A stretch of 64,000 bases of DNA from Bacilli bacterium (GTDB taxonomy: Bacteria > Bacillota_I > Bacilli_A > RF39 > UBA660), in the NCBI GenBank assembly GCA_017472015.1, contig JAFURC010000026.1:5427-69426 (forward strand), given 5' to 3'. Under the pieces are notes generated by a model. The model was not told where the DNA came from. It searched no databases and saw only the letters and a program-made list of their open reading frames with translations. Below, in pieces: positions 1 to 64,000 of the stretch (positions are counted from its first letter, which is position 1; each line of letters starts with the position of its first letter). The translations under genes were made by a program, and so were the position numbers.

Positions 1-638
1 CAGTTTTATTACCTAATTTTGTTACAGTTAATTTACGCGATAAAATGATTTTAGATCTTTGTACTGGAAATGCTCCGATTCCTTTAATTTTATCAACTAA
101 AACAAAAGCTAAAATTTATGGAGTTGAACTTCAAAAAGAAATTTATGAATTAGGTCTTAAAAGTGTTCAATTAAATCAAAGAGAAAATCAAATTAAACTT
201 TTAAATGAAGATGTTAAAAATTTAAAAAATGTTTTTAAAGGAGATACATTTGATATAATTACGGTTAATCCTCCGTATTTTAAAGTAAATGAAAGTTCTT
301 ATTTAAATCAAAATAATATTAAAGCCAATGCAAGACATGAAAATACTTTAAATTTAGAAGATTTAATAAGAATTGTAAAATATTTATTAAAAAATAATGC
401 TTCATTTTATATGGTTCATAGAACAGAAAGATTAATTGAAATAATTGATATTTTAAAAGAAAATAATTTAATTCCTAAAAAAGTTCAATTCATTTATCCA
501 TATCAAGGAAAAGAATCTAAACTTTTCATGATCAAGGCAGTTAAAAATGGAAATCCAGGTTTAAAAGTATTAGATTCCTTATATATTCATAATGAAGATG
601 GAACATATAAAGACGATATAAAAGAGATATTTAAATAA
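1..638 (+). CDS. tRNA1(Val) A37 N6-methyltransferase (YabB/TrmN6 family), 5' truncated by window
   Basis: ILDLCTGNA SAM motif I, NPPYF motif IV, ARHE; frame open back to window start. Confidence 0.9.
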   Translation, partial: VLLPNFVTVNLRDKMILDLCTGNAPIPLILSTKTKAKIYGVELQKEIYELGLKSVQLNQRENQIKLLNEDVKNLKNVFKGDTFDIITVNPPYFKVNESSYLNQNNIKANARHENTLNLEDLIRIVKYLLKNNASFYMVHRTERLIEIIDILKENNLIPKKVQFIYPYQGKESKLFMIKAVKNGNPGLKVLDSLYIHNEDGTYKDDIKEIFK

Positions 639-643
639 AAAAA

Positions 644-659
644 TATTTCCCAGGAAATA
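644..659. promoter_or_regulatory. Noc-binding-site-like palindrome TATTTCCCAGGAAATA
   Basis: 1 mismatch to B. subtilis NBS TATTTCCCGGGAAATA; identical copy at 26767-26782. Confidence 0.65.
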
Positions 660-675
660 TTTAAGGAGTAAAAAG

Positions 676-1545
676 ATGCAAAAAGAAATTTATGATATAA
701 ATCAAGATAAAAAAGAAATAGCTAAATTATTACAAAAATATATTACTTGCATTTTCCAAGAATATAAGGAAATAATTCCAATTGATGTACGAAAGATGTT
801 GGAAAACATATCTAATTTTGAAGATATAATCCATATTGAAAATACAGGAACAATTTCCCTTTTTGTATATAATAATCAAGTCTTTTTACCAAATGACGCT
901 TATAAAGTTTTAAAATCAATGGCTAAAATACCAGGATTTGGTTTAAATAAAAATCATCAAACTCATAATAGTTCAAATATGATAATCAATGATAATACGT
1001 ATTTAACTTTTGTAAAACATGTATTTTTAAAGGGATTGTCACCAGTTGAATATTTCAAAGAGATTTTATTACATGAAACCATGCATTTATGTGGTTCAAG
1101 TGGTGCTTATGCATTGTATGAAGGATTCAATGAATTAAAAACTCGCGAGATTGCTTTGAAATATCATTTTGAAACGTCTTGTTGTGGATATCCAAAAGAA
1201 ACTAAAATTGCTTATGAACTTCAACAACTATTTGGAAAAGAAATTTGTGATAAATTAACTTTTGCTAGTAATATACCAGATAGATTAAAACTTTTAGAAA
1301 TAGAAATCGGCTATGACGCGGTTTTATTATATAGTCAAGTTTTAAAAGAAATGCAATTACAATTTGAACCATATATGAGCAAGAAATATCCAGGTATGTT
1401 AGGTATAAAAAATAAATGTTCTGAATATGCAAAAATAAATTATTCGAAAGTATATGAATTGATAAAACAATATCAGATTAAGTATTCTACAAGAAGCTTA
1501 GAAGATGAAGCAAAACTTTCAAATGAATCTCAATCAAAAAAATGA
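676..1545 (+). CDS. hypothetical protein, putative zincin metallopeptidase
   Basis: LLHETMH (HExxH) followed by LYEGFNE; RBS AAGGAG; no signal peptide. Confidence 0.6.
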   Translation: MQKEIYDINQDKKEIAKLLQKYITCIFQEYKEIIPIDVRKMLENISNFEDIIHIENTGTISLFVYNNQVFLPNDAYKVLKSMAKIPGFGLNKNHQTHNSSNMIINDNTYLTFVKHVFLKGLSPVEYFKEILLHETMHLCGSSGAYALYEGFNELKTREIALKYHFETSCCGYPKETKIAYELQQLFGKEICDKLTFASNIPDRLKLLEIEIGYDAVLLYSQVLKEMQLQFEPYMSKKYPGMLGIKNKCSEYAKINYSKVYELIKQYQIKYSTRSLEDEAKLSNESQSKK

Positions 1546-1605
1546 AATTATTTTTTATTTTAAAATATTATCTATAAATATGTATCCAAAGAAAATTTTT
1601 AAAAC

Positions 1606-1634
1606 TTGTCAAAAAATAACATCTATGATATTAT
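1606..1634 (+). promoter_or_regulatory. sigma-A promoter upstream of pth
   Basis: TTGTCA-17 bp-TATTAT with extended -10 TG. Confidence 0.55.
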
Positions 1635-1738
1635 TTAGGCAAGTAGAAAAATCTGTATTTATACTCTTTTGAAATTAATAAACAAGGAGTACTTTTTCTG
1701 TTTATAAAATTTTTAATAGTTATTAGGAGGTTGATGAA

Positions 1739-2311
1739 ATGAAATTAATCGTAGGTTTAGGAAATCCAGGTCGTGAATATGATAATACAAGACATAATGT
1801 TGGTTTTCATTATTTAGATATATTAGCTGAATATTTAAAAGAAGATAATTTTAAAGAAAAATTTAATGGTATGTATCTAAAAGCCAAATACAATGGAGAA
1901 GATTTAATTCTTTTAAAACCACTTTCATATATGAATTTATCAGGCGAAGTCGTTTATAAATTTGCTAATTATTTTAAAATAAAATCAGAAGATATTTTAG
2001 TAATTCATGATGATTTAGATATGCCCGTCGGAAAATTAAAACTAAAAGAAAATGGTTCAAGTGGTGGTCATAATGGAATAAAAAATATTATTCAAAATCT
2101 TAATACTGAAAATTTTAAAAGATTAAAAGTTGGAATATCTAAAAGCACTAATATTGAAATTAAAGATTATGTATTAGGTAAATTTAGTCAAGAAGATAAA
2201 GAAAAAATTAATAATTTAAATAAAATTGTTATCGAGTTATTACTAGACTATTTCAAATTACCTTTTAATGATATGATGTCAAAGTATAATAGGAGAGATT
2301 TGTATGAATAA
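1739..2311 (+). CDS. pth: peptidyl-tRNA hydrolase
   Basis: MKLIVGLGNPG, TRHNVG, YMNLSG, HDDLD, GGHNG. Confidence 0.98.
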   Translation: MKLIVGLGNPGREYDNTRHNVGFHYLDILAEYLKEDNFKEKFNGMYLKAKYNGEDLILLKPLSYMNLSGEVVYKFANYFKIKSEDILVIHDDLDMPVGKLKLKENGSSGGHNGIKNIIQNLNTENFKRLKVGISKSTNIEIKDYVLGKFSQEDKEKINNLNKIVIELLLDYFKLPFNDMMSKYNRRDLYE

Positions 2312-5300
2312 TCTTTTTAATATGTTTAATATAAAATACCAAGATAATCTTGGCTTATCAGGTCTTACTGATGAGTCTTTTTGTCTATTAGTAGAAGAAT
2401 TGTTTCGAAAAGAAAAACAAAGTATTTTAATAGTTTGCAGTAGTTTAACTGAAGCAAATAATTTATTAAATATTTTAACGGCATTCAACAATGATACTTT
2501 ATTTTTTCCAATGGATGATTTTTTAACAAGTGAAGCAATTAGTATTAGTCCCGATTTAATGGTAACTCGTCTGGAAACTTTAAATGAATTAATTAAAGAT
2601 ACTAAAAAAATAGTTATAACCCATATGCTTGGTTATTTAAGATATTTACCAAGCAAGAAAACCTATCAAGACAATATTCTAACTTTAAAAGTTGGAGATG
2701 AGTTTGATATTAAAGAATTAATTGAAAAACTATTAGATTTAGGTTATAAAAGAGAAACTTTAGTTACCAAAACAGGAGAAGTTGGAATAAGAGGATTTAT
2801 AATTGATTTATTTCCAGTTTCCTCATCTCATCCTATTAGAATTGAATTTTTTGGTGATGAAATTGAATCAATTAGATTATTTGATGAGGATACTCAAAAG
2901 AAAATTGAAGAAATTAAAGAGTTTACAATTTACCCATATACAGAATTTTTACTTGATAACTACTCAAATTTAAAAGAAGATGAAAGACGGCAAAAGTATT
3001 TACCAAACTATTCAAGTGATATAAAAAACATAGTTGATTATCTAAATAATCCAATTACAATTGTCAAGGATTATACACTTATAATAAATACATACGAAAA
3101 AATGTTAGATGAAATCAATTCTTATAAGGAAAATGACAAAAATTATCAAGGAAATTACATGTTTCCTCTAACTATTTTAGATAAATTTAAAGTTATGCAT
3201 TATCTTAGTATTGATAATTTAATTCCAAATCATGAATTTAAAGAATATCTAAATTTTAATATCAAGGCAGTTAATAAATTTCACGAAAATATAGATATTA
3301 TCAATAACTACTTAAAAGAAGCAGCCAGTTTAGGAAAACAAATAATAATTTGTTTAAAAGATTACCAAGTTAAAAATTTTACTAAATACTTAGATTTAAA
3401 TTATTTATTAACTACTCCAGATAAATTAACAGAAAATTTAGTTAATATCATAAATTTTGATTTACCAAAAGGGTTTACTTATCAAAATAAAGTAATTCTA
3501 ACTGATAAAGATTTATTTAACATAAGCCCAACTAAGAAAAAATATAAAACTAAATTTAAATATGCAACCAAAATAAGTAATATTAATAAATTAGAAGTTG
3601 GAGATTACATTGTTCATAGTATAAATGGAATTGGTATTTACAATGGTATAAAAACTTTAAATGTTCAAAATTTAAAGAAAGATTTTTTAGAAATTTTATA
3701 TAAAGATGATGATAAACTTTATATTCCTGTTGAAAAAATTGAACTAATAAGTAAATACTCTGGAAAAGAAGGAGTAATACCTAAAATAAATGGGTTAGGT
3801 AGTTTAGAATGGAAGAAAAATAAACAAAGAATTATTAGTAAAGTTAAAGATATTGCTGATAAATTAATTCGTTTATATGCAGAACGTGAAATGCAAAAAG
3901 GGTTTGCTTTTTCAGAAGATACAAAATATCATGAAGAATTTTATCAAGAATTCATGTATACCCCAACAACAGATCAATTGGAATCATTTGAATTAATCAA
4001 GAAAGAAATGGAACGAGATCATCCTATGGATATGCTTTTATGCGGAGATGTAGGATTTGGGAAAACGGAAGTTGCATTCAGAGCAATGTTTAAAGCAGTA
4101 TATGACAATAAGCAAGTATTATACCTGTGTCCAACAACAATTTTATCAAATCAACAATATCAAAATGCTTTAAATCGTTTTAAAAATTTTCCTGTTAATA
4201 TTGAACTTTTAAATCGTTTTACAACCCCAAAGAAAACGAAAGAAATTTTAGAAAAATTAGAAAAAGGAACGGTTGATATTGTAATTGGAACACATAGATT
4301 ACTAGGAAAAGATATAAAACCACAAGATTTAGGACTTTTGGTAATTGACGAAGAGCAACGTTTTGGAGTAACTCATAAGGAAAAACTAAAACAATATAAA
4401 AGTAATGTTGATGTCTTAACTCTAACAGCAACTCCAATTCCGAGAACTTTACAAATGTCTATAATTGGAATTCGTTCTCTATCAGTTATAAAAACACCAC
4501 CAGTTAATCGTTTCCCAGTGCAAACCTATGTTGTTTATGAAAGTGATCAATTAATAAAAGATGCTATTGTTAAAGAAATGCTTCGAGATGGACAAGTATT
4601 TATTCTTTATAATCGTGTTGAAACGATTGAAGAAAAAATGATTGAAATCCAAAAATTAGTTCCAAATGCAAGAATAATGTTAGCTCACGGGAGACTTACA
4701 AAAGTAGAACTTGAGGATCGAATGCTTAAATTTATAAATCATGAATATGATATTTTACTTTGTACAACTATAATTGAAACAGGAATTGATATTCCAAATG
4801 TTAATACATTGATTGTCCTTGATGCTAATCGATTTGGTTTATCGCAACTATATCAAATAAGAGGAAGAGTTGGGCGAAGTAATAAAGTTGCCTATGCTTA
4901 TTTAATGTATCCGGAACATAAAGTATTAACTGAAGAATCTGTAAAACGTTTAAACGTTTTAAAAGAATTTACAGAACTTGGAAGTGGATTCAATATTGCT
5001 AATCGAGATTTATCAATAAGAGGAGCAGGGGATATTTTAGGTAGTGAACAATCTGGTTTCATTGATACAGTTGGAATTGATTTATATTTAAAAATATTAA
5101 ATGATGAAGTAAAACGTCTAAAAGGTGAAAAAATTATCGAAGAAGAAATTAAAGATGAAAAACCACTTATAAGCGTCTCAACCTATATTGGAGATCAATA
5201 TACATCAGATAGTGAGTTAAAAATTGAAATTCACAAAATGATTAACACAATCGACTCTTATCCAAAATTATTGAGTATTAAAGAAGAATTTGAAGATCGT

Positions 5301-5606
5301 TTTGGTCAAGTAAACGAAGAAATTTTAATTTATATGCATGAAGAATGGTTTGAAAAGTTAGCAAAATTGAAAGGAATTGAAGAAGTTAAACAAAGTAAAA
5401 ATGAAATAGAATTAATCTATACAATGGATGAAACCAAAAAGATTAATTCTGAAGAATTATTCATGAAATCCTATAAAATATGTCGTAATTTTAAATTTAG
5501 TTATCATAATTTACGACTTCATGTTACTTTATCTTTAAATAACTTAGAACGCCATCCAATTTACTATTTAATTGAATTAATTAATGATGAAAATACTGCT
5601 AATTAG
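2304..5606 (+). CDS. mfd: transcription-repair coupling factor
   Basis: UvrB-like N-terminus, RID, CGDVGFGKT, DEEQRFGV, QIRGRVGR, TRG DLSIRGAG. Confidence 0.98.
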   Translation: MNNLFNMFNIKYQDNLGLSGLTDESFCLLVEELFRKEKQSILIVCSSLTEANNLLNILTAFNNDTLFFPMDDFLTSEAISISPDLMVTRLETLNELIKDTKKIVITHMLGYLRYLPSKKTYQDNILTLKVGDEFDIKELIEKLLDLGYKRETLVTKTGEVGIRGFIIDLFPVSSSHPIRIEFFGDEIESIRLFDEDTQKKIEEIKEFTIYPYTEFLLDNYSNLKEDERRQKYLPNYSSDIKNIVDYLNNPITIVKDYTLIINTYEKMLDEINSYKENDKNYQGNYMFPLTILDKFKVMHYLSIDNLIPNHEFKEYLNFNIKAVNKFHENIDIINNYLKEAASLGKQIIICLKDYQVKNFTKYLDLNYLLTTPDKLTENLVNIINFDLPKGFTYQNKVILTDKDLFNISPTKKKYKTKFKYATKISNINKLEVGDYIVHSINGIGIYNGIKTLNVQNLKKDFLEILYKDDDKLYIPVEKIELISKYSGKEGVIPKINGLGSLEWKKNKQRIISKVKDIADKLIRLYAEREMQKGFAFSEDTKYHEEFYQEFMYTPTTDQLESFELIKKEMERDHPMDMLLCGDVGFGKTEVAFRAMFKAVYDNKQVLYLCPTTILSNQQYQNALNRFKNFPVNIELLNRFTTPKKTKEILEKLEKGTVDIVIGTHRLLGKDIKPQDLGLLVIDEEQRFGVTHKEKLKQYKSNVDVLTLTATPIPRTLQMSIIGIRSLSVIKTPPVNRFPVQTYVVYESDQLIKDAIVKEMLRDGQVFILYNRVETIEEKMIEIQKLVPNARIMLAHGRLTKVELEDRMLKFINHEYDILLCTTIIETGIDIPNVNTLIVLDANRFGLSQLYQIRGRVGRSNKVAYAYLMYPEHKVLTEESVKRLNVLKEFTELGSGFNIANRDLSIRGAGDILGSEQSGFIDTVGIDLYLKILNDEVKRLKGEKIIEEEIKDEKPLISVSTYIGDQYTSDSELKIEIHKMINTIDSYPKLLSIKEEFEDRFGQVNEEILIYMHEEWFEKLAKLKGIEEVKQSKNEIELIYTMDETKKINSEELFMKSYKICRNFKFSYHNLRLHVTLSLNNLERHPIYYLIELINDENTAN

Positions 5607-5620
5607 GTAGTATTTTTTTT
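5590..5620 (+). terminator. intrinsic terminator after mfd
   Basis: AAAATACTGC...GTAGTATTTT stem plus T-run. Confidence 0.65.
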
Positions 5621-5658
5621 AAAATTAAAGTATAATATCTCCTTAAAGGTGGGATAAT

Positions 5659-7224
5659 ATGCAAATTACTATAGAAAATTTTCTCAATAATATAAAAGAT
5701 TCAGATAAAAAGAAAAGATTTTTAAAAATATGTTTCAATACAGATGTTAAAGCCAAACAAAAAAATCGTTTTCCATACTCTTTTTTAATTTTAGAACATA
5801 ATTTTTCCCAAAGAGAAGTTTTATTTGCATCAAAAATATATTTAGATGATTATGCTTCTATAGAAGAAAAAAATAAATATTACCAAGTTCTTGATATTTA
5901 CCTTAATTCTTTATCAGAACATTCTAATAAACTATATTTAATTTATAAAAAAACTTTCTATACTTTTTTACAATATAGTTTATCAGATGAAAAATTTTAT
6001 AATTTAACAAAAGAATTTATGTGTGATATAGAAGAACTACTTGAATATCCTAAAAGATACGATGCCTTATATGCAAATTCTAATGAAAGAGAACAGTATA
6101 AGAAAATAAAAGAAACTACTCCTGAAGAAAATATTAAAAACAAATTTTATTACGATATATGTTGCAAAGTTGAATGGAATTATGAAAAAATTTATCTCTT
6201 ATCTTTAAAATTTGGAAAACCAATTCCTTATATTTTAAATATGGCTAATTTAGATGCAACTAACATCTTACATCAAGAACAATTACCAGAAATTTCAAAA
6301 TTAACTAGAGAATATTATTCAAAGATAAAATCATCAAATCCAATTAAAACTATATTTGAAAAACTTGAAAAATTAGAAAATAATCAAGAAATAATAGTTT
6401 ATTTAATAAATAATGAAATAAGACTTACAACATTAAAAGAATATTTAAATGATTATTTAAATTTATATAAAAAAGATTTAAATGTAGTTGATTTAAGAAT
6501 TTTAAGACATGATTTAAGTGAAAAAATTAAATTATATGAAGAATATTTAACAATGCTTGATCAAAAAAATATTAAAACAGAACCCCCAAAAATAGATTTA
6601 AAAAATTCAGAAATTTTAATTATAGAGTTTATAAATGGTAATTACTCAACAAAAGAAGAGTTTTGTAGTTTAAAAGAAATTAAAATAGAAGAATTTGATG
6701 AAATAATATTTAATATAAGCAAATCCAATGAAGAACTTTATATAAAGTATTTAAATTACATTCAAAAGTTGAATAATCAAAGAGAAATAAATAATTTAGA
6801 AACGATTAGCAAGATAATTTATTTAATCAAATATGGCGTTTTAGAAAATGATAAATTAAGATACTTTGATATTTTAGATTACTTTACTATAACCAATTTA
6901 CCATTTAGAAAAATTTTAGAATTATGTAAAAAGAACTTTAAATTAGAAGATTATAATTATTTGTTAGCATTTATTAATAAAAATCGAAGATTAAACTTAA
7001 TAACGGATAAAAATATTGAAAAAATATTAACTGAAAAAAATATAGTTGGAGTGGAATTTGATTCTAATAATATGCCAATTATAGGAACTGGATACGAAAT
7101 TACTATAGAAGAAAAAATGGAAGTATTAAAAGAATTAAAAGATCAAAATCTTCCCTTATTTTATCAATTGTATAAACTTGCTTTAAATCGAAAATTTAAT
7201 ATAATTCATGAAAAAACAAAATAA
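5659..7224 (+). CDS. hypothetical protein (521 aa, all-helical, K/E/Y-rich)
   Basis: long ORF with TATAAT and RBS AAAGGTGG; no recognised family. Confidence 0.75.
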   Translation: MQITIENFLNNIKDSDKKKRFLKICFNTDVKAKQKNRFPYSFLILEHNFSQREVLFASKIYLDDYASIEEKNKYYQVLDIYLNSLSEHSNKLYLIYKKTFYTFLQYSLSDEKFYNLTKEFMCDIEELLEYPKRYDALYANSNEREQYKKIKETTPEENIKNKFYYDICCKVEWNYEKIYLLSLKFGKPIPYILNMANLDATNILHQEQLPEISKLTREYYSKIKSSNPIKTIFEKLEKLENNQEIIVYLINNEIRLTTLKEYLNDYLNLYKKDLNVVDLRILRHDLSEKIKLYEEYLTMLDQKNIKTEPPKIDLKNSEILIIEFINGNYSTKEEFCSLKEIKIEEFDEIIFNISKSNEELYIKYLNYIQKLNNQREINNLETISKIIYLIKYGVLENDKLRYFDILDYFTITNLPFRKILELCKKNFKLEDYNYLLAFINKNRRLNLITDKNIEKILTEKNIVGVEFDSNNMPIIGTGYEITIEEKMEVLKELKDQNLPLFYQLYKLALNRKFNIIHEKTK

Positions 7225-7364
7225 TTTATAAAAATTAATAATTCTATTAAAATAGTTTTTATCAATAAAAAATTCTTTTTCCCTTTAATTTACGAGATCA
7301 ATTTGACAAATTCGTGTAAATCTGCTATTTTAATAGTGTAGTTAATAAATAGAAAGGGTTAAAT

Positions 7365-7955
7365 ATGAACGAATCTATCGATATAAAGAAGCAGTTAGAA
7401 GTAAAGAATAAAGAAATTTACATGAATAAACTAAATCTTGATCTTGATAATAATTTAGAAGTTCTAGTATTAACAATTGATAATTTATTAAATTATATCA
7501 CAAGTGATGTTACTAAAAAAATTATTGAAATTGAAGAAAGTTTTTCCTTAACTGAAGAAATTCAAGATAATGTTAATAAATTTATTAACATTTATCGAGA
7601 TAATTTGATGAATTTACTTGAAATAAAGAAAAATAATTTACAAAATGTTTTAGTAATTCAAGATGATTTAGAAATTTGTCGGGATAATTTAAATGATAAT
7701 TATCTAAATTTAAAAAATAATTTAGAAGATTTTTCAAAAGAAAATATTTCTAGTTTAGTAAATGATTTAAAAAAAGTAATTGAAGATAGTTTTAAAAGAA
7801 AAAGGTTAAAAGATTATTTAAATAATATATTTATTATTAATTTAAATAAAAAGATCTTAGATATAATAAAAAATCGGGATGTTATTTTAATGAATACATT
7901 CAATGAAACCTATTTAAAATATTTAGAATTAAACAAAAATACTGTTGGAGTTTAA
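7365..7955 (+). CDS. hypothetical helical protein
   Basis: ORF with RBS GAAAGGG and upstream TTGACA. Confidence 0.7.
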   Translation: MNESIDIKKQLEVKNKEIYMNKLNLDLDNNLEVLVLTIDNLLNYITSDVTKKIIEIEESFSLTEEIQDNVNKFINIYRDNLMNLLEIKKNNLQNVLVIQDDLEICRDNLNDNYLNLKNNLEDFSKENISSLVNDLKKVIEDSFKRKRLKDYLNNIFIINLNKKILDIIKNRDVILMNTFNETYLKYLELNKNTVGV

Positions 7956-7965
7956 TTCTTTTTTT

Positions 7966-7994
7966 GTATAAATATCCTAAATTTACTAATACTA
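7966..7994 (+). promoter_or_regulatory. putative forespore sigma-G-type promoter for spoVT
   Basis: GTATA-17 bp-AATACTA; spoVT is sigma-G dependent in B. subtilis. Confidence 0.5.
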
Positions 7995-8012
7995 AAAAAG
8001 GGTGAAGAATAA

Positions 8013-8537
8013 ATGAAAACAACTGGTATGGTTAGACGAGTTGATAGTTTAGGTAGAATTGTAATACCAAAAGAAATAAGAAAAGTTTTAAAAATTAAAG
8101 AGAATGAACAAGTAGAAATCAATGTTTCAGATGATAGTATAATTCTTAATCGTTATTCAGAATTAGATGAATATGATATTTCCCTTACCAATTTAATTGA
8201 AGTAATTCAGGAAGTTTATAATAAAGAAATTTTAGTAACTAATTTAAATTCTTTTGTTTTAGCATCAAATGAATTTAAAGATTTAATTGGTTGTGAAATA
8301 AGTCCATATTTAAGTAATATTTTAGATAACCGGAAAGAGATAGTTGAAAATATTTCAGTTAATCTATCTTTAAATGAGACAATTGATGATGTAAAAAAAT
8401 CTTTTATAATAAAACCAATCATTAAAAATGGAGATACAGTAGGTTTATTAATACTAATATCAGATGATAATTTAGAAAATAATGATACTAAATTATTTGA
8501 TCTTGTGAATTCTTTTTTAGATAAATCTCTTGAATAG
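8013..8537 (+). CDS. spoVT: stage V sporulation protein T (AbrB-like N-domain plus GAF-like C-domain)
   Basis: MKTTGMVRRVDSLGRIVIPKEIR; 174 aa; PII..GD..G C-terminal motif; follows mfd. Confidence 0.85.
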   Translation: MKTTGMVRRVDSLGRIVIPKEIRKVLKIKENEQVEINVSDDSIILNRYSELDEYDISLTNLIEVIQEVYNKEILVTNLNSFVLASNEFKDLIGCEISPYLSNILDNRKEIVENISVNLSLNETIDDVKKSFIIKPIIKNGDTVGLLILISDDNLENNDTKLFDLVNSFLDKSLE

Positions 8538-8565
8538 ATTTTTATTTTATGCTAGAATATGCGTG

Positions 8566-8762
8566 TAAAGCGATGAAGAAATGAGTAAATTAAAAAGTAT
8601 TTTAAGAGATACTTCGTTTGGTGAGAGAAGTAATTACTTTTAATTGAAGATGGTTTTGGAGCTGTTAAGTCCGTATTTTTGCGTTAAAAAAATAAGACAT
8701 AGAAATATGTGAAATAAGGTGGTACCACGAGATCTTCGTCCTTTGGATGAAGATTTTTTTGT
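8566..8762 (+). promoter_or_regulatory. T-box riboswitch, Met specifier
   Basis: stem I with AGAGA and GGTGAGA, specifier ATG at 8650-8652, T-box AAGGTGGTACCACG 8716-8729, terminator ATCTTCGTCC/GGATGAAGAT plus T-run. Confidence 0.93.
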
Positions 8763-8867
8763 ATTTTAAGGAGGAATCATGAAACGGATGTGGAGTTTTA
8801 ACATATAGTTAAAAATAATAAATATAATTAATAAATAAAAAAATAAGTAAAAAAGGAGATTATTAAT

Positions 8868-10403
8868 ATGGAAAATAAAAAATATTATATAACAACCCCA
8901 ATATATTATCCATCGGCTAATTTTCATATTGGGCACTGTTATACAACTGTAATTGCTGATAGTATAGCAAGATATAAAAAACAACAAGGATATGATGTTT
9001 ATTTCTTAACAGGAAGTGATGAACATGGTTTAAAAATCCAAAAAAAAGCCGAAGAAAGTGGAGTAACACCACAAGAATATGTAGATAATATAATAGCGGA
9101 TGCAAAAGATTTATGGAAAAGTTTAAATATTGAATATGATAAATTTATAAGAACAACTGACGATTATCATGTAAAAACAGTTCAACAAATTTTTAAGAAA
9201 TTATATGATCAAGGAGATATTTACAAAGGAGAATATAAAGGACTTTATTGTACTCCATGTGAATCATTTTGGACTGAAACTCAATTAGTAGATGGTAAAT
9301 GTCCTGATTGTGGACGTGATGTTAATGAAGTTAGTGAAGAGGCTTATTTCTTCAAATTATCTAAATATCAAGATAGGTTAGTAGAATATATTGAATCCCA
9401 TCCCAAATTTATTCAACCAGTGTCTCGTAAAAATGAAATGATTAATAATTTCATTAAGCCAGGTCTTGAAGATTTATGTGTATCACGTACAACTTTTACT
9501 TGGGGAATTCCAGTATCTTTTGATGACAAGCATATTGTTTATGTTTGGATAGATGCTTTATCAAATTATATAAGTGCGTTAGGATATTTAAGTGAAGATG
9601 ATTCTTTATTTAAAAAGTTTTGGCCAGCTGATTTGCATATTGTTGGAAAAGAAATCGTTCGTTTTCATACAATTATTTGGCCTTGCTTATTAATGGCTTT
9701 AGATTTACCTTTACCAAATCAAATATTCGGACATGGTTGGTTAATTATTAATGGTGGTAAAATTTCAAAAAGTTTAGGAAATTATAGAGACCCAAGAGAA
9801 TATATTTCAGAATATGGAGTAGATGCTATTAGATATTATTTACTTCGTGAAGTACCATTTGGATCAGATGGAACTTTCAGTGAAGAATTATTAATTACAA
9901 GATATAATACTGATTTAGCCAATACTGTTGGAAACTTAGTTAATCGTACTTTATCGATGTTAACTAAATACTTTGATGGAGTAATCGAAAAATCAGATGT
10001 TAAGACTGAATTTGATGAAGATTTAATTAATTTAGTTACAAAAACTGAAGAAAAAGTAAATAATTATATGGAAAAATTAGAAATTCCTGAAGCATTAGAC
10101 TCAATTTTTGATATTTTTAGAAGATGTAATAAATATATTGATGAAACAACTCCATGGATTCTTGCTAAAGAAGAAAATAAAGATAAATTAAAAACTGTTT
10201 TATATAATTTACTTGAATCAATTAGAATTGGAGCAATTTTCTTGAATTCATATTTACCAGAAACTTCTAAAGAGATTTTAAGACAATTAAATACTAAAGA
10301 AACAACTTATGAATCAATTAAAACATTTGGTTTATTAGAAAGTGGTATTCACATAAATGATTTTAAACCAATTTTCATGAGAGTTGAGAAAAAAGATGAA
10401 TAA
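8868..10403 (+). CDS. metG: methionyl-tRNA synthetase (short form, no C-terminal OB domain)
   Basis: YITTPIYYP, HIGH, KISKS, zinc knuckle CxxC...CPDC. Confidence 0.98.
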   Translation: MENKKYYITTPIYYPSANFHIGHCYTTVIADSIARYKKQQGYDVYFLTGSDEHGLKIQKKAEESGVTPQEYVDNIIADAKDLWKSLNIEYDKFIRTTDDYHVKTVQQIFKKLYDQGDIYKGEYKGLYCTPCESFWTETQLVDGKCPDCGRDVNEVSEEAYFFKLSKYQDRLVEYIESHPKFIQPVSRKNEMINNFIKPGLEDLCVSRTTFTWGIPVSFDDKHIVYVWIDALSNYISALGYLSEDDSLFKKFWPADLHIVGKEIVRFHTIIWPCLLMALDLPLPNQIFGHGWLIINGGKISKSLGNYRDPREYISEYGVDAIRYYLLREVPFGSDGTFSEELLITRYNTDLANTVGNLVNRTLSMLTKYFDGVIEKSDVKTEFDEDLINLVTKTEEKVNNYMEKLEIPEALDSIFDIFRRCNKYIDETTPWILAKEENKDKLKTVLYNLLESIRIGAIFLNSYLPETSKEILRQLNTKETTYESIKTFGLLESGIHINDFKPIFMRVEKKDE

Positions 10404-11160
10404 TAATTATTTAACTGATACGCATTTTCATCTTGATTTAGATGATGATATTGATAACATATTAGAAAATGCTAGAAAAGAAGGAGTCAGGAATTTTATC
10501 ATATCGGGATGTGATTTAAAAGGAATCGAAGAAGGAATTAAAATTATTAATAAGTATGAAAATATTTATTTAACAATTGGAATTCATCCAGATGAAATAA
10601 ATGATTTTAATGACATTACTATTTCTTATTTAGAAAAATTAATTTTAGAAAATGAAAAAATAATAGGAATTGGAGAAATTGGTCTTGATTATTATCACAA
10701 TAAAGAAAATAAAGAATCTCAAAAACGAATTTTTAAATTACAACTTGATCTTTCCCAAAAACTTGATTTACCTGTTGTTATTCATTCACGAGATGCTTTT
10801 TTAGATACTTATAATATTTTAAAAGAATATGATTTAAAAGGAACAATTCATTGTTTTTCAGGTTCACTTGAATGTGCTAAAATGTATATAGATTTAGGTT
10901 ATTTACTAGGAATTGGAGGAGTATCAACTTATAAAAATACTAATTTAACAAGTGTTTTAAAAGAAATAGATTTAAATCATATTGTTTTTGAAACTGATAG
11001 TCCTTATTTAACGCCTGAACCAATTAGAACCGAAGTAAATGAACCTAAAAATGTTAGCATTATCTGTGATAATCTGTGTCAAATAAAAAACAAAACAAGA
11101 GAAGAAGTAATCAAGATAACAACCAATAATGTTATAAATAATTATAATAGGCTAAAATAA
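10396..11160 (+). CDS. tatD: TatD family hydrolase
   Basis: DTHFH, GIHP, GEIGLDY, HSRDA, HCFSG, ETDSP. Confidence 0.95.
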   Translation: MNNNYLTDTHFHLDLDDDIDNILENARKEGVRNFIISGCDLKGIEEGIKIINKYENIYLTIGIHPDEINDFNDITISYLEKLILENEKIIGIGEIGLDYYHNKENKESQKRIFKLQLDLSQKLDLPVVIHSRDAFLDTYNILKEYDLKGTIHCFSGSLECAKMYIDLGYLLGIGGVSTYKNTNLTSVLKEIDLNHIVFETDSPYLTPEPIRTEVNEPKNVSIICDNLCQIKNKTREEVIKITTNNVINNYNRLK

Positions 11161-11230
11161 TTAGTCTATTTTTTTATATTTGACTAAATCCCAATTAAGT
11201 GATATATTTTTATCATAGAGGTGGTTTACT

Positions 11231-11830
11231 TTGAAATTAGAGAAGAAGCAAATCAATTCATTAAAACAATATTTTTTTCATTTCTTTTTTATAATTTCTT
11301 TAATGTTTTTAATTGCAACTAGTAATACTAAAGATAGTTTTGTCGTTAATAATATAAATACAGTTAAAGCATTAGAGTCATCAAGAATTGAACAAATTGA
11401 TACTAAAAAGCCTATTAATTTAGTTCCAACATTTACAAGAGTTACTTCAATTCAAGAGTTAAATGCAATTCAAAATAAAAAAATTGAATTTACAGGAACT
11501 TTAACAGGTTATGGACCAGATTGTGTTGGTTGTAGTGGAATAGTTGGTTGTCCACCTTATCAAAATGTTAAAAATGGGAATATTTATTATGAAGACTCAA
11601 CTTATGGTAAAATTAGAATTGTTGCAGCCGATAAAAGCATTCCATGTGGAAGTATTATAAAAATATCTAATTATCCACATATAGATGGAGATTTTTATGG
11701 AATAGTTCTCGATAGAGGAAGTGCCATTAATGGTTTAACCATGGATTTACTATATGAAAGTGAACAAAATACTATAAAAATAGGAAGAACTTATAATATA
11801 AATTTTAAAATTGAAAGATGGGGATTTTAA
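11231..11830 (+). CDS. membrane-anchored 3D-domain (MltA-like) cell wall protein, at the yabE position
   Basis: N-terminal TM; TGYGPDC, IVAAD..IPCGS, LDRGSAI, MDLL. Confidence 0.8.
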   Translation: MKLEKKQINSLKQYFFHFFFIISLMFLIATSNTKDSFVVNNINTVKALESSRIEQIDTKKPINLVPTFTRVTSIQELNAIQNKKIEFTGTLTGYGPDCVGCSGIVGCPPYQNVKNGNIYYEDSTYGKIRIVAADKSIPCGSIIKISNYPHIDGDFYGIVLDRGSAINGLTMDLLYESEQNTIKIGRTYNINFKIERWGF

Positions 11831-11958
11831 GTAAAAAAATTCTAATAAATTGTAGAATTTTGTAAAATAAAAAAATTGTTTAAAAAAAGTCAAAAAACAT
11901 ATTGCTTTTTTTTTTTTTATTATGCTAATATTTTTATTGTAAGGAGGATAAGAAAATT

Positions 11959-12711
11959 ATGAATGAAAATTCATCTAAACAAGTATTGTTATCAATTTTA
12001 GGAATTGCTGTATTAGTAGTTGCTGTAGTAGGAGTGTCATTTGCGTTCTTTAGTTATTCAAAAACTGGACTTACAAATAATGTTATTACTACAGGTGAAA
12101 TCTACATGTATTTAACTGAAGGTAATACTATGACATTAACTAATGCTTTCCCAGTTAAAACAGATTTAACTACAACTCAAGATGCTGCTGATGACATTGG
12201 TAAATTAACATTCAGTGTTACAGGAAAAAATACATCAAATACTGATATTGCTTACAAAGTATACTTAGTTCCAGGAGAAGCACCAAGTGATGCTTATGGT
12301 ACAGAAGATTTATTAAAAGAATCTGAAGTAAGTGCAATCATGACTACTCAAGGTGAAGGAATAACTAATAAAATTAGTGCAGCTACTCCAGTTGTTGGTT
12401 TATCACAAGGTTTACTAATTGCTGAATCTAAAATTCCTGCAGATACTGAAGCTGATGTAACACATCAATATACTATTAATATGTATGTTAATAATACAGT
12501 AAAAATTTCTGATACTGATGCTAATGTTAATGGAGATCCAACTGATTATTGTGCTCATGCAAAAAAAGGTACTCCAGAAACTACAACTGCTACAGGTAAC
12601 TATGGTTGTGAATTAAATAAACCAGTATATAGTGATATGTATTTTTCAGCTAAAGTTCAAGTAATTGGTAATACTACTGCTGCAAACATTGCTCCAGTTG
12701 TTACACCATAA
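11959..12711 (+). CDS. secreted protein with SipW-class (TasA/CalY-like) signal peptide
   Basis: hydrophobic stretch then GVSFAFFS...N.ITTG.I; Thr/Ala-rich beta body; strong RBS. Confidence 0.65.
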   Translation: MNENSSKQVLLSILGIAVLVVAVVGVSFAFFSYSKTGLTNNVITTGEIYMYLTEGNTMTLTNAFPVKTDLTTTQDAADDIGKLTFSVTGKNTSNTDIAYKVYLVPGEAPSDAYGTEDLLKESEVSAIMTTQGEGITNKISAATPVVGLSQGLLIAESKIPADTEADVTHQYTINMYVNNTVKISDTDANVNGDPTDYCAHAKKGTPETTTATGNYGCELNKPVYSDMYFSAKVQVIGNTTAANIAPVVTP

Positions 12712-12731
12712 GAATTTAAATGAACTTACTT

Positions 12732-12757
12732 AGACTTTGAGAAATCAAGGTCTTTTT
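12732..12757 (+). terminator. intrinsic terminator
   Basis: AGACTTTGA-GAAA-TCAAGGTCT plus T-run. Confidence 0.7.
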
Positions 12758-12857
12758 CTTTTGAAAAAATGTCAAAAATTTACAAAAAGTAATTGCTTTT
12801 TTTAGGGTTTTATTATATCATTATTATAGAACATGGAGTTCAAAAGGAGGATTACAT

Positions 12858-13139
12858 ATGAAAATAACATCAGTAGATGTAAGAAGATTTGAAAAAGAAG
12901 GATCACGTATGAAAGGACGTGCAACAGTTCAATTAGATGATTGTTTTGTTGTTCGTGATATTCGTATTATTGATGGTGACAATGGTTTATTCATTGCTAT
13001 GCCAAGCAAAAAAGTTCCAGGAGGACATAAAGACATTGCTCATCCAATTAATCGTGAAACAAGAAAAATGTTTGAAGATGCTATTTTAGAAGCATATGAA
13101 AATGCTGAAGTAGAAGAACCTACAAGCGACGAAGAATAA
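12858..13139 (+). CDS. spoVG: septation regulator SpoVG
   Basis: MKITSVDVR, DIRIIDG, GLFIAMPS, DIAHPIN. Confidence 0.95.
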   Translation: MKITSVDVRRFEKEGSRMKGRATVQLDDCFVVRDIRIIDGDNGLFIAMPSKKVPGGHKDIAHPINRETRKMFEDAILEAYENAEVEEPTSDEE

Positions 13140-13141
13140 TC

Positions 13142-13164
13142 AAAGACCTATTGGTCTTTTTTTT
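13142..13164 (+). terminator. intrinsic terminator after spoVG
   Basis: AAAGACC-TATT-GGTCTTT plus T-run. Confidence 0.75.
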
Positions 13165-13195
13165 TATTATTTAAATAAGATTAAATGGAGGGAGT

Positions 13196-13489
13196 ATGGA
13201 AAGAGATAATCAAATACATAACTATAACCATGTTTTTAATCTTGTTGAAAGAAAAAATGTAAGTATATCAGGAGTTAAAAAAATCGATAGTTTTGATAGC
13301 GAAGAATTTTTAATAGAATCAGTTATGGGAATGATGATATTAAAAGGATCAGGTCTTGAACTTATAAAACTTGATACTAGAGAAGGGGTTGTAACTATTA
13401 AAGGTATGGTTAATAGTTTAAGTTATGTTGATAGTGAAACTGCTAAAAAGAATAAAGAAAATTCAGTTATAAGTAGGTTATTTAAATGA
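13196..13489 (+). CDS. yabP: sporulation protein YabP
   Basis: R..V.ISGVK.IDSFD...G...KG..L...LD; SRLFK end; synteny. Confidence 0.9.
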   Translation: MERDNQIHNYNHVFNLVERKNVSISGVKKIDSFDSEEFLIESVMGMMILKGSGLELIKLDTREGVVTIKGMVNSLSYVDSETAKKNKENSVISRLFK

Positions 13490-13764
13490 GTTTAATAATT
13501 CAAATTCAAACTATTGCTTATACTTTTTTATTTGGAATAGTTATATCTTTGCTATTTAATTTACTATATAAAATATTATTTACTAAAAAAATTATTATTA
13601 ATTTTATTACTAATTTTCTTTTTATGTTTATTATGAGTTCACTTTATTTTTATTACTTATTAATAGTTAATGATGGTGTAATTCATATTTACCTACTTTT
13701 TATCTTTTTGATTAGTTTCTTTTTATATAACCGAATATTTAGAAAAATCAGATGGGTTGGTTGA
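13486..13764 (+). CDS. yabQ: spore cortex protein YabQ (short membrane form)
   Basis: hydrophobic, MSL..Q and N.G.I..Y motifs; between yabP and divIC. Confidence 0.75.
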   Translation: MSLIIQIQTIAYTFLFGIVISLLFNLLYKILFTKKIIINFITNFLFMFIMSSLYFYYLLIVNDGVIHIYLLFIFLISFFLYNRIFRKIRWVG

Positions 13765-13829
13765 TGGTTTAACAAGTCTTGAAAAAAACTTAACTTTTTG
13801 GTATTATTATCATGATAGGATGTGATAAT

Positions 13830-14135
13830 ATGGCTAAGAAGAAAAAAGTAAAGAAAAAAGCTAAAAGGATTATGACTTTTGGTTTATTTTCGGTTTTATT
13901 AATTACTCTTGTCATTTTTACCTTATTAAGTGTCTTTGTTGAAATAGTTGATAAATATCAAGAAAAACAAGAATTAGAAAATAGATTAGTTAATTTAGAA
14001 CAAAAACAAAAACAGTTAGAAACTGATGTTAAGAAATTAGAAGATCCTGAGTATTTAGCAAGATATGCAAGGGAAAAATATTTCTATTCAAAAGACGGTG
14101 AATTAATAATTAGAATACCTGAAGATGAAGAATAA
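13830..14135 (+). CDS. divIC: septum formation initiator DivIC/FtsB
   Basis: basic N-terminus, TM, coiled coil, L.DPEYLARYAREKY..SKDGE. Confidence 0.9.
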   Translation: MAKKKKVKKKAKRIMTFGLFSVLLITLVIFTLLSVFVEIVDKYQEKQELENRLVNLEQKQKQLETDVKKLEDPEYLARYAREKYFYSKDGELIIRIPEDEE

Positions 14136-14294
14136 CTACTAATTTGTAGTTATTTTTGTTTTGATAAAACATTTTTTTTGATTTATTTCTTGTTTTTTGT
14201 CAAATATTGTAAAAAATAAAATATCTTAAAATTCTCTTTAATTCATCTTGATTAAAATCTCTTAATTTAGTAAAATACTTTACAGGTGGAGCCA

Positions 14295-15611
14295 ATGGAA
14301 TTAGTATTAGAATTTTTAAAAGAAAAAGTTAATTTAAAAAGAGAAGATAGTGTTGTAATTGGAGTTAGTTCAGGACCTGATTCGATGTGTTTATTATATT
14401 TACTTCAAAAACTTCAAAAAAGTATTGGTTTTAAAATAATAGTTGCTCATATAAATCACAAAAAAAGAATTGAAAGTGAAGAGGAAGAACATTTTTTAAA
14501 ACTTTATGCTAAAGAACATAATTTAATTTTTGAAAGTATGCAAATTACAGAGTATAAAAAAACAAATTTTCATGCATATGCAAGAGAAGTTCGTTATAAT
14601 TTTTATAAAGAATTGTTAAATAAATACAATGCTTCATATTTAATGACTGCACATCATGGTGATGATTTGATGGAAACAATTTTAATGCGATTAGTAAGGG
14701 GTTCAACTTTAAAAGGTTATCAAGGATTTCCTCTTATAACTAATATGGAAACATATTTAATTGTAAGACCTCTTTTATTTGTAACTAAAGAAGATATAAT
14801 GAATTTTATTAATGCTAATAATATTCCATATCGAACTGATAATAGTAATTTCTCAGATATTTATACAAGAAATCGATATCGAATGAATGTTTTACCGTTT
14901 TTAAAAGAAGAAAACCCAAGTGTTCATTTAAAGTTTTTGAAATTTAGTAATTTAATTGAAGAAGCCAATAATTATATTGAAAAAGTTTTAGAGATTGCTT
15001 ATAATAATACATATAAGGAAGGTAGTTTAGATATTTTTATATTTAAAGAATTAGATGAGTTTATTCAGAAATTAGTTATTGAAAAGATTTTAACTACTAT
15101 TTATGATGATTTAAGTCTTGTAACTGATAAACATGTTGATTTAATAATTGAACTTATTAAAAAGAATAAAACTGGAAGTATGTTGAGTTTACCTAATTCG
15201 ATTATTTGTGTAGTTGAATATGATTATTTAAGGTTTAAAAAAGTTTCTGAATATTTAGAGTATAAATTTGAATTAGTTGATGGATTAGAATTACCAAATG
15301 GGATGAAATTTACTAAATTAAATGGTAACGAAAATGGGAATGATACTTTGCATATATCAAGTAGTGAAGTTAAATTACCTCTTTATGTTAGGAATAAAAA
15401 AGATGGAGATATTATTGAGTTAAAAGGCATGAATGGTAAGAGAAAAGTAAGTGATATTTTTATCGATAATAAGATTAATAAACTTGAAAGAAATAGTTAT
15501 CCAGTTGTGGTTGATAGTAATGATATAATAATTTGGATACCAAAAATAAAAAAATCAAAATATGATAGTCAAAATAGTGAAAAGTGTGATATAATGTTTA
15601 AATGTTTGTAA
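14295..15611 (+). CDS. tilS: tRNA(Ile)-lysidine synthetase
   Basis: SSGPDS PP-loop, TAHHGDD.METILMRL.RG, RPLL, RNRYR. Confidence 0.96.
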   Translation: MELVLEFLKEKVNLKREDSVVIGVSSGPDSMCLLYLLQKLQKSIGFKIIVAHINHKKRIESEEEEHFLKLYAKEHNLIFESMQITEYKKTNFHAYAREVRYNFYKELLNKYNASYLMTAHHGDDLMETILMRLVRGSTLKGYQGFPLITNMETYLIVRPLLFVTKEDIMNFINANNIPYRTDNSNFSDIYTRNRYRMNVLPFLKEENPSVHLKFLKFSNLIEEANNYIEKVLEIAYNNTYKEGSLDIFIFKELDEFIQKLVIEKILTTIYDDLSLVTDKHVDLIIELIKKNKTGSMLSLPNSIICVVEYDYLRFKKVSEYLEYKFELVDGLELPNGMKFTKLNGNENGNDTLHISSSEVKLPLYVRNKKDGDIIELKGMNGKRKVSDIFIDNKINKLERNSYPVVVDSNDIIIWIPKIKKSKYDSQNSEKCDIMFKCL

Positions 15612-15622
15612 GGAGAGATTTT

Positions 15623-17632
15623 ATGAATAAAAAAGAGATAAAAAAAGGCATAATGCCATATGTTGTATTAATTGTAATAATGTTGGTAGTTATTTACTTT
15701 TTTAATATTTTTAATGTTAAGGTAAATGATTTAACCTATGATAAATTTGTTAATAGTTTAAATAATAATGAAATTACTGAAATAACTATTATTCCAAGTA
15801 TTGATGGTGGTGTTTATAATATTACTGGTAAACTAAAAGATTATGAAGAAAATGAAACTTTTAGTGTTCAAGCACCTTTATCTGATGAAGTAATTAATCA
15901 AATTACTAGTGCTAATGAAAAGTATGACTTTGAGGTTAACACTGAAAAAGATCCTAATAGTAGTATGTGGTTATATGCTATTATTAATTTCTTACCACTT
16001 GTTTTAATTGGTGTATTCATGTTTGTTATAATTGGAAAACAAATGGGTGGAAATAATAAATCATTTGATTTTGGTAAGAGTCGTGCTAAATTAGATGATA
16101 GTGGGAAGAAAGTAACTTTCAATGAAGTTGCTGGTTTAAAAGAAGAAAAAGAAGAATTAAAAGAATTAATTGATTTTTTGAAAAATCCTAAGAAATTTCA
16201 AAAACTTGGAGCAAGAATACCAAAAGGTGTATTATTAGTAGGTCCTCCTGGAACTGGTAAAACATTACTTGCAAGAGCTGTTGCTGGGGAAGCGAATGTT
16301 CCATTCTATTATATAAGTGGATCTGATTTTGTTGAATTATTCGTTGGTGTTGGAGCAAGTCGTGTTCGTGATATGTTCCGTCAAGCAAAACATAATGCAC
16401 CATGTTTAATTTTCATTGATGAAATTGATGCTGTTGGTCGTCAAAGAGGAACTGGTTTAGGTGGAGGCCATGATGAACGTGAACAAACATTAAACCAATT
16501 ATTAACAGAAATGGATGGATTTGGAGCAAATGAAGGAATAATTATAATTGCTGCAACTAACCGTGCTGATGTATTAGATCCAGCCTTACTTCGTCCAGGA
16601 AGATTCGATAGACAAGTAACCGTTAATTTACCAGATGTAAAAGCCCGTGAAGAAATCCTTGCTGTTCATGCTCGAAATAAGACTTTAGATAAAAATGTAA
16701 CTTTAAATAACTTAGCAAGAAGAACTCCTGGTTTTTCCGGAGCAGACCTTGAAAATTTATTAAATGAAGCAGCCTTACTTGCGGTTCGTCGTAATAAAGA
16801 AAGTATTTCAATGAGTGAAGTTGATGAAGCAACTGATCGTGTATTAATGGGACCTGCTAAGAAAAGTAAAAAATACACTGATGAAGAAAAACGCCTTGTT
16901 TCCTTCCATGAAGCAGGACACGTTGTATTAGGATTAAAATTAAATTCTGCTAATATTGTTCAAAAGGTAACAATTATTCCAAGAAGTTATGCTGGTGGAT
17001 ATGCTATGATGGTTCCAAAAGAAGAAAAATATACCCAAACTAAACGTGAACTATTAGAACAAATTACTGGGTTACTTGGTGGTCGTGTATCTGAAGAATT
17101 AAACTTTGGAGAAATCACAACTGGTGCACATAATGACTTTGAAAAAGCAACTAAAATTGCTCGTGCAATGGTTACTGAATATGGTATGAGTGATTTAGGA
17201 CCAGTTCAACTTGAACATCAATCAGAAGGAGTTTTCTTAGGACGTGATTACAACAAAAGCCGTAATTTCTCTGACATTGTTGCTCATGAAATTGATGAAG
17301 AAATTCGAAAAATTGTTGGTGAGTGTTATGAAACAGCAACTAAGATTTTAAAAGAAAATGCTGATTTAGTTAAATTAATTGCTGAAGCATTACTTGAAAA
17401 AGAAACTTTAACTAAAGAACAAATTGAATACTTAGTTGAACATAAAAAATTACCAGTTGATACAACTCTTGAAGATATGACTTTAGAAGAATTAAGAGAA
17501 TTAGCTAAAGTTAAAAATCTTAAAGGTTATTCAAAACTTGAAAAAGAAGATTTGATTAGATTAATTGAAACTAATGGTGAATCTTTAAATAATAAAGATA
17601 AAAAAGAAAATTCTAAAGATAAAGCAAATTAA
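15623..17632 (+). CDS. ftsH: ATP-dependent zinc metalloprotease FtsH with C-terminal Rho-N-like helix pair
   Basis: 2 [28 protein letters not shown]. Confidence 0.98.
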
Positions 17633-17646
17633 CCTTTGCTTTTTTT
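17621..17646 (+). terminator. intrinsic terminator after ftsH
   Basis: AAAGCAAA...TTTGCTTT plus T-run. Confidence 0.6.
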
Positions 17647-17702
17647 AGTTTGCTTGAAAACTTATAGTGTGATATAATGTCATCAAGAAGTGAGGTAATT
17701 AG

Positions 17703-19205
17703 ATGTCTTTTATTATAGATTTTTTTGAAAGTATTATATATTTTTTAGGAAGTTTATATCCTACATTTAGAAGTATTAATAATTTTATTGGTACTTTATT
17801 ACCAGCCTTAGTTACATATAGAAGTGTTTATTTTATAATTGGGCTTTTTTGGACTAGAAAGTTTAAACCTGCTAAAAAAAAGCATAAATATGGAATTGTA
17901 ATAGCGGCTCGTAATGAAGAAACAGTTATTGGAAATTTAATAGATAGTATAAATAAGCAAGATTATCCAAGAGAATTATTAACAATTTTTGTAGTTGCTG
18001 ATAATTGTACAGATAAAACTGCCCAAATTGCTCGAGAAAAAGGTTGTATTTGTTATGAACGATTTGATGATACAAGAAAAACTAAAGGTTTTGCCTTAGA
18101 ATACTTGTTCGATCGAATTGAAGAAGATTATGGAAGACAATCATTTGAAGGTTATTTTGTCTTTGATGCAGATAATTTATTAAAAAAAGATTATATTTCA
18201 CGAATGAATGATGCCTTTGATTCAGGTGAAAAAATGATAACATCATATCGAAATATTAAAAATATTGATGAAAACTGGATAACAATGAGTTTTGCTGTTC
18301 ACTGGTTAAGATCAATTAGATTTAATCATCGTGCTCGTTCTGTTTTAAGACTAGCAACGAATATTCAAGGAACCGGATATTTATTTGCAAGTGAAGTTGT
18401 TCAAGATGGATGGCATTACACATCATTAACTGAAGATAGAGGATTAACAGCTGATGCCGTTAGTCAAGGATATCGAATTTCTTATCAAGATGCAGCCGAA
18501 TTTTATGATGAACAAACTCCAGATTATAAAGTTGCATATAATCAAAAACTTCGTTGGTCAAAAGGACTTTTGATTAATTTCAAAGAGTCAGGTTGGAAAT
18601 TATTTGTTAATATTATCTTCGGAAGAAAATATGCAAAAGTTAAATGGAGCAAAGAAGAAGTAGAAAAACGTCCTTGGTGGAAGAAATTATTTATTGCTTT
18701 AAAAGATCGTTTTATTATGTTTGATACATTTATGCATTTATTACCAACTAATGTTATTAATCTTTTCCGTTGGATTTTAGTAGTTTTAATTCTTCGTTCA
18801 TGTTATTGCTATTCAACAGGGGTTAATAATATTGATTTCTTTGCTGGAGGAACTTATCTTGCTCAAGTATTAAGGCATTTCTTTAATATAAAAATTCACA
18901 TTTCAAATGGTATTAATTCTTTATGGGCAACTTTCTTAATAGGTGTTTGGGCCAGATTATTTTACCGAATGGGTGCATATATAGAAAACATAATTGTTCC
19001 TTATTATATTTTATTCTTAGAGCGAAAAAGAATTAAAAAGATACCATTTAAAAAAGTGTTTTATTATAGTTTATTATGGCCAATTTTCGATATTGTAGGT
19101 CGTTATACAACTTATATTGCTTTATTTAAAAAAGTATCATGGAAACCAGTTCCTCATGTTAGTAAAATAACAATTGATGAAATAGAAAAAGAAAAAAATA
19201 AATAA
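17703..19205 (+). CDS. membrane GT2 glycosyltransferase
   Basis: AARNEE, ADNCTD, DAD, TED, QKLRW; C-terminal TMs. Confidence 0.9.
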   Translation: MSFIIDFFESIIYFLGSLYPTFRSINNFIGTLLPALVTYRSVYFIIGLFWTRKFKPAKKKHKYGIVIAARNEETVIGNLIDSINKQDYPRELLTIFVVADNCTDKTAQIAREKGCICYERFDDTRKTKGFALEYLFDRIEEDYGRQSFEGYFVFDADNLLKKDYISRMNDAFDSGEKMITSYRNIKNIDENWITMSFAVHWLRSIRFNHRARSVLRLATNIQGTGYLFASEVVQDGWHYTSLTEDRGLTADAVSQGYRISYQDAAEFYDEQTPDYKVAYNQKLRWSKGLLINFKESGWKLFVNIIFGRKYAKVKWSKEEVEKRPWWKKLFIALKDRFIMFDTFMHLLPTNVINLFRWILVVLILRSCYCYSTGVNNIDFFAGGTYLAQVLRHFFNIKIHISNGINSLWATFLIGVWARLFYRMGAYIENIIVPYYILFLERKRIKKIPFKKVFYYSLLWPIFDIVGRYTTYIALFKKVSWKPVPHVSKITIDEIEKEKNK

Positions 19206-19330
19206 ACGAGTTAGTTAAATTTTCTAACTTGTTTTTCTATTTTGTCAAAAAAAGTGTTAAATACTAGAAATATGTCTTTATATATGTTAAGATCAAGTTG
19301 TACTGGAAAATTAATATTGTGGGAGGATTT

Positions 19331-19780
19331 ATGAAATTCTTAAAAATTAATGCCAAGGTACTATTGATTTTATGCTTATTTAGTGGAATTTTATTCTTAA
19401 GTACTGGTTGTGGAGAAACAACTGATAAAGATAATAAAAATAATCCAGACAATGGTTCAGAAGTAGGTAATAAAGATAACAATACTAATGATGATAATAA
19501 TAATTCATCAACTGATCCTAGTAATGATGATAAAACCACTAATAATGATGATAATAGTTTAGCATATAATGAAAATGTAGATTATTCAGTTTGGGTTGCT
19601 AATACAACAATTAACACTGATAAAAATCAAAAGAGTTATAAGGTTATTTGGGGAGATACTTTGTGGTTAATTTCAACTGCATGGGAAGTACCATATCAAG
19701 AAATAGCAACATTCAACAATATTCCAAATCCTGATTTAATTTATGTTGATCAAGTAATCTATAATCCATTATTTAAATAA
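19331..19780 (+). CDS. LysM-domain lipoprotein
   Basis: lipobox LSTGC, N/D-rich linker, YKVIWGDTLW.IS...NI.NPDLIY. Confidence 0.85.
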   Translation: MKFLKINAKVLLILCLFSGILFLSTGCGETTDKDNKNNPDNGSEVGNKDNNTNDDNNNSSTDPSNDDKTTNNDDNSLAYNENVDYSVWVANTTINTDKNQKSYKVIWGDTLWLISTAWEVPYQEIATFNNIPNPDLIYVDQVIYNPLFK

Positions 19781-19802
19781 TTATAAGTATAAATCAATTA
19801 CC

Positions 19803-19823
19803 AAAAGAACTTCGGTTCTTTTT
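19803..19823 (+). terminator. intrinsic terminator with UUCG loop
   Basis: AAAAGAAC-TTCG-GTTCTTTTT. Confidence 0.8.
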
Positions 19824-19870
19824 TATTTTACAAATTTTTATTTTTTTTGTATAATTCTTGTGGTGAGTTT

Positions 19871-20296
19871 ATGTTTGAATCAGAAATAAAAGAAAAAATA
19901 TTTCAAAAACTTGAATATGATACTTATATGTTAAAAGAATATTTACTAATTTATTTTAAATTATTCTTTAATTTTAGCGATGATTTAGAAATAAGAAAAA
20001 AATTTAATGAATTTATAAAAAATTATTATTTATATTCTTTGCTAGAATATCAAATACTATTTAGAATAGGAAATGTAGATTATAATGAAAAATTAGAAGA
20101 AATATGTTTAGATATGTTAGAAGAATTAGAAAAGATATATTTTAAACAATTTAATTATAATGAATATGTATTAAGTAGTTACGAAGATGCTATTTCAATG
20201 AATGACATAAACCGAGCAGTTATTAGAGAAAGAGAAGTTGACTGTCTTACAAAAGAAGTAAAAGAGGAGTTTATTAAAAAGTTAACTTTAAAATAA
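19871..20296 (+). CDS. hypothetical protein
   Basis: TTTACA/TATAAT promoter-like boxes, RBS GGTGA; ends IKKLTLK. Confidence 0.65.
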   Translation: MFESEIKEKIFQKLEYDTYMLKEYLLIYFKLFFNFSDDLEIRKKFNEFIKNYYLYSLLEYQILFRIGNVDYNEKLEEICLDMLEELEKIYFKQFNYNEYVLSSYEDAISMNDINRAVIREREVDCLTKEVKEEFIKKLTLK

Positions 20297-20323
20297 TAAA
20301 AAATTAAAAAGTAGGTGATTTAT

Positions 20324-21307
20324 ATGTATATAGGAAATGTAGAAATAAAAGGAAAAACGGTTTTAGCTCCTATGGCAGGTATTTGTAATAGTGCTTTTAG
20401 AAAAATTATTAAAGAAATGGGATGTTCGTTGATTTATGCGGAAATGGTAAGTGATAAAGCAATTTTTTATCGAAACGAAAAAACAAAAGATATGTTATTT
20501 ATGGAAAATGTTGAAAGACCAATTGCTCAACAAATATTCGGAAGTGATAAGGAGTCATTTGTTGAAGCTGCTAAATATATTGAAGAAGTAATGCATCCAG
20601 ATATAATTGATATAAATATGGGATGTCCTGTTCCTAAAGTTGCTGTTAAAAGTCAAGCTGGGGCTGCTCTTCTTAAAAATCCTGAAAAAATAAAAGAAAT
20701 AGTGTCAGCTGTAGTTGAAGCCGTATCTGTTCCTGTAACGGTTAAAATTAGAAGTGGTTGGGATAAAAATTCGATAAATGCTGTCGAAGTTGCCAAAATA
20801 TGTGAAAGTGCAGGAGCAAGTGCTATTACAATTCATCCAAGAACAAGAAATCAAGGTTATGCAGGTTTATCCGACTGGAGTATTATAAAACAAGTTAAAG
20901 AAAATGTAAGTATTCCTGTCATTGGAAATGGGGATATTACAGATATTTATAAAGCCAAACAAATGTTAGATGAAACTGGATGTGATCTTATCATGATAGG
21001 TCGGGGAGTTCTTGGAAATCCTTGGCTAATAAGAGAAATAAATGCTTATTTAGAAGATGGAACTATTTTACCTAAGCCAACTAACGAAGAAAAAATAGAT
21101 ATGTGTTTAAAACATCTTGATTATTTAAGTAAAATTAAACCTGAAAAATTAGTATGTTTAGAAATTAGAAATCATGTTGCTTGGTATTTAAAAGGAATGA
21201 AAAATGCTAATGAAGTTAAAACAAAAATTTTTCAAATGACAAAAATATGTGATATAATAAACTTATTAAATGAATTTAAGGAGGAATTGAATGAAGAAAC
21301 CTGTTAG
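20324..21307 (+). CDS. dusB: tRNA-dihydrouridine synthase
   Basis: LAPMAG, DINMGCP, VTVKIRSGW, GNGDI. Confidence 0.95.
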   Translation: MYIGNVEIKGKTVLAPMAGICNSAFRKIIKEMGCSLIYAEMVSDKAIFYRNEKTKDMLFMENVERPIAQQIFGSDKESFVEAAKYIEEVMHPDIIDINMGCPVPKVAVKSQAGAALLKNPEKIKEIVSAVVEAVSVPVTVKIRSGWDKNSINAVEVAKICESAGASAITIHPRTRNQGYAGLSDWSIIKQVKENVSIPVIGNGDITDIYKAKQMLDETGCDLIMIGRGVLGNPWLIREINAYLEDGTILPKPTNEEKIDMCLKHLDYLSKIKPEKLVCLEIRNHVAWYLKGMKNANEVKTKIFQMTKICDIINLLNEFKEELNEETC

Positions 21308-22016
21308 TTATAAAAGAGTTTTAGCATATTTACTTGATATAGTTATTGTTACTTTAGTAGCAACTTTGTTAACCATGTTTATACCTGCAAGTGAAGAGTA
21401 TCAACAAAAATCAAATGAACTTACTGATGTAATTGAAAGTTATACAAATAAGGAGATAACTGATGAAGAATACTTAGAAAAAATTAATGATATTAGTTAT
21501 GTTATTAATAAAGAAACTGTTTCAACTTTAATTGTAACTGTTGTCTTAACTACAATTTACTTTGTAGTAGTAGCATATTATATGGAGGGACAAACCCTTG
21601 GTAAAAAAATAATGAAATTAAAAGTTGTTTCAACAGATGATAATAAACTCACAATGAATAAATTATTAATTCGTAGTTTAATTGTTGATTCTATTTTAAT
21701 GAATATTATAAGTATTGTTACTATATTACTAATGACAAAAAGTATGTATTTACAAACTTATGATATTGTAACAACCATCTTTGGAGCAATTTATATTGTT
21801 ATATTTTCAATGATTTTATTTAGAGAAGATGGAAGAGGTCTTCATGATATAATTGCTAAAACAAAGGTAATTTCAACTGAAGAAAAAATTGAAGAACTTG
21901 CTGTAATAAAAGAAGAAATAGAAGAAAATAAAACTATTGAAACAAAAAAAGAAGGAAATAAAGAGATAAAAAAAGAAAAAACTACTAGAACAACTAAAAC
22001 TAGTAGAAAAAAATAG
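21291..22016 (+). CDS. RDD family membrane protein
   Basis: KRVLAYLLD, GQTLGKKIMKLKVV, LHD.IAKT.V. Confidence 0.9.
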   Translation: MKKPVSYKRVLAYLLDIVIVTLVATLLTMFIPASEEYQQKSNELTDVIESYTNKEITDEEYLEKINDISYVINKETVSTLIVTVVLTTIYFVVVAYYMEGQTLGKKIMKLKVVSTDDNKLTMNKLLIRSLIVDSILMNIISIVTILLMTKSMYLQTYDIVTTIFGAIYIVIFSMILFREDGRGLHDIIAKTKVISTEEKIEELAVIKEEIEENKTIETKKEGNKEIKKEKTTRTTKTSRKK

Positions 22017-22073
22017 AAAAAGAAAGAACTTATCAATATATTAAGTTCTTTTCTAAAATAAAAAGGAGAAACT

Positions 22074-23178
22074 ATGGAATTAAATGAAATTAGAAATCAA
22101 CTTTTAAATTTAAAAGAAAAAGAAGAAGAATTATGGGGGTTACTTTGACATTCCTGGTAAACAAAGTAAAATAAAGGAATTAGAAAGTATAACTCAAGAA
22201 CCTAATTTTTGGTCTGATAAAAATTACGTTAATAAAGTAATGGATGAATTAAATAATTTAAAAGATATTGTTAATAATAATATTGAATTTAAAGACAAAA
22301 TAGAAAATAATTTAGAATTATTGGAAATATTAGAACTTGAAAGTGATTCAAATATTCAAGAAGAACTTGTAAATGATTTAGAAAATTTAAAAAACAAGAG
22401 TTTAGAAATTGAGTTATTTACACTTTTAAATTCACCATACGATAAAAATAATTGTATCTTAGAAATACATGCTGGAGCCGGTGGAACTGAAGCTTGTGAT
22501 TGGGCTGGTATGTTATATAGAATGTATCTAAGATATATTGAACGCCATAATTTTAAAGTTTCAACGATTTCTTATTTAGAAGGAGAAGAAACGGGTATTA
22601 AAAGTGTTTCTATAAGAGTTGAAGGCATGTATGCTTATGGTTATTTAAAAGGTGAAAAAGGAGTTCATAGACTAGTTAGATTATCTCCATTTGATACTAA
22701 TAATAAACGACATACATCATTTGCCTCAATTGATATTGTACCTGATTTTGGTGAAGTAGAAGATATTCAAATAGAAGATAAAGATTTAAAAATTGATGTT
22801 TATAGAAGTAGTGGAGCCGGAGGACAACATGTAAATACAACCGATAGTGCGGTTAGAATTACCCATTTACCAAGTAAAATAGTGGTTTCTTGTCAAAATC
22901 AAAGAAGTCAAATTCAAAATCGTGAAGAAGCCATGAAAATGTTAAAAAGTAAATTAAAACTTTTAAATATTGAAAAACAAAGTCAAGAATTAAACTCTAT
23001 AAAAGGAGAAAGTTTAAATATTGAATTTGGTTCGCAAATAAGAAGTTATGTAATGCACCCTTATTCTATGGTAAAAGATCATAGAACTAACCATGAAACT
23101 AGTAATGTTTCTAAAGTTTTAGATGGTGATCTTGATGAATTTATAACAATGTATTTAAAAAATAATGTTAATAATTAA
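22074..23178 (+). CDS. prfB: peptide chain release factor 2, programmed +1 frameshift at 22143-22149
   Basis: ATG 22074, 24 codons to CTT-TGA-C with internal SD GGGGG 3 nt upstream; +1 frame has SPF and GGQ. Confidence 0.97.
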
Positions 23179-23222
23179 GAAGTAGTATAGCTATTTCTTT
23201 TTTTTATTTATGAAGGTGATTT

Positions 23223-23810
23223 ATGAGAAAACTAAAAAAATATCTATTTTTATTAATAATTTTATTAATAGCAGCAGTTAATTTTAATATAATTTTAAAA
23301 CCTCTTAATTTAGCAAGTGGTGGCACTCAAGGATTAGCAATTATAATAAGTCATATTTTTAAAATAACTCCAGCTACTATAATCTTAATAATTAATTTAT
23401 TAATGCTTATTATTAGTTATTTTATATTACCTAAAGAAACAACATATGGAACTATTATAGCAACATTTATTTATCCTTTTTTAGTTAAATTAACAAGTAA
23501 TTTAAATTTTTTAAATATATCAGATAATTATATATTTATATTGGTGATATTATCGGGAATTACTTGTGGAATTACTGGCGGTTTAATTTATAAATTAGGT
23601 TTTTCATCAGGTGGTTTGAATGTAATTGCTTTAATTATTAGAAAATATTTTCATATTAATATTGCGATTACTAACTTTATTTTAAATACAATTATTATAT
23701 TACTAGGATATTTCTATTTTGGTATTATTAAAGGTCTATATGCAATTTTAGTAATTTTAATTAATAGTTATATAATAAACAAGATATTAATTTGGAAAAA
23801 ACGGATATAA
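23223..23810 (+). CDS. YitT family membrane protein
   Basis: LASGG..GLA, GFSSGG; multi-TM. Confidence 0.85.
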   Translation: MRKLKKYLFLLIILLIAAVNFNIILKPLNLASGGTQGLAIIISHIFKITPATIILIINLLMLIISYFILPKETTYGTIIATFIYPFLVKLTSNLNFLNISDNYIFILVILSGITCGITGGLIYKLGFSSGGLNVIALIIRKYFHINIAITNFILNTIIILLGYFYFGIIKGLYAILVILINSYIINKILIWKKRI

Positions 23811-23934
23811 ATTGCTTAAGGAATTTAAATTTATTTTTCTTATATTGAAATTTCTTAAATTTAGTAAATTAAAATTTAATATATAAAAAAATTGATTTTT
23901 ATGATATACTATTTTCGTTTTTGAGGTGTTTTGT

Positions 23935-26745
23935 ATGGATAAAATTGTAATTAAAGGTGCAAGAGAGAATAATTTAAAAAATATTGATTTAGAATTACCT
24001 AAAAATAAATTAATTGTTATGACTGGATTATCAGGATCGGGAAAAAGTAGTTTAGCATTTGATACTATTTATGCTGAAGGAGAAAGAAGATATGTTGAAT
24101 CACTTTCTGCTTATGCTAGACAATTTTTAGGGGGATCAGAAAAACCTGATGTTGATTCAATTGAAGGATTATCACCTAGTATTTCAATTGATCAAAAGAC
24201 AACTAGTAAAAATCCAAGATCAACAGTTGGAACTGTAACGGAGATTTATGATTATTTAAGACTTTTATTTGCAAGAATTGGGATACCTTATTGTCCTAAT
24301 CATAATATTCCTATTACTAGTCAAAGTGTTGAAGAAATCGTTAATAAAATAGAAGAATTTGAAATAGGGACTAAATTAATTATTTTAGCACCGGTAGTTG
24401 ATAGTGAAAAAGGTACCCATAAGGATATTTTAGATGATTTAAGAAAAGATGGTTTTATAAGAGTTCGCATTAATGGTGAAATGGTTGATTTATCAGAGGA
24501 GATAAATTTAGATAAAAATACTAAAGATACAATTGATGTAGTAGTTGATCGAATTGTTTTAAAAGAAGGAATTAGAAGTCGTTTATATGAATCAATTGAA
24601 ACAGCAACTAATATGGCTAATGGAAAAGTATTAGTAAATGTAGTAGGTGGAGAAGAAATATTGTTTTCAACGACTTATGCTTGTCCTCATTGTAATTATT
24701 CAATTGCTAAACCTGAACCTAGAATGTTTAGTTTTAATGCTCCATATGGGGCTTGTCCTGAATGTAAGGGGCTTGGTTTAAAACTTAAAATTGATGTTGA
24801 TTTAGTTATTCCTGATGATACTTTAAGTTTAAATGAAAAATGTATTAAAACTTTAAATGATGATCAAGATTCAATTGAATATAAAAGATTAAAAGCGGTT
24901 TGTGATTATTATAAAATTGATATGGATAAACCATTTCAAAGTTTAACTAAAAAAGAAAAAAATATTATTTTATATGGTTCTCCTGATATTTTAACGTTTA
25001 ATATTACAAGTCGAAGTGGAAATGTTACTAAAAATAAAGATTATTTTGAAGGAGTTATTAATAATCTTGAAAGACGTTATATGGAAACATCAAGTGAATG
25101 GATTAGAGAATGGCTTGAACAATATATGATCGAACTTCCATGTGAAGTATGTAATGGAGCCAGATTAAATGAAAGTGTTTTAAATATTAAAATAAATAAG
25201 AAAAATATTTATGAAATTACTTGTTTTTCTGTTAAAGAATTAATTAATTGGTTTGAAAATTTAAATTTAACTGAATCTGAAAAGAAAATATCGGAATTAG
25301 TTGTTAAAGAAATTGAAAATCGTTTAAATTTCTTAAAGAATGTTGGTCTTGAATATTTAACATTATCCAGAATGAGTGGAACTTTATCAGGTGGTGAGGC
25401 TCAAAGAATTCGTCTGGCTACGCAAATTGGTTCTAGGTTAACAGGAGTCTTGTATGTATTAGATGAACCTAGTATTGGACTTCATCAAAAAGATAATGAA
25501 AAATTAATTAAATCACTTTTAGATATGCGTGATCTTGGAAATACTTTAATTGTTGTTGAGCATGATACGGATACTATGCTTGCTAGTGATTACTTAGTTG
25601 ATATCGGTCCAGGTGCTGGAGAAAACGGAGGTTATGTAATTGCTGCAGGAACTCCTGAAGAAGTCAAAAATAATGAAAATAGTATTACTGGTCGTTATTT
25701 AAGTGGTAAAGAATGTATTGAAACACCACAAAAAAGGAGAAAAGGCATAAATAAGTCAATTGAAATAAAAGGAGCCAGTGAAAATAATTTACAAAATATA
25801 AATGTTAAAATTCCTCTTGGAACGCTTACATGTGTAACTGGTGTATCAGGATCAGGAAAAAGTAGTTTAATAATGCAAATACTTGCTAATGCTTGTATGA
25901 GTCATATCTATAAATCAAAAGTAAAACCTGGTAAACATAAAAAAATACTTGGACTTGATAATTTAGATAAAGTTGTAATTATAACCCAAAATCCAATTGG
26001 AAGAACTCCAAGAAGTAATCCGGCAACTTATACAGGAGTATTTGATGATATAAGAGATTTATTTACAAATACTAAAGAAGCTAAGATGCTTGGATATGGT
26101 AAAAATAGATTTTCTTTTAATGTTAAAGGTGGAAGATGTGAGGCATGCCGAGGAGATGGTGTTAAGAAAATCGAAATGCATTTCTTACCAGATGTTTACA
26201 TACCATGTGAAGTTTGTAAAGGAAGTCGTTATAACAGTGAAACTTTATCAATTAAATATAAAGATAAAAACATTGCGGAAGTATTAAATATGCGTGTAAC
26301 CGAAGCGTTAGAATTTTTTGATAATGTTCCTAAAATAAAAAGCAAACTTCAAGTAATGGAAGATGTAGGTCTTGGATATGTTAAACTTGGTCAAAGTGCA
26401 ACAACTTTATCAGGTGGAGAAGCAGGACGTGTTAAATTATCTAAAGAACTTCAAAAGAAAGCTACAGGTAAAACTTTATTTATCCTTGATGAACCAACAA
26501 CAGGTTTACATATGGCAGATATAAAAAGATTACTAGCAATTCTTCAAAGAATAGTTGATAATCAAGATACTGTTGTTGTGATTGAACATAATTTAGATGT
26601 TATTAAATCTGCTGACCATATAATTGATTTAGGTCCAGATGGAGGAACTGGTGGTGGAACAATAGTTGCCGAAGGAACACCTGAAGAAGTAGCCAAAGTC
26701 AAGAATAGTTATACTGGAGAATTCCTAAATAAAATATTAAAATAG
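23935..26745 (+). CDS. uvrA: excinuclease ABC subunit A
   Basis: two GxSGSGKS Walker A, LSGGE signatures, zinc fingers. Confidence 0.98.
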   Translation: MDKIVIKGARENNLKNIDLELPKNKLIVMTGLSGSGKSSLAFDTIYAEGERRYVESLSAYARQFLGGSEKPDVDSIEGLSPSISIDQKTTSKNPRSTVGTVTEIYDYLRLLFARIGIPYCPNHNIPITSQSVEEIVNKIEEFEIGTKLIILAPVVDSEKGTHKDILDDLRKDGFIRVRINGEMVDLSEEINLDKNTKDTIDVVVDRIVLKEGIRSRLYESIETATNMANGKVLVNVVGGEEILFSTTYACPHCNYSIAKPEPRMFSFNAPYGACPECKGLGLKLKIDVDLVIPDDTLSLNEKCIKTLNDDQDSIEYKRLKAVCDYYKIDMDKPFQSLTKKEKNIILYGSPDILTFNITSRSGNVTKNKDYFEGVINNLERRYMETSSEWIREWLEQYMIELPCEVCNGARLNESVLNIKINKKNIYEITCFSVKELINWFENLNLTESEKKISELVVKEIENRLNFLKNVGLEYLTLSRMSGTLSGGEAQRIRLATQIGSRLTGVLYVLDEPSIGLHQKDNEKLIKSLLDMRDLGNTLIVVEHDTDTMLASDYLVDIGPGAGENGGYVIAAGTPEEVKNNENSITGRYLSGKECIETPQKRRKGINKSIEIKGASENNLQNINVKIPLGTLTCVTGVSGSGKSSLIMQILANACMSHIYKSKVKPGKHKKILGLDNLDKVVIITQNPIGRTPRSNPATYTGVFDDIRDLFTNTKEAKMLGYGKNRFSFNVKGGRCEACRGDGVKKIEMHFLPDVYIPCEVCKGSRYNSETLSIKYKDKNIAEVLNMRVTEALEFFDNVPKIKSKLQVMEDVGLGYVKLGQSATTLSGGEAGRVKLSKELQKKATGKTLFILDEPTTGLHMADIKRLLAILQRIVDNQDTVVVIEHNLDVIKSADHIIDLGPDGGTGGGTIVAEGTPEEVAKVKNSYTGEFLNKILK

Positions 26746-26766
26746 CATGAAATGTCATGTTATTTT

Positions 26767-26782
26767 TATTTCCCAGGAAATA
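26767..26782. promoter_or_regulatory. Noc-binding-site-like palindrome TATTTCCCAGGAAATA
   Basis: identical to 644-659; 1 mismatch to NBS. Confidence 0.65.
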
Positions 26783-26990
26783 AAATATTGTGAAAAATGT
26801 AATTATTTATGTAAAATACTGATATTTGTGCAGTTCATCATAATAAATATACTGGATTTTATGAATGATAATAATTAGATTATATAAAAAATAATATACT
26901 CACTACTGATTAGATGACAATAAGGCGAATTATAAATTCCTTTAAATACATTATATTAAAATAAATGTATATAATATTATTAGATAGACT

Positions 26991-27018
26991 TAACGTACGT
27001 TGGAAAGTACGTTATAAT
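26991..27018 (+). promoter_or_regulatory. yefM-yoeB operator overlapping -10
   Basis: inverted repeat TAACGTAC...GTACGTTA, GTAC cores 12 bp apart as in the E. coli yefM-yoeB operator; TATAAT 27013-27018. Confidence 0.7.
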
Positions 27019-27040
27019 ATAAATAAGTGAGGTGAAAATT

Positions 27041-27295
27041 ATGGAAATAATTAACATAACTAATGCTAGACAAAATTTATTTCAATTAATATCTGATGTC
27101 AATAAAGGATTTAATCCAATTAATATTGTTAATAGTAAAGGTGATGATGCTGTTTTAATATCCGGATCTGATTGGCGTGATATAGAAGAAACAATTTATT
27201 TAAATTCTATTCCTGGATATGTGGATTCGGTAAAAGAAGCATTAGAAGAAGATAGAAGCAAATGTAGTGTTTATAAAAAAGGTGAAAAATGGTAG
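27041..27295 (+). CDS. yefM: Phd/YefM family antitoxin
   Basis: TNARQNLFQLI, AVLIS..W..IEET.YL.SIPG. Confidence 0.92.
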   Translation: MEIINITNARQNLFQLISDVNKGFNPINIVNSKGDDAVLISGSDWRDIEETIYLNSIPGYVDSVKEALEEDRSKCSVYKKGEKW

Positions 27296-27564
27296 AATAC
27301 AAAATTATTTTTTCAAAATTAGCAGACAAAGATAAAAAATTATTGAAACAGGCAGGACTAGAAGAAAAAACAATTAATATGCTAGATATGATAAGTGAAA
27401 ATCCTTACCAAACACCACCTACATACGAAAAATTAAAAGGAAATTTAGATAGTTTGTTTTCAAGAAGAATAAGTTTGCAGCATAGATTAGTTTATAAGGT
27501 ATATGAAGATACCAAAGAAATTTTTATTGTAAGAATGTGATTTCATTATGATAAAGTTAAATAA
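27289..27564 (+). pseudogene. yoeB: Txe/YoeB toxin with in-frame TGA (27538-27540) before the C-terminal HY
   Basis: YEKLKGNL...SRRI..QHRLVY; reads IVRM*FHYDKVK* where homologs read RMWxHY. Confidence 0.75.
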
Positions 27565-27613
27565 TAATTTCACAGTTATTTACTAATTAGATCTGAATTA
27601 TAATGTAAAAAAA

Positions 27614-27629
27614 TATTTCCTGAGAAATA
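27614..27629. promoter_or_regulatory. degenerate Noc-binding-site-like palindrome TATTTCCTGAGAAATA (may double as terminator)
   Basis: 2 mismatches to NBS; A/T-run flanks. Confidence 0.45.
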
Positions 27630-27710
27630 TTTTTTCAGTTTTTATACTAAAAATTATACCAAAAGTTGTTTTTTTTATAAAAAAAATATATACTTGTTGT
27701 AGGTGATGTC

Positions 27711-28508
27711 ATGAATAGAATTGCAATTGATTTAGGTTTTATACAAATATATTGGTATTCAATTACTATGCTTTTAGGTGTTTTATTAGGTGGAACGATT
27801 GCTTATTTAGAACTTAAAAGATTAAAAATTGATACTAAATACTTTTTTGATATGATTTTTTATGTAATTATATTTGGTTTTCTTGGAGCAAGAGCATATT
27901 ATGTTTTATTTAATTTAGATTATTATTTAGCTAATCCATCAGAAATGATTGCTATTTGGAATGGTGGGCTTGCTATTCATGGTGCTATACTTGCAGGAAC
28001 TTTAACTATTATTTTATATAGTTTAAAACATAAAAAAAGTAAAAATGAAATTATCAGATATTTAGATATTTGTTCACTTGGAATTATTGTTGGTCAAATA
28101 ATTGGTCGTTGGGGAAATTTCTTTAACGGGGAAGCCCATGGAGGAATAACAACAAAATCCTTCTTAGAAAGTATTCATATACCAGAGTTTATTATTAAAG
28201 GTATGACTATTAATGGATTAGTTTATCATCCAACTTTTCTTTATGAATCTACTTTAAATTTAATAGGTTTAATATTTTTGTTAATTATAAGAAAACATAA
28301 AAAATTAAAAAATGGAATGCTTTTATCAATTTATCTGATGTGGTATTCAGTAGTTAGATTCTTTATAGAAAGTATGCGAACAGATAGTTTGATGTTCATG
28401 AATTTAAAAATGGCTCAAGTAATATCAATTGTTTTATTTATAGTTGGTTTAATTAGTTTTATTATTTCGAAAAAATATGGTAATAATTATAATAGAGAGG
28501 AGAAATAA
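27711..28508 (+). CDS. lgt: prolipoprotein diacylglyceryl transferase
   Basis: GARAYYV, GGLAIHG, IGRWGNFFN.E, HPTFLYES. Confidence 0.97.
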   Translation: MNRIAIDLGFIQIYWYSITMLLGVLLGGTIAYLELKRLKIDTKYFFDMIFYVIIFGFLGARAYYVLFNLDYYLANPSEMIAIWNGGLAIHGAILAGTLTIILYSLKHKKSKNEIIRYLDICSLGIIVGQIIGRWGNFFNGEAHGGITTKSFLESIHIPEFIIKGMTINGLVYHPTFLYESTLNLIGLIFLLIIRKHKKLKNGMLLSIYLMWYSVVRFFIESMRTDSLMFMNLKMAQVISIVLFIVGLISFIISKKYGNNYNREEK

Positions 28509-28511
28509 AAT

Positions 28512-29408
28512 ATGTATGATTGTATAATAATAGGTGGTGGAATATCAGGAATTACAGCTGCTGTTTATTTAAAGCATGCTAATAAAAAAGTATTATTAAT
28601 TGAAAAAAGTGCTTTAGGTGGTATCTTAAATAAAATTAGTAAAATTGAAAACTATCCAGGATATAAAAGTGTAACTGGACCAGATCTTGCTTATAATTTG
28701 TATGAACAAGTTAAATATAATGAAATTGAAGTTTTAGAAAGTACGGTTATATCAATTGAAAATCAAGGTAATACTAATCTTGTTAAATTAAAAGATAAAG
28801 AATTAACTTGCAAATATTTAATTTTAGCAACTGGAAAAGAAGCGCGGAAATTAAATTTAGAAAATGAAGATAGATTAGTTGGAAGAGGTATTAGTTATTG
28901 TGCTTTATGTGATGGACCATTCTTTAGAAACAAAGAAGTTGCAGTTATTGGAGCCGGTGATTCAGCACTTCTTGAAGCATTATATCTATCGAATATTTGT
29001 TCTCACATAACAATTATTAATAAATATTCCAAGTTTAAGTGTAAAGAAACTTTACTAAATCAAGTTTTAAAAAAAGAAAATATTACAATTTTATATGATA
29101 GTATGACAAAATCTTTAAATGAAGAAAATGGTTTATTAAAATCAATTACTTATATGAAAGATGAAAAAGAAGAAGAATTACAAGTATCAGGTGCTTTTGT
29201 TTATATCGGAAGTACACCTAATATATTTGATATAAATTTAGAATTAGATGGTAATTATATTAAAGTAAATGAAGATATGGAAACAAGTATTGAACGTATT
29301 TATGCTATTGGGGATGTTATTAAAAAAGATATTTATCAATTAACAAATGCTGCAAGTGAAGGAATGATTGCAGCAACTAATATAATTAAAAGATTAAATA
29401 AGGAGTAA
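28512..29408 (+). CDS. trxB: thioredoxin-disulfide reductase
   Basis: IIGGG..G, ENYPG, SYCALCDG, GAGDSA, YAIGD. Confidence 0.9.
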   Translation: MYDCIIIGGGISGITAAVYLKHANKKVLLIEKSALGGILNKISKIENYPGYKSVTGPDLAYNLYEQVKYNEIEVLESTVISIENQGNTNLVKLKDKELTCKYLILATGKEARKLNLENEDRLVGRGISYCALCDGPFFRNKEVAVIGAGDSALLEALYLSNICSHITIINKYSKFKCKETLLNQVLKKENITILYDSMTKSLNEENGLLKSITYMKDEKEEELQVSGAFVYIGSTPNIFDINLELDGNYIKVNEDMETSIERIYAIGDVIKKDIYQLTNAASEGMIAATNIIKRLNKE

Positions 29409-29410
29409 TT

Positions 29411-30346
29411 ATGTCGTTTACAACCAAAGTAAAAAATGAAATAAGTAATAATTATAATAATTCTAGTGCAAATATGGCTGAATTATCGGCTATTCTTAGA
29501 AATTCTTATCTAAAAGAATTAAATAATATTGAAATCACCACAGAAAATTCAACAGTTTGTAAACATATTTATACACTTTTTAAAGAAATTTATAATATAA
29601 ATGTCAAGACAGAATTTAAAGATACTAAATTTAGTAAAAATCGTTTATATATAATTACTGTATTAGATAAATTAGAAATTATTTTAAAAGATTTAGCAGT
29701 TATCTCAGAAAATAATGAGTTTTTAGATATTCCAAGTGAATATTTAATTAACTCAGAAGATGAAAAGAGAGCATACTTAAAAGGAACTTTCTTAATGACA
29801 GGTAGTATAAACGATCCTAAAACTTCGATGTATCATTTAGAATTTTTCATAGATTATTTAGAAGAAGCTAATTTCTTTTCTAATTTATTAAATGAATTTT
29901 ATTTAAATAGTAAAGTAATTGAACGCGAAAAAGGTTATATGGTTTATATCAAAGAGGCTGAAAAAATTGGGGACTTTTTAAGAATAATTGGAGCCAATCT
30001 TGCCGTTATGTATTATGAAGATATTAGAATTTATCGTGATCATAAGAATATGACTAATCGACTTAATAATTGTGAACAAGCAAATATTGAAAAAAGTATG
30101 TTAACATCTTCCAAACAAATTGAAGATATTAATTTAATAATTGAAAAACTAGGACTTGATTTTGTTGATAGTAAAATTGAAGAAGTTATTAATTATCGAT
30201 TAAAATATCCAGAAACATCTCTTCAAGAATTAAGTGAAATCATGACAATTGAAACTGGTAAACAAATTACTAAATCAGGACTTAATCATCGTTTTCGAAA
30301 AATAAAGGAATTAGCAACTAGAATAAGAGAAAATAAAGAAGATTAA
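29411..30346 (+). CDS. whiA: DNA-binding protein WhiA
   Basis: MSFTTKVKNEI, GSINDP..YHLE, NRLNNCE.AN, KSGLNHR. Confidence 0.95.
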   Translation: MSFTTKVKNEISNNYNNSSANMAELSAILRNSYLKELNNIEITTENSTVCKHIYTLFKEIYNINVKTEFKDTKFSKNRLYIITVLDKLEIILKDLAVISENNEFLDIPSEYLINSEDEKRAYLKGTFLMTGSINDPKTSMYHLEFFIDYLEEANFFSNLLNEFYLNSKVIEREKGYMVYIKEAEKIGDFLRIIGANLAVMYYEDIRIYRDHKNMTNRLNNCEQANIEKSMLTSSKQIEDINLIIEKLGLDFVDSKIEEVINYRLKYPETSLQELSEIMTIETGKQITKSGLNHRFRKIKELATRIRENKED

Positions 30347-30365
30347 AGTTTTTAAGGGGGAAAAC

Positions 30366-30959
30366 ATGATAATATGGATAAATGGATCATACGGATCGGG
30401 TAAAACTCAAACAGCCTATGAACTTCAAAGAAGACTTGATAATTCCTATGTATATGATCCTGAAAATATTGGTTATTTCTTAGATAAAAATTTGCCAACT
30501 GAATTTTCTAAAATAAAACAAGGAAATTTTCAAAATTATGAACTTTGGAGAAACTTTAATTATGAAATAATATCATATATAGCATCTAATTATGATGGAA
30601 TTTTAATTATTCCTATGACAATTATTAACAAACAATATTATGATCAAATAATTGGTAATTTAGAAAAAAAATTTGATGTTAAACACTTTATTTTATCAAT
30701 CGATAAAGAAACTAATTTAAAAAGACTTGCTAAAAGATTTGATAATAAGAATCCTTGGTTTATAGAACAAATTGAACTTTCCGAAAAAGCATTTCAAAAT
30801 GATATTCCTGGCATTAAATTGAAAACTGATAATTTATCAATAACTGAAGTTGTTGAATTAATTGCAAAAAAGACTAATTTAGAATTAATAGAAGATAAAA
30901 GAACAAATTTTCAAAAAAAATTAGATCGAATTAAGACTCAAATAAAACATATACGTTAA
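30366..30959 (+). CDS. AAA/P-loop protein, TmrB (tunicamycin resistance) family
   Basis: MIIWINGSYGSGKT..A.EL..RL, YDPE.IG, FQ...LWR. Confidence 0.8.
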   Translation: MIIWINGSYGSGKTQTAYELQRRLDNSYVYDPENIGYFLDKNLPTEFSKIKQGNFQNYELWRNFNYEIISYIASNYDGILIIPMTIINKQYYDQIIGNLEKKFDVKHFILSIDKETNLKRLAKRFDNKNPWFIEQIELSEKAFQNDIPGIKLKTDNLSITEVVELIAKKTNLELIEDKRTNFQKKLDRIKTQIKHIR

Positions 30960-30999
30960 AAAAACTATCTTAATGGCATAATACTTTTAAGATAGTTTT
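30960..30999 (+). terminator. intrinsic terminator
   Basis: AAAACTATCTTAA/TTAAGATAGTTTT 13-bp stem. Confidence 0.65.
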
Positions 31000-31178
31000 A
31001 AATTTTTTATAAGGTAAAAGTCAATTGAAAAAGAAAATTTACTTTGAAGAAATTATATAAAACTAAAATCTTTTCAAATGTTATTTAAATTTTGTAATCA
31101 AAGATTTAAGTCTATTTTGAAAATATTAAGTAATATGATATATTAACGATGTAGAATAAATAAAAATTAGGTGAGTTT

Positions 31179-32768
31179 ATGAATGATAATCTTAATAAAA
31201 TAACTTTAAATTTAGAACAAATTACTATATTTAAAAGTATTAGTCAATATGATTTTACAAATAATAAAAATATTAATATTAACTATCAACTAATAAATGA
31301 ATTTTTAAATAATAAAAATACATTAGAAGAATTCCTATATATTTTATATAATAAAAATATAAAAATTATAGATATTTATTTAGCGAATAGTAAAAATCCT
31401 ATTTTATCTATTAATAAAATATCTTTCTTAAATGCTATTTTATATTTTATTCAAGAAGAAGAGTTTACAAACATTGAAACAATAAAAAAAGTCTATCTTG
31501 CTGTATTTAAATTAAATTATGAAAATATTTTAGATAAACAAGAATCATATACTTTAAAAATAGATGGTGAAGATATATCTATACCAGTTCATTATTTTTA
31601 TGATTTTTTAAATTTAGAAGATAATTTATATAATTTATTTATATCTTTAAATGAAAAATATTATCGAGGTATTGAAATAGAAAAATTCATCTATAGTTTA
31701 ATTAATTATTTAGAAAGTAATCATTATTTAGAAGATTATGTATTTTCAAAAGATATTATTAAAAGATATCTTGATTTAAAGGATATGCAAATAATTGACT
31801 ATGAAAGTATTAATAAATTTCAAGAGACTGAAGATCCATATCTTAAAGATGTAAAAATAAATCCTGAGTTAGAAAAATTATTATTTAATAAAATAGAACC
31901 AGATAAATTAAAATATATTATAAATACCTATTTAAAACTTTGTAAAATATTTACCTATGATGATTTTTATTATATCGATCCTCTTAGTGATGATGGTATG
32001 AAACATACAAAAATATCGTATTTAGAAAAAATAAATGAAGATAATAATAAAATAGTTTGTTTTGAATTTACAGCCATATTTGGTTATTTTTTAAGTAAAA
32101 TAAAAGTACCATATAAGGTTATTCAAAATAAATCGGAATATGGTTATTTGCATAATTATATAGTATTTCGATATGAAAAATTCTTAATATGTGTCGATCC
32201 TATCTCAACAGTTTTAGGAAGCGATTTAACTACTATTAAAATAGGTAGTTCTTTAAGTGGTATATTTTCTTTGAATAAAAATAATAATACAAGAGAAGAA
32301 TTTCAAAATATTTTAAATAGTATCTATAAATCAAGAAAAGTAGAAATTGAAAATGAATATTTACCTGCTAATAAAATAGATTCTAATAATTTAGAATTAT
32401 CACCGAAAATAAAAGATTATATCCAAAGAATTGATGTAATTTTAAAAAAAATAAATCAATTAGAACTACCAATTGTTGATAAACTATCCTATTTTAGAGC
32501 TTTAATGAAATTAGTATTTACAAGGAACGAATTACAAATTAATGTTTCTGAATGTGTTATTGTCGAAAATTCTAATCATAAAAAGTTAATTTTTGTTATA
32601 ACTTTAAATGAAGTTAGTTATATGAATTTAGATAATTATTATTTAATTTATGATGATAATTTAAGATTTATTGATAGAAAATATTTACAGGAATTATTTG
32701 ATAATAATACTTATGAATATTTAAATGAAAAACATATTCCTGGAATAAAAGAAAAAAGTTTTAAATAA
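31179..32768 (+). CDS. hypothetical protein with transglutaminase-like Cys-His-Asp core
   Basis: IVCFEFTAIF..FL..I.V, LHNY.VF, ICVDP. Confidence 0.55.
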   Translation: MNDNLNKITLNLEQITIFKSISQYDFTNNKNININYQLINEFLNNKNTLEEFLYILYNKNIKIIDIYLANSKNPILSINKISFLNAILYFIQEEEFTNIETIKKVYLAVFKLNYENILDKQESYTLKIDGEDISIPVHYFYDFLNLEDNLYNLFISLNEKYYRGIEIEKFIYSLINYLESNHYLEDYVFSKDIIKRYLDLKDMQIIDYESINKFQETEDPYLKDVKINPELEKLLFNKIEPDKLKYIINTYLKLCKIFTYDDFYYIDPLSDDGMKHTKISYLEKINEDNNKIVCFEFTAIFGYFLSKIKVPYKVIQNKSEYGYLHNYIVFRYEKFLICVDPISTVLGSDLTTIKIGSSLSGIFSLNKNNNTREEFQNILNSIYKSRKVEIENEYLPANKIDSNNLELSPKIKDYIQRIDVILKKINQLELPIVDKLSYFRALMKLVFTRNELQINVSECVIVENSNHKKLIFVITLNEVSYMNLDNYYLIYDDNLRFIDRKYLQELFDNNTYEYLNEKHIPGIKEKSFK

Positions 32769-32782
32769 AAATATTAGTTATA

Positions 32783-32818
32783 AAATAAATGTAGACCAAA
32801 GAGTACTACATTTATTTT
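32783..32818. terminator. bidirectional terminator between convergent orphans
   Basis: AAATAAATGTAG/CTACATTTATTT stem. Confidence 0.65.
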
Positions 32819-32862
32819 CTTTAAATTCAAATTTTATCATTATCTTCTATAATCTCACACCG

Positions 32863-33483
32863 TTACATTTTTTTATTAGATGTATAAGTTTCATAATCAT
32901 ACGATTTTTTATATTGAACATATTCGGATAAAGTACCATTAAAGTTTTTTATTTCATCGAATATTTCATTGAAAGTTTGGCTTGTTACAAAATGTCCTAT
33001 TTTTCCAAGAAAACCATATAAAAAACAATAATTTAAATCTGCGATATTATCCTTTTCAATTTCTTCAATGTCTTTTTCTTGAGAAAAAACAAAAGATTCA
33101 ACATCAATAAAATATGGTCCATTTTCACTCATTATAAAATTCCAATATACAAAATCTAACATTCTAATTTTTTTTGAAGATATTTTTTTTACGTCATCAA
33201 TCAATTCCGTATACCATTGATAAAAAGTTGAACATGAAACATTTACTAGTTCTAATTGATAACTCTGTATATATTTACAATAAGTACCCACAATTTTATC
33301 ATTTCTATTATAATCTATTTTTATAGGTGTAATTACTCTATTTAATTTTCCTATTTCATTGCATAAAATCTTTATAATTTTAAAATCAATTGGATATTCT
33401 TTATCTAATTTATATTGTTTAAAAACATAATTATCATCTAATTTATAAACTATACTTTGACCACCTTGACTTAATATTTCCAT
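32863..33483 (-). CDS. protein-kinase-like protein
   Basis: LSQGGQSIVY, VFK, MLDFVYWN catalytic loop, FIDVE; RBS GGAGG. Confidence 0.65.
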   Translation of the reverse strand: MEILSQGGQSIVYKLDDNYVFKQYKLDKEYPIDFKIIKILCNEIGKLNRVITPIKIDYNRNDKIVGTYCKYIQSYQLELVNVSCSTFYQWYTELIDDVKKISSKKIRMLDFVYWNFIMSENGPYFIDVESFVFSQEKDIEEIEKDNIADLNYCFLYGFLGKIGHFVTSQTFNEIFDEIKNFNGTLSEYVQYKKSYDYETYTSNKKM

Positions 33484-33680
33484 TAACATCTGCCTCCATT
33501 TTTTATAGTATTTTATCAACATATTTTTACTATTTTCGAATATCTTTATAATCTAATTATATCATTTTTTTTAGTTTTAGTCACTTAAATTTAAAGAATA
33601 TCTGCTAATTTTAATTAGAATTTGTAATAAATTTATTAACATAAAAAATCTACCTAAAGTAGACTTTATTTATAAGAAAA

Positions 33681-34262
33681 TTAATCTTTTTTTTCAAGAA
33701 TTTTATCAACTATTCCATACTCAAGGGCTTCTTTACTACTTAAAAAATAATCTCTTTCGGTATCTTTTGTTACTTCTTTTATATCTTTACCAGTATTTTT
33801 AGCAAGAATAGTATTTAATTTTTCTTTTAATTTTAAAATTCTTTCAGCAACTATTTTAATTTCTGTTGCTTGACCTTGAACTCCACCTAGAGGTTGATGA
33901 ATCATCACTTCAGCATTAGGTAAAATATATCTTTTACCTTTCTTACCACATGATAAGAGGAAAGCTCCCATTGAAGCGGCCATCCCGAGACAAATAGTTG
34001 AAACATCACTTTTTACAAAATTCATGGTGTCCATAATAGCCATCCCGGCAGTAATTGAGCCCCCTGGAGAATTGATATATAAACTAATATCATCATGATT
34101 AATGGAATCAAGATATAAGATTTCACTGACTATAATATTAGCTAAAGTATCGTCAATTTCGCCACTTAATAAAATAATTCGGTCTTTTAAAAGACGAGAG
34201 AAAATATCATAACTTTTTTCACTACTATTATCTTTATCAACAATTACTGGAATTAAATTCAT
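33681..34262 (-). CDS. clpP: ATP-dependent Clp protease proteolytic subunit
   Basis: [30 protein letters not shown]. Confidence 0.97.
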
Positions 34263-34360
34263 TCTATCACCTATAATTAAAATATGTAAACTAGTATATT
34301 TTATACATAAAAAAATAAAAAAATGTGATATACTAACTATGAAGGATAGAGAGGAAAAAT

Positions 34361-36010
34361 ATGTTAGAAAGTATAAAAGTTAAAGTATTTGGTAAAGAAA
34401 CTATTATTAAAAAAGGTATTACACTTCTTGAACTTAGTAAAATGTATGATGATTTATTTAAACATAAGATAATAATTGCTAAGGTTGATTCCGAATATCA
34501 TGAATTAAATGATCAAATTAATAAGTCGTGTGATATTGAATTTTTTGATTTAACTACTAGATATGCTAATAGAATTTATTTAAATGGTTTAGTATTTTTA
34601 ACTAATTATTGTTTTCAAGAGTTATTTAAGAAAAAAGGTTATTTAAAAACCAGACATTCAGCTGATAAAGGATTATATATGGAAGCATCTTGTAAGTTAA
34701 CTAAAGAAATGGTAATTGATTTAGAAAATAAAATGAATGAAGTAGTTAAAGATAACTTAAATATAACTAAAGTAACCATTCTAAGAGAAGATGCAATTGC
34801 TTATTTTAACGAAATAGGTGATGTAAAAAAAGCTGGACTTCTTGAATATATGACAAACACCTATGTCAATTTATATCGAATGGGTAATAGTTATAATTAT
34901 ATGTTTAGTTTAATGCCTAGTGAAACATCTTGTTTAAATGAATTTAAGTTAGCTTATTTAAATGAAGAAGGATTTATTTTAAGATATCCAACTATTTATA
35001 GTGAAGGTGAAATTCCTAAATATAAACATCATCCTAAATTGTTTGAAGTATTTAAAGAATCTAAAGAATGGTGTAAATTAATGAATCTAGAAACGTCAGT
35101 TGATTTAAATAATATTATTACCACCGGAAAAATATCAGATTTAATTAAAATAACCGAGACTTTATATAGTAATAAATTATTAAATATTGCGAGAGAGATA
35201 GCAAGTAATTCTAAAGTAAAAATCGTTTTAATCGCGGGACCATCTTCAAGTGGTAAAACGACAACTACTAAAAAGTTATCAATGTATTTAAAAAGTTTTG
35301 GTTTAAAACCTAAGATGTTATCAATGGATGATTTCTTTGTTGAACGTGAAGATACTCCTAAAAAAGAAAATGGCGAATATGATTTTGAATGTTTAGAAGC
35401 AATTGATCTTGAATTATTTAATAAAACTTTGGATAAACTATTAAAAGGTGAAAAAGTATTACTTCCTATGTTTAACTTTATAACTGGTCAAAAAGAATAT
35501 AATGAAGAGATGATTCTTGATAAAAATGATGTTTTATTAATTGAAGGAATTCATTGTTTAAATCCGAAGATTTTATCGAATATTGAAGCAAGTCGTAAGT
35601 TAAAAATTTATTTATCAGCCCTTACTGAAATTAATATAGATGAAGATAACAGAATTTCAACAACTGATAACAGGTTAATTAGAAGACTTATAAGAGATCA
35701 TTATACAAGAGGATACGAGCCACATGAAACTTTGGATTTATGGGAAAGTGTCAGAGAAGGTGAAGAAAAATATATTTTTCCTTATCAAGATGAAGCGGAT
35801 ATTACTTTAAATACAGGTTTAGTATATGAATTTCCTGTTTTAAAAGTATATGGTTTACCACTTTTATATACAGTATCTCGTGATAATGAATTCTATGAAG
35901 ATGCTAAAAGATTAATAAGACTCTTGGAAATCTTTTTACCAGTTCCAAGTGATGAAGTACCAAATGATTCTATTTTAAGAGAATTTATTGGCGGAAGTTA
36001 TTTTAAATAA
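34361..36010 (+). CDS. nucleoside (uridine) kinase-like protein with ThrRS-like N-terminal domains
   Basis: TGS-like N-terminus; [34 protein letters not shown]. Confidence 0.85.
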
Positions 36011-36031
36011 AATAAAAAACAAAAAGGAGAG

Positions 36032-37045
36032 ATGAAAATGAAAGTAGCAATTAATGGATTTGGAAGAATAGGAAGATTAGTATTTAGAATAATGGATGGT
36101 GAGTATAGTAATTTAGAAGTTGTAGCAATTAATGATTTAACTGAACCTAAACAACTTGCTTATTTATTAAAGTATGATACTAATCATGGAAATTATAGAA
36201 ATGATGAAATTAGTTATGATGAAGAACATATTTATGTAGGGGATAAAAAAATAAAGGTTTATAGTGAAAAAGATCCTAGTTTATTACCATGGAAAGATTT
36301 AGGAATTGATTTAGTTTTTGAATGTACTGGTCATTTTACAAGTTTAGAAAAAGCAAGTGCCCATATAAATGCAGGGTGTAAACATGTAATTGTATCGGCT
36401 CCTTGTAAGGGAGATGTGAAAACAATCGTTTATAATGTTAATCATGATACTTTAACTGGAGATGAAAGTGTTATATCAGCTGCTAGTTGTACAACTAACT
36501 GTTTAGCACCGGTTCTTGATATTTTAGAAAAAAATATTGGAATTGAATCAGGTTACATGACAACAGTTCATGCTTATACAAATGATCAAGTAACTTTAGA
36601 TGTTGCTCATAAAAAAGGGATTGCATCACGTCGTGGTCGCGCATGCGCTATGAATATTGTTCCAACTTCAACCGGAGCTGCTAGTGCTATTGGAAAAGTT
36701 ATTCCAAGTTTAAAAGGTAAAATGAAAGGACTTGCTATGCGTGTTCCGGTTTCAACTGGTTCTGTTGTTGACTTAGTTTTAAAACTTCAAAAGAATACAA
36801 CAGTTGAAGAACTTAATAAGTTATTTGAAAGTAATCAAAATGAAACAATTAAAATTACTTATGATCCAATTGTATCAAGTGATGTTATTTCAAGTAGTTT
36901 TGGTAGTGTAGTAGACGGCTTATCAACTGATATTTTAGAAACTGATGAAGGTCAACTTGTAAAAATAATTGCTTGGTATGATAATGAAATGGGGTATTCA
37001 TATCAAATGGTAAGAACTGCTAACTATTTTGCCAATAAGGATTAA
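36032..37045 (+). CDS. gap: type I glyceraldehyde-3-phosphate dehydrogenase
   Basis: INGFGRIGR, ASCTTNC, WYDNE. Confidence 0.98.
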   Translation: MKMKVAINGFGRIGRLVFRIMDGEYSNLEVVAINDLTEPKQLAYLLKYDTNHGNYRNDEISYDEEHIYVGDKKIKVYSEKDPSLLPWKDLGIDLVFECTGHFTSLEKASAHINAGCKHVIVSAPCKGDVKTIVYNVNHDTLTGDESVISAASCTTNCLAPVLDILEKNIGIESGYMTTVHAYTNDQVTLDVAHKKGIASRRGRACAMNIVPTSTGAASAIGKVIPSLKGKMKGLAMRVPVSTGSVVDLVLKLQKNTTVEELNKLFESNQNETIKITYDPIVSSDVISSSFGSVVDGLSTDILETDEGQLVKIIAWYDNEMGYSYQMVRTANYFANKD

Positions 37046-37047
37046 AT

Positions 37048-37503
37048 ATGAATGCTATTTTATATTTCTTTCGTGATACTATAAGTGGCACCTATTACTT
37101 CATATATTGCTTTGTATGTTTACTTTTAATGTTTTCCATAATTGGATATTTATTTAAACAAAAATATGCTAAAGTAGAAGTTAAATTAAATACTAGTCAA
37201 CCGAAATTAGATGAAAAAGTAAAAGAAAAACAAAATCAAGTCCCAAAAAGTGATCAAGTAATTCAAAAAAACGAGGCAATTCTAGAAAAACCAATTCAAG
37301 CAACATCAACAATAACTCCCCAAAATCCCAATATAAATATTCAACCTCAAGTTATTAAACAAAATCCTCAAGTAGTTACTCCAAATTTAAATACAAATAC
37401 TCAAAATCAAACTCAAGTAGTATCTAATCAACCAAAACAAACCACTATTCAACTTCAACCGACAATACCTTTAAAGAAGATTGAAATTCCAGATATTAAA
37501 TAA
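37048..37503 (+). CDS. single-pass membrane protein with Gln/Pro-rich tail
   Basis: N-terminal TM, low-complexity Q/P/T region. Confidence 0.65.
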   Translation: MNAILYFFRDTISGTYYFIYCFVCLLLMFSIIGYLFKQKYAKVEVKLNTSQPKLDEKVKEKQNQVPKSDQVIQKNEAILEKPIQATSTITPQNPNINIQPQVIKQNPQVVTPNLNTNTQNQTQVVSNQPKQTTIQLQPTIPLKKIEIPDIK

Positions 37504-37573
37504 AATTGACATATTTTTGTAAAATTAAAAATATTTTTCCTAATATTTTCTAATTTTATTGTATAATGTTATC

Positions 37574-37665
37574 AAAGACATTGTGACATTTTCCTTTACT
37601 TTGTCCCTGTTATTCTATTAAATTTCATTGTAATTGATTTTTCATTGTTACAATGTCTTTTTTTT
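37574..37665 (+). ncRNA. candidate small RNA closed by a 15-bp terminal stem
   Basis: TATAAT 37562-37567; AAAGACATTGTGACA pairs with TGTTACAATGTCTTT; T-run follows. Confidence 0.4.
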
Positions 37666-37761
37666 ATAAAAAAAAATAAAAACTAATGATATTATTAGTT
37701 TTTTTTCAAATTTGTGTTATAATCTATATATACAAAATAAATGAATAATTGGTGGTGAAAT

Positions 37762-38460
37762 ATGGAATTTATTAAATTTAGTGGTGTAACTAAACAATAT
37801 AGAAATGGTGTAGTTGCTTTATATGATATGAATTTAAGTATAGAAAAAGGGGATTTTTGTTTTATTATAGGAGGATCAGGATCTGGTAAAAGTACTTTAA
37901 TTAAAATGCTTTATCGAGAAGAAAAACCAACTCGTGGAGAAATAATTTTAGGAGGACTTAAAGTAAATAAATTAAGAAACTCAAATGTTTATAAATTAAG
38001 AAGAAAATTAGGAATTGTTTTTCAAGATTATCGATTACTTCCTAAATCTAATGTCTATGAAAATGTTGCTTTTGCTCTTGAAGTAATAGGGGCTAAAAAG
38101 AGTGAAATTAGACCTAAAGTTTTAAAAGCAATTGAACTTGTTGGTTTAAAAAGTAAACTTCGTGATTACCCTGATGATTTATCAGGTGGAGAACAACAAA
38201 GAGTTGCTATTGCAAGAGCAATTGTTAACGAACCTAAACTTTTAATATGTGATGAACCAACTGGAAATCTGGATCCAGTGATGAGTCGTGAAATTGTTGA
38301 ACTTTTAGATGAAATTAATAAAAAAGAAGGAACAACAGTTATTATGGTAACCCATGATAAAACTATTGTAAATGATATGAAAAAACATGTAATCGCCCTT
38401 AAAGAAGGACATTTATATAAAGATTATAAAAAGGGGGAATACATAGATGAGATTCTTTAG
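37762..38460 (+). CDS. ftsE: cell division ATP-binding protein FtsE
   Basis: GGSGSGKS, VFQDYRLL, LSGGEQQR, DEPTGNLD; upstream of ftsX. Confidence 0.95.
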   Translation: MEFIKFSGVTKQYRNGVVALYDMNLSIEKGDFCFIIGGSGSGKSTLIKMLYREEKPTRGEIILGGLKVNKLRNSNVYKLRRKLGIVFQDYRLLPKSNVYENVAFALEVIGAKKSEIRPKVLKAIELVGLKSKLRDYPDDLSGGEQQRVAIARAIVNEPKLLICDEPTGNLDPVMSREIVELLDEINKKEGTTVIMVTHDKTIVNDMKKHVIALKEGHLYKDYKKGEYIDEIL

Positions 38461-39346
38461 AATAGTAGGTAGAAGTATAAGAGATGCTTTTAAAAGTGTT
38501 GGAAGAAATTTTTCTTTATCACTTGCTAGTATTTCTTGTATAATTATTACTTTAATAATAATAGCAATTTCAATTGTTGTATCTTATAATGTTGAAAACT
38601 TTTCAAGTGTTTTAAAAGAAGATTTAACAGTTGTAGCCTTTGTTTCAAATGATGCAGATGAGTATGATTTAGCAAAATTAAAATTGGATATTGAAAATAT
38701 TAGTAATGTTTCAAGTGTAGAATTTAAAAATAAAAGTCAAATAAAGCAAGAAATGATGGAAGAAGATGAAGCGTTTAAAAATGCTATGAGTAATTGGGAT
38801 GAGGAAGAAAATCCATTGCAACATACTTATTTAATTAAAGTAGATGATATTGAAAAAATAGGAGAAACAGCAACAACTATTCAAAACTTGGATGCAATTG
38901 ATGTTGTTAAATATGGAGAAGGAATGGTTGATCAATTAGTAACTGTATTTAAAGTTGTTGAAAGAGTATCAATGATTGCTGTTATCGCTCTTATTTTAAT
39001 GACAATGTTTTTAATAGTTAATACAATTAAATTGACAATTTTTTCAAGAAAAAGGGAAATATCAATTATGCGACTTGTTGGAGCAAGTAATTTTGCAATT
39101 AAATTACCATTTGTTGTTGAAGGAATGATTTTAGGTTTTATAGGATCAATTATTCCTGTTTGTATTATGATATATGGTTATTATGCTTTATATAATTATT
39201 TTGGTGGTAAATTATTTACTGATTTAATTAGACTTGTTCATCCTGAACCATTTATCTATGTTGCATCTGTTATTGTTATTATAATAGGAATTCTAGTTGG
39301 AATGTTAGGATCAGGTCGTGCAGTTAAAAAATATTTAAAAGTTTAA
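38447..39346 (+). CDS. ftsX: cell division permease FtsX
   Basis: 4 TM, ENPL, NTIKLTIFSR..EI.IM.LVGA. Confidence 0.95.
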   Translation: MRFFRIVGRSIRDAFKSVGRNFSLSLASISCIIITLIIIAISIVVSYNVENFSSVLKEDLTVVAFVSNDADEYDLAKLKLDIENISNVSSVEFKNKSQIKQEMMEEDEAFKNAMSNWDEEENPLQHTYLIKVDDIEKIGETATTIQNLDAIDVVKYGEGMVDQLVTVFKVVERVSMIAVIALILMTMFLIVNTIKLTIFSRKREISIMRLVGASNFAIKLPFVVEGMILGFIGSIIPVCIMIYGYYALYNYFGGKLFTDLIRLVHPEPFIYVASVIVIIIGILVGMLGSGRAVKKYLKV

Positions 39347-39381
39347 AGAATAGTTTTTAAAACTATTTTTTTTGAAATTAA

Positions 39382-39408
39382 TTAGCACTCTCGGTTGACA
39401 AGTGCTAA
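39382..39408 (+). promoter_or_regulatory. CIRCE (HrcA operator) overlapping the clpB -35
   Basis: TTAGCACTC-N9-AAGTGCTAA (1 mismatch); TTGACA 39395-39400, TATAAT 39417-39422. Confidence 0.9.
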
Positions 39409-39477
39409 AATTTGAGTATAATAAGTATTGAAATATGAATTTGAGTCATATTAATTTATAGAAAAGGGGATGATTTT

Positions 39478-41568
39478 ATGTATCCAAATCAAGAAGATAA
39501 TATTAATGTTTTAGAAAAATATGGTCGAGATATAACAAAAGATGCTAAAGCAGGTAAAATTGATCCAGTTATCGGTCGTGATGAAGAAATCCGTGGAATT
39601 ACAAGAATCTTATCAAGAAAAACGAAGAATAATCCGGTTTTAATTGGGGAACCAGGAGTTGGTAAAACAGCAATTGTTGAAGGACTTGCTAACAGAATAA
39701 TAGCAGGGGATGTGCCAAATAGTTTACGTGATAAAGAAATTTGGGAGTTAGATCTTGCTAGTTTAGTAGCAGGTGCAAAGTACCGAGGAGAATTTGAAGA
39801 GCGTTTAAAAAATGTTTTAAATGAAATTAAAAAAAGTGAAGGAAAAATTATCATGTTCATTGATGAAATTCACATGATAGTTGGTAATTCAGCAGAAGGT
39901 GCTAGGGATACTTCAAATATTTTAAAACCAATGTTAGCAAGAGGTGAAATTCATGTAATTGGAGCAACTACTTTAAATGAGTATCGAAAATATATTGAAA
40001 AAGATGGTGCACTTGAAAGAAGATTCCAAAAAATTAAAGTTAGTAAACCATCAGTTATCGATACAATTACAATTTTAAGAGGACTTAAAGAAAGATTTGA
40101 AATTCATCATGGGGTTTCAATTACTGATAAAGCGTTAATTAGTGCTGCAACTTTATCGAATCGTTATATAACTGATAGATATTTACCAGATAAAGCCATT
40201 GATTTAGTTGATGAAGCATGTGCAACTATAAGAGTTCAAATGGATTCAGTTCCAAATGAACTTGATACTATCACAAGAAATATTTTATCACTTGAAATTG
40301 AAAAACAAGCAATAAAAAAAGAGAAAGATGAATTATCTAAAAACAGATTAGAGGAAATAGAACATGAACTTGTTAAATTAAAAGGTGAAGAAGCCAAATT
40401 AAAAGAAGCTTGGCAACATGAAAAAAGAATAAATGATAGTATCAAGGCTAAGAAAAAAGAACTTGAAAATGCTAAATTTACTTTACAAACGGCTGAAAAT
40501 AAATATGATTTAGAAACGGCTGCAAGATATAGACATGGTGAAATTCCAAGACTTGAAAAAGAACTTGATGAGTTAAATAAACAAGAAAAAAATCGTATTT
40601 TAAGTGATACTGTTAATGAAGAAGATATTGCTTATGTTATTTCTAAATTGACTAATATTCCTTTAACAAAATTAGTTGAATCGGAAAAAGAAAAACTTTT
40701 AAGTCTATATGATAATATGAAAAATAATGTTATGGGACAAGATGAGGCTTTAAAACTTGTTTCTGAATGTATTTTAAAAAGCAGAAGTGGAATAAAAGAT
40801 CCTAATAGACCAATCGGTTCATTTATCTTTTTAGGTCCAACTGGGGTTGGTAAAACCGAGGTTGCTAAAACGTTAGCCTTAGAATTATTTGATGATAAAA
40901 GTCATATGGTTCGAATTGACATGAGTGAGTATATGGAAAAATTTAGTGTTTCCCGTCTTATTGGTTCACCACCAGGATATGTTGGATATGAAGAAGGAGG
41001 AGAATTAACCGAAGCAGTTCGTCGTAATCCTTATAGTATCGTTTTATTTGATGAAATCGAAAAAGCCCATCCAGAAGTATTGAATTTACTTTTACAAATA
41101 TTAGATGATGGACGTATAACTGATTCAAATGGAAGGTTAGTTGACTTTAAAAATACAATTATCATCATGACTAGTAATTTAGGAAGTGAATATGCTTTAG
41201 AAGGAAAAGAAGATTTAGTAATTAAAGAATTAGAAAGAACATTTAGACCAGAATTTATTAATCGAATTGATGAAGTAATTATATTTAAACCATTAACTAA
41301 AGAAGTAATTTATAAGGTTTTAGATAAAATAATTAAGGAAATAGAACTTCGTTTAAAAGATAAAAATCTTAAATTAAAACTAACTGATAATGCCAGGGAT
41401 TACTTAGTTGAAATAGGATATGATGTTAATTATGGTGCAAGACCACTAAAAAGAATTGTCTCAAGAACTATAGAAACAATTTTAGCTAACAAATTAATTA
41501 GTGGTGAAGTTCACTTTGGAGAAACAATTACTTTTGATTATCAAAATAATGAATTAGTAATTAAATAA
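39478..41568 (+). CDS. clpB: ClpB-type AAA+ chaperone lacking the N-terminal Clp-repeat domain
   Basis: two AAA modules ([16 protein letters not shown]), long M-domain coiled coil, GYVG loop. Confidence 0.88.
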
Positions 41569-41951
41569 TTTACAAAACATTTAACATTTAGTTAGATGTT
41601 ATTTGTATTGTTAATACATTTTTTAGACTTTAAATAAGACTTAAAAAAATATTTGTAAAAAAAATGTTAAAAATAATTTGGCAAATTAAAAGAATTTTAG
41701 AAGAAATTTTAAAATTTGTTATAGAGAAAAAAACTTTTTTCTTATAAATTTACTTAAAATAATGATTTTCCTAGGACAAATCGGATTTTTGCATTTTCTA
41801 AATTTTTTTGTTATATTGATGTTGTTCATGAACCAAATATCTATTAATAAAAAGAATTTGATAATAATGTTAAATATAAAGTATATCAAATTCATGTCTA
41901 TTTATTGATTAATAAAAAAAAATTATTTATAATGAAAATATAGGAGGATAT

Positions 41952-43784
41952 ATGAGTAACTTACATATAAATGAAGAAAATTTAAAAAAATTAAGTAATG
42001 AAAATTTAGTTTTAGAACAAGAAGAAAGTAAAAAAATGACTGGGTATGCATCCGTTGATAGACCATGGATGAAATGGCATGATAAGAATAATGCTGATTT
42101 ATTAGTATCAGATGAAAATTTTTATGATTACTTTATGAAAATGACTGGGGAATATCCAAGTGATACAATTTTACTTGATTTTATGGGAAAAAGAGGGTAT
42201 ACAAAAGAAGACATTGAAAGAGAAGTTTCTAATCAAATTAAAATGTTTACTAATTTAGGAGTAAAAAAAGGAGATACAGTATCATTCATGATGTTAAATG
42301 TTCCGGAAGTTATATTTATGTTTTTAGCAATAAATAAAATGGGAGCAATTGCAAATTTAATTAAGTTTGATGAAAGTCCTGAAAGAATTAACTTTATGTT
42401 AAATTTAACTAAATCAAAGTATTTCTTTATCTCTGAAGTACCACCAATAATTGAAAATGTTATTAAAACAACAAATTTAGATAATAAATTAGAAAAAGTA
42501 ATTGTTGTTCCGGTTATGGAATCTTTAGGTCTTCCTGGACAGGAATTAAATATTCCAAAATTTACGACTTATAAAAATTATAAAGATGAGTATTTAAAGG
42601 ATACAAAAGTAAATTTAGTATCTAAAGGAGAAAATGAAACAACTCTTATTGTTTATACAGGAGGTTCAACTGGAGATGCTAAAGGAGTAGAGCTTACAAA
42701 TAAAAATTTAGTTGCAATGGCTCATGGATTAAAGCATAGTAATTATGGTTTTACTTATGGAAAAACTTCTATGAATATCTTACCACCAGCAATTGCTTAT
42801 TATTTAAATGCAACTTGTGGGCTTATGATTTGCGGTGTTAAAACAACTTTAGTACCAGCCTTTGATATTAATACATATCCAGATTTGGTTGATACATATA
42901 AACCGAATATTATATTCTCAGGTCCAATTCTTTTAAAGTCTTTACAACATTCAAATATAGAAGATTTTAGTTATTTATCATCACCGGCAAGTGGTGGAGA
43001 TAAACTATATGCCAGTGAAGAAGAAGAAATTAATGAAAGTTTAATGAAACGTGGAGCTGGAGCCGTTCAACAAGGATATGGAGCAAGTGAAGAAACAGCT
43101 GTTGCTACTTGTAATCCAATTATTGGTCCAAGAGTTGGTAGTATTGGTATTCCGATGGTTAATGTAATTGCTAGTATTTTTGAATATCAAACTGATAAAG
43201 AACTTGCTTATGGTAATGGTTTAGTTGGAGAAATTTGTATAACTGGTCCAACTTTAATGAAAGGTTATTTAAATAATAAAGAAGCAACAGATTTTGTTCT
43301 TAAAAAACATAGTGATGGAAGAATTTGGGCTCATACTGACGATTTTGGAGTTATGGATCAAGATGGATTTTTATTTCATAAAGGGCGTGCTAAAAGAATG
43401 TTAACAAGAAGTGGAACTAAACTATGGTTACCAACTCTTGAAGAAGAAATAAAAAAATTAGATATAGTTTCTGATTGTTGTGCTGTAAAACTAGATGATA
43501 TAAATGAACGTGAAGTACCTGTTGTTCATCTTGTATTAAATGAAAGTGAACAAACACCTGAAGAATTAATTTTCCAAATTGATCAATACTTAACAAATAA
43601 TTGTCCTGCATACTTTATGCCAAAATATTATGTAATCAAAAAAGAATTACCATATACTGAAGTAAATAAAAAATTAGATTTTAAAACTCTTGAAGCTGAA
43701 AATATTTTAGATTCTGAAAACTTCAATATAAATGGCAGAATAATTACTGAAAAACAAAAAGTAAAAACTCTAAAAAGATATTAG
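41952..43784 (+). CDS. AMP-binding enzyme (acyl-CoA synthetase-like)
   Basis: YTGGSTGDAKG, GYGASE, GEICITGP..MKGY, HTDD, KGR.K. Confidence 0.88.
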   Translation: MSNLHINEENLKKLSNENLVLEQEESKKMTGYASVDRPWMKWHDKNNADLLVSDENFYDYFMKMTGEYPSDTILLDFMGKRGYTKEDIEREVSNQIKMFTNLGVKKGDTVSFMMLNVPEVIFMFLAINKMGAIANLIKFDESPERINFMLNLTKSKYFFISEVPPIIENVIKTTNLDNKLEKVIVVPVMESLGLPGQELNIPKFTTYKNYKDEYLKDTKVNLVSKGENETTLIVYTGGSTGDAKGVELTNKNLVAMAHGLKHSNYGFTYGKTSMNILPPAIAYYLNATCGLMICGVKTTLVPAFDINTYPDLVDTYKPNIIFSGPILLKSLQHSNIEDFSYLSSPASGGDKLYASEEEEINESLMKRGAGAVQQGYGASEETAVATCNPIIGPRVGSIGIPMVNVIASIFEYQTDKELAYGNGLVGEICITGPTLMKGYLNNKEATDFVLKKHSDGRIWAHTDDFGVMDQDGFLFHKGRAKRMLTRSGTKLWLPTLEEEIKKLDIVSDCCAVKLDDINEREVPVVHLVLNESEQTPEELIFQIDQYLTNNCPAYFMPKYYVIKKELPYTEVNKKLDFKTLEAENILDSENFNINGRIITEKQKVKTLKRY

Positions 43785-43801
43785 GAAACTAATATTTTTT
43801 T
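43773..43801 (+). terminator. intrinsic terminator
   Basis: AAAAGATATTAG-GAAA-CTAATATTTTTT. Confidence 0.7.
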
Positions 43802-43860
43802 AAAACTAATTGAAGATTTAGACTAAATGCTTTATAATAATTATTATAGAAGGAGAATTT

Positions 43861-45636
43861 ATGGAAAGTTTTTATTTTACCGTTTTCGGATTAGTTTTTT
43901 GTATTTTATTAATGATAATTTATTTTCCAAAAAAGAAAGTTAATTCTTTGGAAAATAAAATATATTCAATTATAATAGGGGTAACTTTTTTAAGTTGTGC
44001 AATCGAGGTTTATTCATTTTTCTTAGTTAATACGGGTTGTAGTCCAGATTCATTTAAGTATTTATTATCTTTAAAGTTATTATTTTCATGTTTTTTAGCT
44101 TGGGTTTACTTTTTTACAATTTATATTTTAATTGTTACTCTTAATAATTCAACAACTGAAGAAAAAATGAATAAATTAACAAAAAAATCATTGACTTTAT
44201 TTGTTGTAATTTTAGCCATTATTTTACTTTTACCAATTAATATTAATAATGTCGGAGGAATGTTTCTTCCAAGTGGACCATCAGTTAGTGTTTTATATGC
44301 CTGTGCTGCCCTTTGTATTATTTTAATGATTTCAATTTTTATTAAAAATATTAAAAATTTTAAAAGTAAAAAATATGTACCTCTTTATTTATTAATTTTT
44401 ATGTTTGGAGTTGTAGTTGCTGTTCAAAATATATTTCCAACTTTATTACTTATTAATGCGGCTTTTGTTTTTATAACTGTAGTTATGTATTTTACAATTG
44501 AAAATCCTGATGTTAAAATGATTGAAGAATTAAATAAAAATCGTTTATTAGTAAATCAAACTATGGAAGAAAAATCAAATTTCTTATTTCTTACATCTAA
44601 TCAAATAAAAAGTCCTATTAATAGTATTTTAGAACTATCTAATAAGTCATTAGAAGAAAATGATCAAACCAAAATTCAAGAAAACTTAGTACAAATAAAT
44701 AATTTATCACATTCACTTGCTTTTTTAGTTGAAAATGTTATGGATATGTCAACTCTTAGTATTCAAAATATTAAAGTTGTAAATAGTAAATATAATCTTA
44801 AAAATTTAATAACTAAAATAAAATTAGTAAAAGAAAAAGAAGTAAAAGAAAATATTGATTTTCGAGTAAATATAAGCGAAAATGTTCCAGAATACTTACA
44901 TGGGGATTCTAAATTACTTGAACAAGTTATTATGTCAACACTTGATAATGCAATTAAATACACTAAAGAAGGTTTTATTGAATTAAATATCAATACTATT
45001 GTTAAATATGATATGTGTCGTTTAATGATAACTGTTGAAGATTCTGGTCAAGGTATATCAATTGATAAAGTAAATGATTTATTAATGATAGATGAAGAAT
45101 TAGATGAATCAGATTTAAAAAGATTAGAAACTAAAAATGTAAATATTAATACTATTAAAAAGATAGTTTCCAAAATGGGTGGATATTTTACTATTAAAAG
45201 CGAAGAAAATCATGGAACAGAAATAAAAATAGTTATTGATCAAAAAATAGTTACAACAAAAAAAAATGAATTAGATAATTACTCTAAAACTGAAAATATT
45301 TTAGTTGCTTCAAATGATACGGAATATTTAAAAAGTATAACCAAATTACTTGAAAAAAAAGGTTATCATGTTGAAAATTCTATTTATGCTAATGATGTAA
45401 TTGATAGAGTTCGATTAAAAGAAAGTTTTAATTATATAATACTTGATGATATGTTAGATATTCGTGCTATTGAAGTGTTAAAAACATTAAAGAAAGATAA
45501 TAAATTTAAAACTCCAGTTATTGTCATGCTTGATAAAGATGTTGAATTTATAAAAGATCATTTTGTTGAAGATGGTTTTAGTGATTATCTTTTAAAAGAA
45601 AATTTAGGTGAAGAAATAAATAGAATTTTTAAATAG
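43861..45636 (+). CDS. membrane hybrid histidine-kinase-like protein, degenerate (no phospho-His)
   Basis: about 6-7 TM, HisKA-like KSNFLFLTSNQIKSP, DNAIKYT, EDSGQG, C-terminal receiver-like domain. Confidence 0.8.
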   Translation: MESFYFTVFGLVFCILLMIIYFPKKKVNSLENKIYSIIIGVTFLSCAIEVYSFFLVNTGCSPDSFKYLLSLKLLFSCFLAWVYFFTIYILIVTLNNSTTEEKMNKLTKKSLTLFVVILAIILLLPININNVGGMFLPSGPSVSVLYACAALCIILMISIFIKNIKNFKSKKYVPLYLLIFMFGVVVAVQNIFPTLLLINAAFVFITVVMYFTIENPDVKMIEELNKNRLLVNQTMEEKSNFLFLTSNQIKSPINSILELSNKSLEENDQTKIQENLVQINNLSHSLAFLVENVMDMSTLSIQNIKVVNSKYNLKNLITKIKLVKEKEVKENIDFRVNISENVPEYLHGDSKLLEQVIMSTLDNAIKYTKEGFIELNINTIVKYDMCRLMITVEDSGQGISIDKVNDLLMIDEELDESDLKRLETKNVNINTIKKIVSKMGGYFTIKSEENHGTEIKIVIDQKIVTTKKNELDNYSKTENILVASNDTEYLKSITKLLEKKGYHVENSIYANDVIDRVRLKESFNYIILDDMLDIRAIEVLKTLKKDNKFKTPVIVMLDKDVEFIKDHFVEDGFSDYLLKENLGEEINRIFK

Positions 45637-45704
45637 TTTAGTTTTTCTAAACTATTTTTTGTATAAAAAGGTATATTTTGCCTATTCTAATAATGGTGAA
45701 TTTC

Positions 45705-46412
45705 ATGAATCAACTTTTAACAATTATTTTTAAAGGAAGTATTGCTGTTATCTATTTATTTTTAGTTATTAAAATGCTTGGTAAAAAACAAATAAGTGAA
45801 CTTAATATCTTTGATTACATAATTGGTTTATCACTTGGAAATATTGCGGCTGAGATGACAGTTAATAAAGAAATTACTATTATTGGTGGACTTATTGGAA
45901 TGAGTGTATATGGGGCATTTTCTTTATTTGTTTCATTTATTACATCTAAAAGTATTTTAGCAAGACGTTTTATAACCGGATATCCAGTTGTTATTATTAG
46001 TGATGGTAAAATAAGTCGTGAGCAACTTAAGAAATGTAAACTTGATTTAAATGACTTACTTCAAGATGCTAGAGAAAGTGGTTATTTTGATATAAGTGAA
46101 ATTAATTATGCAGTTATGGAACCAAGTGGGAAAATTAGTTTTTTACCTAAAGCAAATTATCATTCAGTTACTCCATATGATATGAAATTAAAAGTTGAAA
46201 AAAATGGTCTATGTGCTAATTTAGTAATAGATGGAAATATCATGGAGAAAAATATAGAAGCAATTGGGCATGATAGGAAATGGCTTTTAAAAAGACTTGA
46301 AAAAGAAGGTTATAAAGATGTATCTAAGTTATTATTAGTTACTTGCGATATTCATGAAAAATTAAAAATTTATAAAATGGATGAAAAGATAGAATCTAGT
46401 GTACTAGAATAA
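45705..46412 (+). CDS. DUF421 (YetF family) membrane protein
   Basis: GKKQISEL..FDYI..., A.ME.SG.IS, LVIDG.I. Confidence 0.9.
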   Translation: MNQLLTIIFKGSIAVIYLFLVIKMLGKKQISELNIFDYIIGLSLGNIAAEMTVNKEITIIGGLIGMSVYGAFSLFVSFITSKSILARRFITGYPVVIISDGKISREQLKKCKLDLNDLLQDARESGYFDISEINYAVMEPSGKISFLPKANYHSVTPYDMKLKVEKNGLCANLVIDGNIMEKNIEAIGHDRKWLLKRLEKEGYKDVSKLLLVTCDIHEKLKIYKMDEKIESSVLE

Positions 46413-46491
46413 CTATCTTTTTTTCAAAAAATGTTTGAAAAATATAATAAAGTATGTTATATTATGTACGAAGTATTTTGATACTTTAATA

Positions 46492-46532
46492 ACTTCTTGG
46501 CTCTTATGAGTCCATTAGTCCAAAAGGAGGTG
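46492..46532 (+). promoter_or_regulatory. S6:S18 ribosomal protein leader
   Basis: ACTTCTTGGCTCTTATGAGTCCATTAGTCCAAAAGGAGGTG resembles the Bacillus rpsF leader; anti-SD pairing, CCA internal loop. Confidence 0.75.
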
Positions 46533-46539
46533 TAGATAT

Positions 46540-46824
46540 ATGCGTAATTATGAACTTATGTTTGTTGTAAGACCAACACTTGAAGAAGAAGCAACTTTAA
46601 ATGTTTTAGCAAACATGAAAAAAATTCTTGAAGAAAAAAATGCAAAAATCGTATCTGAAAAAAATATGGGAAGACGTGAACTTGCATATGAAGTAAAAGG
46701 ATTCAAGAATGGTAATTACTTTTTATTAGTTGTAGAGGCAACTCCAGAAGCTGTAAAAGAATTTGATCGTGTTGCTAATATTAACGAAGATGTAATAAGA
46801 CATATAGTAGTTAGAGTAGATTAA
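46540..46824 (+). CDS. rpsF: 30S ribosomal protein S6
   Basis: MRNYELMFVVRP, G.R.LAYE, VIRH. Confidence 0.98.
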   Translation: MRNYELMFVVRPTLEEEATLNVLANMKKILEEKNAKIVSEKNMGRRELAYEVKGFKNGNYFLLVVEATPEAVKEFDRVANINEDVIRHIVVRVD

Positions 46825-46834
46825 GGAGTAATTT

Positions 46835-47311
46835 ATGAATAAAGTATTTTTAGTAGGTAGATTAACAAGAGATCCAGAATTAAGATATGGATCAAGTAAC
46901 AATGCTGTTATGCGTACATCAATTGCTGTAGATAGACAATTTACAAATCAAAATGGTGAACGTGAAGCAGATTTTATTAATATTGTTGCATTTGGTAATC
47001 GTGCTGAAACAATGAAAAAATATTTAACTAAAGGAAGTCAAATTGCTGTTAGTGGTCGTATTCAAACAGGATCATATGATGGATCTGATGGAAAAAAAGT
47101 TTATACAACTGATGTTATAATTGATGAATTTCAATTTTTAGATACTAAAGGTTCAAGAACTGATTCAGGTAATCAAACACAAACTTCAGGTTCTAATACT
47201 GAAATGACTCCATATGATTTTTCAAGTGGTAGTCAAGATGTAGTAGAAACTGATCCATTTAAAGATTTTGGTGATAAGATCGAAATAGATGATAGCGATT
47301 TACCTTTCTAA
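46835..47311 (+). CDS. ssb: single-stranded DNA-binding protein
   Basis: MNKVFLVGRLTRDPELR; DLPF tail. Confidence 0.98.
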   Translation: MNKVFLVGRLTRDPELRYGSSNNAVMRTSIAVDRQFTNQNGEREADFINIVAFGNRAETMKKYLTKGSQIAVSGRIQTGSYDGSDGKKVYTTDVIIDEFQFLDTKGSRTDSGNQTQTSGSNTEMTPYDFSSGSQDVVETDPFKDFGDKIEIDDSDLPF

Positions 47312-47326
47312 GAATAGGAGGATAAA

Positions 47327-47548
47327 ATGGCAGAATTTTATAGAAAAAAGAAAAAAGTATGTTATATGTGCACAACTGGTAAAGATATTAACTATAAAGA
47401 TGTAGAAATTTTAAGAAAATACATCAATGATAAAGGAAAAATCTTACCTCGTCGTGTAACAGGAGCATGTGCTAAACATCAAAGATATATAGCAGAACAA
47501 ATCAGAAAAGCTCGTGCAATTGCATTACTTCCATATACAAATAAATAG
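47327..47548 (+). CDS. rpsR: 30S ribosomal protein S18 (zinc-binding form)
   Basis: CYMC, GKILPRRVTG.CAKHQR, ALLPY. Confidence 0.98.
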   Translation: MAEFYRKKKKVCYMCTTGKDINYKDVEILRKYINDKGKILPRRVTGACAKHQRYIAEQIRKARAIALLPYTNK

Positions 47549-47574
47549 GAATTTTGATATTTCTATTTTTTTTT
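47542..47574 (+). terminator. terminator after rpsR
   Basis: AAATAGGAAT/ATTTCTATTT plus T-run. Confidence 0.65.
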
Positions 47575-47618
47575 ATATAAAAATATGATAAGATAAATTA
47601 TATAATAAAGAGGGAATT

Positions 47619-49094
47619 ATGAAAGAATTAGATGATTTATTAAAAAGATATAAAGAAAATTTAGAAATTGATCAACAAAACTTAGAAAATTTTATGAATA
47701 TCAACTTTCCTAATTTAAATTTAGATCAAGATATCTTAGAACAAATTAATTTAGATATAATAGTTTTTTATGAAAAAATCCTTAATAAATTATCTTTATC
47801 AGAATTAGAAGAAAAAAAATTTCAGGAAGCATTTGATTATTTTAGACTTAATATGGATTTAGATTTAAAAAATTTAATTGTTCGTGATTTTAAATGTTTA
47901 AATTTTATTTCTAAAATTAAAGAATTAAATAGAAAAGTAGAATTATATAGACAAACTATGATTAATAATTATCAAAGGGAAATTGAAAAATGTAAGAACT
48001 TAATTAAGCCCATTGATAGTATCAAAGGGCTATTTCAGAGCACCTCTGAAATAGATATATATTATTTAAATGATTTATTAAATAAATTATCTTTTAATGA
48101 AAAATTCAGAGAAAATATTATAGCGGATGCTTTAAAACATAATTTTGATCTTACCAAAACTAATCAAGAAGAATATCAGGAAGAATCTGAATTATCAGAA
48201 GAAGTAGAAATAATTGAAATAGAAGAAAAACAAGAAGATTTAAATATCCAGGAATCGGATGTTCAAATAATTGATTTATATTTAGATTTAATAGATGATT
48301 TACTTGAAAAAATTAAACTAAATCCTAAAAATCCCGAACAAGATCATTTAAATCAAGCAAGATTAATAGAATTAAGAGATAAATTATTGGAAGCAAAAGA
48401 AAATTCTGAACTATGTCAGGAAATGTTAAATGAAGCATCACAAGAAGAAATTACATATTTAGGTAAGGTATTAAAAGAAATAGTTATAACAATGAAAAAT
48501 ATAATAGATGAAGTTTCTGAAATAGCCGATGAATACCAAAGAGAACTTGAGGAAGAAATTATTGAAACTGAAATAAAAAGGAATTTAATTTTTTTAAATT
48601 CAACTTTTAAAGATCTTGAAGAATTTAAAAAAGAAGTTTGTCAATTGCCAATTATAAAGAAATTATATGGAATGCTTAAACATTTACAATATGATGAAAT
48701 TCTTACAACAACACCATATACACAAGTATCATCTCCAATTCCTATTAATGAATATAAAGTAAAAAAATCTAAAGGTACCCCAAGATTATTTTATCAAGTA
48801 ATTGATGGAAATGTAATTGTCCTTTTACTTGGTATTGAAGGAAGAAAAAAACATTCAACTTTTAAAAGTATGATTGAAGGTAGAATAACACAGTCTGTTG
48901 ATAGCGAACATAAACGATTAATAAATAGTTTTAAATTAGCTAAATCTTATCCAAATGAAAAATGTGAATATAATCAGAAGTTAACTAACAAAGAATTTTT
49001 AGAACAATTATTATCTAAATATCAAGAAGTTGAACAAGAATTCTTTGAAAAATTCCATGCAGAATGTTATAATCCTAATTCTAAAAAGAGGTGA
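47619..49094 (+). CDS. hypothetical coiled-coil protein with C-terminal RelE/ParE-like domain
   Basis: LIF-STFKDLEEF-IIKKL..ML..L-INEYKVK-RLFYQV-VIVLLLG pattern. Confidence 0.55.
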   Translation: MKELDDLLKRYKENLEIDQQNLENFMNINFPNLNLDQDILEQINLDIIVFYEKILNKLSLSELEEKKFQEAFDYFRLNMDLDLKNLIVRDFKCLNFISKIKELNRKVELYRQTMINNYQREIEKCKNLIKPIDSIKGLFQSTSEIDIYYLNDLLNKLSFNEKFRENIIADALKHNFDLTKTNQEEYQEESELSEEVEIIEIEEKQEDLNIQESDVQIIDLYLDLIDDLLEKIKLNPKNPEQDHLNQARLIELRDKLLEAKENSELCQEMLNEASQEEITYLGKVLKEIVITMKNIIDEVSEIADEYQRELEEEIIETEIKRNLIFLNSTFKDLEEFKKEVCQLPIIKKLYGMLKHLQYDEILTTTPYTQVSSPIPINEYKVKKSKGTPRLFYQVIDGNVIVLLLGIEGRKKHSTFKSMIEGRITQSVDSEHKRLINSFKLAKSYPNEKCEYNQKLTNKEFLEQLLSKYQEVEQEFFEKFHAECYNPNSKKR

Positions 49095-49102
49095 TATATT
49101 AT

Positions 49103-50821
49103 ATGTTAAGTGAATTAATAGAAAAATATAAAACTAAAAAAATAAATGAATTTCAAATAATTAAACATAATCATGAAATAGATAATTTATTAAAATATTT
49201 CCTAGATGAAACTAGTTTTTCTAATTTAGATATTGATAATTTCATTAGTTTTTTAGAAAAAAATAAATATACTGACTATCCTCTTGAAAAAGTAAGAATT
49301 ACGTTAACTTATATAAAAAGAAATAATTCTTATAATGATCCTAGTTGTAAAAGTTTTTTTGAAAGTTTAAGAAATTATTTAACTAATTTAAAAGAAGAAA
49401 CTTTATCAACTGAAGAATTAGAACAATTAATAATAAAAGTTAATAACTTATTAAATACTATTTCAAATCCGGATATTTTTATAGAAGATATAGAATTAAT
49501 AATTAATATTATTAAAGAATTAAGAATAAGTGAAAATGATATGTTTGCTTGTATGTTAGAAATTAATGAACACAATTTAAATTTTGTTAATAAATTAGGT
49601 AATAAAAACGAATTATTAGTACAAAAAGAAGAAGAAAAAATTGAAATAATAGTTTCCAATGATGATTTATTAAAACAATTTGGTTATAATTTAAATTTAT
49701 CAGCTGAAGAGAAGAAAATAATTAATTCGATATCAAATGAATTTTTAAAAGAAAAATTAGATTTCTTTAAGAATACTCCTAAATATAGTTTTTTAAGTCA
49801 ATTTGAATATCAAAAATTATTAATAACCCTACTAAAGTATGCTAAATTAGAAAATATTAAAAAAGTTTTAGAATTATCTATTAAACATAATCTTGATTTA
49901 AAAGAGATATTACCAACTTTTTATCTAAATAAAGATTTAATTATAGATGAGTATAGTGATGAATTTTATAAAACTTTAACAGGTACTTATGAATGTTTTG
50001 TTGAAAATATTAGAATGTTAGAAGTTCTTGATATTTCTATTTCAGAAATGTATCAAAATTCAATTAATTTCTTTATGACTAATAATAATTTACTAAAAGA
50101 AAATATTAAAACTTTTGAGGAATATGAAATACCTTTTAATAGTAAAAGTTTTTCTTTATTAACTTCTTTAATGACTAATGATTTACAAACTAAATTAGAT
50201 AGATTTATAGAAACTAATTTATTTGATTATGTCAAGGAATATCCAAATATTTTATTAAATCAAGATAAAGCCTTATTTCATAGAATTCATTATGCAAGGC
50301 AAAATAATTTACCAATTAAAAGACGTTATTTAAGTTCTTTCATAACTAGTACAAATGGTTATCAAATAAATGAAGATAATTATGAAGAAATAGTTGCTAC
50401 TTATACATCACCTTACTTTGATAAACCAATTTACAATGATATTTTAAAAGAACCTAGAAAAGTTTTGGAAGATACTAAAAATAATAGTTTAATAAAAGTA
50501 TTAGATACTTATTTATATGATAAAAATACTTATTATATTGCTAATACTTATATTTCAAGGTTTAAAGTATTAAGATTATATCAAGGTCTTTTAGATAAAA
50601 AAGAAGAAAATCCAAATTATTTTGAAGGAGTTTTATTTTCTATTTTACATGGTTTAATAATTGATAAAGATAAATATGAAGATATTGTTTTAGAAATAAT
50701 GAAATTTTATAAAGAAAATGAAATGATTTATTTTGATGTAGCTGTTAGTATTTGTCGTAAATTAGGAATTAGTGTTCAAAAAATATTTCAAGAATTAAAT
50801 AGTTATGAAAGGACGATATAA
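49103..50821 (+). CDS. hypothetical protein with mTERF-like helical repeats
   Basis: repeated L.E.[IL]..[FL]...[GI] and P..L[LF] units; RBS GAGGTG. Confidence 0.5.
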   Translation: MLSELIEKYKTKKINEFQIIKHNHEIDNLLKYFLDETSFSNLDIDNFISFLEKNKYTDYPLEKVRITLTYIKRNNSYNDPSCKSFFESLRNYLTNLKEETLSTEELEQLIIKVNNLLNTISNPDIFIEDIELIINIIKELRISENDMFACMLEINEHNLNFVNKLGNKNELLVQKEEEKIEIIVSNDDLLKQFGYNLNLSAEEKKIINSISNEFLKEKLDFFKNTPKYSFLSQFEYQKLLITLLKYAKLENIKKVLELSIKHNLDLKEILPTFYLNKDLIIDEYSDEFYKTLTGTYECFVENIRMLEVLDISISEMYQNSINFFMTNNNLLKENIKTFEEYEIPFNSKSFSLLTSLMTNDLQTKLDRFIETNLFDYVKEYPNILLNQDKALFHRIHYARQNNLPIKRRYLSSFITSTNGYQINEDNYEEIVATYTSPYFDKPIYNDILKEPRKVLEDTKNNSLIKVLDTYLYDKNTYYIANTYISRFKVLRLYQGLLDKKEENPNYFEGVLFSILHGLIIDKDKYEDIVLEIMKFYKENEMIYFDVAVSICRKLGISVQKIFQELNSYERTI

Positions 50822-50822
50822 A

Positions 50823-51110
50823 ATGGAATTTTTAAAATTATATGGTTTAAATGATATAGAAATAAATAAATTATATATAAAATATAGTAAAGCGCTTATT
50901 AATAGTATTATATATAAAAAAGAAAATGTTTTATTAATTCTTAATTATTTTAAAGAAAAAGAATTTGATTTAAAAACAATTATCTTAAATCGATTAGATC
51001 TTTTCTTGATTAATTTTAATCATTTAAAAGAAAAAATAGAAAAATATAATGAAGAAAGAATAATTAATTGGTTAAAGGATGATATTTCTTTAATTGATAG
51101 TTTAAATTAA
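50823..51110 (+). CDS. small hypothetical protein, mTERF-like repeat
   Basis: MEFLKLYGLNDIEINKL...ILNYFKE...TIILNRLDLF; RBS AAAGGA. Confidence 0.5.
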   Translation: MEFLKLYGLNDIEINKLYIKYSKALINSIIYKKENVLLILNYFKEKEFDLKTIILNRLDLFLINFNHLKEKIEKYNEERIINWLKDDISLIDSLN

Positions 51111-51134
51111 GATAGATCTTTTCTATCTTTTTTT
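51109..51134 (+). terminator. terminator closing the three-gene operon
   Basis: AAGATAGA-TCTTT-TCTATCTT plus T-run. Confidence 0.7.
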
Positions 51135-51184
51135 TCTTAGTCGTGCTATAATATTAATATATTTTAGATTGAGGAGGTTTTTTT

Positions 51185-51622
51185 ATGAAAGTCATATTTT
51201 TGAAAGATGTAAAAGGACAAGGTAAAAAGGGAGAAATAAAAGAAGTAAGTGATGGGTATGCAATGAATTTTTTAATTAAAAAAGGATATGCTTTAAGAAA
51301 AACTGAAGGTAGTCTAAGTAAATTAAAAGAAGAAATTAAAGAAAGTCAAGAACTTGATTTAAAGAATAGAGAAGAAGCTTTAAAATTAAAAGAAAAATTA
51401 GAAAGTCTTACTTTAAATTTTAAAGTTAAAGCATCAAGTAGTCGTATGTTTGGAAGTATTAGTACTAAGCAAATTAAAGAAGAACTTATGAAACTTGGGA
51501 TTAATATTGATAAAAAACAAATTGAAAATACTAGTATTAATTCTTTAGGAATGCATTTAGTTGATGTTGTTTTATATAAAGATATTAAATGTAAATTAAA
51601 AGTTCATACAGAAGGTAATTAA
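51185..51622 (+). CDS. rplI: 50S ribosomal protein L9
   Basis: [33 protein letters not shown]. Confidence 0.98.
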
Positions 51623-51623
51623 G

Positions 51624-52973
51624 ATGTTAAGAAGTGTTCCAAATAGTCTTGAAGCAGAACAAGCTGTTTTAAGTGCAATGTTTTTATCAAGGACTGCTCA
51701 AGATATTGCTTTTGAATCAATTGATGAAAATGCTTTTTATTATGACAACAATAAAAAAATATTTATAACTTTAAAAAGTTTATATGATAGTAACGTTCCA
51801 ATTGATATGACAACGATTACTAATGAACTTCGTAATAAAGGTTATTTAGAAGAAATTGGGGGAGTAATTTATTTAACTGAAGTATTAAATACGGAATCAA
51901 CGGCTGCTAATATTAATTATTATTTAAAAATAGTAAGTGATGATAATTTACTAAGAAGATTAATAGAAGTATCAAATGAAGTTAATCAAATGGGATATAA
52001 TACGGATAAAGATGTATCAGAAACGCTTGATGAAGCAGAAAGAAAGATTCTTAGTATTGTAAAAGATCGCCGGGCAACGGAGTTTCGAAATATAAAAGAT
52101 GTTGTTTATCAAGTACAAAAGAATTTACAAAATTTAGCCGAAACTAAAGGAGATATTACTGGTATTGCGACTGGATGGACGGACTTTGATAAGATGACAT
52201 CAGGTCTACATGAAAATCAATTTATTATAATTGGAGCTCGTCCGGCTATGGGTAAAACTGCGTTTGCACTTAATTTAGCAACGAATGTAGCAACTTCATC
52301 AGGTAAAAGTGTTGCTGTATTTAACTTAGAAATGGGTGCAGAGCAACTTGCTAATCGTATGTTATCTTCACTTGGCCAAATTGAAGGTTATAAGTTTATG
52401 AGTGGTAAATTAAATAATAATGATTATGTGAAATTTAATGAAGCCTTAAGTCAACTTGAAGATACCAATATTTTTATAGATGATACACCAGGCATTACAA
52501 TTGGGGAAATTCGTTCTAAATGCAGGAGGTTAAAAACTTCATCATCAGGACTTGATTTAGTAATAATTGACTACTTGCAATTAATATCAGGTGGTAAGAA
52601 TTATGGTTCTAATCGTCAACAAGAAGTATCTGATATATCGCGTTCTTTAAAAATGCTTGCCATGGAGTTGAAAATTCCAATTATAGCCCTTTGTCAATTA
52701 TCTCGTTCGGTTGAAGCCCGTGAAGATAAACGACCACTTATGAGTGATTTAAGGGAATCCGGATCAATTGAACAAGATGCCGATATCGTGGCTTTCTTAT
52801 ATCGTGATGATTATTATAAAAAAGAAGCAAGAAATGAAAATAACACTAGCATAAGTGAATTAATTGTTGGAAAACATAGAAATGGTACAACTGGAACTAT
52901 CAATTTATTATTTAAACGTGATACTAGTACATTCTTGAATTTCACAAATGAAGGGAGTGAAGTAAGTGAGTAA
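51624..52973 (+). CDS. dnaB: replicative DNA helicase
   Basis: EAEQAVL, GARPAMGKT, DYLQL, DLRESGSIEQDAD, KHRNG. Confidence 0.98.
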   Translation: MLRSVPNSLEAEQAVLSAMFLSRTAQDIAFESIDENAFYYDNNKKIFITLKSLYDSNVPIDMTTITNELRNKGYLEEIGGVIYLTEVLNTESTAANINYYLKIVSDDNLLRRLIEVSNEVNQMGYNTDKDVSETLDEAERKILSIVKDRRATEFRNIKDVVYQVQKNLQNLAETKGDITGIATGWTDFDKMTSGLHENQFIIIGARPAMGKTAFALNLATNVATSSGKSVAVFNLEMGAEQLANRMLSSLGQIEGYKFMSGKLNNNDYVKFNEALSQLEDTNIFIDDTPGITIGEIRSKCRRLKTSSSGLDLVIIDYLQLISGGKNYGSNRQQEVSDISRSLKMLAMELKIPIIALCQLSRSVEAREDKRPLMSDLRESGSIEQDADIVAFLYRDDYYKKEARNENNTSISELIVGKHRNGTTGTINLLFKRDTSTFLNFTNEGSEVSE

Positions 52974-54402
52974 AAAAAATAGTAAATTTCCACTTGTTGG
53001 AGTAATTATATCTTTAGTTTTTGCTTTTCTGATTACATTTTTAATAACAAATGATATCTTTGGAGAACAAAAAAATCCTAGGGAATTATACCGGGTATAT
53101 TTAAAAGGTGAATCAATTGGTTTGATAGAATCCAAAAGTGAATTGTATAACTATATTAACAGGATGCAACAACCTCTAAAAGAAAAATATCATGTTGACA
53201 CGGTTTATATTTCAAATGATATAAGTGTGGTTAAAGATGTAGCTTACAATGAAAATATAACAAGTATTAATAATATTTATGATATCATAAATGAAAAATC
53301 ATCTTTTACTATTAAAGGGTATACGGTCACTATCGATAAAACTAATACTACTGATTATGTTGATGATGCTCAGGTTGAAAGTGATGAAAAAGATGATAAT
53401 AATGAACCTAAAATATTATTTTTAAATATTTTAGATAAAACAATGTTTGAAAATGCTCTTAAAAAGACAATTTTATCTGTTGTAACGGAAGAAGAATATA
53501 AAAATTTTGTTAATGGAACTCAAAAAAATATTGTTACGACAGGTGAAGTTATTGAAGACTTGTATATTCGAGATGTGATAACCATTAAAGAAGCCTATTT
53601 ACCAGTTAATGAAAAGATTTATACAAGTGAAGAAGAATTAATAGACCATTTAATTTATTATTTAGACGTGATACTAGTACATTCTTAAATTTTACAAATA
53701 AAAGGAGTGAAGTAAGTGAGTAAAAAAAATAATAATTTTCCAATTGTTGGAGTAATTATATCTTTGGTTGTTGCATTTGTAATTACATTTTTAGGAACCA
53801 ATGATGTCTTTGGAGAACAAAAAATACCTATGGAATCCTACCGAGTTTATTTAAAAGGTGAATCAATTGGTTTAATTAAATCTGAAAGTGAATTATACGA
53901 TTATATTAATAAAATGCAACAATCTTTAAAAGAAAAATATAATGTTGATAATGTTTATATTCCAAATGATATTAATGTTGTTAAAGATGTAACTTATGAA
54001 GAAAATTTAACAACTATTAGTAATATCTATAATATTATAAATGAAAAATCACCTTTTACTATTAAAGGGTATATGGTAACAATTGATAAAACGAATACAA
54101 CAAACTATGTTGATGATGCTCAAGTTGAAAGTGATGAAAAAGATGATAGTAATGAACCTAAAATATTATTTTTAAATATTTTAGACAAAGAAATGTTTGA
54201 AAATGCGGTTAAAAAAACAATTTTATCTTTTGTAACTGAAGAAGAATATGAAAATTTTATTAATGAAACGCAAAAAAGTATTGTTACAACTGGCGAAATT
54301 ATAGAAGATTTGTATGTTGAAGATGTTGTAACTATCAAGGAAGCCTATTTACCAGTTAATGAAAAAATTTATACAAGTGAAGAAGAATTAACGGCTCATT
54401 TA
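52903..54402 (+). repeat. diverged 750-bp tandem duplication (52903-53652 / 53653-54402)
   Basis: both units start with dnaB 3' sequence ATTTATTATTTA(A/G)ACGTGATACTAGTACATTCTT and continue into the M23 gene 5' part. Confidence 0.92.
52966..53688 (+). CDS. truncated paralog of the M23 protein N-terminal region (TM plus uncharacterised domain only)
   Basis: about 80% aa identity by eye to the first 225 aa of 53716-55242, no indels. Confidence 0.8.
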   Translation: MSKKNSKFPLVGVIISLVFAFLITFLITNDIFGEQKNPRELYRVYLKGESIGLIESKSELYNYINRMQQPLKEKYHVDTVYISNDISVVKDVAYNENITSINNIYDIINEKSSFTIKGYTVTIDKTNTTDYVDDAQVESDEKDDNNEPKILFLNILDKTMFENALKKTILSVVTEEEYKNFVNGTQKNIVTTGEVIEDLYIRDVITIKEAYLPVNEKIYTSEEELIDHLIYYLDVILVHS

Positions 54403-55242
54403 TTATTTGGTAGCGAACAAAATATGTCATCTTATAGAGTAAAAAAAGGTGATACTTTAAATGAAGTTGCGGAAGCTAATAAAATGAATGTTAACGAAAT
54501 TTTAATAGCTAATTCTAATTTAAGAACAAGCAATGCTTTACTTTATGAAGGTCAAGAATTAACTATAGGAGTCTTGGATCCTGTATTTACAACAGTTGAA
54601 GAAAAACACGTGGTTGCTGATCAAACAATTGCTTATAAAACCGAATATGTTTATGATAATACTAAACTAGTTGGTTATCAGGCAGTTCAAACTCAAGGTA
54701 GCAATGGAATTACGAGAATTACTCAAAAGATAAAAAGTGTTAATGGTGAAATTGTAACAGCTTTAATTTCTAGTCAAGAAGAAATTAAACCAGTTGTTAA
54801 TGAAGTAATTGTTAAAGGTGGAAGAAAACCAGTAATAGCAACAGCCGGAAACTGGACTTGGCCAACAAATATTCCATATATTATATCAAGTCACTATGGT
54901 TGGCGATGGGGAACCCTTCATCGTGGTCTTGATATATCAGGAACTGGATATGGTTCACCTATATATGCTGCTAAACCCGGTGTTGTAACTGAAGTTAATT
55001 ATCATTATTTATCAGGAAATTATGTGGTTATAAATCACCAAAATGGTTATTATACAAGATATGCTCACATGTCAAGATTATCACCTTATGTAAAAGTCGG
55101 GGATTATGTTACAGCTGGTCAAACAATAGGAGATATGGGAAGTAGTGGTCGTTCAAATGGAACTCACTTACACTTTGAACTTTGGTACGGAAAACCTTAT
55201 GCTTCTGGAAGTCAATGCTATAACCCATTATTATTCTACTAA
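53716..55242 (+). CDS. membrane-anchored LysM-G5-M23 peptidoglycan endopeptidase
   Basis: YRVKKGDTL LysM, G5 region, HRGLD and HLHFE M23 zinc motifs. Confidence 0.93.
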   Translation: MSKKNNNFPIVGVIISLVVAFVITFLGTNDVFGEQKIPMESYRVYLKGESIGLIKSESELYDYINKMQQSLKEKYNVDNVYIPNDINVVKDVTYEENLTTISNIYNIINEKSPFTIKGYMVTIDKTNTTNYVDDAQVESDEKDDSNEPKILFLNILDKEMFENAVKKTILSFVTEEEYENFINETQKSIVTTGEIIEDLYVEDVVTIKEAYLPVNEKIYTSEEELTAHLLFGSEQNMSSYRVKKGDTLNEVAEANKMNVNEILIANSNLRTSNALLYEGQELTIGVLDPVFTTVEEKHVVADQTIAYKTEYVYDNTKLVGYQAVQTQGSNGITRITQKIKSVNGEIVTALISSQEEIKPVVNEVIVKGGRKPVIATAGNWTWPTNIPYIISSHYGWRWGTLHRGLDISGTGYGSPIYAAKPGVVTEVNYHYLSGNYVVINHQNGYYTRYAHMSRLSPYVKVGDYVTAGQTIGDMGSSGRSNGTHLHFELWYGKPYASGSQCYNPLLFY

Positions 55243-55991
55243 TGGAAATAATTATTCTTGGAAGTGGTTCAAAAGGAAATTCCACATTAGTTATTACAAA
55301 GACTAAGAAGTTTTTAATTGATGTTGGTTTTTCCTTACCTAAAACCAAAATGATTTTAGAAAAACATAATTTAACTATCGATGATATAGATTTTATTCTT
55401 TTGACCCATAATCATAAAGATCATACAATAGGTCTTGCTTCTTTAACTAAGAAAACTGAAAAATTTCTTTATGTTCCAAAAGATATGTATAAGGAAATCA
55501 AAAAAATAGTTGAACCAGATTATATTATTCCCGTTTTAGAAGATGATATTTATTTAGATGATTTACATATAAAATTTTTACATACTTCACATGATGCGGT
55601 TAGTCCTGTTGGTTTTTTAATCGAAGAAGAAACATCTTTAATTTATATGACTGATACAGGTTATATAAGTAGAAAGAACTTGAAACAAATGCATAACAAG
55701 GATTTATATATAATTGAAAGTAATCATGATCCTAAAATGTTAATGGATGGACCTTATCCTTATGTTTTAAAACAAAGAGTTATTAGTGATACAGGTCACT
55801 TATCTAATGAAATGACTGGAAATTATTTAAAAGACTTAATCGGTGATAATACAAAAAAAATAATTCTTGCTCATTTAAGTGAAACAAATAATTTAGAAGA
55901 ATTAGCAATTGAAACTGTTTCTTCCTTAATTGATTCAAGAGTTCCTGTAATTGCAGCAAGACAAGAAAGTGAGTTAGTGATAACTATATGA
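55242..55991 (+). CDS. walJ: MBL-fold hydrolase YycJ/WalJ family
   Basis: LGSGSKGN, THNHKDH, SHDA, TDTG, ESNHD, GHLSN, LAHLS. Confidence 0.85.
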   Translation: MEIIILGSGSKGNSTLVITKTKKFLIDVGFSLPKTKMILEKHNLTIDDIDFILLTHNHKDHTIGLASLTKKTEKFLYVPKDMYKEIKKIVEPDYIIPVLEDDIYLDDLHIKFLHTSHDAVSPVGFLIEEETSLIYMTDTGYISRKNLKQMHNKDLYIIESNHDPKMLMDGPYPYVLKQRVISDTGHLSNEMTGNYLKDLIGDNTKKIILAHLSETNNLEELAIETVSSLIDSRVPVIAARQESELVITI

Positions 55992-56440
55992 TAAAAATAA
56001 TTTGTATTGGAAAAATTAAAGAAAACTATTTAAGAGAGGCTATTTTAGAATATACAAAAAGAATTAGTAAATATACTAAATTAGAAATAGTTGAATTACC
56101 AGATTATGACTATGATATTAAAAAGACTTTAGAAGTTGAGAAAGATAATATTTTAAAAGTGATTAAACCAAGTGATTATAATATTTTAATGGATTTAAAT
56201 GGTAAAAATCTTGATAGTTTAGAATTTTCTCATAATTTAGATAAAATTCGTTCTATGAATAGTAATATTAACTTTATAATTGGTGGTTCTTATGGAGTAC
56301 ACGAGGAAATAAAAAATAAATGCCAAGAAAAAATATCATTTTCTCGTCTTACATTTCCTCATCAATTATTTCGTGTAATTCTTTTAGAACAAATCTATAG
56401 AAGTTTTAAAATTTTAAATAATGAAGAATATCATAAATAA
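55988..56440 (+). CDS. rlmH: 23S rRNA pseudouridine1915 N3-methyltransferase
   Basis: GKIKE, FIIGGSYG, TFPHQL.R..LLEQIYR, YHK. Confidence 0.97.
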   Translation: MIKIICIGKIKENYLREAILEYTKRISKYTKLEIVELPDYDYDIKKTLEVEKDNILKVIKPSDYNILMDLNGKNLDSLEFSHNLDKIRSMNSNINFIIGGSYGVHEEIKNKCQEKISFSRLTFPHQLFRVILLEQIYRSFKILNNEEYHK

Positions 56441-56451
56441 AAACTTAGAAA

Positions 56452-57672
56452 TTAATCTAAGTCTTTTTTATAATATTTTTTATATTTTTTAAATTGATTG
56501 ATATTTCTCATGATTAGGTAAAAATTTCTTTTAAAACTTTTATCTTCTTTATAAAATAAGGAATGACAAACTTTTCCTTCTTTAATTAGTTTTTTAACTA
56601 AAGCAAGTTTTTCTTTATCTTCAACATAGTCAAGTACTATTTTTTTAGGAATAACATGCCAAAAATAAGGTTCTTTAACAAGTAATAAATCTTTTTCAAT
56701 GTTATTAATATAAGAATCAACTATATATTTAGCAACATTATAACCACTTCCGGTATTTCTATAATGACTTCTTCCTTGACGAATATTAATTTCAAATATT
56801 TTAATCTTATTATCTCTTTCATCATATTTTAAGTCACAGTCACACCAACCTTCATAGCCGATTGATTCAAGTAAGTTTTTAATTTTTAACATTAACTCTT
56901 CATTATAAACTGTAATAGTAGCGGCATTTGAACCAAGTCCTTTAGGAGTGTGCTCTTCAAGTAGGACATTACCTAAATTCATATATTCAACTTTTTTACT
57001 TTTTCCAACAAAGACATGCAAATCATACATTTTATTATCATATCCAGGGATTCTATCTTGAATAATCATATTCCCAAGATATCCAGCATCATATATTTTC
57101 TTTAAAGTCTCATCAAGTTCTTCTTTAGAATTAATAGTATAAACCTTATATTGACCAGGAAAACTGGCTTTAAAATAAAGAACACTATCAGATGGTTTTA
57201 AAATAACAGGGTAATCAAAATCAAGTTTAAAATCTAAACTATCGCCTTTTTTATAAATATGGGTTTTCGGATAATCAATATTATTCTTTTCGCATAGTTC
57301 ATAAAAAGTTTCTTTTAAAACTATTTTATTTAAAGTTTCTAAGTTAGTATAAGGTAAGATAAACTTATCTTTTAATTTATCTTTATTCGTAACAATTAAA
57401 CGAACATAATGATCAGCGCATCCTATTAAAATTAGTTTTTTCTTTTTGGTTTTTAATTCTTTATAAAGATTATTCATGGTTTTTAAGAAAACTTGATTTT
57501 CGTCTAAATCTTTAACTTCACGGTATTCAATTATTTTAGAATGATTAATAATTCCTGATGTATTTCTAGCTAACACGATTGATTTAACTTTATATTCTTC
57601 ATGAAAAGCCCTTGCCATACTATAAACATTTATATCACTGGCTAAAAGTATTGGAATAAATTCTTCTTTCAT
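56452..57672 (-). CDS. ATP-grasp carboxylate-amine ligase, D-aspartate ligase (Asl/YxbA-like) family
   Basis: DINVYSMARAFHE.Y, YPVILKP, IIQ..IPG.D, FEIN.RQGRS. Confidence 0.8.
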   Translation of the reverse strand: MKEEFIPILLASDINVYSMARAFHEEYKVKSIVLARNTSGIINHSKIIEYREVKDLDENQVFLKTMNNLYKELKTKKKKLILIGCADHYVRLIVTNKDKLKDKFILPYTNLETLNKIVLKETFYELCEKNNIDYPKTHIYKKGDSLDFKLDFDYPVILKPSDSVLYFKASFPGQYKVYTINSKEELDETLKKIYDAGYLGNMIIQDRIPGYDNKMYDLHVFVGKSKKVEYMNLGNVLLEEHTPKGLGSNAATITVYNEELMLKIKNLLESIGYEGWCDCDLKYDERDNKIKIFEINIRQGRSHYRNTGSGYNVAKYIVDSYINNIEKDLLLVKEPYFWHVIPKKIVLDYVEDKEKLALVKKLIKEGKVCHSLFYKEDKSFKRNFYLIMRNINQFKKYKKYYKKDLD

Positions 57673-57837
57673 ATTTCCTCCATTCAAGTATAATTATACC
57701 ATTAAAATAGAAGATTACTATTACAAAATTTGACTTTTTACTCTTTTTATGTTAATATAGCCGGCATAAAAGGGGATATGGTTAAAATTTTAAATTTAAT
57801 ATTTTGTTTTAATTATATTTATTAGGGGGAAATAGTG

Positions 57838-58917
57838 ATGAAAAATTTAATAACTAGAATTATTATGTTAACTTTTTTATTAATTTTAAGTTTATTTATT
57901 GTTATTAAAGATAAAAATACAGAAGATAGTTTTATAAAGAAGACTGAGGTAGAAGTTAATTCAACTACTAACTTGTATTCATTGTTAAATAAATCTAGTA
58001 ATGTCATGACCGATGATTATTTAATTGATACAACAGAACTTGGTAAAAAGAATATAGTTGTTTTAACAAAAACAGGTGATGAAGAAATAAATCATGAATT
58101 TATAGTTTCAGTAGTTGATACGGAAAAACCAATTATCTTAGGTAATAAAGAGATTAAAACTAAAGTAAATGAAGAGATTGATTTATTAAAAAATGTTTTT
58201 GTATCCGATAATTATGATAAAAATTTAGAAGTTAAAATAATTGGAGAATATGACTTTAAAACGGTTGGTACTTATAATTTAAAATACTATGTTAAAGATT
58301 CATCTAATAATGAAACTTATAGTAATTTTTCTTTAATAGTTGATAATAATGATGAGAAGTATTATATTACAAGTAAAGGTTATAAACTTTTAATAAAAGA
58401 TGGAGTATCATCTATTGATAATATCATAATTGCTAATAAATCTTATACTTTATCAAGTAATTATGGAAATGGTTTAACAAGTGATACCATAAATAACTTT
58501 AATAAAATGAAAAATGATGCTAGTAAAGAAGGATTAAATCTATATATAAAAAGTGGTTATCGATCTTATTATGATCAAGTAATCGTTTATAATAACTGGG
58601 TTAAAAGAGATGGGATAGAATTAGCGGATACTTATTCGGCAAGAGCAGGACATTCCGAACATCAAACAGGTTTAGCAATAGATTTAAATTTAATTAATAA
58701 TTCTTTTAAAAATACAAATGAATTTAATTGGTTAAATCAAAATGCTTATAAATATGGATTTATCTTAAGATATCCAGAAAATAAACAAGATATAACTGGT
58801 TACATTTATGAACCATGGCATTATAGATATGTAGGGGTAGAGTTAGCCGAAAAGTTATATAATAATGGTAATTGGATAACGATGGAAGAATATTTTGGGA
58901 TAGATAGTAAGTATTAA
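57838..58917 (+). CDS. M15B D-Ala-D-Ala/LD-carboxypeptidase with Ig-like stalk
   Basis: TM, DTEKP Ig-like domain, SGYRSY, SARAGHSEHQTGLA.D, YEPWHYRYVG. Confidence 0.9.
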   Translation: MKNLITRIIMLTFLLILSLFIVIKDKNTEDSFIKKTEVEVNSTTNLYSLLNKSSNVMTDDYLIDTTELGKKNIVVLTKTGDEEINHEFIVSVVDTEKPIILGNKEIKTKVNEEIDLLKNVFVSDNYDKNLEVKIIGEYDFKTVGTYNLKYYVKDSSNNETYSNFSLIVDNNDEKYYITSKGYKLLIKDGVSSIDNIIIANKSYTLSSNYGNGLTSDTINNFNKMKNDASKEGLNLYIKSGYRSYYDQVIVYNNWVKRDGIELADTYSARAGHSEHQTGLAIDLNLINNSFKNTNEFNWLNQNAYKYGFILRYPENKQDITGYIYEPWHYRYVGVELAEKLYNNGNWITMEEYFGIDSKY

Positions 58918-59063
58918 ATAATTTGAAAATCATATTTTTTATAAATTAACAAAAGACTATTGTTTATTAAATGAATTTATAGTATATTTGTTTTGGTGGT
59001 AGTAAATATAATAAGTTAGGTAACTTTTATATTTACTATTTTTTATTTAATGAAGGTATTTTT

Positions 59064-59963
59064 ATGAATGAAGTAATAGAAAAAGAAGATATTAAAATTG
59101 AAGATATGATTTATGAAAATAGAGGTATTCAAGTAATGTTAGATTCTGATTTAGCAAAACTTTATAATATTCCAACTAAAAGAATTAACGAGGCAGTTAA
59201 AAATAATCCTAAAAAATTTCCTGATAAATTTTCGTGGAAATTAACGCAAGAAGAAAGTAAGAATTTTTTAGTCGAAAATTTCGACCAAAAAAATATAGAA
59301 ACTCGAGGTGGAAGATATAAAAATCCTAGAGTATTTACAGAACATGGTGTTGCAATGTTAGCTACAATTTTAAAATCAGATATTGCTATTGAAATTAGTA
59401 TTAAAATTATTGAGGCATTTGTTGATATGAGACATTATATTAATGATAATACTGTTTATTTAACTTTAAATAATATTAATAATAAAATGATTTCGTATGA
59501 TAATAAATTAATGGAATATGATGATAAATTTAATTATTTATTTTCAAAATTTGATAAGAAAGAGCAATTGTTTTTACAAGGAAGAATATATGATGCATAT
59601 TCAAATTTCATAAATATTTTTGAAGAAGCAGTAGAAGAATTGATTGTTATAGATTCTTATGCTGATATTAGTTTTTTGGATTTAATTAGAAATTTAAATT
59701 GTAATGTAATTTTAATTACTAAAAACAGTGATCGATTAAGTAATTTAGAGATTACTAAATATAGTAGTCAATATAATAATTTAAAAGTTATTAGAGATAA
59801 TTCTTTTCATGATAGATATTTTGTTATAGATAGAAAAACAATATATCATTCTGGTGCTTCTATAAATAATGCCGGAAATAAGACTTTTTCAATAAATAAG
59901 TTGGAAGATGAATTCTTGAAAAGAAGTTTATTAAATAATATTTTAAGCATGATTGAAAAATAA
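59064..59963 (+). CDS. ORF6N domain protein with C-terminal PLD-like (HDR) domain
   Basis: RG.QVMLDSDLA.LY, .AVK.N..KFP, VFTEHGVAMLA..L; HDRYFVID...GASI...G. Confidence 0.85.
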   Translation: MNEVIEKEDIKIEDMIYENRGIQVMLDSDLAKLYNIPTKRINEAVKNNPKKFPDKFSWKLTQEESKNFLVENFDQKNIETRGGRYKNPRVFTEHGVAMLATILKSDIAIEISIKIIEAFVDMRHYINDNTVYLTLNNINNKMISYDNKLMEYDDKFNYLFSKFDKKEQLFLQGRIYDAYSNFINIFEEAVEELIVIDSYADISFLDLIRNLNCNVILITKNSDRLSNLEITKYSSQYNNLKVIRDNSFHDRYFVIDRKTIYHSGASINNAGNKTFSINKLEDEFLKRSLLNNILSMIEK

Positions 59964-60198
59964 TTTTACCATAAGTATTTTATGAAAAACTTATTTATTT
60001 AGATTTAAAAAATTAATTAAAAAAACTTAATTTTTACTGAATTTGCAGTTGAATTATGTTAGAAATTTAATTTTATAAAGTAAATATGATGAATATAAAT
60101 TTTACAAAATTCTTCTTTTTATAACATATTTAATGTGTTATACTGAAATGGTAATAGACTAAAAATAAAATTCGTACATATAAATAAGTGGAGGAATT

Positions 60199-61512
60199 AT
60201 GAGTGAAATTAATAATTTATTATGGAGTATAGCAACTATTTTATTACTAGGATCAGGTATTTATTTTTCATATAAATTAGATTTTTTACATTTAAATTTT
60301 AAAAGAATATTTAAAAGTTTTATGGATAGTAGTAAAGAAAAAAATGGTATATCCCCATTTCAATCTTTAGCAGTTGCTCTTGGTGGTTGTATTGGAGTAG
60401 GATCACTTGCAGGAATTGCTCTGGCGATTTATAAAGGAGGAGTAGGAACAATCTTTTGGATTTGGTTATCATGTCTTTTAGTGGTTCCTAATTCATTAGT
60501 TGAAAATACTTTGGCTATAATTTATCAAAAAAAAATAAAAAATGAATATATAGGAGGACCATCTTATTATATAAAAAATGGTTTAGGTTATAAAAAATTA
60601 TCTTTATTTTATGCTCTTTTAGTAACTTTTACTTATATATTTGGTTATTTAACGATTCAATCAAATACAATTGCTAAGTCTTTTACTAATGTTTTTCAAA
60701 TTCCATCTATTGTAATAGGTTTAATAGTTGGAATACTTTCTTTTTTAATTATTCGAAAAGGAATTAAAGGAATTGCTAAGTTTTCATCTGTTTTAGTACC
60801 TTTAATGGGTTTTGTTTATTTATTAGTTGCTATGTTAATAGTCTTTAAAAATTTAAATATGTTACCTAGTCTATTAATTTCGATTTTTAAAGAAGCCTTT
60901 AATTTTTCATCATTTGGATGGGGATTATTTTCAGTTATACTAATAGGTATTCAAAGAGGGATATTTTCAAGTGAAGCCGGGACTGGAACAGCTGCTATTG
61001 CTAGTGGAAGTTCTAATATTGATAGTCCTATAAAACAAGGATTAATTCAAACCTTAGGAATTTATTTTATAACTTTTATAATATGTACATCAACTGCTTT
61101 TATTATTTTAATGAGTGATTATAGTCCTTTAAATTATACTGATGTTAATGGAATTGAAATAACTCAAAATGCTTTAAGATATCATTTTGGTGATATTGGT
61201 AATATTATTCTTTATTTTTGTATAATTGCATTTTCCTTTTCAACAATTGTTTCAGGTTACTTTTATGGAGAAACTAATATGAAGTTTATCTTTAAGAAGA
61301 TGAATCAAAGATATGTTTTAATTCTTCAAATAGTAACTTGTCTTTTACTGATAATTTCAAGTGTTGTAAGTCCAACTTTTCTTTGGAACTTTGTTGATAT
61401 TTTAACAGCTTTACTTGTCATTATAAATGTATTTAGTATTTTCTCTTTAAGAAAAGATGTTATAATAGAATATATATCGTTTAAAAGGAAGTGTAATAAT
61501 GATCGGAAATGA
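60199..61512 (+). CDS. alanine/glycine:cation symporter (AGCS)
   Basis: ISPFQSL, G.GS.AG.A.AI..GG, GGP.YY, RGIFS.EAG.G. Confidence 0.9.
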   Translation: MSEINNLLWSIATILLLGSGIYFSYKLDFLHLNFKRIFKSFMDSSKEKNGISPFQSLAVALGGCIGVGSLAGIALAIYKGGVGTIFWIWLSCLLVVPNSLVENTLAIIYQKKIKNEYIGGPSYYIKNGLGYKKLSLFYALLVTFTYIFGYLTIQSNTIAKSFTNVFQIPSIVIGLIVGILSFLIIRKGIKGIAKFSSVLVPLMGFVYLLVAMLIVFKNLNMLPSLLISIFKEAFNFSSFGWGLFSVILIGIQRGIFSSEAGTGTAAIASGSSNIDSPIKQGLIQTLGIYFITFIICTSTAFIILMSDYSPLNYTDVNGIEITQNALRYHFGDIGNIILYFCIIAFSFSTIVSGYFYGETNMKFIFKKMNQRYVLILQIVTCLLLIISSVVSPTFLWNFVDILTALLVIINVFSIFSLRKDVIIEYISFKRKCNNDRK

Positions 61513-62179
61513 TTGGGATAAAGTTTTAGAAAAAGAATTTCAAGAAGAATATTTTTATAATTTATTAAAATTTGTTCAAGGGGAATATGAAAGAAAAACG
61601 GTGTTTCCACCTAAAAAAGAGGTTTTTAAAGCATTTAGATATACACCTTATAAAAATGTTAAAGTAGTAATACTTGGTCAAGATCCTTATCATGGAGAAG
61701 GAGAAGCTGAAGGACTTTGTTTTTCTGTTCGAGATGGAATTAAAAAACCACCTTCTTTAAATAATATTTTTAAAGAATTACATGATGATTTAGGTTATAG
61801 TATCCCAACAAGTGGTTCTTTAGTACCATGGGCAAAGCAAGGGGTATTTCTTTTAAATACTGTTTTAACCGTTATCAAGGATAAAGCAGCTAGTCATAAA
61901 GACATTGGTTGGGAAAGATTTACTGATGAAGTAATAAAAAAAATAAATGAAAAAGAAGAACCAGTTGTTTTTATTCTTTGGGGAAACTTTGCTCGTAGTA
62001 AAAAGAAATTTATTACTAATAAAAAACATTTAATAATTGAATCAGCTCATCCATCACCTTTATCAGCTTATAATGGTTTCTTTGGTTCTAAACCTTTTTC
62101 TAAAGCCAATGATTTCTTAATTAAGAATAACCTTGAACCAATTAATTTTGAAATTAAAGAGAAAACTTATGAAAAATAA
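61499..62179 (+). CDS. ung: uracil-DNA glycosylase
   Basis: GQDPYH, PPSL.NI, HPSPLS. Confidence 0.98.
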   Translation: MIGNDWDKVLEKEFQEEYFYNLLKFVQGEYERKTVFPPKKEVFKAFRYTPYKNVKVVILGQDPYHGEGEAEGLCFSVRDGIKKPPSLNNIFKELHDDLGYSIPTSGSLVPWAKQGVFLLNTVLTVIKDKAASHKDIGWERFTDEVIKKINEKEEPVVFILWGNFARSKKKFITNKKHLIIESAHPSPLSAYNGFFGSKPFSKANDFLIKNNLEPINFEIKEKTYEK

Positions 62180-62276
62180 TTCATAGGTTTTTATTATAAA
62201 AATTAGGATAACATTAGCCATTTAATACTGACAAATGAGCATATTTTTAGTATAATGTTATCAGTGGAGGATTAGT

Positions 62277-63116
62277 ATGTCTGAAAGAGAATTAGATTCA
62301 AGTATAAATGATTATATTGAAAATAAAACACCTAAAAACTATGTAAAACAACTACAGTGGGATATGGCTATTGGACTTCAAGAAGTTGATAGCTTAAAAC
62401 CATCTAAGTATTTAGAAAAGTTATTACAAGAAAATGTAACAGGTGAAAAAACAATTTATGAAGTTGAACATGAATTAAAACAGTATTATGTAGAAAAGGA
62501 TAAAACTGATAAAACTATACAAGAAGAATTTGAATGCGATTTAGTTTCTACTAGAATAGTTCAATTGTTAGAAGAAGACAATTTTGAACTATCGGTAGAT
62601 TATATAAAATATATCCATGAATATTTATTTAAAGATGTATATGAATTTGCAGGTGAATTTAGAAAAGTTGATTTTTCTAAACATGAAAGAATTTTAAATA
62701 ATGATTCAGTTGCTTATGGAGATTGTAAATTACTAGAACAATCATTAGAATATGATATATCTTTAGAATTAAATAAAAACTATAAAGAAATGAATATAGT
62801 TGATGTAATTAATAATATAACTAATTTTTCTTCAAATATATGGCAAGTTCACCCTTTTAGAGAAGGTAATACTAGAACTACAGCATTATTTATAGAAAAG
62901 TATTTAGTATCACTTGGATATGATGTAGATAACACTATGTTTAAAGAAAAATCAGTTTATTATAGAAATGCATTAGTAAGAAGTAATTATTTTAATTATT
63001 ATTTAAATATAAAACAAGATAATAGTTTCTTAATTAAATTTTATGAAAATTTATTATTAGGTAAAAATAATAATTTAGATTCAAGAGATTTAATAGTAGA
63101 AGAACTATTTAAATAG
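62277..63116 (+). CDS. Fic family protein with N-terminal antitoxin-like helix
   Basis: HPFREGNTRT; N-terminal AIGLQEVD. Confidence 0.88.
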   Translation: MSERELDSSINDYIENKTPKNYVKQLQWDMAIGLQEVDSLKPSKYLEKLLQENVTGEKTIYEVEHELKQYYVEKDKTDKTIQEEFECDLVSTRIVQLLEEDNFELSVDYIKYIHEYLFKDVYEFAGEFRKVDFSKHERILNNDSVAYGDCKLLEQSLEYDISLELNKNYKEMNIVDVINNITNFSSNIWQVHPFREGNTRTTALFIEKYLVSLGYDVDNTMFKEKSVYYRNALVRSNYFNYYLNIKQDNSFLIKFYENLLLGKNNNLDSRDLIVEELFK

Positions 63117-63125
63117 AATATAAAG

Positions 63126-63178
63126 AAAAATTCTAATATAGACTTATTGTTTTATAAGTTTTGTATTAGGATTTTTTT
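63126..63178 (+). terminator. long hairpin terminator after fic
   Basis: AAAAATTCTAATATAGACTTAT/ATAAGTTTTGTATTAGGATTTTT. Confidence 0.6.
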
Positions 63179-63354
63179 GGTAATAAATAAAATTAGATAT
63201 ATATTGATAAAAGTGATTTAGAAAGTATTATAAATTTCATTTTAATAAATCATTAAAATAAAGGAAAAATTGTAAATAAACGCAAATTTGTCAGAAAAAT
63301 ATTAAAAATTATGATACTATATTTAATGTAGAGGAATTTAGTGGTGAATGAATT

Positions 63355-64000
63355 ATGAATAATAAAAAAGAACATGAAAGAGAAGAATTACATAAAACAA
63401 TTTGGAAACTTGCTAACGAACTAAGAGGTTCAGTTGATGGTTGGGATTTTAAACAATATGTATTAGGACTTTTATTTTATCGATTTATTTCAGAAAATAT
63501 TGAGCATTATGTTAATAACAATCAAAGGAAAGCAGGAATATCTAATTTCAAGTATAGTAATATAAGTGATGAAGAGGCTTTACTTGGTAAACAACAAATA
63601 CTTGAAGAAAAAGGATTTTTTATATTACCAAGTGAATTGTTTTGTAATGTTAGAAAGAATGCGGATAAAAATGAAAATTTAAATGTAGTAATTTCTAATA
63701 TATTTAATAATATTGAAGCATCAGCAAGAGGAACAGCATCAGAAGATGATGTTAAAGGTTTATTTGATGATTTTACAATTGATAATAAATTAGGTAATAC
63801 GGTCGATGAAAGAAATGCAAAATTAGTTAAAATGCTTAACGCTATTGGAGATTTAAACCTAGGAGATTATCAAGATAATAATATAGATTTATTTGGAGAT
63901 GCTTATGAATTTTTGATGACAATGTATGCTTCATCAGCTGGTAAATCAGGAGGAGAATTCTTTACTCCTCAAGAAGTAGGAGAATTATTAGCGAGAATAG
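63355..64000 (+). CDS. hsdM: type I restriction-modification methyltransferase subunit M, 3' truncated by window
   Basis: [48 protein letters not shown]; absent from the ORF track because no stop in window. Confidence 0.95.

Follow-up and report, generated by a model that had tools for sequence, protein, structure and literature searches.

A predicted RelE/ParE-fold protein and an mTERF-like solenoid protein encoded by an optional cassette between rpsR and rplI in a ruminant-gut member of the Bacilli

What do the three genes lying between rpsR and rplI in the genome of a ruminant-gut bacterium encode, and how might their products act together? We analyzed a window of 64,000 nt (contig JAFURC010000026.1, positions 5,427-69,426 of the forward strand, assembly GCA_017472015.1, Bacilli bacterium, RF39; UBA660); the host genome is 92.5% complete. 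The genes ORF1 (47619..49094, 491 aa), ORF2 (49103..50821, 572 aa), and ORF3 (50823..51110, 95 aa) are flanked by rpsF-ssb-rpsR on one side and rplI-dnaB on the other, and are all oriented on the + strand, as are all features given below. They are separated by gaps of 8 nt and 1 nt, respectively, so the ORF calls bore out the three tightly coupled ORFs of 491, about 572, and about 95 aa listed in the initial annotation. The start of ORF2 at ATG 49103 was preferred because it lies 8 nt downstream of a ribosome-binding site (GAGGTG) and because homologues start with ML.EL; for ORF3, ATG 50823 was preferred.

The trio had also been described as bounded by terminators, which held on one side only. 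The terminator-like hairpin and T-run 3' of ORF3 (51109..51135, 8 bp) had a folding energy of -7.8 kcal/mol (z -2.84), and only 3 of 200 shuffles folded equally well. The spacer between rpsR and ORF1 (47549..47618) reads as a weak hairpin and T-run followed by a GAGGG ribosome-binding site, but 41 of 200 shuffles folded as well as this hairpin (-3.8 kcal/mol, z -0.81), which does not exceed chance and is therefore unsupported as a terminator. Neither hairpin was flagged by a consensus terminator scan.

The AF2 model of ORF1 (mean pLDDT 81.8) consists of a helical N-terminal domain (residues 1-190, 47619..48188), an acidic linker modeled with low confidence (residues 186-209), a three-helix bundle (residues 212-307, 48252..48539) with generic three-helix-bundle matches only (Z up to 12), a RelE/ParE-fold domain (residues 320-410, 48576..48848), and a conserved helical tail (residues 412-482, 48852..49064), which is alignable across partner types. 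The domain comprises a strand (323-325), two helices (327-336 and 343-357), and further strands (365-367, 376-380, 388-395, and 398-407) at about 48585-48839, reproducing the beta-alpha-alpha-beta-beta-beta order that had been read from the sequence at 48579-48848. The top 49 Foldseek matches listed for it were RelE, YafQ, ParE, HigB, YoeB, and related toxin chains (E 0.04-0.6, target TM 0.39-0.71). VIA-align superimposed residues 320-410 on YafQ (9lew_B; Z 9.0, rmsd 2.1, 86 of 90 target residues) and RelE (4v7j; Z 8.6, rmsd 2.5, 91 of 94 target residues), while the profile match to E. coli RelE in the PDB was marginal (E 0.02, range 0.02-0.07). This region is thus predicted to form a compact RelE/ParE fold of about 90 residues, as the initial annotation had proposed.

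No match of ORF1 to Pfam, NCBIfam, or PADLOC was found at E<=1 except one NCBIfam row far below its cut-off; neither the whole protein nor its C-terminal 175 residues matched any Pfam family at this level, the curated RelE-family models (PF05016, PF05973, PF15738, and others) included. The Gp49/HigB-like family PF05973 was weakly matched by 3 of 17 C-termini of homologous partners (best E 9.2e-4). In the HMMER alignment, ORF1 has K, R, and R opposite K54, R61, and R81 of E. coli RelE and F opposite Y87, in columns that vary among homologues; K52/K54, R61, R81, and Y87 are active-site residues of the E. coli enzyme. The basic residues at the three positions were kept in the trio subtype and in a partner type of roughly 330 aa. 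The R81 position was occupied by Q or E in some ORF1 homologues, and in the partner encoded beside rpoB (see below) K replaces R61, while the residues around R81 are acidic.

The AF2 model of ORF2 (mean pLDDT 87.2, pTM 0.62) contains an N-terminal helical domain (residues 1-166, 49103..49600), a linker, an mTERF-like helical-repeat solenoid (residues 181-437, 49643..50413), and a C-terminal domain (residues 442-565, 50426..50797) with a small beta-sheet. In VIA-align, the solenoid matched MTERF1 (3n6s_A; Z 9.1, rmsd 5.6, 217 residues aligned), MTERF3 (Z 8.5), 6z1p_BY (Z 7.6), and MTERF4 (Z 7.4 and 7.0); these best five of 48,161 representative chains were all mTERFs (192-230 residues aligned), although for helical repeats a Z below about 13, as here, may reflect a common arrangement only. 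MTERF1 was also the top Foldseek match of ORF2 (E 0.86, probability 0.77). The modeled helices of residues 296-400 follow a pattern of about 12, 7, and 5 residues, and a conserved motif, KLDxFIExGLYDYVKxxPxxLL, is located inside the solenoid. As modeled, residues 181-437 resemble the superhelical array of mTERF three-helix motifs of roughly 30 residues, and they include the strings in which mTERF-like repeats had initially been recognized. The predicted solenoid belongs to a type known to recognize DNA or RNA.

At the sequence level, neither ORF2 nor ORF3 matched the Pfam mTERF family PF02536 (cut-off 23.1 bits) at E<=1, while a separate protein of the same genome (G000:C31:6147-7553), used as a positive control, scored 92.4 bits; hhalign of ORF2 against this protein gave a probability of 1.7%. 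ORF2 and ORF3 had no match in Pfam, NCBIfam, or PADLOC, and none of the 49 ORF2-family members scanned reached a Pfam cut-off. No convincing structural match was found for the C-terminal domain of ORF2 (AlkC was the best, Z 5.1). Its residues Y477, S485, and K488 (YxI...ISRxKVLR), together with E370 of the solenoid, were invariant across 50 sequences.

ORF3 is helical by its sequence pattern, and 30 of 40 loci had an ORF3-like gene downstream of the ORF2-like one. The suggestion that it represents one or two mTERF repeats is weakly supported: an ORF3-like gene of one congener gave a sub-threshold match to PF02536 (20.8 bits against a cut-off of 23.1), but the hhalign probability was 5% with ORF2 and 1.0% with the genome's own mTERF protein.

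ORF1 and ORF2 probably have homologous N-terminal helical domains: hhalign aligned residues 4-187 of ORF1 with 2-171 of ORF2 (probability 55%, E 1.2e-4), and the ORF2-family profile matched residues 2-194 of ORF1 at E 6e-6. Complex prediction weakly supports binding of the two proteins. ORF1 with residues 1-440 of ORF2 scored 0.57 against 0.00 for the best of three controls, with a partner pLDDT of at least 76 and at least 93% of contacts agreeing between runs. Of 157 solved complexes, 116 passed the mark used, but just 18 of the 157 did so with a score of 0.60 or under; of 215 mismatched pairs, 2 passed, both with such a score. The prediction is also tempered by the fact that homologous helical domains may pair by likeness.

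A match to ORF2 was obtained in 9 of 22 other congeners but in 0 of 18 genomes from other genera. The nine congeners yielded 10 loci, each with the three genes together (ORF1 by tblastn in 9 of 10), and their co-occurrence was also found in further genera of the same family. Thus, none of the outcomes that the initial annotation had named as refuting it (no predicted mTERF-like solenoid or RelE fold, or no co-occurrence of the genes elsewhere) was observed. In four of five trio-less congeners checked, rpsR was directly followed by rplI with a gap of 77-121 nt, in line with accessory behavior; at this site, the trio is an optional cassette. Elsewhere the rpsR-rplI gap holds other small cargo, including a gene of RelB antitoxin (locus L013). 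Identity between congeners was 24-57% for the trio proteins versus 63-99% for RpsF, Ssb, RpsR, RplI, and DnaB. The bacteria concerned have a G+C content of about 25% and genomes of 1.0-1.5 Mb.

Clustering at 50% identity divided the ORF2 family as a whole into 563 clusters, and its members were found in just one GTDB family, in 29 of the 150 genera sampled there. ORF2-like genes usually come after a partner with a RelE-like end and before an ORF3-like gene. The upstream partner varied in size from 213 to 662 aa, and its RelE-like end was found in at least 20 of 40 loci: 14 were re-found alignment members, 4 were new by HMM, and 2 were called by hhalign at a probability of 81-82% (8 of 8 controls at 0.4% or less). 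Small helical genes (ORF0, 138-184 aa) were present upstream in some loci. According to neighbor names read from protein N-termini, modules lie co-directionally beside gene-expression operons: at rpsR-rplI (this trio), upstream of a 197-aa gene and rpoB-rpoC (L039 and L071), after rplQ (L043), before rplU-rpmA-obg (L041, L047, L077, and L080), near rpsO-pnp (L044, L067, and L074), and after rpmE (L063). Some subtypes occupied the same site across genera (addA-rplU in four genomes, near rpsO-pnp in three, and upstream of rpoB in two), which looks like vertical inheritance and not like a mobile defence island. The module upstream of rpoB in the genome under study is paralogous to the trio.

Among known systems, the domain of ORF1 is predicted to resemble in fold the type II toxins RelE, YafQ, and YoeB and the toxin-first HigB/Gp49-like proteins (PF05973), and in the trio, as in HigB/Gp49 modules, a RelE-type gene precedes that of a putative nucleic-acid binder. 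Unlike in these toxins, the domain is embedded in 491 aa, preceded by about 310 helical residues and followed by about 80; its toxicity is putative, its partner is a 572-aa mTERF-like protein instead of a small HTH or RHH antitoxin, and the two have an N-terminal domain in common. No small HTH, RHH, or Phd-type gene was found within the trio with Pfam and NCBIfam. An analogous arrangement may be seen in Cami1, the CARF-RelE effector of type III CRISPR systems (PMC11229360). This fusion is a precedent from defence for a RelE domain carried by a larger sensor protein: its RelE-family domain is likewise C-terminal, and the remainder of the protein exerts control over it. VIA-align gave Z 8.1 with Cami1 (8phj_X, 110 residues aligned). 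ORF1, unlike Cami1, has no CARF domain match, and control would come from a partner protein and not from a cyclic nucleotide; no CRISPR genes were seen in the ORFs inspected around the trio, whose neighbors are rpsF-ssb-rpsR and rplI-dnaB.

ORF2 has its closest structural matches in eukaryotic MTERF1, MTERF3, and MTERF4 (PF02536), with which it also shares strings of a proline followed by LL; unlike the organellar proteins, it is bacterial, shows no sequence-level membership, and has Z values under the level trusted for helical repeats. The initial annotation treated mTERF repeats as known from eukaryotic organelles. This no longer stands: the available part of the pTERF report describes prokaryotic mTERF-like proteins of 3-11 tandem units from Bacillota MAGs that bind specific dsDNA with nanomolar Kd (Hu et al., Nucleic Acids Res 2024, PMC11417379), and the Pfam-level mTERF protein encoded elsewhere in the present genome appears to be pTERF-like. 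As far as that part of the report goes, ORF2 is like pTERFs in its origin from ruminant-gut Bacillota and in a helical-repeat solenoid resembling human MTERF1, and differs in its degenerate repeats without a Pfam mTERF match, its extra N- and C-terminal domains, and its operon with a RelE-like protein, which is unmentioned there for pTERF. The combination of a RelE-type fold, an mTERF-like protein, and a small helper is present in no described family.

We tentatively favor, with a probability of roughly 0.4, a toxin-antitoxin-like or defence-type switch, that is, an optional lineage-specific effector module built around the RelE-family domain. ORF1 and ORF2 would pair through their homologous N-terminal domains, with ORF3 as a small accessory subunit of ORF2, and the complex would act as a toxin-antitoxin or abortive-infection switch with a gene order as in higBA (RelE-type gene, then nucleic-acid binder). 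ORF2, with ORF3, would silence the RelE-like domain and may recognize a specific nucleic acid, with a trigger or its own operator as candidate targets; once set free, ORF1 would target the A site of the ribosome and bring translation to a halt. The predicted RelE fold with its three basic positions, the Gp49/HigB-like matches of some partners, the mTERF-like solenoid, the common N-terminal domain, the weakly supported complex, the accessory behavior, the modularity, and the Cami1 precedent speak for this switch. Several observations count against it: the complex prediction being a weak pass, the incompletely conserved RelE-like residues with F at the Y87 position, Q, E, or an acidic stretch replacing R81 in homologues, 0 families in PADLOC-DB 2.0 at E<=1 for all three proteins, the absence of a small classical antitoxin, the sites that some subtypes retain across genera, and no integrase or phage genes seen next to the trio in the loci inspected. 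Nor did the analysis yield transcript evidence for the trio. To our knowledge, the 572-aa ORF2 is also far larger than known antitoxins.

A gene-expression role is compatible with the same evidence. The main rival, possible though rather doubtful, is an organelle-style factor: in the manner of mTERFs and pTERFs, ORF2-like solenoids would recognize particular sites in DNA or RNA and, with the RelE-like partner, terminate, insulate, or process transcripts of neighboring core operons or act on ribosome assembly, the trio being a dispensable extra paralogue in a host of low G+C content where Rho was not found. Besides the predicted fold, the dsDNA binding described for pTERFs, and the operons adjoining the modules, this is favored by the 785-aa ORF2-like protein of the rpoB-side paralogue, which was present in 20 of 22 congeners and also counts against the switch. 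None of the 23 genomes of the genus had Rho (TIGR00767) above cut-off, versus 8 of 14 control genomes, and Pfam-level mTERF proteins were encoded in 8 of 23 versus 0 of 14, so the lineage has expanded the mTERF fold. However, the trio cannot be essential, since 13 of 22 congeners lack it and the site was cleanly empty in four of the five trio-less ones checked, and the family was found in a minority of the genera sampled. In genomes this small many neighbors are housekeeping genes by chance, the operon adjacency given here being a plain listing of loci, and gene position does not reveal the site of action. We know of no role of a RelE-type domain in termination. In a more elaborate and unlikely version, solenoids of the ORF2 type would recruit a RelE-derived endonuclease through the common N-terminal domain to end or cut transcripts, each solenoid recognizing one site, in DNA or RNA, at an operon boundary close to the gene encoding it; paralogues for the rpsR-rplI, rpoBC, rplU, and rpsO boundaries would form an organelle-like system of gene-specific expression factors, a protein-guided and potentially reprogrammable RNase or terminator.

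Two further readings concern the RelE-like domain itself. It is quite improbable that the fold is a catalytically dead binding domain in a complex that has a structural or regulatory role and no part in RNA cleavage, for instance in chromosome or replication-linked organization, with fast divergence reflecting weak constraint. The variable active-site positions, the lack of a Pfam RelE-family match, the long coiled-coil or helical-bundle N-terminal parts, and dnaB, gyrB-gyrA, uvrA, uvrB, uvrC, and addAB among the neighbors in various loci would fit it; the three basic positions kept in the trio subtype and in the 330-aa type, and the strongly conserved polar columns of ORF2, including its invariant residues, do not. 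Of 18 differences listed between ORF1 and two other metagenome runs, 9 were synonymous and 9 non-synonymous, a small, partial listing (185 further exist) that suggests fewer non-synonymous changes than random change gives, which also argues against a dead domain. Disfavored, and very improbable, is a secreted polymorphic toxin of the LXG/type VII style, in which the ORF1 N-terminus would serve trafficking, the RelE-like fold would be the toxin, and ORF2/ORF3 would provide immunity or chaperone functions. The helical N-terminal region, the variable C-terminal partner architectures, and the ORF0 genes are in its favor, but WXG100 (PF06013) was not found in the genome (0 of 1), EssC was under the cut-off (113.5 vs. 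778.4 bits) and looked like an FtsK-type protein, and ORF1 had no LXG Pfam match and, on reading the sequence, no signal-peptide-like N-terminus. Moreover, the RelE-like domain does not form the very C-terminus of ORF1, and ORF2 has the N-terminal domain of ORF1, needless for an immunity protein.

Mere existence of mTERF-like bacterial DNA binders was already published in 2024 (pTERF), while the plant and animal literature consulted still calls such proteins absent from prokaryotes; new here are the common N-terminal domain of ORF1 and ORF2, the weak support for their complex, and the distribution of the family. If the solenoid is sequence-specific like pTERFs, nature may offer in the ORF1/ORF2 pair a template for targeting RNA or DNA by protein guidance. 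Provided that the RelE-like domain is active, the trio would represent a new wiring of a ribosome-targeting RNase, in which a duplicated N-terminal domain links the effector to a large repeat protein with a possible ability to read nucleic-acid sequence. The module would constitute a second, operon-embedded class of bacterial mTERF-like proteins, with a sizeable ORF2 family that was found in one family of ruminant-gut Bacillota.

The source assembly was 1.33 Mb in length and consisted of 49 contigs with a G+C content of 24.9% and a completeness of 92.5%. Near-identical DNA was contained in gut metagenome runs (sheep, bovine, and others) of several studies, and contigs of one sheep-gut and one bovine-gut run covered parts of the trio at about 96–98% identity. 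Three tightly coupled ORFs were present as initially described: ORF1 (47619-49094, 491 aa), ORF2 (ATG at 49103, 572 aa), and ORF3 (ATG at 50823, 95 aa), separated by gaps of 8 and 1 nt, respectively. The trio was preceded by rpsF-ssb-rpsR (46540-47548), with all three ORFs co-directional, and followed by rplI-dnaB (51185-52973). The start of ORF2 had GAGGTG 8 nt upstream, and its homologues begin with ML.EL. The description of this unit as bounded by terminators held for the end of ORF3, where an 8-bp hairpin with a T-run reached z = -2.84 versus shuffled sequence, and failed on the other side, where the hairpin 3' of rpsR (z = -0.81) was not above shuffled sequence.

Searches of ORF1–ORF3 against Pfam, NCBIfam, and PADLOC gave nothing at E ≤ 1 except two rows far below the cut-off, RSLD_CPSF6 (E 0.22) and an NCBIfam ligase (E 0.057). 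Metatranscriptome contigs of two runs provided long clean pieces over rpsF-ssb only; the trio had short partial matches, which amounted to no usable signal. A small, partial list of differences in ORF1 from two other metagenome runs comprised 9 synonymous and 9 non-synonymous ones, a pattern consistent with purifying selection on a coding gene. Elsewhere in the window, a T-box leader (RF00230, 101.3 bits, 8564-8746) was located upstream of an ORF at 8868-10403. A 240-aa ORF (52966-53688) matched, with 81% identity across 231 residues, the N-terminal part of the following gene (53716-55242), which encodes a 508-aa LysM-G5-M23 peptidase. Relatives have one gene at the site of this pair, which stems from a partial tandem duplication or else from a mixed-strain assembly artefact.

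We analyzed ten loci from the nine congeners with an ORF2 match, one of which (G002) carried two copies. The expected co-occurrence of the three genes in related MAGs was borne out: ORF2 and ORF3 were detected at all ten loci and ORF1, by tblastn, at nine, the tenth having a 577-aa gene in its place. Both rpsR and rplI flanked the trio at four loci; rpsR only was found at three and rplI only at one, with a contig end at three of these four, and two loci were situated elsewhere, beside uvrA or near uvrB (gene names by reading). Identity to the trio proteins of the window was 24–57%, versus 63–99% for rpsF, ssb, rpsR, rplI, and dnaB. Among five trio-less congeners checked, rpsR was directly followed by rplI in four (gaps of 77–121 nt), and in the fifth a 173-aa gene lay between them. 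The trio is therefore optional cargo of a variable site. A RelB antitoxin gene (PF04221, 30.4 bits) was encoded 3' of ORF3 within the rpsR-rplI gap of one congener (L013:8057-8356). Two pairs of small genes, RelE/RelB-like by eye, were also seen 2.5–4.5 kb downstream of a module in another genus (L068:6257-6833, 7622-8255).

The model of ORF1, folded from a 16-sequence alignment (mean pLDDT 81.8), comprised helices (residues 1-190), a low-confidence acidic linker (186-209), a three-helix bundle (212-307), a strand-helix-helix-strand-strand-strand-strand unit (323-407), and three further helices (412-482). In the Foldseek search of the PDB, rows 1-49 were RelE, YafQ, ParE, HigB, YoeB, and related toxin chains, with target TM-scores of 0.39–0.71 and E-values of 0.04–0.6, a weak range explained by the query having five times the domain's size. 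VIA-align placed this region on YafQ (9lew_B; Z 9.0, rmsd 2.1, 86 of 90 residues), ribosome-bound RelE (4v7j; Z 8.6, rmsd 2.5, 91 of 94), HigB (6af3; Z 8.4), YoeB (Z 8.1), and the RelE part of the CRISPR effector Cami1 (8phj_X; Z 8.1). The best PDB sequence for the ORF1-alignment profile was E. coli RelE (E 0.02), with PRLFYQVIDGNVIVLLLG paired with YRLVYQVIDEKVVVFVIS. By this alignment, K, R, and R of ORF1 fall at K54, R61, and R81 of RelE and F falls at Y87, all four of which we take to be active-site positions; the corresponding columns vary among the homologues of ORF1. The model, the structural matches to the toxin families, and the RelE profile match therefore confirm, at the level of predicted structure, the RelE fold recognized by eye at 48579-48848.

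Two other resemblances of ORF1 were set aside. An exopolyphosphatase (E 0.002) ranked above RelE in the A5 profile search of the PDB; its alignment covers the strands and the tail and was taken as chance. The three-helix bundle (48252-48539) resembled, over residues 211-308, domain 1 of RF2/RF1 at up to Z 10.2 (1gqe; rmsd 2.6, 87 residues). Since unrelated three-helix bundles reach an equal or higher score, this likeness was given no meaning; generic bundles of this kind also filled the list of the wide VIA-align search with ORF1.

ORF2 was modeled from 15 sequences (pLDDT 87.2, pTM 0.62) as an N-terminal helical domain (residues 1-166), a disordered linker, a run of short helices (186-440), and a C-terminal domain with a three-stranded sheet (442-565). 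Foldseek against the PDB ranked MTERF1, MTERF3, and MTERF4 best, followed by TAL effectors, at E about 1 and a probability of at most 0.77. When the model was aligned to 48,161 representative chains, all against all, the five best were all mTERF entries, consistent with the mTERF-like solenoid proposed in the initial annotation. Residues 182-420 matched MTERF1 (3n6s_A) with Z 9.1, rmsd 5.6, and 217 aligned residues; Z-scores were 8.5 for MTERF3, 7.4 and 7.0 for MTERF4, 7.6 for a Tetrahymena mitoribosomal protein (6z1p_BY), and about 6 for TALE-like proteins, which rank after the mTERFs. According to the tool's own warning, Z-scores below about 13 are common for helical repeats; the weight of the predicted match lies in a single family filling the top ranks and not in Z. 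Judged by its sequence, ORF2 is not an mTERF: it had no PF02536 match, and hhalign against the genome's own Pfam-level mTERF protein gave a probability of 1.7%. Viral models were matched by Foldseek at a probability of 0.23 at best, and the top feature score in the ESM Atlas (0.85) was under the lead level. The Pfam labels near ORF2 in that atlas were disregarded as the type drawn by low-complexity AT-rich repeat proteins.

A profile of the ORF2 family matched residues 2-194 of ORF1 (E 6e-6), and hhalign aligned ORF1 4-187 to ORF2 2-171 with a probability of 55% (E 1.2e-4); the N-terminal helical domains of the two proteins are therefore probably paralogous. This common domain, like the folds of both proteins, stands as a prediction only; the joint occurrence of the three genes and their optional presence were observed directly. 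Complex prediction with full ORF1 and ORF2 1-440 gave a score of 0.57 versus 0.00 for the best of three controls, with a contact agreement of at least 93% between runs and a partner pLDDT of at least 76. Of 157 solved complexes, 116 pass the mark used for such predictions, as do 2 of 215 mismatched pairs; just 18 of the 157, but both passing mismatches, did so with scores of at most 0.60. The model thus weakly suggests that ORF1 may bind ORF2.

ORF3 was initially regarded as one or two repeats of the same kind as in ORF2. Its profile aligned weakly to ORF2 292-340, with a probability of 5%, and, like that of ORF2, to the genome's own mTERF protein with 1–2%; the ORF3-like gene of one congener had a sub-threshold PF02536 match (20.8 bits). 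Other ORF3-like genes of the genome stand in different surroundings: one of 90 aa precedes a gene for a degenerate repeat protein of 499 aa (both in G000:C8:105675-107434, L050), upstream of rplM-rpsI (gene names by reading), and one of 98 aa follows a helicase fragment of 849 aa that has five HA (PF03457) domains (both in G000:C26:10708-13550, L051).

The word-indexed protein search returned five clusters for ORF1 and four for ORF2; a second run from the ORF1 alignment yielded no further cluster. HMMER, run in full on the ORF2 alignment, recovered 563 representative proteins at E ≤ 1e-3, of which 316 reached ≤ 1e-10 and 57 reached ≤ 1e-30; most were of 560–620 aa and matched end-to-end. Pfam, run on 49 of 150 listed distant homologues, gave no match over the cut-off and one sub-threshold Clathrin row. 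The ORF2 protein was detected in 9 of the 22 other congeners, and a search of 18 genomes outside the genus gave none. The family profile had hits in 9 of 49 genomes from the same GTDB family and, in a further sample of that family with about one genome per genus, in 29 of 150; no hit was obtained in 349 genomes from 29 other families of the class.

Forty loci with an ORF2-like gene were compared: the window, the ten congener loci, nine from the class-level search, one of them a second module in the window's genome, and 20 from the family-level search. An ORF3-like gene was directly downstream at 30 of them, and a co-directional gene of at least 150 aa was directly upstream at 39. These upstream partners encode 213–662 aa, sometimes with a further gene of 138–184 aa before them; at the ten loci without ORF3 they were mostly of about 330–366 aa. 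The C-terminal end of several partner types could be aligned to the RelE-like domain and tail of ORF1. A profile of 17 such ends recovered 14 of the 17 plus 4 new ones, and hhalign identified two more at 81–82% (controls ≤ 0.4% in 8 of 8 proteins). Three of the 17 ends had a Pfam Gp49/HigB-like match (best E 9.2e-4); apart from sub-threshold rows, Pfam searches with 13 and then 24 neighbouring partner proteins identified only an arginyl-tRNA synthetase encoded nearby. The second module (G000:C45:23840-27757, L039:6841-10757, minus strand) encoded proteins of 428 aa with a RelE-like end, 785 aa (ORF2-like), and 100 aa (ORF3-like), and was located upstream of a 197-aa gene and rpoB-rpoC. Its 785-aa protein was present in 20 of 22 congeners at 44–55% identity. 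Some subtypes kept constant sites across genera, before rplU-rpmA-obg (four genomes), near rpsO-pnp (three), and upstream of rpoB (two); the neighbours were named by reading N-termini.

Eight of the 23 genomes of the genus, the window's included, had PF02536 matches above the cut-off (up to 11 in one genome), versus none of 14 controls. On contig C31 of the window's genome, adjacent ORFs of 131 and 331 aa (G000:C31:6147-7553, L024:6147-7553; 30.3 and 92.4 bits) showed regular repeats of about 35 residues directly upstream of a RelA/SpoT-like gene (by reading). They probably encode a pTERF-type protein; as described by Hu et al. 2024 (PMC11417379), pTERFs are prokaryotic mTERF-like tandem-repeat proteins from Bacillota MAGs with specific dsDNA binding. 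A 2026 plant paper (PMC12977773) still describes prokaryotes as lacking mTERFs. The same contig carried a collagen-like ORF of GPTG/GATG triplet repeats (L024:3299-3838, minus strand) adjoining a serine-recombinase-like gene (by reading). WXG100 was not found in this genome, which is 92.5% complete, and EssC was below the cut-off. Rho (TIGR00767) was over the cut-off in none of 23 genomes of the genus, 13 of them at least 90% complete, versus 8 of 14 controls. In the literature searched, no work pairing 'mTERF' with 'toxin-antitoxin' was found; such work may exist beyond it.

The three-gene module noticed in the initial annotation is real, and its description was largely confirmed. We tentatively propose, with a probability of roughly 40%, that it acts as a switch of the toxin-antitoxin-like or abortive-infection type. 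ORF1 and ORF2 would pair via their N-terminal domains; ORF2, as a large partner that would read nucleic acid, would hold the RelE-type effector ORF1, and ORF3 would serve as a helper of ORF2. The gene order is the same as that of higBA, and the logic is similar to that of Cami1. However, PADLOC gave no match, ORF2 would be an unusually large antitoxin, conservation of the RelE residues is incomplete, one paralogue has been retained widely in the genus, and some subtypes hold stable positions across genera. All five points also speak for an organelle-like gene-expression factor, the main rival, which further draws on Rho being undetected in the genus and on module sites adjoining gene-expression operons; we consider it somewhat less probable than the switch. 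Whether read as the proposed switch or otherwise, and with its function only proposed, the trio represents a previously unnamed, family-restricted module in which two known folds are newly paired.
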